A stretch of 64,000 bases of DNA, taken from Raja brachyura. Lineage: Eukaryota. The translations under genes and the position numbers were made by a program. The DNA is taken from positions 6,696,001-6,760,000 of the forward strand of contig OY740814.1 of NCBI GenBank assembly GCA_963514005.1, in the 5' to 3' direction. This document shows, one piece after another, positions 1 to 64,000 of this stretch. Position 1 is the stretch's first letter, and every line of letters begins with the position of its first letter. Below the pieces are notes generated by a model. The model had not been told where the DNA came from and ran no database searches. It was given only the letters and a program-made list of their open reading frames with translations.

Positions 1-12144: not shown

Positions 12145-12450
12145 ATAGGTTGGGGGGAGGGATAGCTAGGAGATGGTGTCTGAGGCAGGAGGCAGAGAAG
12201 GGAAGCACTCAGACCCAACATGTACGGGGGGGAAGAAGAAAAAAATAATAAACAGAGAATAAGAGGCGGTGGGTGTCTTAAAGGTGTGAGCAGAGAGAAA
12301 GAGGGGTATGAAATAACAATAGAAGCAAGTGGTAGCAAGGTGAAAATTAATAGTGGCTGGCAGACAAATACAGGAAAAAAATCAAAAGGGGCCACTTGTT
12401 AACATAATTGTATAAAGGGTCAAAGTGTTGTAAAAACAAGCCTGAAGGCT

Positions 12451-15225
12451 TTGTGTCTCAATGCGAGGAGCATTCGTAATAAGGTGGATGAGTTGAAGGT
12501 GCAGAGAGCTATTAATGACTATGCTATAGTTGGGATCACGGAGACATGGCTCCAGGGTGACCAAGGCTGGGAGCTGAACATCCAGGGATATACAATATTC
12601 AGGAGGGATAGATGGAAAGGAAAAGGAGGTGGGGTAGCGTTGCTGGTGAGAGAGGAGATTAATGCAATAGAAAGGAAGGACATTAGCATGCAGGATGTGG
12701 AATCGATATGGGTTGAGCTGCGAAACTCTAAGGGGCAGAAAACGCTAGTGGTAGTTGTGTACAGGCCACCTAACAGTAGTATTGGAGTTGGGGATGGCAT
12801 CAAACAGGAAATTAGAAATGTGTGCAACAAGGGTAACACAGTTATAATGGGTGACTTCAATCTGCATATAGATTGGGTGAATCAAATTGGCAGGGGTGCC
12901 GAGGAAGACGATTTCTTGGAATGTATGCGGGATAGTTTTCTCAACCAACATGTGGAGGAACCAACGAGACAGCAGGCTATTCTAGACTGGGTATTGAGTA
13001 ATGAGGAGGGGTTAGTTAGCAGTCTTGTTGTGTGTGGCCCCTTGGGCAAGAGTGACCATAATATGATTGAGTTCTTCATTAGGATGGAAAGTGACATAAT
13101 TAAGTCAGAAACAAGGGTTCTGAACTTAAACAAAGGTAACTTTGAAGGTATGAGCTGTGAATTGGCCAAGATAGACTGGCAGGTGAGTCTTAAAGGGTTG
13201 ACAGTGGATGTGCAATGGAAGGTATTTAAAGACTGCATGGATGAAGTACAAAAATTGTTCATACCAGTTTGGCAAAAGAATAAATCAGGGAAGGTGGTGC
13301 ATCCATGGATAACGAGGGAAATCAGGGATAGTATAAAAACTAAAGATGAGGCATACAAATTGGCCAAAAAAAGCAGACTACCAGAGGACTGGGAGAAATT
13401 CAGAATCCAGCAGAGGAGGACAAAGGGCTTAATTAGGAAAGGGAAAATAGATTACGAAAGGAAACTGGCAGGGAACATAAAAACTGACTGCAAAAGGTTT
13501 CATAGATATGTGAAGAGAAAGAGACTAGTTAGAACAAATGTTGGTCCCTTGCAGTCAGAAACAGGTGACTTGATCATGGGGAACAAGGACATGGCAGACC
13601 AATTGAATAACTACTTTGGTTCTGTCTTCACTAAGGAAGACATAAATAAGCTGCCGGAAATAGCAGTGGACAGGAGGTCAAATAAGATGGCGGAACTGAG
13701 TGAAATCCAGGTTAGCCGAGAAGTGGTGTTGGGTAAATTGAACGGATTAAAGGCCGATAAATCCCCAGGGCCAGATGGTCTGCATCCCAGAGTGCTCAAG
13801 GAGGTAGCCACGGAAATAGTGAATGCATTAGTGATAATTTTTCAAAGCTCCTTAGATTCTGGAGTAGTTCCTGAGGATTGGAGGGTAGCTAATGTAACCC
13901 CACTTTTTAAAAAAGGAGGGAGAGGGAAAGCGGGGAATTACAGACCAGTTAGTCTAACATCGGTAGTGGGGAAAATGCTAGAGTCAGTTATTAAAGATGG
14001 GATAGCAGCGCATTTGGAAAGTGGTGAAATCATAGGACAAAGTCAGCATGGATTTACAAAAGGTAAATCATGTCTGACAAATCTTATAGAATTTTTCGAG
14101 GATGTAACTAGTAGAGTGGATAAGGGAGAACCAGTGGATGTGTTGTATCTGGACTTTCAGAAGGCTTTCGACAAGGTCCCACATAAGAGATTAGTATATA
14201 AACTTAAAGCACACGGTATTGGTGGTTCAATATTGATGTGGATAGAGAACTGGCTAGCAGACAGGAAGCAAAGGGTAGGAGTAAACGGGGTCCTTTTCAG
14301 AATGGCAGGCAGTGAGTAATGGGGTACCGCAAGGCTCAGTGCTGGGACCCCAGCTATTTACAATATACATTAATGATTTGGACGAGGGAATTGAATGCAA
14401 CATCTCCAAATTTGCAGATGACACCAAGCTGGGGGGTATAGTTACGTGTGAGGTGGATGCTAGGAGGCTGCAGGGTGATTTGGATAGGCTGAGTGAATGG
14501 GCAGATGCATGGCAGATGCAGTATTATGTGTATAAATGAGAGGTTATCCACTTTGGTGGCAAAAACATGAGGGTAGACTATTATCTGAATGGTGGCAGAT
14601 TAGGAAAAGGGGAGATGCAACGAGACCTGGGTGTCATGGTACACCAGTCATTGAAAGTAGGCATGCAGGCAGTGAAGAAAGCAAATGGTATATTAACATT
14701 CATAGCGAAAGGATTTGAATATAGAAGCAGGGAGGTTCTACTGCAGTTGTACAGGGTTTTGGTGAGACCACACCTGGAGTATTGCGTACAGTTTTGGTCT
14801 CCAAATCTGAGGAAAGAGGGGGTTCAGAGAAGGTTCACCAGACTGATTCCTGGGATGTCGGGACTTTCATATGAAGAAAGACTGGATAGACTCGGCTTGT
14901 ACTCACTGGAATTTAGAAGATTGAGGGGGGATTTATAGAAATTTACAAAATTCTTAAGGGGTTGGACAAGCTAGATGCAGGAAGATTGTTCCCGATGTTG
15001 GGGGAGTCCAGAACAAGGGGTCACAGTCCAAGGATAAGGGGGAGTTCCTTTAGGACCGAGATGAGGAAAAAATTCTTTACACAGAGAGTGGTGAGTCTCT
15101 GGAATTCTCTGCCACAGAAGGTAGTTGAGGCCAGTTCATTGGCTATATTCAAGAGGGAGTTGGATGTGGCTCTTGTGGCTAAAGGGATCAGGGGGTATGG
15201 AGAGAAGGCAGGTATGGGATACTGA
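12451..15225 (+). pseudogene. CR1 ORF2: APE endonuclease and reverse transcriptase (622-aa open 5' part, then frameshifts)
   Basis: LNARS, ITETW, VYRPP, MGDFN, SDH (APE); [31 protein letters not shown] (RT). Continues in ORFs 14312, 14567 and 14962. Confidence 0.95.
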
Positions 15226-15827
15226 GTTGGATGATCAGCCATGATCATATTAAATGGTGGTGCAGGCTCGAAGGGCCGATTGGCCTACTCCTGCACCTAT
15301 TTTTCTATGTTTCTATGATCCTGACTACATGTGCTGTCTTTACGGAGTTTGTACGATCCCCCTGTGACCTTGTGGGTTTTCTCTGGGTGCTCTGGTTTTG
15401 TCCCACATTCCAAGGATGTGCAAGTTTGTAAGCTTTGGTAAAATTGTACCTTGTCACAAGTTCATAAGTTATAGGAGCAGAATTTGGCTCATCAAGTCTA
15501 CGCCGTTATTCAAAGATGGCTGATCTATATGCCCCTCTCAACCCCATTCTCCTGCCTTCTCTCTATAACCTCTGACACCTGCACTAATGAAGAATCCATC
15601 AATTGTCCCTATTGTGTAAGATAGTTTTGGTGTATGGAGTAATCAGTGACTGGTGTGGACTCGGTGAGGGTCTGTTTCCATGCTGTACCTTTCCACCAGA
15701 TTAGTAAATGAGGATGAAGTTTCCCAATTATTACTGCTTGATGTAGATTATCTTTGTGCTAAAGAATAATACCGGAGCGTGGTCTGCGAGACATCTGTAT
15801 TTCTCAGCAGATTGCAAATTATTTCAG

Positions 15828-15875
15828 ATATCCCAATGAAAGTCTGCAGGCATAAAGCTTTCCTGACTGCAGGGA
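15828..15875 (+). other. Candidate 48-nt exon
   Basis: TATTTCAG acceptor and GGA|GTAAGT donor; open in phase 1. Confidence 0.2.
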
Positions 15876-16189
15876 GTAAGTAATTGGGTGCAATGCAACA
15901 CAGTTATTTCCCACTGCAAATTGTGCTCTGCTGTTTCCAATAATAAATCAGAACCACAAAATAACATGGCCACAAGAGTCATACAGAGCTTGCCAGAAGC
16001 CCCGTGGTGTTCAAAAGACTTGCTCCACGAGCAGATCTTTAGAAAATATCTTGAATTGGCAATGAACTGATCTGAAAGTGGGAGCCAGCTGCTTTGAAGG
16101 GAAATGCTGAGAGAGTATGGTAGCATCTGATAAATCTATATTGCCTGGTTAAATAATTGAAGGTTTAGAGGGCTCTGAGCCAAATGCAG

Positions 16190-16435
16190 GCAGCTTCTGT
16201 ACTCGACTTCCTGATGGATGAAAGGCAGCACACCAAAAACTGCCTTCAACACACTATCTACCTGCAACACCACTTTAAGGCAACTATGAACTTGTTCTCC
16301 TAGATCCCTCTGCTCCACAGCATTCCCTAGAGGCCTGCTGTACATTGTGAAGGTCCTGCCCTGGTTCTGACTTCCCCTGAATGCAACACCTCACACTTAT
16401 CTATATTAAACTCCATTAACCATTCCTTGTCCCAC
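16190..16435 (-). mobile_element. Old CR1 fragment
   Basis: LGNAVEQRDLG motif in ORF 16136-16345. Confidence 0.7.
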
Positions 16436-16789
16436 TATGGGGCCAAGGGGCCAGTTTCCCTGCCCCGTTTGGCTCTGTGACATTTTAAACGTGATAGTTT
16501 TTATCTCCGCCAGCAGCAGAGGTGTTAGGTTCTAACCCTCATCCATCTTGAGATGAAAATCTTTTTCTCTTAACCCTTCCACTAATTAAGTTAAATCCAT
16601 GCTCCCTCATTATTGACCTCCTTAATGGATCTTTCCTCCTCTCTATCAAAGAGTGTCAATTTCAAAGACCCGTGTTAATTCTCCCCATGTCTCTGTTCCT
16701 AATAAATCAGTTCCAATCAAGCCAGTATTTCCATTGTAGCATAAATTCCTCAAGCTGGCCAACAACCTTGCAAACCTTTTTTTTTTAAA

Positions 16790-17365
16790 TACACAAAATG
16801 CCAATGTAACTCAGTGGGTCAGACAGTGTCTCCAGAGAGGGTACACAAAAGGCTGGAGAAACTCAGCGGGTGCAGCAGCATCTAAGGAGCGAAGGAGATA
16901 GGCAACATTTCGGGCCGAAACCCTTCTTCAGACCAGAGAATTTGGATGTTCTCCAAAGATGTTGCCCGACCCACTGAGTTTCTCCAGCATTCTCTTGTTT
17001 TTCTCGTAAACCAGCATCTGTAGTTCATTGTTTCTACATCTAACCTTGTAAATCTCTTTTAGTTCAGTTTATTTATTTTCTGGTCTATAAATATACAGCG
17101 AAATGTGTGCTCTGCATCCTATTGTGTTTAAGAAGGAACTGCAGATGCTGGAAAATCGAAGGTAGACAAAAGTGCTGGAGAAACTCAGCGAGTGCAGCAG
17201 CATCTATGGAGCGAAGGAAATGGGCAACGTTTCGGGCGGAAACCCTGAAGGAAATAGGCAACGTTTTGGGCCGAAACCCGGAAGGGTTTTGGGCCGAAAC
17301 GTTGCCTATTTCCTTCGCTCCATAGATGCTGCTGCACCCGCTGAGTTTCTCCAGCACTTTTGTCT
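16790..17365. repeat. Cluster of nested PLE terminal repeats, including a young hairpin at 17123-17365
   Basis: Near-perfect inverted halves, with TGCTCTGCAT(C/A)CTAT direct repeats flanking the second insertion. Confidence 0.8.
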
Positions 17366-17560
17366 GCTCTGCATACTATCCAGTTCAATCTTACTAGACA
17401 CGAGTACAATAGATCCTCTTATGGAACAGCAGGCAGAGAGTCGCCACGATCCATATTGCAATTTCCAAATATTTGTAAAGTCTGATCTTGCCCCAAGGAG
17501 ATGCTGGCATATTCTCCCGCTAGCATGGTGACCGGAAATGTACATAGTACTGCAGATTTA

Positions 17561-17894
17561 TTTATTTTAAGCAATGCATGTTGCCAATGTTATAACAGTT
17601 TTTCAAATACACATTTGACTTGTTTCAAAAGTTATACAAATATTACAAAATGTTTTATATAAGCTTTTATTTTTTATTTTTTAGAAAGTAAAGAGGTGAA
17701 AGAATAGGTGTATAATCAATGAAGATTGTGATTAAATAATATTGATTATGATTATATTTAAAAAAAAAAAAATTTAAACCAAAAAATACCTAAACAATAA
17801 AAATAATAAAACTAAAAAATAATACAAGCAAACAATTATTATATAAAAAAACATTTGAAGTATACATCTTAACAATGAATGGAACAATTTCACT
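17561..17894 (-). mobile_element. AT-rich retroposed fragment with 16-bp TSD
   Basis: TAGTACTG(C/T)AGATTTA at 17545-17560 and 17895-17910; minus strand ends in AATAAA. Confidence 0.55.
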
Positions 17895-18120
17895 TAGTAC
17901 TGTAGATTTAGCTCGTTTACAAAGCCAAACTGTAGATGCTGGAAATAAAAGATGTCAAATTAATTAATAAGCCATTTGGATCTTCAAGCCTGCTTTAGCA
18001 TTTAGTAAGATCATGGCTGATCTGATCATAATCTCAGCTTCACATTTCAGTCCATGTGCAGCTCAGAACAAACATGTGGAAAAGTGCCCTTCGGCCCAAT
18101 GATCAGTCATGCACTAGTTC

Positions 18121-18480
18121 TAAGGGGTTGGACAGGCTAGATGCAGGAAGATTGTTCCCGATGTTGGAGAGGTCCAGGACAAGGGGTCACAGCTTAAGGA
18201 TAAGGGGGAAATCCTTTCAGACCGAGATGAGAAGGACTTTTTTCACACAGAGAGTGGTGGGTCTCTGGAACTCTCTGCCACAGAGGGTAGTTGAGGCCAG
18301 TTCATTGGCTATATTTAAGCGGGAGTTAGATGTGGCCCTTGTGACTAAGGGGATCAGAGGGTATGGAGAGAAGGCAGGTACGGGATACTGAGTTGGATGA
18401 TCAACTATGATCATATTGAATGGCGGTGCAGGCTCGAAGGGCCGAATGGCCTACTCCTGCACCTAATTTCTATGTTTCTA
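18121..18480 (+). mobile_element. Young truncated CR1 inserted in a minus-strand HE1-like SINE (18070-18705)
   Basis: GLDRLDAGRLFPM...KAGTGY ORF and TTTCTATG tail; SINE sequence on both sides. Confidence 0.9.
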
Positions 18481-19007
18481 TATTATCCTACTTTAGTATT
18501 CTATGTACTCGGGGCAATTTACAGAAGCCAATTAACCTAAAACCAACACATCTTTGGAATGTGGGAGGAAGCCAGAGCACCCGGAGAAAACCCATGCGAT
18601 CACAGGGAAAATGTAAAAACTCTGTACAGACAGCACCCGTGGACGGGATCAAACCCGGGACCCTGGCGCTGTGAGGTAGCAACTCTGTTGTTGCACCACT
18701 GCTGCTCTAGTAACCTCTCATCCTCCAACTCATTAAGAATGTCTTTGCTTTACAAAAATTCAAGGCTCTGCTTTCACTGCCATTTGAGGAAAGAGTTTTA
18801 AAGCAATTCCCCTAGTTATCTCCAATTCGCTCCCCTCTCTGCAACCTAAAATGTTTCCTGGCGATGGTGCACGATGTGGACCTGAAATGTTCACTCCGTC
18901 ACTTTCCCCGCAGACATTGGCTGCGCTGCTCCATATTTCCAAAATGTACAGTTTTCTGTCCTCCTAATGCAACTTGTCAACCTGATTGTCGGTCAAATGA
19001 GATACTC

Positions 19008-19730
19008 GATAGAAAACATAGAAAATAGGTGCAGGAGTAGGCCATTCGGCCCTTTGAGCCAGCCTCTCCATTCAATATGATCATGGCTGATCATCCAAAA
19101 TCAGTACCCCGTTTCCGCGTTCTTCCCATATCCCTTGATTCCGTTAGCCCTGAGCTATATCTAATGGGCTTATCCCGCGTACGCAATTTTTTTCGGCGAC
19201 TTGCCAGCACCAGTCATAGTCGCAGCAGGTCTCCGAAAATTTTCAACATGTTCAAAATCCGGCTGCGACCAGAACAAGGTACGGCTCTTTGGGCAACTAC
19301 TCACAACCATACAGGCTTCTCCCCGCGACATGTCGCCAGGGTGTCGCCTGTATGGTCGTGAGATGTCTCTTAGTCACCCAAAGAGTCGTAGCATCTTTCT
19401 GGTTGCCTCTGTTGAAAATTTTCAGCGACCTATGACGGGTGCCGGCAGTCGCCGAAAGAGTCGCGTAAGTGGGACAGCCCCAATACCCTCTCTTGAAAAC
19501 ATCCAAATTGGCTTCCACTGCCTTCTGTGGCAGAGAATTCCACAGATTCACAACTCGCTGGGGAAAACGTTTTTCCTCATCTCAGTCCTAAATGGCCTAC
19601 TGCTTATTCTTAAACTGTGACCCCTGGTTCTGGACTCCCCCCAACCCTAGCAACATTTTTCCTGCATCTAGCCTGTCTAATCCCTTAAGAATTCTATGGT
19701 TCTATAAGATCCCCTCTCGTCCTTCTAAAT
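19008..19730 (-). mobile_element. Truncated CR1 interrupted by a MITE
   Basis: ATAGAAAACATAGAAAATAGGTGCAGG tail; CR1 sequence resumes after 19480. Confidence 0.85.
19166..19480. mobile_element. Fold-back MITE, probably PIF/Harbinger-type
   Basis: GGGCT..TCCC / GGGACAGCCC termini. Nearly the whole 315 bp is an imperfect palindrome centred near GCGACATGTCGC. Inserted next to TAA, but the TSD is not clean. Confidence 0.7.
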
Positions 19731-20479
19731 TACACTGAAAAGGCACAATAGCTTGAAAGTCGCTACCACAAAATTCAATAACTTCTTCTTTGCTGTTACA
19801 TATTACTGAATGGTCCTCTCATGTTAAGGGTGCATACCCAATTATCCAACCTACTTCAAGGTGGACGTGTCTCTATAACTGCAACACTATAATGTTGTTT
19901 GCTATATGTCTTTATACTTGCATATGATATGTTTGATCGGATAACACACAAACAAAAGTATTTCACTGTATCTTAATGCACATGACAACAATAAACCATT
20001 ATCTAGTGCTTTTTTGAGAGATGGTATTCACTAACATTGTGTATTTGCACATCAGCTTCAAAAATCAAGATTAAATGTCATTGTATAATTTTCCATTTGA
20101 TACACCTGTTCTTAAATTATGCATACTGGCACTTTTTTGTCCATCAGAAAAAAGCACTACCAGTACCAATCACCAAATGCTGATACATTGGTTGGCAGAA
20201 CACATCCATATGTTGGAGTGTGGAGAGATGATTTGGGGAGCTTTATTTTCTGTTCTATTAAGACATGGAATTTAAAAATATATAGAAAGGGACAGTATTC
20301 TATCAGGGCACATGGCATATTTAACCAATCTTTGCTCTCGTTAATGGTGTCTAAGTGAATTGTTGTTGCTGTTATTTTAATTTGGATTTTGTTGTAAATG
20401 TAACTCTGGCCCTCCACCTTCAACGCCTTGCAGAAACTGCAGACGTGGATTAGTGTGCGTATAGTCTAGGTGTTCGATG

Positions 20480-20625
20480 TGTAAGAAGGAACTGCAGATG
20501 CTGGTTCACACTGAATATGGACCCTGGCAGCATCTCTGAAGAAGGGTCTCAACCCAAAACGTCACCCATCCTCCTCTCCAGAGACGCTGCCTGTCCTGCT
20601 GCGTTATTCCAGCATCTTATGTCTA
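20480..20625. repeat. PLE repeat insertion with 15-bp TSD
   Basis: TCTAGGTGTTCGATG at 20465-20479 and 20626-20640. Confidence 0.85.
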
Positions 20626-20974
20626 TCTAGGTGTTCGATGCTTTGTGGAAGATCATATGGGCAGGAATGCTTGTCTGTCACAGTAGCTCACTCCCTTGAT
20701 GTTGCATTTAATATCATGGCAATTATTTATAAACGGGAGAGAGATATTTTTAGTGAGATTGATGTTTGAAGTAATGGAAGTGATTGAGTCGTGTGTGGAA
20801 TTATAGTACGGTGCAGCAACGATTATGAAGTTGCCAAATGTTAGGAGTACCTGTTCATTGTTATTGTTGGTCTTTGGATGGAGGCAAGACAATCAGCTAT
20901 TTACTGAAAGCAAATTCAATGCAGCAAAGGGGTGAGAAATCCAGCAGAACAAAAACTAATGCTCCATTAATGAG

Positions 20975-21145
20975 AGAGAAATCAATATTCATACCTCTGA
21001 GCTGTAAGCTGCCCAGCCGAAATACGAGTTGCTGTTCCTCCAATTTGCGTTTAGCCTCGCTCCAACAATGGAGGAGACTGAGGAGAGAAAGGTTTGTGTA
21101 GGGATGGGAAGCAGAATTAAAGTGTCCGGCAACCGGGAGATCCGG
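20975..21145 (-). pseudogene. Penelope-like GIY-YIG endonuclease C-terminal fragment
   Basis: My translation: PDLPVAGHFNSASHPYTNLSLLSLLHCWSEAKRKLEEQQLVFRLGSLQLRGMNIDFS. Confidence 0.8.
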
Positions 21146-21465
21146 TAGGTGTGATCTATTGTCATTCTCTTCAAGGTAACCGCATTGGCTCCACTGTGTC
21201 CTTCAACACATGGTCATGAGCAATGGACAATGTCAAGGTTTAGTTATGGGGAGCGTCTTGCAGTGGGAGACCACAACCCACCAAGTTTGGGGCTGATGCA
21301 AGATGCCCTCCAACATCTTGCACAATCATCCTTATTTCAGTTCAACTGATTCCCTCTCCTCAGGGACTGCGGCCATTTTTGCCATCACCAGAACATAAAA
21401 GGTTCACCTACAGCTTCCAACAACTCACCCGCATCAGGGAAATGGCAGAAATTGGTGCCGTTTCG

Positions 21466-21620
21466 GACAAGCTGCTTGGGTATATATTTATATAATGGTA
21501 TATGGACACACTGATCTGTTCTGTATTCATGCCTACTATGTTCTGTTGTGCTGAAGCAAAGCAAGAATTTCATTGTCCTATCAGGGACACATGACAATAA
21601 ACTCTCTTGATTCTTGAATC
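21466..21620 (+). mobile_element. Rex1/Babar 3' tail
   Basis: GGGACACATGACAATAAACTCTCTTGATTCTTGA; inverse of 22222-22350. Confidence 0.7.
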
Positions 21621-22221
21621 CCAAATCTGCAGCAACTTAAAACATGGGAGTCGGGCATGAAAATAAAGGTTCTTTGATGCCAGAGGAAGTAGTTGTGGCA
21701 GGTACAATAACAACATTTAGAAGATATTTTCAGGTACATGGATAGGAAAGACTGAGAGGGATATGGGCCAGGCCTGGGCAAATTGGGCCAGCTTAGATGG
21801 GTCGAAGGGTTTGTTTCTGTGCTGGGTGACTCAATGATTAATCATGACAGAAAACCTAAACGGAACAGCTATAAATAAATAAAGCAAGATTTTAATAGTG
21901 CGTGCCTTTTCACCTGTTGCTGGATGTCAACATCTTCAACAGCTTTGACTGTTTTTCATTTTGATTACTGACTAACTTGTTGCATGGAAGACCTAACTTT
22001 TATGTCCACAAGTGTTTTAATGTTTACAGGGAGCTCTTGGCACACAAGTGTGGAAAAGAATATCTGCTATAAAGCTAATTAGAGTGTATTATTTTAAATT
22101 CATTTCTGGCAACCATTGTTATGAATTGTAATGTCAGCTACAACCACAGGGTGGCAGCCAAGGGTTGAAAACCAAATCATTTCTTGAACAGACAAGAATC
22201 AAGAGTCTTGCACTGAAACTA

Positions 22222-25060
22222 CACAAGATTCAAGAGAGTTTATTGTCATGTGTCCCTGATAGGACAATGAAATTCTTGCTTTGCTTCAGCACACCAGAAC
22301 ATAGTAGGCATAAATAAATACAGAACAGATCAGTGTGTCCATATACCATTGAGAGAATATATATATAAGGAGGTTTCACGGCAGTCGGGTCACGACCCAT
22401 GACCCGTACTGTTGCTACACTACGCCAAGTGGAGTACACGCGATGAACTGCAGGTAAGCACTTACCATTGTTCCAGCGTAGCCGGCCCGTTAAAACCCGC
22501 CGAAATTGTCAATTTTTGCGCTGTAAATAATTATGGACATCTGGATAAGCGTGAGAGACATTTAGCCTACATCAGAATTCCAAAAGTGAGGAGAAATGAC
22601 GGTAGATAGAAGCGAGAGCTGAAGGGACAACAACAGCCAGAGTGCTTGGCGAACATTGGCCGTTTGCTCACTGCATTTCATCAACTAAGGCATTATTTGT
22701 GTTTTTTCTTGATTCCTTTGGCATCTAAAAACTTTCCGAAGTGATAAATCTGGCTGTAATATTTTTAAATCGCCCACGGTTCTCAAGTGGGTTTTTACAT
22801 ACAAAAAGAAAACGCCTCTGAAGCAAAATTTACAGCCAGATTTATCACTTCTGAGACTTTGTAGATACCAAAGGAATCAAGCAAAACCACAAATAATGCC
22901 TTACTGTTGATGAAATGCAGTGAGCGAACGCAATCATTCCCAATATTTTCAATTCCGATATCTGCACGGCCAATGTTCGCCAAGCACTTTAGCTGTTGTT
23001 GTTCCTTCAGCTCTCGCTTCCCTTTACCTTCATTTCGCTTCACTTTTGGACTTCTGAGGTTGAGTACATGTCTCTCACGCTTACCCCGACTTCCACAAAT
23101 TTTTACAGTGTAAAAATCAAACATTTTGGTGGTTTTTAAACAGGTAGGAAAGTGTGCGTTTCTTGCATTAATCACGTATACCGGAAGTTACGGATGTCCC
23201 CCAGATGGATTGAGCGGCTCCGGATATGGGGAAGAAGCTGTTCCTGAACCTGGATGTTGCAGATTTCTGGCTCCTGTACCTTCTACCTGAAGGCAGTGGG
23301 GAGATGAGTGTGTGGCCAGGATGGTGTGGGTCCTTGATGATGCTGCCAGCCTTTTTGAGGCAGCGACTGCGATAGATCCCCTCGATGGAAGGAAGGTCAG
23401 AGCCGATGACGGACTGGGCAGTGTTTACAACTTTTTGCAGTTTTTTCCACTCCAGGGCGCTCAAGTTGCCGAACCAAGCCACGATGCAACCGGTCAGCAT
23501 GCTCTCTACTGTGCACCTGTAGAAGTTCGAGAGAGTCCTCCTTGACAGACCGACTCTCCGTAATCTTCTCAGGAAGTAGAGGCGCTGATGTGCTTTCTTT
23601 ATAATTGCATCAGTGTTCTGGGACCAGGAGAGATCTTCAGAGATGTGCACGCCCAGGAATTTGAAGCTCTTGACCCTTTCCACCATCGACCCGTTGATGT
23701 AAACGGGACTGTGGGTCCCCATCCTACCCCTTCCAAAGTCCACAATCAGTTCCTTGGGTTTGCTGTGTTGAGAGCCAGGTTGTTGTGCTGGCACCATTTG
23801 GTCAATACTCACTTCTATACTCTGACTCGTCCACATCAGTGATACGTCCCACAACAGTGGTGTCATCGGCGAACTTGATGATGGAGTTCGCACTATGTCC
23901 GGCTATGCAGTCATGAGTATAGAGTGAGTACAGCAAGGGGCTGAGCACACAGCCTTGAGGTGCTCCCGTGCTGATTGTTATCGAGGCTGACACATTTCCA
24001 CCATTACAAACAGACTGGTCTGTGAATGAGGAAGTCGAGGATCCAATTGCAGAGGGATGCGCAGAGACCCAGTTCTGCAAGTTTGGTAACCAGCTTGGAG
24101 GGGATGATTGCATTAAATGCCGAGTTGTAATCAATGAATAACAGCCTGACATATGTATTTGTTGTCCAAGTGGTCCACAGCGGAGTGGAGGGCCAGCGAG
24201 ATCGCATCCACCGTTGATCTGTTGTGACGGTAAGCGAACTGCAGTGGGTCCAGGTTTTTGTCGATGTAGGAGTTGATTTGCGCCATGATCAACCTCTAAG
24301 CACTTCATCACCACAGGCGTTAGTGCCACAGGTCGATAGTCATTGAGGCACGTCACCTTGCTCTTCTTGGGCACCGGTATTATTGATGCCCTTTTGAAGC
24401 AGGAGGGAACCTCAGAAGAGAGAGTTTGAAAATGTCCGTAAAAACTCCAGCCAGTTGGTCCGCACAGGTTTTTAGAACACAACCGGGTATACCATCAGGT
24501 CCAGGCGCTTTTCGAGGGTTCACCCCTCTGAAGGATTTTCTGACGTCGACCTCTGTGACTGAGACTGAAATACCATCACGGCGAATGGGGGCTCGGGAAG
24601 GCACATCAGTGTTCTCCCTGTCAAAGCGTGCGTAAAACGCATTGAGTTCATCAGGGAGTGATGCTTCGCTGACATTTGAGCTGCCTCCTGATTTTGCCTT
24701 GTAGGAGGTGATTGCATTCAAGCCCCGCCACAGCTGCCAAACATCTGTCTCGACCTCCAGCTTGGAGCAGAAGTCCCTTTTGGCTTTTTTGATGGTCTTA
24801 CCAAGGTCATATCTGGACTTCTTGTATCTTCAGACATGAATGCCCGGTGTCTGGTCTTCAGAAGAGTGCGGATCTCATTGTTCCTCCAAGGCTTCGGATT
24901 GGGAAACACTCGGAAGGTTTTTGTTGGGATGCAGTCCTCCACACATTTCTTTATGAAGTCTTTATGTAACGACAGTGGCGTATTCATTCAGGTCCGTTGC
25001 CGAGTCCCTGAACATTGCCCAATCTACAGACTCCAAACAGTCCTGGGGTTGTTCCTCAGC
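22222..25060 (-). mobile_element. 5'-truncated Rex1/Babar LINE (frameshifted RT), 3' UTR interrupted by an inverted-repeat element
   Basis: [77 protein letters not shown] and LPSGRRYRS motifs; tail at 22222-22360. Confidence 0.92.
22368..23228. mobile_element. Unclassified non-autonomous DNA element with a long subterminal inverted repeat
   Basis: Arms at about 22490-22760 and 22830-23140 (e.g. GTGATAAATCTGGCTGTAA / TTACAGCCAGATTTATCAC) with unique outer ends. Sits in a TA run. Confidence 0.7.
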
Positions 25061-25181
25061 CCCCCTCCCCCCCCCCCTCCCCCGACAGCACAACAGGTCA
25101 GTAACACATAGTGCTCAAAATATACCAATAAACAAACACAAAATAAATTCTATTTAAAAAAAAAAATAAAAACCCAAGATT

Positions 25182-25410
25182 AGTCAAGTCACTTTTATTT
25201 ATATAGCACATTAAAAAAAAACTTGTTGGCCGAAGTGCTTTACTTTGGTATAAGAATAGTATAACAAACAGCTGTGGTTCATAGATTAAATACAAACATC
25301 ACTACATACATATAGCCCTCGCTCAGGGGACGTCAAGAAAGGCTTGGGAGTAGAGATGGGTTTTTAGTCCAGACTTAAAGGAGTCGATGGAGGGGGCAGT
25401 TCTGATGGGA
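25182..25410 (-). mobile_element. L2-type LINE 3' end
   Basis: TTTATTTATATAGCAC...AAGTGCTTTAC tail signature followed by TTTTTAGTCCAGACTTAAAGG. Confidence 0.6.
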
Positions 25411-25609
25411 GCTGCCTAGACAAAAGCCTGAAGTCCCCAGTACAATCAAAACCGTTCAAAGTTCAGTTGGTATTTGTAGTGCCCAATAGCCAGATGGTTG
25501 TTGGGAAGAAGTTGTTCCTGAATCTGGAGGACTTGGATTTCAGACTCGTAAACCACCTTCCCAATGATAGGAGTGAAATGAGAGCATGACTGGCATTAAC
25601 ACTTTTTTT

Positions 25610-26230
25610 GATTGAAAGGTACAGCATGGAAGCAGGCCCATCAGCCCATCCAGACTATGCTGGCCATCGATCACCCATTTACACCAAAAGCTCAAGTTAT
25701 CCCACTTTCTACACATCAGGGGCAACATTATAGAGGCCAATTAACCTCGGACCCACTTAGGAACATATAACATGGAAAATAGGTGCAGGAGTAGGCCATT
25801 TGGGCCAGCACCACCATTCAATGGATCATGGCTGATCATCCAAAATCGGTACCCCGTTCCTGCTTTTTCCCCATATCTCTTGATTCTGTTTGTCTTTGGG
25901 ATGTGGGGGGGGGGGGGGGGGAACTGGCCTCACAACACCAAAGATCCGGATGCCATCCTGACGTCTGGTGCTGTCTGTGTGAAGTTTGCACGTTCTCCCT
26001 GTGACCGCATGGGTTTCCTTCTGGTGCTCCGGTTTCCTCCCATGTCATCCTCCAGCCCCTAAAGCAGTTAAACGTGCAGGTCATAAGTTCGTAAGTGATA
26101 GAAGTAAAATTAGGCCATTCGGCCCATCAAGTCTACTCTGCCATTCAATCATGGCTGATCTATCTCTCCCTCCTAACCCCATTCTTCTGCCTTCTCCCCA
26201 TAACCTCTGACACCCGTACTAATCAAAAAT
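25610..26230. mobile_element. Mosaic of HE1-like SINE and CR1 3' fragments
   Basis: Pieces match the SINE body and CR1 tail seen elsewhere in the window. Confidence 0.7.
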
Positions 26231-27439
26231 CTATCAAAGGAAGAGCATTTAAATAGCACAATGTCCGCATGATACGCAAAGCACTTTGCAGCCAATTTAA
26301 ATGCAAATGTTAATGTATCAACAAACACCAGCGGGCAATTTCCACACTGCAGCCATACAGACAGCAATGGGGGTCAATGCTCAGCTAATTAGCACATCAT
26401 TTGAACATTCACGCTAACTGCAGCTTATAATAAACAATAGATATTTCTTCCCCCTTTAAAAAAAAACACACATCACTGGCTGTTTTGGCTGTCACAATGA
26501 GGGGAATGATTTACAAGGAATCTGATGTGTGGGGGGGAGGATGGTATATGGAACAAGCTCTCAGTGGAGGGTGCACAAAATGCTGGAGAAACTCAGCGGG
26601 TGCAGCAGCATCTATGGAGCGAAGGAGATAGGCAATGTTTCGGGCGGAAACCCTTCTTCAAGCTCCCAGTGGAGGCAGGTACTATAACATATGTTAGGAC
26701 AGGTACAAGGATAGGAAAGGTTGCAAAGGATACAGGACAAACGTGGGCCTATTTCCTTGTATGACCCTATGACTCTAAACATAGGCTCATCTGTGGCTTT
26801 CCAGAATAATGATGGACACAATTTTGCATTCTACCGTATCTGGACTCCAGCCTATTTACTAACTGTGGGCACACCCTTGCTCTGCCTGGAGACTTGTGGT
26901 AAGCAGAATTCTAGACTCGAGAGAGTTTAGGAAAATGCATAGTGCTGGAGTAACTCAGCAGGTCAGGACATGGATAGGTGATGATTCGGGTCAGGCTGAT
27001 GGGAGTAGGGGGGAGTAAGCAGTAAAGTCTGACAATGTAGACACAAGGAACTGCAGATACTGATTTACAAAAAAAGACACAAAGTGCTGGAATAACTTGG
27101 CTGGCCGGACTGCATCTGGAGAATATGGAGAGGTGATTTCTTGGGTCTGGACCCTTCTTCAGATTGAAGAAGAACCCTGACCCAAAACGTCGCCTATCCA
27201 AGTTCAACAGTGTATTGGCCAACACACTGAATGTCCTTTATCTTGTCAGGAAGTAGAGGCGTTGATGAACTTTGCTGGGCCCAGGACAGATTTGCAGAGA
27301 TATGCACATGCAAGAGGAGATGCCACCAAGCATGTGGCTCAGCAAACAATGGGTGGGAGAGAAGCACGGAGGTAGAATGGGTGTCGTACTGCTGCTGCCT
27401 TGCAGCTCCAGAGATGCATGTTCAAACACAACCTAGGGG

Positions 27440-27960
27440 GTTGTCTGTTCTACTGTGTGCAGTTCTGGTCGTCTAGAGATAGGAAGGATGTCATCAATGG
27501 GAAAGGCTTCAGAAGAGATTCCCCAGGATGTTACCTAGGCTTGTGGGCTTGAGTTATGGGGAGATATTTGCCAGATGGGACTTTTGTTTTCTTTGGGGTG
27601 TAGGAGACTGAGGGGTGACCTTACTGAGGTGTACGAAATAATGAGGGACATGGATAAAGTGAGCACAGTCTTTATCCCAGGGTAGAGGATTCTAAAACAA
27701 TAAGGAATAGGATGAAAGTGAAAAGGGAGAGATTTAGGAAGGGGGGGGGGCAACTTTTTCCATTCGGAGGCTAGTCCATATTTAGAACGATCTGCTAAGG
27801 GAGGTTGTAGAAGTGGATACAGTTGTGACTTTTAAAATATATTTGGACAGATGTATGGAAAGAGTTTAGACCTATTGAGCAAATGGAGGTAAATGGGAGC
27901 CCAGTCCAGTGTGCCAACATGGACCCGGTGGGGTGAAGGGCCTGTTTCCATGCTTTATAA
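27440..27960 (+). mobile_element. Old CR1 3' fragment
   Basis: TACTGTGTGCAGTTCTGGTC, GAGGGGTGACCTTA and GAAGGGCCTGTTTCC motifs. Confidence 0.7.
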
Positions 27961-28240
27961 CACCAGGTTGCTTTGCTTTGCTTTATTTGCTGGCAATATC
28001 TGAGAAGAATACTGGACTATGACATTCTTCATGAATGTTAGTCCCAAAGTCATAAATCTCCATTCTGAACAACCTTTGTTACTTTGTGAATTATAAATGA
28101 ACTAAAACTAGCTGAAGGTCAAAACGAAAATAAACAACCAGAGCTGGCAACTTGTATGTAATCAGGTTAGCGATTTGGAGTATCATGCTTCTGTGGGCAT
28201 GATGTATTTATCAGTCATGTTCCAATTTGTGTCTATGTAG

Positions 28241-28364
28241 GCTGCTTTGAAGAGATTTGCTTACAAAGCCTTTGACTGTCTTGAAGCAAAGTTTGGGAAT
28301 GAGGAGATGCTGGACAAAACTGTTCTTTCATCATCGGTGACCGAAGTCCAAATTCACCATGTAG
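28241..28364 (+). other. Candidate exon, open frame AALKRFAYKAFDCLEAKFGNEEMLDKTVLSSSVTEVQIHHV
   Basis: TTTGTGTCTATGTAG acceptor, GT donors at 28361 or 28365, non-repeat sequence. Protein not recognised. Confidence 0.3.
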
Positions 28365-29214
28365 GTAGGAAATTTCCTCTTGCAATATGCAAACTCAGCA
28401 AACTCAGTGAGAGTTTTTGACCAATTTTCCATCAGCAGAAGCTACAATAGCTAACTCTTTCCCACAAGGCTGCACGTTGAACAGCCATCCGTTCCCAGAG
28501 TGAAAAATTTAAACTCTTCATGGCGTCATGAATGAGATGGTTTCTTGATTGAAGTAATTAATTATTCAGAGTATAATGCGGCATTAATAGTATTCCATAA
28601 TTAATAGAATCACTTAATATCTCACTGGCAATTTAAAATCATGGTGCACAGCAATGATTAACTGAGCATTGCCAACAGCTTTAGCTGATATTGCTTGATC
28701 GGACACTATGTTGATAAGCATGGTAGGACCAGAAACTCTTTTGCATAGTACAGTGCATGTACATGGAGACCAATGGGCAGGTGTAGGGACATTAAATATC
28801 GTGCAATACGCCTGATAATATTGATGAAGAGTGTAGGAAGGAACTGCAGATGCTGTTTTAAACCAAAAAGAGACACAAAAAGCTGGAGTAACTCTGCGGG
28901 ACAGGCAGCATCTCCGGAGAGAAGGAATGGGTGACGTTTCGGGTCGAGACCCTTCTTCAGACCCCTCCCCAATCTTTGCCAATCCTTTCCTCCTTTCCAT
29001 TCGTCACTTTCATTTCATGAGTCACGTATTTTGTGTTTTGCAGATCAATTTCCCTCCTGAGATAAATAAAGTTCTATCATATTGTATCAAATTGTTAAAA
29101 TAAGTTGTGGGACATCAGAACTAATTAATTTTGATTCGGTGTGCAAGAACTGTATCCACTGTGAAACGTGAACAGAACAGATACCAATATTTTGGGGAAG
29201 AAAAACGCTACTCA

Positions 29215-29945
29215 AAACATAGGATACAAAGATGGAACAGATTCCACCCCATCCTGGATCAGTCCAATCAGGGTTGTGTCGTCCGCAAACTTGAGGAGCT
29301 TGACAGAGGTGTCTGTGGAGGTGCAGTCGTTTGTGTAGAGAGAGTAGAGAGGAGAGGAGAGAGTACGCAGCCTTGAGGTGCTTCTATGCTGAGGGTCAGC
29401 GGATCCGAGATGTACTTTCCCAGCGTCACATGCTGCTTCCTGTCTGTCAGGAAGTTGGTGATCCACTGACAGAGGGGTTCAGGCGCAGTCATCTGGGTTA
29501 TGTGTTTTGAAACTTCTGTACATTTTTGTCTGATGGGATAGGGAAGAAGAGGGAATGACCGGGGTAGGACTAGTCCTTGATTATGCTAGTGGCCTTGTCG
29601 AGGCAGCGTGAAATGTAGATGGAGTCAATGGAAGGGAGGCTAGTTTGCGTGGTGGTCTGGGCAGTGTCCACAACTCTGCAAGTTCATGCGATTTTGGATG
29701 GAGCTGTTCCCAAACCATGTTGAGATGCATCCTAATAAAATGCTTTCTACGCCGCATCTCTAGAAGTTGATGAGGATTGTTGGGAATATGCCAAACTTCA
29801 AAATCCTTCCAAGGAAGTACAGGCATTCTTATGCGTTCTTGGCCATTGCTTCAATATGATTATTCCAGGTCAAATTGTTGGGGATATTTACTCCGAAGAA
29901 ATTGAAATTTTCAACCATCTCTACTTTGACATCATCAATGTATAG
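29215..29945 (-). mobile_element. Rex1/Babar fragments (two pieces)
   Basis: [33 protein letters not shown] and VENFNFFGV motifs. Confidence 0.85.
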
Positions 29946-29947
29946 TG

Positions 29948-30935
29948 GAGATAGACACAAAAAGCTGGAGTAACTCAGCGGGACAGGCAGCATATCTGGA
30001 GAGAAGGAAAGGGTGACGTTTCGGGTCAAGATCCTTCAGACTGGTTAGCGATAAGGAAAACGAGAGATATAGACGGTGATATAGAGATTTTTTTCAAATT
30101 TCAAAATAGACATTATTCAGGTAATAAATGTATACAATACATGAACCGTGCAAAAAATTCATCTGACATTTTCGGAGGCTACACAAATTATTCAATTTGT
30201 ATTCGGTCTACATACATTGCTCAAATTTCACAAATGTATCCCCCCCACCCTTGCCACTCATGTGGCCCACTGGCGTGGGATCCCTTCCCTTATTTTGAGG
30301 GGCGCCTCTACCACACCCTGCCTCCCCATGGCCAGCAGCGGAAGGACCCTAGACTGTGGTCCTCCCCCACCGAGCCATGGCGTTGGCTGCACAAAGCTTC
30401 AGTACATCACTCAGCACGTACTCCTGCAGCCTGCAGCAGGCCAGGCGGCAACATTCCCAGACGGACATCTCGCTCCGCTGGGTAGTGAACAACGCTCGGG
30501 CAGACCAACGAGCATTTTCACCAAGTAGATGACCTTCCAGCAGCACTCAATGTCAGTGTCTGAATGCAACCCTGGGAACAGTCCATAAATCACAGAGTCC
30601 TCTGTGACGGAGATGTTCGGAATAAACCGTGGCAGGGACCCTTGCAGATCTCTCCAGACTCTCTTTGCGAATCCACACTCTGCAAAGAGGTGGGCATGAA
30701 GATGAAGAACAATGAATGAAAGATATGCAAAAAAAGTAGCGATGATAAAGCAAACAGGCCATTGTTAGCTGTTTGCAGGGTGCAAATGAGAAGCTAGTGC
30801 AACTTGGGTGGGGGATGGAGAGAGAGAGAGAGAGTGAGAGAGAGAGAGAGGTAATGCTGGGGCTACCTGAAGTGAGAGAAATCAATATTCATACAACTGG
30901 GCTGTAAGATGCCGAAGCGAAATATTAGACGCTGT
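29948..30935 (-). mobile_element. PLE 3' end (endonuclease C-terminus, 3' UTR and hammerhead-like repeat), interrupted by Tx1
   Basis: Minus strand reads QRLIFRFGILQPSCMNIDFS near 30870-30930, then UTR, then CAGTCTGAAGGATCTTGACCCGAAACGTC. Confidence 0.75.
30089..30697 (-). mobile_element. L1/Tx1-clade 3' fragment
   Basis: HLFAECGFAKRVWRDLQ...VIYGLFPG...CCWKVI ORF2 C-terminus; A-rich tail at 30089. Confidence 0.75.
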
Positions 30936-31959
30936 ACCCCTTTTGAAATTGCTCTGAGTTAAAACATTTTATGCAGAAGTGGAGTAAATTTATTGCAGGG
31001 TCAGACCATCTTGTCAGATTGTAATTTGGAACGATAGCGATGATTCTTCTGTTCATTTAGTAGTCTGGCCTTGGTTCCTGTAGTATGTACAAATTAATTT
31101 AGCGCAAGTGTCATTTTGTCAATGGATAAGATTTAAATTTTGCTTGTGGAAAATGTAAGGAGTTCTAAGTGTCCATTTTCAAATTAACTTGAATTTCAGA
31201 AACCTGATGGACGAGTTTTTTTTTGCAAAATAACAACCTTTCATAATAATATCCCTTAATGGAATCAAGGGATAATGGGAGAAAGCAGGAACGGGGTACT
31301 GATTTTGGATGATCAGCCGTGATCATATTGAATGGTAGTGCTGGTTCAGAGATCTGAATGGCCATCTCCTGCACCTATTGCCCATGTTTCTATGTTTCAA
31401 ATATAATAGTAAGATTAAACGAGAACTTACCAGTTCGAAGTTTGATCCTTATTTTATGAGGAGTTACGATGAGGGATTTCGTGAAGACCCCGCCAGCACG
31501 CATGCGCGACATTCTTCAAAGCAGCGGTGTGAAATCACAGATAGTAGAGTTGACTGAAGATAGTAAGATAAGAGAACTAACATACCAGTTGACCTTATAA
31601 TAGAGGGTTGGGAGCGGAGGGCACGAAATCCCTCATCGTAACTCCTCATAAAATAAGGATCAAACTTTGAACTGGTAAGTTCTCGTTTAATCTTTCTATT
31701 TTACTTCGGAGTCACGGGAGTGACCGTGAAGACTTCAAAGCTCTGTGATTTCATGCCCTGGAAAACGAGTCCATGCTCAAACACTGCCATAATACCCAAT
31801 GGAGGAAATATGTAAACGGATTTCAGACTTGAAACAGTGCTGAAAAACAATAATGTATTTATTTAACAAATAATAATAATAACCCCTAACTTCGGGGAAA
31901 ATTATAATACAGAACTTAAAATAGTGTCTGCAAATATCTCAGGCGTGGCCACAGGTTTA

Positions 31960-32874
31960 TTATAAAACCCGCTGGAATGTTGTTTCATTGGACCAACCCG
32001 CCGTTGCAAGGATGTGGTCCATAGGAACTTCCATCATTCTCGCTGCTGATGTAGCTGCAGCCCTGGTAGAATTAAATTTTAAAATATCAGTGTCCACCCC
32101 CGCTGCACCTAACACCACCCTGAGCCATCTTGAGATGGTCTGCATGGTTACTCTGTGATGAGGGTGTTTAAAACTTATCAATAGGGACATTTCTGTACCC
32201 CTGAGACTTTTGGTGACCTCCAGGTAATGTAGAAGGTGGGTCACTATGCAAAGGCGTCTATCTACGGGATAAACCAGGAACTCCAATTTGAGGCCAGATG
32301 ACCCAGGCCTGTTCTGTTTGAGTAACTCATGAATGTAAAAGGTTACCTTATTTTGGGATGTTACCATGGCGTCCAGTTTTAGTTTGTGCAGAGACTGGAC
32401 CCGCTGCGCCGTTACAAGTGCTATAAGCATCACTATATTATACGTGAGCTTGGTTAGTGAGCGGGACATGGCTGGTTCCCAATCTCTGAGCAGGGTAAGG
32501 ACAATGCCAATATCCCAGGTCTTGGAATATCGAGGCCTGGGGGGATTAGAGTTAAAGATACCCCTCATACGTTTTGACACCACAGGGCGAGATCCTACTC
32601 CATGGTGTTCTAACCCCTGTCCCAGGTATGAGGATAAGGCACTTCTGGCGCAGTTGATGGCACTATAACTCAAGCCTTCATCGAAATGTAGACTTGCCAG
32701 GAACTCCAGCACATCCTTGATAGTGGCTGTGCTGTAAGTAGTGCCTGTCCTGGTACAAAATACCTCCCATTTTTTGACTTAGGTGAGGTACTGTTGCCTG
32801 GTGGACTCTCTGCATGATGCCGTGATGATATTTATGGTTCGGTCCGACAGCCCGAATTCCAGGAGAGGTCTTTT
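31960..32874 (-). pseudogene. DIRS tyrosine recombinase
   Basis: YSAINCARSALS, LVTAQRV, NSTR (HxxR altered), AGWSNETTF. An extra G shifts out the expected RFYNKP tyrosine; one upstream in-frame stop. Confidence 0.9.
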
Positions 32875-34891
32875 CAAATCCTGCAAACCAATAGGTTCAT
32901 ACGGTCATGGCATGGATGACTCTCCCCTGTTACAGGATGCACCAGCAAACTGGGGCGTTTGGAGATCGGAATACATGGTCCTGAGACCATGTCGAGAACC
33001 ACAGGGAACCATGGCTGAGTAGGCCAATCGGGTACTATCAAAATACCCGATGCAGAGTCTTGTTGAATTTTCCGCAATACCCGACTGATGAGGCAGAAGG
33101 AGGGAAATGCATGGAAGAATAAATCCCCCCAGTGTAGCGAGAAAGCGTCCATCGCTACTGCCCCAGGGTCTGGTTCCCATGCAACATATGTTGGTATCTG
33201 GTGATTAAGTCTGGATGCAAAAGGGTCGATATTTGGTGTTCCATACCGAGCTACAATGTCAGTAAATACCTGGTGGTCCAACATCCATTCGGTGCTGTCA
33301 TTGAATATGTGTGACCTGGTGTCCGCCACTATATTGAGCTTACCCGGAAGGTAAGTAGCTGATATCCAAATGTTTCTTTCTATGCACCAGTGCCAGATTG
33401 AATTGGCCAATTCATCACAAGATATCGACTTAATTCCACCCATATGATTAATGTATGCCACCACGGTGGTGTTGTCAATTTGTAGGCGAACATGCAGATG
33501 GTACATGTCTGAACAGTAAGCCTGAAGTCCATGAAACGCTCCCAACATCTCTAGATGATTAATACCCAGTGTCTGAAGTAAGGTTAACTCGTGTGTATTC
33601 CATCTACCACCACAACTGGAGGTGGTATCAGTTGCTCCCCAGCCGGGAGCACTGGCGTCAGTTTGTAACACAACCGAAGGGTTTGCGACTGTGATGGGAT
33701 TAGAGCAATGTTGAATATTGCTAATCCACCATCGCAATTCCAATTTCTCTTTGGCCGGCAACTGTATTGGCCTGCCAAAATGGCCAGCATGATGTTTGAG
33801 TGCTGCAATTTTGGCCCTTTGTAGATTTTGGTAATGTAAGGGTCCATATTGTGTGGCTGGAAAGGCAGCCACAAGCTTCCCAATTACCCTGGCTACTTGC
33901 CGAATAGATGGTTTACTGACACAAACAAGGCTGTTACATGCCTATCAAGTCTGTTGCTTTGTTCCTTTGCAAGGGGACAGACATATGAACAGTCAATCAT
34001 GAACCCCAAATAATCCATAGTCATAGAAGACATTAACTTGGATTTGTCTGGATGGATGATAAATCCCAATTTTTGAAATAGGAGCTTGGTGGCTGAGACA
34101 GCCAATTCCAAGGTTTTCCCCACAATTAGGATGTCATCGAGATATGCCATGACAATATGTTTTTGTTTCCGAAGAAACTCCAATGCTGGCTTCAATATTT
34201 TGGTAAACAGTCTGGGGGCTGATGTTACTCCATTAGGCAGTGCTTTATATTGCCAGAGCTGCCCCATCCAGATAAATTTCAAATGTCTGCGGTGATCTTT
34301 GTCTATTGGTACTGAATAGTATGCATCTTTTTGGTCGATGCAAGCCATGAAGTACCCCTTGGAAACTAGTTGTTTCGCAGTAACAAATGTTTCCATTTTG
34401 AAGTGGGTGTATTACACAAAAGTATTCAGTTGTGTCAAATCAATAATGATGCGGCATCCGCCATCTTTTTTGTTTTTGGTGAAGATGTTTGATACAAACT
34501 CGAGAGATTCATGTTTGGTTTTCTCTATTACTCCCTTAGTATATAGTCTAAACAGTTCTGCATGACCTTCCACTTTCTCTTTTTGTGAAAGCACAAACTT
34601 TCGGCTAGGTGCATGTTGAACCGGAAGGAGGAGTTTGTCAACAAATTCAATTTTGTATCCTTGAATACTGTGCAGTATGAAAAAATCAGAAGTTATAGAA
34701 CTCCATGCATCCCTAAACAAGTGTAACCTGCCCCCAACTTGTGAAGAAGTTACACATGCTATGTTCCGAGGGCAACCAGACCCTCCTACCTCCATGGTTA
34801 CCGGTGGTTCTGTGTTGGTTTTCTCCGTCCTTGGTTCCTGGGAGGTGGAGGCGTTGTGGTGTGGGGCTGGCGCATCTTCCAGGAAGGCCAC
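32874..34891 (-). pseudogene. DIRS pol: reverse transcriptase, RNase H and adenine-methyltransferase-like domain (frameshifted)
   Basis: KKDGGCRIIIDL, IDQKDAYYSVPI, SAPRLFTK, AYLDD; LQTDAS, HLEM, IDNTT, NIVAD; IDPFASRLN, DAF, AFPSF, IVPDWPTQPWF. Confidence 0.93.
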
Positions 34892-36029
34892 TCTGGGACA
34901 TGGCCTAAAAAAGACCTTTGTGTGGGATGTACGGCCTTCGAGCTTTCACCAGCTGTTCTTTCGCTGTGATAACGGGCCCTGCTGGTGTATGCATAGGGGT
35001 GCTGCCACCTAGTTAATGAGGACCTGGTAGTGGCCAGCACCTTAATCATACCGACTGCTTTTGCGTCTTTGTCGAGGTCTTTTACCTGTTTGTGCAGGTT
35101 GTCCCCGAACAACAGAGTAGGCGGCTGTGTGCTGCTGGTTCTACACAACCCCGCGAACTTTGGGTTCAGTGTAGGTCGGATGGCACTCTTCCTGAAGCAG
35201 TTGATCTCACATTGAACTTGCAGAAGAGTGCCAGAGCATCCCGTTGGTCCTCCGACATATCTTTTCCATCCACTGACCTGGCAAAAGCTGAAATACCAGA
35301 GGCCAGTAGTTTGCGGATTTTTTGCATTTTGACTTCCTGGCTCCTGATTCCAGGTCTGATATTTCCCCAGATGGGGTTATTTACCGCAGGCACATTGAGT
35401 GACATGCAGTTCTCTGGAGCTAGGTATCTGGCCGTCGTGTTGTTCATAACTTGTTCTTGCAGCTGATGAGTTGTTAGATAATTTATACTAGCTGCCAGCT
35501 GTGGCTGCAACGGCAGTCCCTTCTGTGAGGGCATCGCAAACTTGGATACCATCCCAAGTAGCTCCTTTTCTTGCACCCCTAGCACGTTTGATTCTTCTGC
35601 CAACTCCCTCTCTTCAGAGTCAGCCCAGACCTGACTCCTTATGCTCCGCTGCGAAGAGAGTGAGACATTTGGCAGCCCTGTAAAGGGTACTGCCGTGGGT
35701 CTGCTAGGAGACCCACGGTGACCAGACTCCTGCTGGAGTAGGTCACGTTGGAGCAACTGGTCCACCATCCGCTCCATGCGGGATAATTGACCACGTCGCT
35801 ACCCGCGAACGGCGAGTCTTCGAACCCGGACCCAGCCAAGTCAACGGGATTGCCCGACTTCCGGGTGGCTTTCCCGCCAGTCCGGGCTGTAGCGGTGTCA
35901 AGTCGGGGGCTGCCGTTTGTACAACCGGAGCTCTGGAGAAGTCGGCCGCTGTTGACTGCCCGTGTTCCCGTGGTCCTCTGCAGTCAGTTTTAAAGTGGCC
36001 CGTTTGGACTTAGTTCGGGATTTGTCCAT
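34798..36029 (-). pseudogene. DIRS ORF1 (gag-like), frameshifted
   Basis: CCACCATGG start at 36029 (MDKSRTKSKR); PENCMSLNVPAVNNPIW and LLFGDNL motifs in ORFs 35166-35777 and 34798-35148. Confidence 0.75.
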
Positions 36030-36040
36030 GGTGGGGTACT

Positions 36041-36121
36041 CTGTAAGAGAAACACAACAGAGTGCCCGAAAAACCACCTCAGGTTAGTGAATACTCGCCT
36101 ATAGATCCGTTTTAAACTTAC
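36041..36121 (-). other. Putative 81-nt intron in the DIRS 5' UTR
   Basis: CCG|GTAAGT donor, CACTAAC branch point and TGTTTCTCTTACAG acceptor 11 nt before the ORF1 ATG. Confidence 0.7.
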
Positions 36122-37336
36122 CGGTGGAGGAGCGACCCTCCTCCAGCTTCACAATGCGTTCGACGATATGTCGCGCATGCGTGCTGGCAGGGTCTTCACG
36201 AAGTCACTCACGTGGCTTCAAAGTAAAATGGGACTAGCATCTTGAGCAAAGCACAAAGTGCTGGAGGAACTCAGTGGGTCAGGCAGCATCTGTTTTGGGA
36301 AAGGACAAACTGCATTTTGGGTTGGGACCCTTCAGACTGGGATAGGGACCAGCACCTTGACCGAATGTGGTAATTTGTTTTTATTGCGTTATGAACTGCT
36401 CAAACCCCCCCCCCCCCCAAACAGTTGGAACGTGTTGAGCTAGTTTTCCCATAAAGTTTCAAGTAATAGTATCAAAGTAAATATTTTCGCTTACTTTGGA
36501 TACTAATCAAAGAATACCTGTAGCATGTTTTATTGCAGTTACAAGGTCTGTTTTGAATCCAGAAAATGCTTGTAATCGCTTCAAGATTAAAGCTGGGCCT
36601 AACCAGCAAAATGCATTGGAAAAACAGGAAACTACTTATTTCATCTTGAGTTTTGAAGTTTAGAAACAGTTCCTACTCCATCTATATTAAAATCTTTAGA
36701 CGCTCCTTTGCCTACTGAGGTCATCTTGTCATAATGTGATATTCTGCTCATCTTCAGTGCCAGAAGTATATTGTTGTAAATTAGCTTTATCTCCCATTTC
36801 TAGACAGAGGCCATTAATGGTGAAGGCTTGCATGTCCCTTTTAAGGTTAATATTTAGCCCAGCCTATGGACATGCTGACCAATTTCCAACAACAGTGAAT
36901 ATACAGAATCGAAATGGTAAACAAAAATAATGGTTTACACTTCTGATTTCTTGATTCTCACCGCAATTAGGAAATAGTTTATGCTCCTGCTCCAGTCCTT
37001 GCTCTAACCCTGCATCCAATGCATGATAGAATTTCTCCATTGAAACCTGCAAATGGGAGACCTTTGTGCACATTTAAGTAAACATAACAGTAGGTGCAGG
37101 AGTAGGCCATTCGGCCCTTCGAGCCAGCACCGGCATTCAATATGATCATGACTGATCAATATGATCATGGCTGATCATATTCACCATTGTGTTTGATGGA
37201 ATAAAACTATTAGTGAACCCCCATAAAATCTGTTTAATTTATCCTTTCCCGCTCATTATCTTTAGGTTTACGTAACAATGTGTTAAATGATCAAATTGCA
37301 AGGCATTACCTGACCATTGCCTGCTTTCCTTTGCAG

Positions 37337-37475
37337 AATGTAAAGGAAAGATCTGGGTTGAATCCAGGTGGATCACAGTGGAAGAACGGTTTGTAGTCAG
37401 AGACCTGATTGTGGACTGCAATGGTGGTTGGAAGGGAACAGTTGGTGCCTGTATTAAGGAGTGACTAATGAATTG
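37337..37475 (+). other. Candidate exon
   Basis: CTGAC branch point plus CTGCTTTCCTTTGCAG acceptor and TTG|GTAAGT donor; stop in every frame. Confidence 0.4.
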
Positions 37476-37714
37476 GTAAGTTAAAATGGGGTTTGGAGGC
37501 TGGAGCCCTACAGGACACTAAGAAAATCCACCTCAGTAGATATCTTGGTCCAGGACCACTAATATATTATTGATTGCAACAAATGTACTTCAGAACAATG
37601 TGACATAATTTCCTGAGCATTTTTGTCTAAGAACATAGCATAGGGAATAGCATCATTTGAAGAGCGGATGACGGAGAATCATGACTTCCACAAGAACAAT
37701 TTTCAGCCTTTAGG

Positions 37715-37935
37715 TTTTAGAGTTTAGAGATGCAGCGCGGAAACAGGCCCTTCGGCCCACTGAGTCCAGGCAAACCCCATATTCACGCACTATTCTACAC
37801 GCTAGGGACAATTTACCATTTCACCAAAGCCTATTAACCTACAAATCTATACCTCTTTGGAATGCGGGAGGAAACCAGAGCACCTGGCGAAAACCCACGT
37901 GGTCACAAGGAGAACGTACAAACTCCGCACGGAAT
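37715..37935 (-). mobile_element. HE1-like SINE 3' part
   Basis: TTTAGAGATGCAGCGCGGAAACAGGCCCTTCGGCCC tail and reverse-complement V domain. Confidence 0.8.
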
Positions 37936-38352
37936 GTACAAGCTTGCCTCTGATCCTGACTTGAGGTCCACAACACGAGTATTCGAAATCCACTGAGTAT
38001 AATGGAGCAATGATTATCATTGTGGATTAGGTTGCACAAGGTCAAGCTCGGGTTTATTCGTATAGCTGTATGGTAACTCAAATCTCACTCTACCAATTGG
38101 TGCATGTGACAATAAATGTAACTTAAACTTGAACTTGGGTTATGATTTGTAATATCTTATGTAGTGATCAGTCAAACCACGGAGATATTGGAAGCATCAG
38201 GCCACAAGGGTTGCAGCAACTGAATAAGGCAGCTCAAACCCATATGTATGGCAATTAAGAATGTGGCATTGCAAGAAGAAACAATCCGAAAGACTACTTT
38301 CATGATCAGTACACTTCATTCCTGATCTAATATATCAATAATTTACATTACT

Positions 38353-38482
38353 GTCTGAAGAAGGGCCTCGACCCGAAACGTCGCCTACTCTTTTTCTCCA
38401 TAGATGCTTCCTCACCCGCTGAGTTTCTCCAGCATTTTTGGTCTACTTTTGATTTTTCCAGCATCTGCAGTTCCTTCTTATA
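38353..38482 (+). repeat. PLE terminal repeat with hammerhead-like core
   Basis: CTGAAGA-A-GGGCCTCGACCC-GAAAC-GTC. Confidence 0.75.
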
Positions 38483-38494
38483 CAATACAATCCG

Positions 38495-39110
38495 TTTAGT
38501 TTCGAGATACAATGTAGAAACAGGCCCTTTAGCCCACAGAGTCCACGCTGACCAATGGTCACTCGTACACTAGTTCTTTCCAACACACTAGAGACAATTT
38601 ACAGAAGCTAATTGATCTACAAATGTACACATCTTAAGTCATAGCCTTAGAGTCATAGAGTGATACATTGTAGAAATAGGCCCTTCGATCCAACTTGCCC
38701 ACACTGGCCAACATGTCCCAGCTACACTAGTCCCACCTGCCTGCCCTTGGTCCATATCCCTCCAAACCTGTCCTATCCATGTACTTGTCTAACTGTTTCT
38801 TAAACATTGGGATAGTCCCAGCCTCAACTACCTAATCTGGCAGCTTGTTCCATACATCCACCACCCTTTGTGTGAAAAAGGTACCCCTCAGATTCCATTA
38901 AATCTTTCCCCCCTCACCTTGAACCTATGTCCTCTGGTCCTCGTTTCTCCTACTCTGGGCAATGCAGGAGGAAACCGGAGCACCTGGAGAAAACCCACGA
39001 GGTCACAGGGAGAACATAAAAACTCCGTGCAGACAGCACCCATAGTGAGGATCGAACTCGGGTCTCTAGCGCTGTAGAGCAGCAACTCTACCGCTGTGTC
39101 ACTGAGCTAC
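38495..39110 (-). mobile_element. HE1-like SINE interrupted by a CR1 3' fragment (38638-38960)
   Basis: SINE tail and head flank an RTRGHRFKVRG-coding CR1 piece with a (AGTCATAG)n tail. Confidence 0.8.
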
Positions 39111-40459
39111 CCTCGTCTGGATTAACCGCTCAATTAGATTGTAGAGCAGTTTCTAGAAAGGCCATTAATAACTGCGGGGACCACTCAGAACAAAACCACT
39201 TTGTTGGGCGGTACCTCTGTAGCAACTCTACTTGTCATCGGTGAGTAATGTACATCACTGTACTACACTACAGTCATAGTTTGTTTACTGGTTTTCAGTT
39301 GCTATTAGCAATAAAGCGGTAATCCAGAAATATCACTTCTTATTTATGAGTTCTTGAAAGTGTAGGTGCTATTAAGTCTGCAACTTTCATTTCAGAGATG
39401 CACATTAATAATACAAAATGTTTAAGGCTACTACAAAACTGCAGTGTATTTATTTGGAAATGGTCCTGGAGTGTCTCTGCTGATTTGTCTGACTCCATAC
39501 ATATGGAAAACACATCAATTATTTTGATAAATGCATTACCATATAATCTCATTTGCAAATAGTTGAGAATAAATGAGTTTCATTTCAGATTTCTAGCTTT
39601 TTTTCCATTAAGTTAGTAAAATATGTATTTGTTTTGGATATTCTTTGCTTTATGATATTTATTTTTACTCTTTTGATCATTCATTTCAGTGAATTATGAT
39701 TGGAAATGTTTTAACTCAACTGTATAGGGTTAAACAACATTGCAAGTGTATTTCGATGCAAAGACTTCAATGTCTCCTTGCACAATTAGCATAAGGAAAA
39801 CAATGCACTTCAAGTGAACTTAACAAAATGTTTCCAACAACTGGACCTCAGGAGCACAATTAACAATAATGGGATGCCTGGCTGCTTCACTCGTGATTTT
39901 GTGATTCTCATGAAAAGGACTCTTTTCCATTTTAAACTGTAGCTAGCAAAATGCTCAAACTCCTGAAGATTTAACTCGTAACCCAAACCACATTTCCCAA
40001 AGGGCCAACATTCACTAACCCCTTGCTTAAAAAGGAATTGGGGGAAACAAGATCTCACTTTATTAAATATGTAACATTGCTCCAGACTTGCATGATTCCA
40101 TCATCAGCTAGAACAGAAACTTGGAGCAAACACTTGAAGACCTTTGTCCGATCAACTAATCATGAATTAATTCTTATATAGTATGGGGAGTCGGCGTGCT
40201 TTGTAACTTTGTCAGCGCCGTATGTGGCTGCTATTTGGATACATTATGGATGCAAGCAAATAATCTCACTGTGCCTGGTCACATGTGACAATAAAGTATT
40301 CCTATTCCTATGTTGGAAGCTTGCAAGTGGCTTTCAAACAAGAGAGTGCCTGGTCTATTGATTCCTGGAAAAATGGTAAAATTATTATTGATTAAAATAC
40401 TTGTATGCATTTGGAATCGGCCTCGTTTACATTAACCATTTGTTGCCTCAGCAAATCAG

Positions 40460-40910
40460 AGTCCTGGGGTGATACAACAAGGCAACAGGCCCACCTTGTC
40501 CATACCGACCAAGTTGGAATGTTGGACGTCCAATTTGCCTGCATTCGGCAGAGTCCTGTCAACCCTTCCTATCTATATCTGTCCAAATGCCTTTTAAAAG
40601 TTGTAATTGGATCCACTTCTATAAGCTTCCTCTGGCTACTCATTCTAGATATGGACTGCCCACTGAGTGGAAAATGTTGCCCCTATGGTCCCTCTTGAAT
40701 AATTTTAAGCCTATGCCCTCTAAATGTAGAATCTTTTACCTTGGGAAATAAAAGATAGTGAGCATTTACTTTATCCATGCCCTTCATAATCTTGTCCACT
40801 TAAGATCATCCCTTAGCCTAGTATACTCCAAAGAAAATAGTTCCAACCTCTCCCTATAACTCAAGCCTAGGTAACATCCTGGCGAATCTCTTCTGCACCC
40901 TTTCCAACTT
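40460..40910 (-). mobile_element. Old CR1 3' fragment
   Basis: Degenerate match to the CR1 C-terminus and 3' UTR. Confidence 0.6.
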
Positions 40911-42833
40911 AACAGAGAAGAATAAAATAGTGGGATTTTGATAACAACTGTTCATCCGATATAACAATTCACTGACACGTTCAATTTAACATCTTCTAAT
41001 AAAAACATCAAACAGTGGAGAATAATTTAAAAAACAAGTATTTATTACAGGCAGAAACAGCTTTACTCATTAAATGGCAGCATTACATTGGCACTTTGGT
41101 TAGTTCAAATTCTGTGAGCCAGCAGTTGCATTTTCACCTAATTTCAATCTTGACAACAGAATCAAATTGTTTCAAGAATTTATGTCGTTGCTGCAGGGAT
41201 ATGAGAAATGGATGTAATACGAACACGGGAAACTAAACACGAGGACGGATCCCGTGAGATTAAAATTAAAAGATCTTAGCAAAGTGGAAAATGTTGGAGA
41301 CGGCGGGTCAAACACCATCTGGCAAGAAAACATGACTGATGACATTTCGGGTATAAATCATTTGTTGGGGCTGTTAGGTACTACAAATGAACAGCTTTTG
41401 AAGAACGTGAAACTGACTAAAACCGAGACGAGCTAAGTTTTCAGCTAGAGTGGCAAAATCGAGAGTAGGCAGAACTGATATGTGCAGGGAGCATGATGTA
41501 GTATATATATTTGGTCAAAGAACAAAAAGGAGAAAAGCTTAAAGAGGATTAATGAACAGAATAGGGATTGATGAAATGAAGACACAAGAAACTGCAGTTG
41601 CTGGAACCCAGTACAAAACACAGCATCTGGGGAGGGAATGGACAGGCAATGAAAGATGCTGACCCGAAACGTCATCTGTCCATCCCCTTCCTGGATGCAG
41701 CCTGGCCCTGAGTCCCTCCAACATTTTGGTTCCTCGGTCAAATGAAATTGGCAATGGCGGTGAATTTGGGCATCTGATAGTTTCATAAACAGCTCTTTTA
41801 ACCAGAGGCTCTGCATGTTGTAAAGATTAATTGTTGAGAGCAAGTCATTATAGGTCAATAAAGAAGATTAATAGATAACATACTGTACTGCCAAGATAAT
41901 TATACTACTTAAATATGATTTCAATGCATTTGTAAATTGTCTGTGAAAGATTATACTGGAGAATAATACAATGTGCAATGCAGTGGTTTTGAGAAAATGT
42001 TGCTGATTCTTCAATCTTTTTGTAATTTCCACAATAAACTCTATTCAGAATAATAAAGATATACAAAAGAAGATCTGTGCAAAATCTCTTCCGCATCTAC
42101 ATTAGTGTCAGATTTGGTAGTGTCCTGAGGGTGGCATGCAGCGGTTGTACGATTATCACGGTGCAGAATGGATCTGACACAAAGTGCTGGAGGAATTCAG
42201 TGGGTCAAGACGCATTTATGGAAGGAATGAACAGGTGATTTGGGGGGTGGGGGGTGGGGGGGGGGGGTGTCCTTCTTCAGACCTGAAACACCACTTGTCC
42301 CATCCTTCCCCAGATGCTGCCTGACCCGCAGAGTTCCTCCAGCACTTTGTGTTTTGCTCAAGATTCCAGCATGTGCAGTTCCTTGTGTCTCCACACCAAC
42401 ACCAGATTGGTATCATTGGTGAAAGTTTCTGAAAAGAATGGAGAAGCCTTTTTTTTTAATATTGGAGGAAACAAAATTCTGAGACGATTTAACAGATACT
42501 CAAAATCATTATCGTTTTTGGTAGGAATCAAGAGTTTAGAAGCCACTTCTATCTGGAGAGGTGAGCATGTGGAACGTTACAAGCAGTAGTACAGACAAAT
42601 ATAATAAATGCTGTTGGGGGATGGTAAAAAGCACATGAAAGATGACAATAGAGTGTTGTGCTGATGGAATTGAATAAGAAAGACAAGAGTCTTGACGGAA
42701 CATAATTGTGGCGTAGACTGGTTAGACTGAATAGGCTGTTTCTATGCTGTATATGCTGCATTTCACTCTGCATCAAAGATTCATTCGGAGGTAGAGTAGT
42801 GCATTAAACAGTGGCCACTAAAAAGTGCATTTG

Positions 42834-43912
42834 GGCAGCACAGTGGTGGAGCGGTAGAGCTGCTGCCTAACAGCGCCTGAGACCTGGGTTTGATTCTGAC
42901 CTCAGATGCTGTCTGTATGGAGTTTGTGTGCTCTCCCTGTGACTGTGTGGGTTTTCTCCGTTCCCCGGTTTCCTTCCACATTCTAAAACCTGTGGGTTTT
43001 GTAGGTTAATTAGTGTCTATAAATTGTCCCTAGTGTGTAGGATAGATCTTGTGTATGGGGTAATCACTGGTCAAAAATAGGAAAACAGACTATTATCTAA
43101 ATGGAGGCCGATTAGGAAAAGGGGAGATGCAGCGCGACCTGGGTGTCATGGTACACCAGTCATTGAAAGTAGGCATGCAGGTACAGCAGGCAGTGAAGAA
43201 AGCGAATGGTATGTTAGCTTTCATAGCAAAAGGATTTGAGTATAGGAGCAGGGAGGTTCTACTTCAGTTGTATAGGGTCTTGGTGAGGCCACACCTGGAG
43301 TATTGCTACAGTTCTGGTCTCCAAATCTGAGGAAGGACATTATTGCCATAGAGGGAGTGCAGCGAAGGTTCACCAGACTGATTCCTGGGATGTCAGGACT
43401 GTCTTATGAACAAAGACTGCATAGATTCGGTTTATACTCTCTGGAATTTAGGAGATTGAGAGGGGATCTTATAGAAACTTACTATTTCTTAAGGGGTTGG
43501 ACAGGCTAGATGCAGGAAGATTGTTCCCGATGTTGGGGAGTTCCAGGACAAGGGGTCACAGCTTAAGGATAAGGGGGAAATCCTTTAGGACCGAGATGAG
43601 AAGGAATTTTTTCACACAGAGAGTGGTGGGTCTCTGGAACTCTCTGCCACAGAGGGTAGTTGAGGCCGGTTCATTGGCTATATTTAAGAGGGAGTTAGAT
43701 ATGGCCCTTGTGGCTAAGGGGATCAGAGGGTATGGAGAGAAGGCAGGTACAGGATACTGAGTTGGATGATCAGCCATGATCATATTGAATGGCGGTGCAG
43801 GCTCGAAGGGCCGAATGGCCTACTCCTGCACCTAATTTCTATGTTTCTATGTTTCTATGTCACGTGGACTTGGTACGCCAAAGGGCCTCGTTCCAAGCTG
43901 TATCTCAAATCT
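42834..43912 (+). mobile_element. HE1-like SINE interrupted by a young CR1 (43071-43860)
   Basis: SINE head at 42834. CR1 ORF2 C-terminus is very similar to 14560-15316, with a (TTTCTATG)3 tail. SINE tail resumes after it. Confidence 0.9.
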
Positions 43913-45759
43913 AAAGATGCCCCGGATCAGGAATGGATTTCTTGGCAATTGCCACTAATTCATTAATTTTTTTTTAATGTAGATGCCGTAAATCTGAAAT
44001 CAAAAAACAAAAAGGCAGATATCAGGCCCTGGAACATTCATCAGAACAGATTCACTAATTCAATTATGTTCTAGCTCTGCCAAAGATTATGCTTCATCTT
44101 ACTTTCATGTGGAACAATTCTGGAGATCAATTGATAATTAATATTACAGAGATTTTCTTGAAAGGTCTTTATTTTGCAAACTATCTCCAGTTATAAATGA
44201 ACAAAAGGAATGCTTGCTCTTCCCACATAGCTTTCAGCAATTCACAGATAATTTTACACTAAATTAGTACATTTGAAAAGTAATTATAATTATAATGTTG
44301 TAAATACAGCCAATTTCTACACAGCAATCGCCCATAAATAACATGATAATGACCAGATCATTTGTTATGGTGATGCTGATTGAAGGACGATGGAATCTCT
44401 ATGACTCAGGCCAAACTCCATACCCACAGTTAGTTGTTCAATCCCATTCCACCGCTATTTCCAGCCTTTCATTAAAGAAAACGGTTACTTTCTCTCTCAA
44501 CTTCATTTCGACAGATCCTTTCAGTACTCCTTCCTTTGATAAACAACTAATATAAGAGAGTATTTATTACTCAAGCAATCTCTGCTTCCACAGAGCTTAA
44601 CTTCTTTGTCCCTGATCACTGGACGTTTGGGTGCATAACCAGAATAGACCCAGGCTTCACCTGTGAAAGAAAATAGGGTATGGTTTAATTTTTCATCCAA
44701 ATGACAGCAAATCTGAAAGTGCATGGTATCTTAGTACTGTTCTGGGTGTCAGCTAGGATTTTGGAACTGAAGATGTCTGCAGAAGGGTTCTGACCCCAAA
44801 CATCACCTATTCCTTTTCTCCAGATATGCTACCTGACCCACTGAGTTACTCCAGCACTTTGTACCTATCTTGGGTCTCTTTACGTCTGGAATCTAGAACA
44901 TTCTGACCTGGAGCTGTTGACTGTAGAAAAGGTTGGTTGAGTATGTAGACAAAAATGCTGGAGAAACTCAGCGGGTGAGGCAGCATCTATGGAGCGAAGG
45001 AAATAGGCAATGTTTCAGGCCGAAACCCTTCTTGAGACTGATGTGAGGGTGGTGGGGGGGGGGGAAGAAGAAAGTAAGGGGTGGAGCCAGTGGGCTGAGT
45101 ATGTATTTAGTATTAGGTAATGGGACTGAAATTACTGAATAAATTGAGGCTCAGTCGTTTGAATCTCCCCTAATCCAAAAGGGATGATTTCTATAGTTAC
45201 TTCCCTCTCTACCACCATCCCCACAAAGATTCAAGCTTGCCCCCATTTCACTTTGTTAATGTTATCACCCACCCCCTCAAAAATAAACTGCATCTTACTG
45301 GGAGGCTTTAAATGGTCTGTTAACTCTATTAATGTAATAGAATGGAAATAGAAAACAAGAGCACAGTACAAAGCCTTTCAGCCAATTGTGTATGAATGTG
45401 GTCCCAAAACTAGGACAATTCATACCAATTTCACTTCTATGCCTTCAGTCTGTGCTCATCTGGTAAAAGCAAATACAGTGTCACAGAGTCATACAGCATG
45501 GTAACAGCCCTTTAACCCAACTTCCCCATGCTGACCAATATCACCCATCTACATAAAATCTTGTTGCAGTACCTGACTCAACTACCTCCTCTGGCAGCTC
45601 ATTCCTTATACCCACCAGCCTTTGGGTGAAATAGTTTCTCCTCATGTTCCTATCAAATCTTTCCCACTCACCTTGAACCTATGCCCTCTGGTTCTATATT
45701 CCCCTATTCTGGGTAATAGATGTGCATTTACCCAATCTATTCCACCATCCTGTTCAAGG

Positions 45760-46082
45760 TTAGTTTAGAGATACGGCATGAAAACAGGCCCCTTTCTGAC
45801 CCACTGATGCTGACCATCGATCACCCATACACTAGTTCTATGTCATCCCACGTTTGCATCCTATCCACTGGGGGCAATTCACAAAAACCAATCAACCGAT
45901 AAACTGGCAATGGGAGACCATTTGAAATGTTGGAGGAAACTGGAGCACCTGGAGAAAAACGATGTAGACACGCAGAATGTACAAACTCTGCATAGACACC
46001 CTGACCACCTATAGTTAGGAACCAAGCTGGGTCTCTGGCACTGTAATGCAGCAGCTCTGCTGCTCCGCCACTGTGCCGCCCT
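45760..46082 (-). mobile_element. HE1-like SINE
   Basis: Head-to-tail reverse-complement match to the other copies. Confidence 0.75.
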
Positions 46083-46489
46083 TAAGAACTTTTTAAGTTG
46101 GTGAAGGTTTTTTCCTCAGTCTTCATCTAATTACTGTGTTATACATTGTTCAGTTGATTCTACTTTTCCCTCCAAAACCAAAATTGTTGGTTCACCATCT
46201 ATTCAAGAGATGCAAGCACAGAAATCTAGGCAGATATCAAAGGCCTATCTATCCCATCTGACAATTGCAGAGAATATTTTTACCTTACGATACCAAAAAT
46301 GATTGTGTTACTTGGTCTAATGAATGAACCCGTGCAGGGCTTGGGGTGGTGGGAGGGGATCATACCCTTTGAATTGTGGGGGGATCAGAAGGAGGAAATA
46401 TTTTAAAATGGAAATAGACAAAAGCAGATTGCAGAGATAGGGAATGCGCTGGTTAAAATCTCTCAAAATTTCCTGGAATCTGAAGAGGT

Positions 46490-47520
46490 CCTGGAAACTT
46501 GTAAAACCACAGCAAAAACCACTTGTAAAAACACCACTGTTCAAATAAAATGAGAGGGCTGGAAAGCAGAAAATTATAGAGTGGCTGTCATTGGGAAAAG
46601 ATTAGAGTCCATTGTTAAAAAGATATTATCAGGATATTTTGAAGACAATAAAGGAAAGTTCATAGTTTTGTGAAAGAGAAAGTGTGTCCGACAAATGTGC
46701 TGAAGTTCTTTGAGGATTAACATGCGGGGCAGATGCAAAGGAATATTACATATATTATATAAAGACATAATACATTAATTTTCAGAAGACATTGGATGAT
46801 GTACCACATCAAAGGCTGTGGAACGTGGTCCAAGACTTTTGATATTGTGCCACATGTACGTTACTGCACAACATAATAAGAGTGCAGAACGTGGGGGGTT
46901 GAATATCAGATGGAAGACAGAGAATCAGGAAACATGGGTCATTTTCAGATTAATGATCAGTAACTAGTTGAATTGATCAGTGCTGGGGCCTCGACTATTT
47001 ATAATATATATTGATACGCTTGAGAAAACTCTAGTTAAATATATAGTGCATCTTAGAGAGGTTGGGAAGATGACCCAGAGTTTAGAAAAATATATAGATA
47101 GGTTTCGTGAACAGGGAAGAAGTTATTAGTTGCGATGTTATGTGGGAAGAGATAAGGTAATTGCCTATAGAAAGGTACAATGAAAAGCAATTTATTTAAA
47201 TAGTTAGAAAATAAAATGGTGCAATCAAATGCCAATGGAAACTCTAGTATAAGAAGCAAGGTTAGTATGTAGATACAGCAAGCAGTTGGATGGTTAAAGG
47301 AATATTACCCTTTATTGCAAGGGATATAGAGTATAAAGTTGGATGGAGAAGTTAATGGATGAAGAAATATTGGGCAAGTTGGACATATCTATTATAGAAA
47401 ATAGAATGAGGGGTAAATCTTAGTGCCACATGTACAATTCTGAGAGGGATTGTTAGATTTGCAGAGAGGATAAACAAGGGTTTCAAAAGTGGGAGTACAG
47501 AGAATTAGGCTGAATCGACA
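46490..47520 (+). mobile_element. Very old CR1 RT remnant
   Basis: Eroded motifs (ACCACTGTTCAA, AATTATAGA, TTTTCAGAAGACATTGGATGATGTACC, CAGTGCTGGGGCC). Confidence 0.6.
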
Positions 47521-47527
47521 TGGAAGT

Positions 47528-47900
47528 CTGTAGGAAGGAACTGCAGATGCTGGTTTAAACCGAAGATAGACACAAATTGCTAGAGTAACAGCGGAACAGG
47601 CAGCGTCATCTGGAGAGAAGGCATTAGGTGACGTTTTGGGTCGTATCCCTTCTTCAGACTGAGACTTCTTCAGACTCACAAGTTCACAAGATATAGGAGT
47701 AGAATTAAGCTATTCGGCCCATCGAGTCTACTCTGCCATTCAATCATGGCTGATCTCTGCCTCCTTATCCCATTTTCCTGCCTTCTGCCCCTAATCTTCA
47801 GTGTGAAGAAGGGTCTCGACCCAATACGTCACCCATTCCTTCTCTCCAGAGATGCTTCCTATCCCGCTGAGTTACTCAAACATTTTGTGTCTATCTTCTG
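47528..47900. repeat. PLE fold-back pair with a CR1 tail fragment in the loop
   Basis: Inverted halves at 47528-47676 and 47797-47900. Confidence 0.7.
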
Positions 47901-49317
47901 ATAAGAAGTCACTCATTTAAGACAAAGAGAAACAAACAAGTCAAGATTATTTAATAGTCATATGTACCAGCAACAGAACAATGACATTCTCCAGCTGCAG
48001 CTTTGTCTGCCCAACAGCACACAAAATATACAATACAATAAATAATCAGTAATTTTCAGTAACTAGACCATAATAGCTCAAAACCCAAATGCATAGCAGA
48101 TTACAGTTGCTGAGGTTAAAGTGTTGTGCAGTGTTCAAGAGTTGGGAAGAAGCTTTTTGAGTCAGGAGATCCCGTTTTTCGGGCTCTTATACATTTTTCC
48201 GAGAAGAGAGAGATGGATTTATGAATTCTTTACCTTAGTGCGCTGTGGTACAGTTAGTAAATATATTCAAGGTGAAAATTGGCCGACATTTAAATGATGA
48301 GTCGTGGATGTAGGAAAGAGCATAATGAGGCCAAGATTGGATCAACCACTTGAAAGGCAGGACTTTAATGCCTGAATTAACTTTATTGTGTTGAGCCTGA
48401 AAAGCTGCAGCTTCATTGGTCTGTTCCAGATAGATAAGACAATTAAACTCTCTAAGACTGGCTTCTTGTTTCAGTCTGAAGAAGGATCTTGATCTGAAAC
48501 GTCACCCATTCCTTCTCTCCAGAGATGCTGCCTGACCCGCTGAGGTACTCCAGCATTTTGTGTCTCCCTCCTGTTTCTTTTGTTCCGGCAAACAGACATG
48601 TGCTTCCAACATTTCTTCATTGGCTGCTTTGGGGGAGACTGAAAGGTATGTTATGGTTATTATTATCATGTGTACTGTGGTACAATGGAAACAACTTTGT
48701 TCTGTATGCTAACAAATCAGATAATATCATACATAAATACAATGAAGTACAACAGATATAGCCAAAGGGAAGTTACAGGGTGCAGAATGTAATTCTCAGC
48801 ATTATAATGTAAAAGGTGCAAAACAAATGCAAATCCTTTTATTCCTCCTCCCAATTAGTTTAACCTTTTGCCCCCTCAATCAGTGACTTTGCCCCATGCC
48901 AGCACAGCAAAAGGAAGGCCTTTGAGGAGAAGCATAATCATGTGTAGGAAGGAACTGCAGACAAAATGTGTAGGAAGGAACTGTAGATGCTGGTTTAAAC
49001 ACAAAAAACTCAAGTAATTCTTCGGCTCAGGCAGCATCTCTGGAGAAAAGGAATAGGTCATGTTTCGGGTTGAGACTCAGTCTGAAGGGTCACGACCTGA
49101 AATGTCACCAATTTCTTTTCCATAGAGATTTTGTCTGACCTGTTGAGTTACTCCAGCATAATCATGTATTGTCTTTCCGCTGACTGGATAGCATGTACAA
49201 AAGCTTTTCACTCTACCTCGGTACATGTGAGAGTAAACTAAATTAAATAAATAAAGCTCCGCATAAACTCTGAACTACATAGATTTGGGGGCATTGGTTT
49301 TGTCTTTTTGCACTGTT

Positions 49318-49460
49318 NNNNNNNNNNNNNNNNNNNNNNNNNNNNNNNNNNNNNNNNNNNNNNNNNNNNNNNNNNNNNNNNNNNNNNNNNNNNNNNNNNN
49401 NNNNNNNNNNNNNNNNNNNNNNNNNNNNNNNNNNNNNNNNNNNNNNNNNNNNNNNNNNNN
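49318..49460. other. Assembly gap (143 N)
   Basis: Run of N. Confidence 1.
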
Positions 49461-49710
49461 GTAACTCAGCGGGTGAGGCAGCATCTGTGGAGAGAAGGAA
49501 TGGGCGAAGTTTCAGGTCGAGACCTTTCTTCAGACTGATGTCAGGGGAGGGGGCGAGACAAAGATAGAATGTAGTCGGAGACGGTAAGACTAGTGGGAGA
49601 ACTGGGAAGAGGAAGGGGATGGAGAGAGAAAGCAAGGGCTATCTGAAGTTCAGATAGCTTTTCAGATAAAAATAGGCCTTGGTTATCCCTCCCGTGATAT
49701 CAGGCTGAAG

Positions 49711-50677
49711 CAAAGATCCTATAGCGAGCAAGATAGTCCACTCCTGCTAAATCCAATGGGCTGACGTGTAGTGTGCAACGCAGTGGAACGTCGGCCTTTT
49801 CTTCGGCCATTTCAGTAACCCGACTTTGTATATCCCTCTCGCAGTGTAATCAGCATTGCGGGGGAACAGTTTGTGTGTGTGATATAAGGTTAAATTCATA
49901 ATTCTGTTAATTCATAATTCTGTTAAATTTTGTTAAAGATTAATATGTTAACAAATTATGATTCTGTTTATTGTATTTTTCAATATGAACATTCCAGTTG
50001 CTCTACTCTTGGAATGTTCCTTAATGATTTTTTGTGTCTATGGAATTGTTTGTCAACAATAAAATGGGTCTGGTCTTCCCAATAGCCAGAGAGTGGAATG
50101 ATGTAATGGTGGGGTTATCTAAATGAAGTAATTAACAAAATAAAAATTGTTTTGAGCTAGATTAAAAAATGATGTATACCTTAAGGATGGTTTTATTCAG
50201 CGAGCATACAACTGATTAGATTGTGTAGGAAAGAACACACATACACACATATATGAATGTGATATAGATGTATATAATCATATAACACACATATATATAT
50301 TTCTCCAGATTTTTATATATAATGATAAACTTTATTTCAGACACAAGGCCCAGACAAGGGACAACATTACATAAAAATACATTGCAAACCTCCCCGCAAC
50401 TTTACCTTGGCATCCCAGCCGTGCTGATCCGGGCCAGACTTTCCACACGCTGTGGATGGAACATACGCATCTTTCTGCTTTTTATTGTGAGGCAGAGGCA
50501 GAAAGAAAATGAGGAGAAGATTTTTACCAAAGATCTTTGATTTTTACGAGGATGTTTCCGTAAACGGTTTCCTTCTCCGCACTAGTTCTCCGCACTGAAG
50601 ATTGCCCATGACTCTGCCCATGGCGGTACTACGTATTTTTCGTCGAGTGGACTATCTTGCTCGCTACAGGATCTTTG
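49711..50677. mobile_element. Non-autonomous TIR transposon with 8-bp TSD, probably P-element superfamily
   Basis: 33-bp TIRs CAAAGATCCT(A/G)TAGCGAGCAAGATAGTCCACTC (one mismatch); TSD G(G/T)CTGAAG; splits a PLE repeat; no transposase ORF. Confidence 0.8.
50520..50547. mobile_element. 12-bp remnant CAAAGATCTTTG between perfect 8-bp TSDs
   Basis: ATTTTTAC-CAAAGATCTTTG-ATTTTTAC. Confidence 0.75.
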
Positions 50678-50842
50678 GTCTGAAGAAGGGTCTCGACCTG
50701 AAACGTCAGCCATTCCTTCTCTTCAGAGATGCTGCCTCATCCACTGAGTTACTCTAGCATTTTGTGTCTACCTTTGATTTAAACCAGCATCTGCAGTTCT
50801 TTCTTACACTGTTTGTGTGTGTGTGTGTGTACATGTATATAT

Positions 50843-51616
50843 GAGGTATGTTACAAAACGTACCTTTAGTGGTGCTGCAGTTCTGCCACTGGCCATGTGC
50901 GCGACTTTGGCGCCTTTGGGGGGGGGGGGGGTGGGGTTAAAATGCGGTTTTCCCCTTGCCATCCGGAGCTTTCTGTTGTCGGAGTGCGATCTATTTCTGG
51001 AGATGTGTTCTGGCTGTCAGTAAGTCCGTTTTTAAAAAATAAAAAGCCTGACTACTTCATCACTGCAGTAAAATAAAAATTAGCTCCTAATGCCGTGAAC
51101 GCCGACAACGGGGACAGATTTTAATTAGGGGCCAGGTAAGTGAAAGCTGTTTATATTTACATATTACATACTTGCTTTTTTAGGGGACTTTAATCAATAT
51201 TTCATGTTGCGAAATGGTGATTTAGTCCCCATACGAACCAGCAGAATTTTTTCTGCCGATATTGGGTTTAAATTCAACGCAATCGCAATGTTCCAATACA
51301 TCGCGTTCCAGAAAATCTATAATAACTGAAAATTTCTTTCAGTTCTCTTAATTTTTAAGGAAGTTATGGGCTTTTGACTGTCCTCGATCACAACTTTTGT
51401 GTTAAGTCAATAGAAAAGCAATAGGAAGCAAGATGCTAATTTCCGAGTATGAAAATGGCCCTAACGTTTTTAATACTGAAGATATGAAAGTGAATTAGGT
51501 GTCAAATTAAACTTATTTTTATGCTTTATCTGATGGGATAAATTGCAGACTTGATTTTTAAAATCTCAAAATTGTGTAACATTGCTATATATATGCAACA
51601 TTTTGTAACATAGCTA
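50843..51616. mobile_element. Unclassified non-autonomous DNA transposon in a TA/TG microsatellite
   Basis: Left end GAGGTATGTTACAAAA; right ends TTGTGTAACATTGCTA (ends 51587) and TTTTGTAACATAGCTA (51601-51616). Confidence 0.6.
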
Positions 51617-51764
51617 CATACTATGTTCTCTGGTCCTCGATTCACTGAATCTGGGCAAGAGACTCTAACCGATCTATTCCTCTCATGATTTTCTGCACCT
51701 CTATATGATCATGTTTACGTTTAGTACGTTTACATATTCTGTTGTGCTGCTGCAAGTAAGAATT

Positions 51765-51899
51765 GTAACCGTCTGAAGAAGGGTTTCGGCCCGAAACGTC
51801 GCCTATCTCCTTCGCTCCATAGATGCTGCTGCACCCGCTGAGTTTCTCCAGCATTTTGTGTACCCGCGATTTTCCAGCATCTGCAGTTCCTTCTTTAAC
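51765..51899 (+). repeat. PLE terminal repeat with hammerhead-like core and TSD
   Basis: CTGAAGA-A-GGGTTTCGGCCC-GAAAC-GTC, flanked by AGTAAGAATT inside a Rex-type tail. Confidence 0.8.
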
Positions 51900-52003
51900 A
51901 GTAAGAATTTAATTGTTCTGTCTGGGACATATGACAATAAAACACTGTTGACTATTGACTAAACTTTATCCACGTTACACCAGGCGAGCGGCGTCCGGGC
52001 CCG

Positions 52004-52017
52004 GTCTCCATGGCAAC
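52004..52017. promoter_or_regulatory. RFX X-box
   Basis: GTCTCCATGGCAAC matches the GTYNCCATGGCAAC consensus. Confidence 0.65.
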
Positions 52018-52044
52018 GAGGGCCAGCCGTCAGAAGAAGAGGAG

Positions 52045-52352
52045 GAGGAAGGTCGGCGGGGACGCGGTGACGTCAGTAGAGGGGGGAGGAGGAGGGCGGA
52101 GGGGACGCGGTGACGTCAGTAGAGGGGGAGGAGGAGGGCGGCGGGGACGCGGTGACGTCAGTAGAGGGGGAGGAGGAGGGTCGGCGGGGACGCGGTGACG
52201 TCAGTAGAGGGGGAGGAGGAGGGTCGGCGGGGACGCGGTGACGTCAGTAGAGGGGGAGGAGGAGGGTCGGCGGGGACGTGGTGACGTCAGTAGAGGGGGA
52301 GGAGATGGGGACGCGGTGACGTCAGTAGAGGGGGAGGGGCGTGGTGACGTGA
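52045..52352. repeat. 42-43 bp minisatellite with seven perfect CRE sites (TGACGTCA)
   Basis: CRE at 52068, 52111, 52153, 52196, 52239, 52282 and 52317; variant TGACGTGA at 52345. Confidence 0.95.
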
Positions 52353-52761
52353 GGGCGGCGGGGCGGGCAGGCGGGCGGGGGATGGGGGGCGGGGAGGAGG
52401 AGGAGGAGGAGAGCTCTGTGTTTTGACAACATGGATGCGGCGGCGGAGTGGTGACCAGAGGTCGGCACGGACCGGTCAGTCGGACGGACACGGGGACCGC
52501 GCTGTCATACCGCCCCCTTCCTCTCTCTCTCCCCGCAATAAACTCGGCTGCTTGTGGACTTTATCCGCGGGATCATCCCTCACGATGACGCCCGGGCCGT
52601 GAGGCGGTGGGCCCGCCAGTCGCCCACTGGGGAGGGAGGAGGGGTGAGAGAGGGGGGCTCGTCAGTTCACACCTCGCCCTCCTCACTCCTGCGCCTCCTC
52701 CACTCATTCCCTCCCGTCCCGAGTCGGGCGACGGCCCAGAGACCGGCTGCCACCGCCGACC

Positions 52762-52777
52762 ATGAAGTCAGACCGCG
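52762..52777 (+). CDS. Probable first coding exon segment (MKSDR, phase 1) of an unidentified gene
   Basis: CCGCCGACCATG Kozak-like context, then GCG|GTAAGC donor at the 3' edge of the CpG island. Confidence 0.4.
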
Positions 52778-54339
52778 GTAAGCAGCATTTCCCTCACCTA
52801 TTTATTTATTCCATCCACAAAATTATTCCAAACTTCTCACTGGGTGGCGGGCTGAGAGATGTAAACTGCTCACTGGGTTTTAAATGCGCCTGTATTTGAT
52901 GTAAAGTTTGTAATCAAGAGGGGAGGAATTACAAGGAAATGTTGTTTATTTCGCAAAATAAACTTTTTATTACGATTATAAAACAAAACATCCGTGCAAA
53001 AACTTCTCATACATTCAATACTGTCAATGCATTCAAGTGTGTCATTCAATAGTTTTAGTAATATGTGGCCATCAGAAGTTCAGGAAGGAATTGGTATGAA
53101 TGGAAAGCAAACTTCTCCAGCTTGTTTTTTTAGTTATTCAGTGTTTGGTCACTCAAAATAACTGTGATGTATATTGGCGACGTGTCAGGCAGTCTGGTGG
53201 ACTGTCATCAGCAGTGATCGCCTGTGTTGAATAAAAGTAAACCAGTTTAAAAAGCACTCTCTTGTTGGTTTATGAACTATATATTGAAGTAAGCCATAGT
53301 TTCCCCGTTCTTACATCATCACTGACTGCCTGCACTAACAGGCTCCCTTTAACTCGAAGTATTGCCTGTGCAAAGTTTTCATCGTTTATTGTGTCCCACC
53401 CAATTTCCTTTCGTATCAACAGGATTTACAGAAGTGACGATTCACTCTTTCGCTTTAAAGGTCCCTGTGTCAATAGTTTTAGATTTCAGTTCCAACTGAG
53501 TACACCACTCTAATGCCATTTGTTGGCAAAAGTACAGCTAATATCAACTGGGAACATTGAATTTCTAAAGGAAGTGAAGGAATTTTTTTTAAAAACCCCG
53601 TCAAGTGAAATAAAATTTATCTTAATTATATACTTTACATCAAAGGCATGTTTTTTTTTCACCTCAGACCTCAACTATCTGTGACAATTTATTCAAAAGT
53701 GATTCTCACTGAGAGCAGACACAGGTGCAGAGCACTCTGCACAGCAATTTTCACTGATTGCCAAAGTGTGGATTATAATTTTTATCAGAGAAGGAGTTGA
53801 GAGTCTCAGTTACAACAAGATCTAAAAATTATGTGGAGTTCACATCCAACGAGTTAAAATTCTGGGGAAATTGGATTGAACAAAGGATGCTTCTTTGTTA
53901 ACGGTAAAGAACGTTACAGCACTTGGCAGGATTACTGTAAAGAATGGGAAATTTCCTGGAGTATTTTTTGAATAGTGTAATCCTTATGACTACAAAACCT
54001 GCATTATGTGAATACTACCTGATGTTACTGGATTATATTTATCTGAAATACTGCCCTGCATTAGTCCTTTAAGCTGATTCTTGGAATAGTTAGGAATAAG
54101 CTTTAATGTTATTACGGATCTAAAAAAGGAAATCGCAATATATCGTGGTTAGGTATGGTTGGATTTTACTGACTGAAATATTGAAACTGGTTTTTAATAA
54201 TCATATTTTTTGAGTAAGGATCATATCAGAGAAAAATAAATGTAAAGCCGTAGGGAATGGTTTACTAATATAATTAATTTGCTCACTCTTACAAAGATTC
54301 AATTTGATGGAATGAATTTCTGCCTTCTATTCTTTTCCA

Positions 54340-54750
54340 ACTGTACAGTGCCACAGATACTGGAGTTGCTGCCTCGCAGTACCAGAGACCCAGGTTTGAT
54401 CCAGACCTAGGGTTTTATCATTGTGGAATTTGCACATTCTCCCTGTGACCATGAGACTTTTCTCTGGGTGCTCCAGTTTCCTCCCACATCTCAAAGGCAT
54501 GTGGGTTTGTAGGTTAACTGGCCTCTGTAAATTGCTTGAACACAAAGCTGGATTAACTCGGAGGGGCAGGCAGCATCTCTGGGGAGAAGGGATGGGTGAC
54601 TTTTTGGGTGGAAACCCTTCTTCAGACTAAATTGCTTTCTAGCGTGTAGTCAACGGATGAGAAGGTAGGATAACATAGAACCAGTACAAATGGGTGATCA
54701 ATGGTTGGCGTGGACTCGATGGGCTGAAGCACCTGTTTCCATGCTGTGTC
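54340..54750 (+). mobile_element. HE1-like SINE interrupted by a PLE repeat with TSD TAAATTGCTT
   Basis: SINE head, V domain and tail; insertion at about 54538-54627. Confidence 0.8.
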
Positions 54751-55145
54751 TTTATATTTTTAAAAAAAGTTACGTGATTCTATTTGAAAAGATGGACAGG
54801 AACCTTGCTCCCCAAGGCTGCTCCCCCTGAAACACATGCATTTCTTGCCCTTTAACAGTCGTTCTTACTATAGTTGCCACCACCTGTGACCGCTTCCCAT
54901 ATATTTGAACAGCTGACTTTTGGCCTGACTATTTGTATTTATAGAGACAACGTCAGTTGTTTGAGTAAGGGTCCAGGATTTGAAGTGTCAGCAGGCATAT
55001 GTTGGAAGAGTGAATGGGTTAGGAAGTGTTGAATGTTTGCAATGCTCCAATATATATAACTAGGATTTTGGAGTCTGTGGTGAACAAACATTCTGCTGCA
55101 ACTTGCCCACAGACTTTTCATGGGCTATAAGTAATTATCGGACAA

Positions 55146-55163
55146 CACTGCGCCCTCTGCAGG
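55146..55163 (-). promoter_or_regulatory. Candidate CTCF site
   Basis: Minus strand CCTGCAGAGGGCGCAGTG closely matches the CTCF core. Confidence 0.45.
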
Positions 55164-56264
55164 AGATCTGGGACAGTGACTGAACAAAAGTTGTTATTTC
55201 AACCAATTCAGTTGAGAAATCATCACTGTGCCCTCTTTAAACAAGGAAGTATAAATTACAATATCAATGCTAAATCATCCAGATACAGAATAAAATGATA
55301 AAAAGATGAGAATAGAAAAGAAAATCATATTTTTCACCAATAATAATTCAAATGATTGAATCTGATTCTTTGAGTGTAAACATATTGTTTGACAATAATT
55401 ATAACATACAATGCCATATACAGTCATCCTGCACAAGTGCGCAAGTCTAGCTTTTACTGGAATTCGTATTACCTAGTAAGCAAATATAATTTTGCAATCT
55501 ATGGGACTGATCGCCTGAAGCATGTGGCGGAACATACAGGTCACACAAGGTGCAGATGCTGGAGTATCATAGCAGGTTTGACCTGCTGGATTACTCCAGC
55601 AGCATATTTTGTTTTAGGTCAGGCAATAAGTTTGGTTGTTCTGCGTTGAAGCGTGCATGCAGTTACTATAGGATCAACTCCATAATTAAATTAAGTGCTG
55701 AAAGCCAAGAGTTATTCCTGTGATAAATTTGGGGTCTTTATCTCCTTGCAGATAGCAAACTAATAGTATCATTTGTAGACATCAAAGAAAATTTACTGTG
55801 ACATTAGAGTAGAGATTCCTTTCTATGATTGGAGATGTGGTAAAGGAGATATTTAACTACTGCGGAATAATTCTTTTGCAATAGATTTACTAATCTTCCA
55901 AACATAATGAGTTAACTTGAATTTATCTTTAGCCAAGTCTTCTGTTGATAGTTGATGATATTCACCATTCAATTTGTCTCTAATTTCAGTGCCTGACATG
56001 AAAATATGGAAGTCAAAGATGAGCTGGAGGCCAGACTTTACATAAGTTTCATGTTTTTATTCTTAAACTAGACTAAGTTGGGTCCCTAGTTCACACGGGA
56101 GGGCCGGTCCCCCAACGCAATATTCCAGCTCTCCACCAATTCCAATATTGCCGGCCAGTGGAGGGGGAGGGGGGTGCTTTCCGGAGCACTAACATGGGTG
56201 TTGTGGGCCAAAGGGACTGGTTTCCAGAGGGCTAGTATGGACAATGTGGGCTGAATGGATTCTT

Positions 56265-56372
56265 GGGCTGGCAGCTCAGTCACTCAGGCCTGGTGGGCTG
56301 GCAGCTCAGTCACTCAGGCCTGGTGTGCTGGCAGCTTAGTCACTCGGGCCTGGTGGGCTGGTAGCTGGTCAC
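56265..56372. repeat. 30-bp tandem repeat, about 3.5 copies
   Basis: GGGCTGGCAGCTCAGTCACTCAGGCCTGGT units. Confidence 0.9.
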
Positions 56373-56809
56373 TGCCAGAAATTCTGTCCAAAACAGGTGC
56401 AAGACTCTGTGAGTGAGAAGGGGGAGAGGGTGGAGAATCAATTTTAGAAATTTTTCATCTTTTTTAGCAGATTACAGCAATAAAGGAGGAAAGTCTATCC
56501 TGGCCTGGATCGCACAGGGAGCAAATGAAGGGATGGAGAAAAATACTGGGGTGAGGTTTAATACTTGCAGGGGGAATACTTACTGATGGGCCGAAGGGAC
56601 TCCTGGGCTAGTACAGCCCTGATGGGCTAAAGGGCTCTTTAAAAAAAATAAAGTGAGATCTCAGTGAAATGCACTTTTTCTGGACTTTCCCTGGCCTGGC
56701 ACAGGCCTTTTGGGCAAAAATGCTTATCGTGGGCTAATACGGGCATTTTGGTCAAAAGGGACTGGTTTCTCGGCTAATAGGGGCCTTGTGGGCCAAAATT
56801 AGTGGTTTC

Positions 56810-57232
56810 AGGCAGGCCAAACAAGTCATTTCATTTCCAATTGCATTGCAGTTTCAAGCACAGGGCAGGCTGAATACCTCATTGCGTTTTCATTTCACTT
56901 CCATTGCCATTGCACTTTCAAGCATAGGGCAGGCCACGCCAAACAGCTGATTGTATGTTTTACTTCATTTCCATTGACATTGCACTCTCAAGCACAGAGC
57001 AGGCTCAAGCCAAACAGCTGAGTGCATTTTCACTTCATTTCCATTGCCATTGCACTTTCAAGCACAGGGCAGGCCCAAGCCAAACAGCTGATTGCATTTT
57101 CACTTCATTTCCATTGCCATTGCAGTTTCAAGCACAGGGCAGGCCCAAGCCAAACAGCTGATTGCATTTTCACTTCACTTCCATTGCCATTGCACTTTCA
57201 AGCACAGGGCAGGCCAAACAACTCATTTCATT
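56810..57232. repeat. 70-bp tandem repeat, about 6 copies
   Basis: CAGGC unit starts at 56930, 57000, 57070, 57140 and 57210; more degenerate units upstream. Confidence 0.92.
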
Positions 57233-59080
57233 TTTATTAAGGGCTAACAAATCATTTATTCAAGTACATTGCATACTCACATTGTTGTGTAGTTTCCCAG
57301 CTCAGACAGTCGTGACCTCTCCCTCGCCATCTTGCAGACAGACTGAGCCACGCCCACACTTCCGGGGTTTTATAGTCCCTCCCACCAGAAGGGGCGTGGC
57401 CATCATGGCGGTGATTGACAGGAGAGAGAATCTCAAGATTTTTTAAACACTAAAGTTTTTTATTTTTCATCGATGGGAAAAATCCTTGGGGCCTGCGCAG
57501 CGGAGGAGGACTCTGAGTAAGATGGCCAAAAAAATCACAGTCATATGTGGTAGCGTTTTTTCTAAAATCAAAGCACAGTGCAAACAGGAAGTGGTTAAGA
57601 TGAGACTTTTAATTATATATATATATATTCCCCAGATATCACATTGTACTGGAAGACCAACAAGTTTAGGGCAGACCAGAGTGCATTTTTCAGTGAGTTA
57701 ATGATCTTGCAGCTGAACTAGACATTCGTCTTGGTGTGAATCTCTGGGATCATCCCAAAACTCAGTCCTTTGTTACACAGCTGCTTGGAATGAACTTCGA
57801 CAAGGATGCTTGTGTCCTTTCTTTGCAAAGCTACAGTCCATTAAGAAATGGGAAAACATCTCATCCTCATCACAAGCATCTCTAGGGCAACGTGCAATGG
57901 GAATGATCTGACAGTGAGGACTTTCTCACAGTCAACCAAGCAAGGTGCTTGTACTGGTGATGAGGCATTTTGGTATCTGCTTGGGAAACCCTACACAGAT
58001 TTTATTGTTCTTCAAAGCTTGCAGGACCCTCCACACTGGCTACTGTGCCTGATAGTGTTGTGGTCAAAGATGTTTTCCTGAAAACTTTGCCATGAAAGCC
58101 AGCTAGTGTCGCAAGGTCCACTGAATGAAACATTGCACGGCGACGAGGCCAGGCCCATCCGTTGCAGCACAGGGGATGTAATGATGCACTGTTTGACACT
58201 AAGCACAAAATGATGCAACCTCACACAAAGATGGCTAACGGGGACAAAGGCAGTGGTGGGCACATTTCCTCTCATTATCTGCAGACTTGTGTGTTGTGAC
58301 CTATTGGTCATCTTAGATCTCCGCATGAAATCGAAGATGGTTTGGATGACTAACACAGAGGATCAGCATATTGGTCCCACCTGTACCAAGAGCACCTCAC
58401 ACCGTCAAAGGGAGAAAGTTGTAGCAGCTAAGAAGATGGTGGAAGGGAAAAATTGAGAGCATAGTGGGGAACTAAAGACATGGAAAACATTTTCATTTTT
58501 TTAAAAAGAAAAACAGGAAGGGTGGTGGCGAGCAGAGGGGAGCAGAGTTGGGAACTTCAGCAGACAGAAATGTTGGTAGTTTCTTCGGGTTTTTTTTAGA
58601 AAATTGAGCAGGAGCTTGTAAGATTCAAGAGTCTGTGGTTTGTAGAGTACCTTTACATAACTCAGTTAACAACCAACCTTTAATGTTTACTTTTTAAATA
58701 AAGAGATACCTTTTAAAAAAACACTTTCAGACGTGTACCGTATGTGAAACTTCACTCCTGCTGATCCCAGTCTGTGTCTAATTGAGATGGGGGGTTTTTC
58801 CAGGTGCTACCCTTTAATTTTGTACTTTTAGTAATTTTTACTTTGTGGAATATAACCATATTAAAATATATTTTTAAATATATCAAAATATTTTACATGA
58901 CGCTGCATTAAGGTTTAATCTACAGAGTTATGCCTTGTATTCATTCACATGGAGTTTAGTGCAGTTTTATAGGAGGACTGCACTTGTTTTGGAAAAAAAT
59001 TGAAAGGTGGGGCACTGTACAGACTGCCTCTGGCCTAGAGAAGTATGGTAATGCCATGATTCGATCATGTACCTGATATA

Positions 59081-60643
59081 CAGTGCATTCAGACCCCCTT
59101 CAGTTTTTTCACATTTTGTTATGTTGCAGCTATTTTCTAAAATAGATTAAATTCATTATTTTTATCATCAATCTACACACAATACCCCAGAATGAAGAAC
59201 CAAAAACAGGTGTTTAGAAATTTTTGCAAAGTAATTGAAAATATATAACTGAAATATCACATTTACATAAGTATTCAAATCCTTTACTCAGTATATTGTT
59301 GAGGCACCTTTGGCAGTGATTACAGCCTCAAGTCTTCATGGGTATGACGCTACAAGCTTGGCACACCTGTATTTGAGTAATTTCTCCCATTCTTCTCTGC
59401 AGATCCTCTCAAGCTCTGTCAGATTGGATGGGGAACGTCGATGCACAGCTATTTTCAGGTCCCTCCAGAGATGTTCTATCGGGCTCTGGCTGGGCCACTC
59501 AAGGACATTCACAGACTTGTCCCAAAGCCACTCCTGTTATCTCTTGGCTGTGTGCTTAGGGTCGTTGTCCTGTTGGAAGGTGAACCTCCGCCCCAGTCTG
59601 AGGTCCGGAACACTCTGGAGCAGGTTTTCATCAAGGATCTCTCTGTACTTTTCTCCGTTCATCTTTCCCTCGATCCTGACTAGGCTCCCAGTTCCTACCA
59701 CGGAAAAACATCCCCACAGCATGATGCTGCCACCACCATGAATCACCGTAGGTATGGTATTGGCCATGTGACGAGCGGCGTTTGGTTTCCTACAGACGTG
59801 ATGCTTGGCATTCAGGCCAAAGAGTTGAATCTTGGTTTCATCAGACCAGAGAATCTCCTTGGTGCCTTTTGGCAAACTCCAAGCGGGCTGTCATGTGCCT
59901 TTTACTGAGGAGTGACTTCTATCTGGCCACTACCATAAAGGCCTGATTGGTGGAGTGCTGCTGAGATATAGTTGCCCTTCTGGAAGGTTCTCCCATCTCC
60001 ACAGAGGAACTCTAGAGCTCTGTCAGAGTGACCATCGGGTTCTTGGTCGCTCAGTTTGATTGCTCAGTTTGGCCAGGAGGCCAACTCTATGAAGAGTCCT
60101 GGTGGATCTAAAGTTCTTCCATTTAAGAATGACAGAGGCCACTGTGCTCTTTCAGACCTGCTGCAGAAATTGTTTTATACCCTTCCCCAGATCTGTGTCT
60201 CGACACAATCCTCTCTCGTAGGTCTACAGACAATTCCTTTGTCTTCATGGCTTGGTTTTTGCTCTGACATGCACTGTTAACTGTGGGACCTTGTATAGAC
60301 AGGTGTGTGCCTTTCCAAATCATGTCCAATCAATTTAATTCACCATTGGTGGACTCCAATCAAGTTGTAGAAACATCTCAAGGATAATCAATGGAAACCG
60401 GATGAACCTAAGCTCAATTTTGAGTGTCAAAGGAAAGGATCTGAATATTTATGTAAATGTGATATTTCAGTTATTTCTTTTCAATTACTTTGCAAAAAAT
60501 TCTAAACACCTGTTTTCACTTCTTCATTCTGGGGTATTGTATGTAGATTGATGAAAAAAAAGAGTTTAATCCATTTAAAAATAAGGCTGTAATGTAACGA
60601 TGTGGTAAAAGTGAAGGGATCTGAATACTTTCGGAATGCACTG
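59081..60643 (-). mobile_element. Tc1-family IR/DR DNA transposon (defective)
   Basis: TA|CAGTGCATTC...GAATGCACTG|TA, about 200-bp TIRs with inner and outer TATTCA direct repeats. Confidence 0.95.
59288..60248 (-). pseudogene. Tc1 DDE transposase (frameshifts and deletions)
   Basis: [56 protein letters not shown] motifs. Confidence 0.93.
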
Positions 60644-62474
60644 TAGTAATGAACTAACAAGAATTTGGTGAATTTGAAAACAGATTTAAAATGTTATTTT
60701 GTTTTTTTTAAGGAGGATGCAAGAGTGGATTTAACTTTGATTGGTGTGTCTGGTGCTTGTATTCTACTTGGTATTAATCATTCTAGCTGCTTTCAGACTT
60801 GCATTAACCCAATGTAATAGGATATGGCTTTCACCACCTAGCAACAACTTTGTGTATCTGTCATCATCACGTCACTTCCTGCTGTTTGGGCAGCTGTGAA
60901 GATTATTGTGCTGTGAAGGTCATGAAGATAGCAGCATGTTCCTATTTGGGTGGTTTGTTTACAAGTTTAGTAGTTTTGTTAAAGGAATGAGAGCAATGCA
61001 CTCATGTGTTTGCAAATGGGATTCCGAAGTCTTGTCCAGAATGCAAAATAAGTAGTTGCAGCAGAATACAATCCATAGCTTTTCTTCCACCAGCTCCAAT
61101 ATTGTTTTAAGTATAGTAATCAACAGGTGCAAGAACAATTATTCTTTGCAAATGGATTTTTCCCAGAAACTAGTTTCAATTAGCATAAATTGAATTTCGT
61201 AATATTAACCGCATTTCATGCTTCATTTGCTTTCAGTATTTATGGGTGCGTTAAACCTGTATAATAAGCAAATGTTAAAAGTGATCATTCAGTAGAATAA
61301 TTCAGGATTTTCGGTATTGTATTGCATGTTGGGTTTCCTGCTTGAACTTAATAGTCTGTTAAACTGCAGACAGAGAGACAGACACATGCAATTTTTAATC
61401 ACTAAGTTCTGAAGTTGTTTTTAATCGTGTGGCTTGAGGTTACATTTGTGTAAACTCTGTAATATTTTAAAACTGGATAAAATGCATTACTGAAGACAGG
61501 GAAAACATTCTAATCAGCTGACACTCCTTAACCTTTACATGTAAAGTTTTCAATATCATTGAATTGTTTCCAAAATTTCTTAAATCAATTAAACACAGTA
61601 AAACCCCATTAAAGCAGATGATCGGGGCTGATATTTCTTGGGATATTAAAGCACTGCATTGTCAGAGATATTTTGCATTATTAATTGTGTTAAAATATCC
61701 TATAATGTTGGTTAAAGCCCAATGAAAGTCCAAATTTTGTAGAATAAACCAATGACCGGATTTAAAAGGTCTAGGATGCCTGAGGTCATGAACAATTATG
61801 TAAATACCTTCTAATTGCTCTCTCGCTCTAATCTCTCTCTGTGCATCACTCTTCCTCCTCCTCCCCACCCCCAGTTGTCCATTTGCATCTGTTTCCATTT
61901 TCTCTCCATTCTCTACCTTTATCCTCTCTCTGCCTGTCTCCTCTCCGAACTGCCCCAGTTTGTCCACTTCCCTCCTCACTCTGTTTTGTCCTTTCCTCAC
62001 TTCTAGTTCTCTCAATTAATTTTCCTATTCTTCCTTCACTCCAGTTTTGCAGGTTATGATATGGCTAATGAGGGCAATGTGGACATTGATGAATATTCTG
62101 CAGAAAGAGGCGACTGACAAGTATTCTGTGAAGGAGTACGCTTCTTCCGCCAGTTAGGCAGGGCTTCCTGATACATATAATTCAAGGCTTTGGTTCTCAA
62201 TACCATGTTCCTTCTCTGCTTTGCATGCTCCCATGACAGTGGCTACCAGGAGTCAGTGGAGATGATACAATTTTTTTGTGTTTTTTTTTTCCCTTTGAAT
62301 ACATCTTTATAATCTTTTTCTCTGTCCCAACACAGCTTGATTCTCTAGGGAGCCTCATATTAGTTGTGTGAATGACTTTGCCTTCCCAACATGGCTCGGG
62401 GGGGGGGGGGGGGGAATAACAATGTTTTAATCGTACCTGGCAGTTATTTGTTCCTAAACAACCAGTTTAATTTA

Positions 62475-62785
62475 ATTTAGTTCAGTTTAGCAACAGAGCA
62501 CGGAAACTGTGCTTTGGCCCACCGAGTCCATGCCAACCATCTATCACCTGTTTACACTAATTCTTTGTTGTCCTACTTTCTCATCCACTCCCAACACAGA
62601 AGGGACAATTTACAGATGCCAATTAACCTTTGGGATGTGCAGGAAAGCAGAGCACCCAGATATAACCCCCTGCGGTCACAGGGAGAACATGTAAACACTT
62701 GCGGCCGGCAGCCAATGTTAGGATCGAGCCCAAGTTTCAGATGTTGTTGGGCTGCAGCTTGACTTGCTGCACCACTGTGCCGTCC
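62475..62785 (-). mobile_element. Old HE1-like SINE
   Basis: Degenerate reverse-complement match to the other copies. Confidence 0.65.
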
Positions 62786-63699
62786 ATTAGCTGGTCATTC
62801 ATCCTGTCCTCATGGGATCTTGCTTGTGTATATAACGTAGCCATACTCCAACAAAGTGGATGAAGAGCTCAAGGTAGAATCTGAGAAGGGGGTGGGAGTC
62901 GTCTTTTGCTTCTTTGGCAACTTGCAAGGAAAAATACTTGGCCAACATTGGTCCTTTTCTAAATTCTCAATTTTTAAAGATGAAATGTGGATGAAATGAC
63001 TGTCACAGTTTACCTGCAATAAGGCAATTCTAATGTTACTTTGAAACTTTACAAAATGTTAACCTAACTTTATCTGTTAAAATTTGGGTAACGTGCAAAT
63101 TAGTACGGTGTTTTAAATTCAAAGTCTAAGATCAAATATTACTTGGATTTTATATTTAACTTCGTAATTTAACCGAATCAAGCAAATATTTATTCTGAAG
63201 CCTTCTTAATGATTTTATTTCTTTGATAGTCAACATGACTTGCAATTTCTACATCTCATTTTTATGGCCTTCGGCAAAACAGAATAGTATTTCTGATAAA
63301 TTAACTTTTAATGTCTTTGTCAGATTGGTGCTGCAAGTTCTTTGATCTGAAAATGAAATAGCTCATTAAACTAGATTCATCCACTTGCATGTCACTAACA
63401 TAATTAAAATACGAAGTTTCAAAATTTGGAAACAAGTTTGTGTTTTTATTTTTGCTCGTTCACTTATTAGTCATTTCCATGTTTTCCTCTTTTGCATTAA
63501 CTATCTTATTCAGTTCAAATGTTTGTCCCTATTTGTCATCTTGCAGTGACATACATCACGATGCATTCCTATGTTTTGAACAACGCAAGTTATCATCATG
63601 GCAGTAATTACAGAGTTTGAATTATATCAGTCAGTTAAGTGGGTTACTTAAAATAATTACTGATGATGGTAGGAAAATTGAATAATTTTCAATAGACAA

Positions 63700-64000
63700 T
63701 AGCCAATCGGTGCAGGAGTAGACCATTCGGCCCTTCGAGCCAGCACTGCCATTCAGATTCAGGTTACCTTTATTGTCATTCAGACCTTTCGGTCTGAACA
63801 AAATTTCGTGCCTGCAGTCATACATATATTAAAAGCAACAAAAACATACAATAAACACAAATTTAACATCCACCACAGTGAGTTCACCAAACACCTCCTC
63901 ACTGTGATGGAAGGCAAAGGTCTTAGTCTTTGTCTCTTCCCTCCTTATTCTCCCTCTGCGCTGAGGCGATCCAGGCCTCCGATATTGTGACCCCGCCGGG
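63700..64000 (-). mobile_element. CR1 tail fragment followed by a LINE-type 3' end (window edge)
   Basis: GGTGCAGGAGTAGACCATTCGGCCCTTCGAGCC, then (ATTCAG)n...TTTATTGTCA tail. Confidence 0.55.

Follow-up and report, generated by a model that had tools for sequence, protein, structure and literature searches.

The P transposase of Drosophila cleaves each terminal inverted repeat (TIR) 17 bases in from its tip, leaving 3′ tails of 17 nt on the donor (PMC7776569, in part). Subsequent end joining gives a scar that consists of a target site duplication (TSD), a TIR stub, a microhomology, a second TIR stub and the second TSD copy (Table 1 of PMC2895639). Both the scar type and the repair mechanism are already known from experiments in Drosophila. 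A zebrafish study, in the part available, describes larger flanking deletions after excision (PMC10983969). Termini of the YARNG type are regarded as a hAT feature by PMC3014272 and as a P feature by PMC2820524 (both in part). Table 4 of PMC3276498 gives the target motifs GTCCGGAC for P and GTNCGNAC and NTNNNNAN for hobo. In the literature searched, which covers few subscription journals, we found no paper on natural P-type scars of vertebrates or on the transposon family described below; the family may nevertheless be catalogued.

The site considered here (50520-50547) is part of a 64-kb window, i.e., the whole stretch of DNA that was analysed. It lies inside a 967-bp non-autonomous TIR DNA transposon at 49711-50677, the long form of an abundant family, which is called the host in the following. 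The host TIRs comprise 33 bp each (left, 49711-49743, plus strand; right, 50645-50677, minus strand) and are identical in 32 of 33 positions; the left TIR contains two self-complementary words, GATC at bases 5-8 and CTATAG at bases 9-14. The single mismatch is located at 50667 in the right TIR, where C>T is found in 80-97% of the depth in sequencing runs of related organisms. Since the mismatch differs from the majority state, the TIR of the family is perfect. Related organisms also contain, as a minority, a TIR variant in which 49725 is followed by an extra G. The flanks GGCTGAAG (49703-49710) and GTCTGAAG (50678-50685, both plus strand) agree in 7 of 8 positions and represent the host TSD. 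The right copy is the start of a retroposon 3′ tail, the insertion target of the host, and we take this tail to be the end of a LINE or SINE of the shark/ray type. Contigs of the related organisms whose match ends before 50678 show a loose-end consensus that terminates in ACTATCA/ACAATCA, corresponding to the empty form of the retroposon tail. Because these host-free tail contigs end like the left flank without the repeat, the 8 bp were truly duplicated and the TSD is real. An assembly gap of 143 N (49318-49460) is located 250 bp left of the host and adjoins a further copy of this retroposon tail in inverted orientation.

The host was found only once in the 64-kb window. Out of 32 frames, 23 stop-free frames of the host were searched against Pfam and gave no match at the cut-off; below threshold there was one match to DUF6128 with an E value of 0.13. 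Neither a THAP remnant nor a P transposase was detected in these 23 frames or in protein searches from two frames, and the best Atlas score in the protein search for a sister or master element was 0.75, a mere lead. Rfam gave no match in the host, and the TIR patterns of the host had 0 matches in metagenome contigs, prokaryote genomes and viral contigs. The 8-bp TSD and the 33-bp TIR starting with CA agree with the P superfamily but are not exclusive to it, and the CAAAG ends together with an 8-bp TSD agree with hAT (YARNG termini) as well. The host works like a P-MITE, as a non-coding, putative member of this group.

The window contains several other repetitive elements. Minus-strand frames at 31960-35983 look like a tyrosine recombinase, a reverse transcriptase and an RNase H, and presumably belong to a DIRS-type retrotransposon. 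A stop-free frame of 638 aa at 12403-14319, with further fragments at 7422-8221, 14540-14938 and 18032-18391, resembles, as far as we can judge, the endonuclease and reverse transcriptase of CR1/L2 LINEs. Broken minus-strand frames at 23168-25111 we assume to be the reverse transcriptase of another non-LTR retrotransposon. An element with inverted arms of 130 nt (92%) at 59159-60560 presumably holds fragments of a Tc1-like transposase. Two more inverted-repeat elements, at 21524-22316 (93-nt arms, 97% alike) and 22490-23139 (174-nt arms, 82% alike), are possible MITEs.

The 28-bp site within the host is composed of the left repeat ATTTTTAC (50520-50527, plus strand), a putative old TSD with T at position 2 and A at position 7, the 12-bp palindrome CAAAGATCTTTG (50528-50539), a putative excision scar, and the right copy of ATTTTTAC (50540-50547, plus strand). 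The palindrome is perfect and equals TIR bases 1-8 overlapping their own reverse complement at GATC. Both 8-bp copies are intact, and the insert comprises the tips of both TIRs joined at a microhomology. This is what an earlier note on the sequence had described, namely a 12-mer with perfect 8-bp repeats inside the element, its core being the left end fused to the right end at the self-complementary GATC, and both points were confirmed exactly. The direct repeat around the core really measures 9 bp (GATTTTTAC), and its register is ambiguous by one since the base preceding the left repeat is a G like the last base of the core. Folding is unremarkable (z values of −1.1 and −1.3).

The palindrome CAAAGATCTTTG is the only perfect palindrome of at least 12 bases with an 8-bp flanking direct repeat in the 64 kb. 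For the exact arrangement ATTTTTAC-CAAAGATCTTTG-ATTTTTAC within the element a chance of about 2e-9 was calculated from its own base composition, a post-hoc figure. CAAAGATC alone is not enriched in the 64-kb window (6 observed versus 3.4 expected). Close direct repeats are frequent here, 1.7 per kb across the window, and the host contains 10 direct-repeat pairs of at least 7 bases at a spacing of up to 40, of which two lie no more than 70 bp from the site, so that a direct repeat by itself is weak evidence. At 50573-50622 and 49893-49926 we noticed TTCTCCGCACT twice (spacing 13), TGCCCATG twice (spacing 12) and an 18-base repeat (spacing 16), which are possible binding repeats or old duplications. 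The spacer provides the stronger argument. Its match to the scar predicted from the TIR is 12/12 in the window copy and 10/12 in the majority of depth, and for a core between exact 8-bp repeats at this spacing the probability of agreeing by chance is about 4e-6 per element at 10/12 and about 2e-7 at 11/12, or 4e-5 when ten scar types are allowed. The 28-bp site therefore looks like a real TIR-derived relic, a reading that is favoured because the spacer matches the TIR tips and not because a repeat exists.

Copies of the host were then considered in sequencing runs of related organisms. Of the 23 runs listed, 14, which stem from 7 organisms, contain 37-43% of the words of the host and none reaches half; because the best share is only 0.43, the species of the window itself is probably absent. 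RNA data sets do not appear in this listing, which carries no information about expression. Four of the 23 runs (X1, X2, X3 and X15, from organisms A, B, C and B, respectively) were aligned at 80% likeness, with X16-X23 left out due to their small share. In organisms A, B and C the family is highly abundant, for the most part in a short version (about 356 bp) with about 17 other letters in place of the segment 49876-50505 (49877-50504 when delimited more narrowly). High depth begins at about 50505-50515, to the left of the first copy of ATTTTTAC, and in a joint contig the shorter side, which runs from 50515 and has 39 letters, includes all 28 bp. Two long pieces, record 16 of X15 and record 24 of X2, cross the site without deleted letters. 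Thus, both repeats and the 12-base core are present at the same place in other copies (four runs, organisms A, B and C).

These results do not support the proposal of the earlier note that an element inserted into this particular sister copy, which an empty site would prove. A form that is shorter by 20 bp was found neither among the 12 of 36 indel rows nor among the 15 of 62 joints listed, in assembled contigs, which drop rare forms. The observation that was named as speaking against the proposal, that no copy lacks the 20 bp, is what organisms A, B and C show as far as the listed rows go. Since the other copies share the 28-bp structure, the putative scar was inherited from the founder of the family and is not private to the window copy. 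Its presence in many copies implies that the event must predate the amplification of the family, and for this reason an empty site is expected to be absent.

In most of the depth from the related organisms, the core departs from the perfect palindrome at two letters. Position 50534 is A in 96, 94, 99 and 96% of the depth in the four runs, and position 50539 is T in 92, 90, 96 and 80%; in both cases most of this depth stems from the short form, and depth does not equal copy number. The perfect palindrome is thus a minority state in the runs examined. We considered whether these letters could come from an empty allele that had been misaligned to the window, and rejected this because such an allele would give quite different base calls. 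The window copy itself differs from the majority form by at least 3.6% (35 differences), which is a lower bound because 177 further rows exist beyond those listed. For this count 35 of the 40 listed rows were used; 49910, 50252, 50294 and 50295 (about half or minority in X1) and 50709 (outside the element) were dropped.

In order to assign the core states to the long and the short form, we made use of the reported distance of a variant from the contig end. The rule that this value counts the aligned columns to the nearer end in the best contig reproduced seven of seven test rows. A at 50534 is reported with a value of 30 in X15 and of 31 in X2. Records 16 and 24 would yield 38 and at least 34, respectively; due to this mismatch the two long-form records do not carry A at 50534. 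They probably keep GATC, with T at 50534 as the simplest assumption, as judged from the alignment metadata of organism B only. Record 15 is ambiguous at this position. Letters other than A at 50534 have a depth that is, in each of the four runs, 0.4-2.5 times that of the long form. At 50539, record 16 would give exactly the reported value of 33, and may thus carry T, in which case its core matches in 11 of 12 positions. The view that the palindrome is a private accident of the window copy is weakened by the long-form contigs without A at 50534.

A second micro-element is found at 9021-9067. It consists of a 31-bp core, CAAAG...CTTTG (9029-9059), between CTCAGTAC and CTCAGCAC, which form a 7/8 repeat, and is a candidate scar of a related family. 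Among 111 CAAAG and 116 CTTTG sites of the window, only three pairs up to 5 kb apart have flanks that agree in at least 7 of 8 positions, namely the one at 9029, the host and the core at 50528. Third-order Markov simulations yielded no such micro-element in 500 trials, and with a looser CA...TG test at least two micro-elements were obtained in 8 of 500. When all 1024 five-letter heads were compared, CAAAG alone had two matches; only the match at 9029 is independent, because this head was chosen after seeing the finding. The right arm of the 9029 micro-element is identical in 17 of 20 positions to the host TIR variant with the extra G, and the core can be read as 12 + 2 + 17 bases, or as 12 bases plus 19-20 bases of a related TIR. 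No empty homologue of it was found in the 64-kb window. An old inverted-repeat element (8919-9238; arms of about 83-91 nt, 78-81% alike) encloses the micro-element. T at position 2 and A at position 7 occur in all three flanking repeats (9029, host and 50528 core; chance of about 0.1 each). Compared to the P motif GTCCGGAC, the three target sites score 5/8, 3/8 and 5/8, and T2/A7, present in all of them, is shared by the P and hobo motifs.

The explanation that we rather favour is that the 28 bp are a fossil scar, formed when long 3′ tails of the P type were joined at GATC in the founder of the family. An element with the same TIR tips would have entered the right subterminal region of the founder and duplicated ATTTTTAC. 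Upon excision by a P-type transposase, the donor would retain the first stretch of each TIR in single-stranded form, as a 3′ tail. The identical tails could then pair at GATC, and trimming of the flaps and filling of the gaps would result in CAAA-GATC-TTTG between intact TSDs. The scarred founder would still have been mobile, so that the 20 additional bases were passed on as the family multiplied, an inheritance that is seen in organisms A, B and C. Later, the short form would have gained two core substitutions, while the long-form contigs appear to keep GATC and the window copy has the perfect core; we infer the order of the long and short subfamilies from this. Within the first 12 bases of the TIR, GATC is the only symmetric microhomology that reaches 4 bases, and the scar predicted from it measures 12 bp, the length seen here. 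Pairing at CTATAG, with tails of at least 14 nt, predicts a scar of 22 bp and is slightly stronger (−4.7 versus −4.1 kcal/mol for GATC). The remaining predicted scars, which range from 20 to 48 bp and comprise the 22-bp CTATAG product as well, are absent from the 64-kb window. The idea of P-like annealing of TIR overhangs at GATC goes back to the earlier note; its TIR-derived, self-complementary join stands and has the form of published P scars (Table 1 of PMC2895639), while the annealing itself is a step that we infer.

We consider it rather unlikely that, after the same old self-insertion, the inserted copy disappeared through abortive gap repair or through a deletion at the microhomology of the two GATC words, which also form a direct repeat, and not through annealing of transposase-made tails. 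The product would have an identical sequence, and this route makes a long staggered cut unnecessary and is compatible with a family of the hAT type, to which the 8-bp TSD, the YARNG ends and T2/A7 are suited as well as to P (PMC3014272, PMC2820524 and PMC3276498, each in part). The family does make internal deletions, as seen from the short form and other joints, but those listed retain well over 17 end bases, whereas both micro-elements end within about 20 bases of the tips. One arm at 9029 can be read as 19-20 TIR bases, exceeding the 17-nt tail of Drosophila; the alternative division into 12 + 2 + 17 bases is, however, a class present in Table 1 of PMC2895639, and the presence of two such relics within 64 kb points to a recurrent route. 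With regard to hAT, canonical footprints are derived from a hairpin of the flank and hold no TIR sequence, while at 50528 the flanks are intact and the insert is TIR-derived.

A lower probability is assigned to an origin without any insertion, by which an old local duplication of 8-9 bp, or else a subterminal binding repeat similar to the tip of the TIR, turned into a perfect palindrome in some copies, be it through point mutation or through a short template switch; we regard this as quite unlikely. It agrees with the presence of the 20 bp in all copies aligned (listed rows), the imperfect core of most of them and the other close repeats near the site. Template switching is described to perfect near-perfect inverted repeats (PMC7954356, in part), and copying the right six bases from the reverse complement of the left six would account for both differences in one event. 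On the other hand, a 10/12 to 11/12 match to the scar would have to arise by chance, in register, between exact T2/A7 repeats (2e-7 to 4e-6). Furthermore, two independent, specified transversions have a chance near 8e-5, compared to 2-7% for at least two changes in 12 bases at the observed divergence of 1.8-3.6%, and the relic at 9029 and the long contigs without A are left unexplained. A recent insertion and excision private to the window copy, as literally proposed in the earlier note, is very improbable. It would fit the perfection of both core and repeats in a copy that differs from the majority by at least 3.6%, and the runs cover related organisms and not the species of the window, but the same 28-bp structure is present at the same place in organisms A, B and C.

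Returning to the joining of P-type tails, a wider scenario can be drawn up, which we put forward as tentative and somewhat doubtful. This vertebrate genome may hold many natural scars of uncatalogued, CAAAG-ended, P-like families, two being present in 64 kb and one of these being independent of the host. The arm lengths would reveal how deep the staggered cut goes, namely at least 8 and perhaps 19-20 bases, which would exceed the 17 of Drosophila P, and one such scar would have been incorporated into a successful master and would date its subfamilies. If the joining of P-type tails holds true, scars of this kind could sort orphan non-coding TIR elements by chemistry, TIR-derived scars indicating long staggered cuts of the P type and flank-derived ones hAT; 8-bp TSDs and YARNG ends cannot separate P from hAT. 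The cut depth of vertebrate P-like transposases would become readable from genomes without an active enzyme, and an inherited scar could serve as a marker for ordering long and short subfamilies. A function of the single inherited scar is not evident.

Among known systems, the host resembles P-MITEs in its TIR of about 30 bp that starts with CA (27-31 bp in Anopheles, PMC1562414; 27 bp in Izanagi of medaka, PMC2820524; both in part). The 8-bp TSD, the non-coding nature and the short derivatives are further features shared with non-autonomous P elements and P-MITEs (PMC2820524, PMC1562414 and PMC10983969, each in part). Unlike in these comparisons, a THAP remnant or a master element was not found for the host. 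Pdre of zebrafish has TIRs of 13 bp, subterminal repeats and a sequence different from the host (PMC10983969, in part). With non-autonomous hAT elements the host shares the 8-bp TSD, the YARNG termini and targets of the NTNNNNAN type (PMC3014272, in part). Footprints of Ac/Ds consist of deletions and of palindromic insertions that stem from the flank via hairpin opening (PMC5873905, in part), while the insert at 50528 stems from the TIR. The closest likeness is to the end-joining scars of Drosophila P, which have intact 8-bp TSDs, stubs of both TIR tips and a junction at a short microhomology (PMC2895639 and PMC7776569, both in part), and which are sometimes asymmetric or carry a small insertion (Table 1 of PMC2895639). 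In contrast to these, the putative scar at 50528 is natural and old, lies in a vertebrate within an element of its own family and was inherited by many copies.
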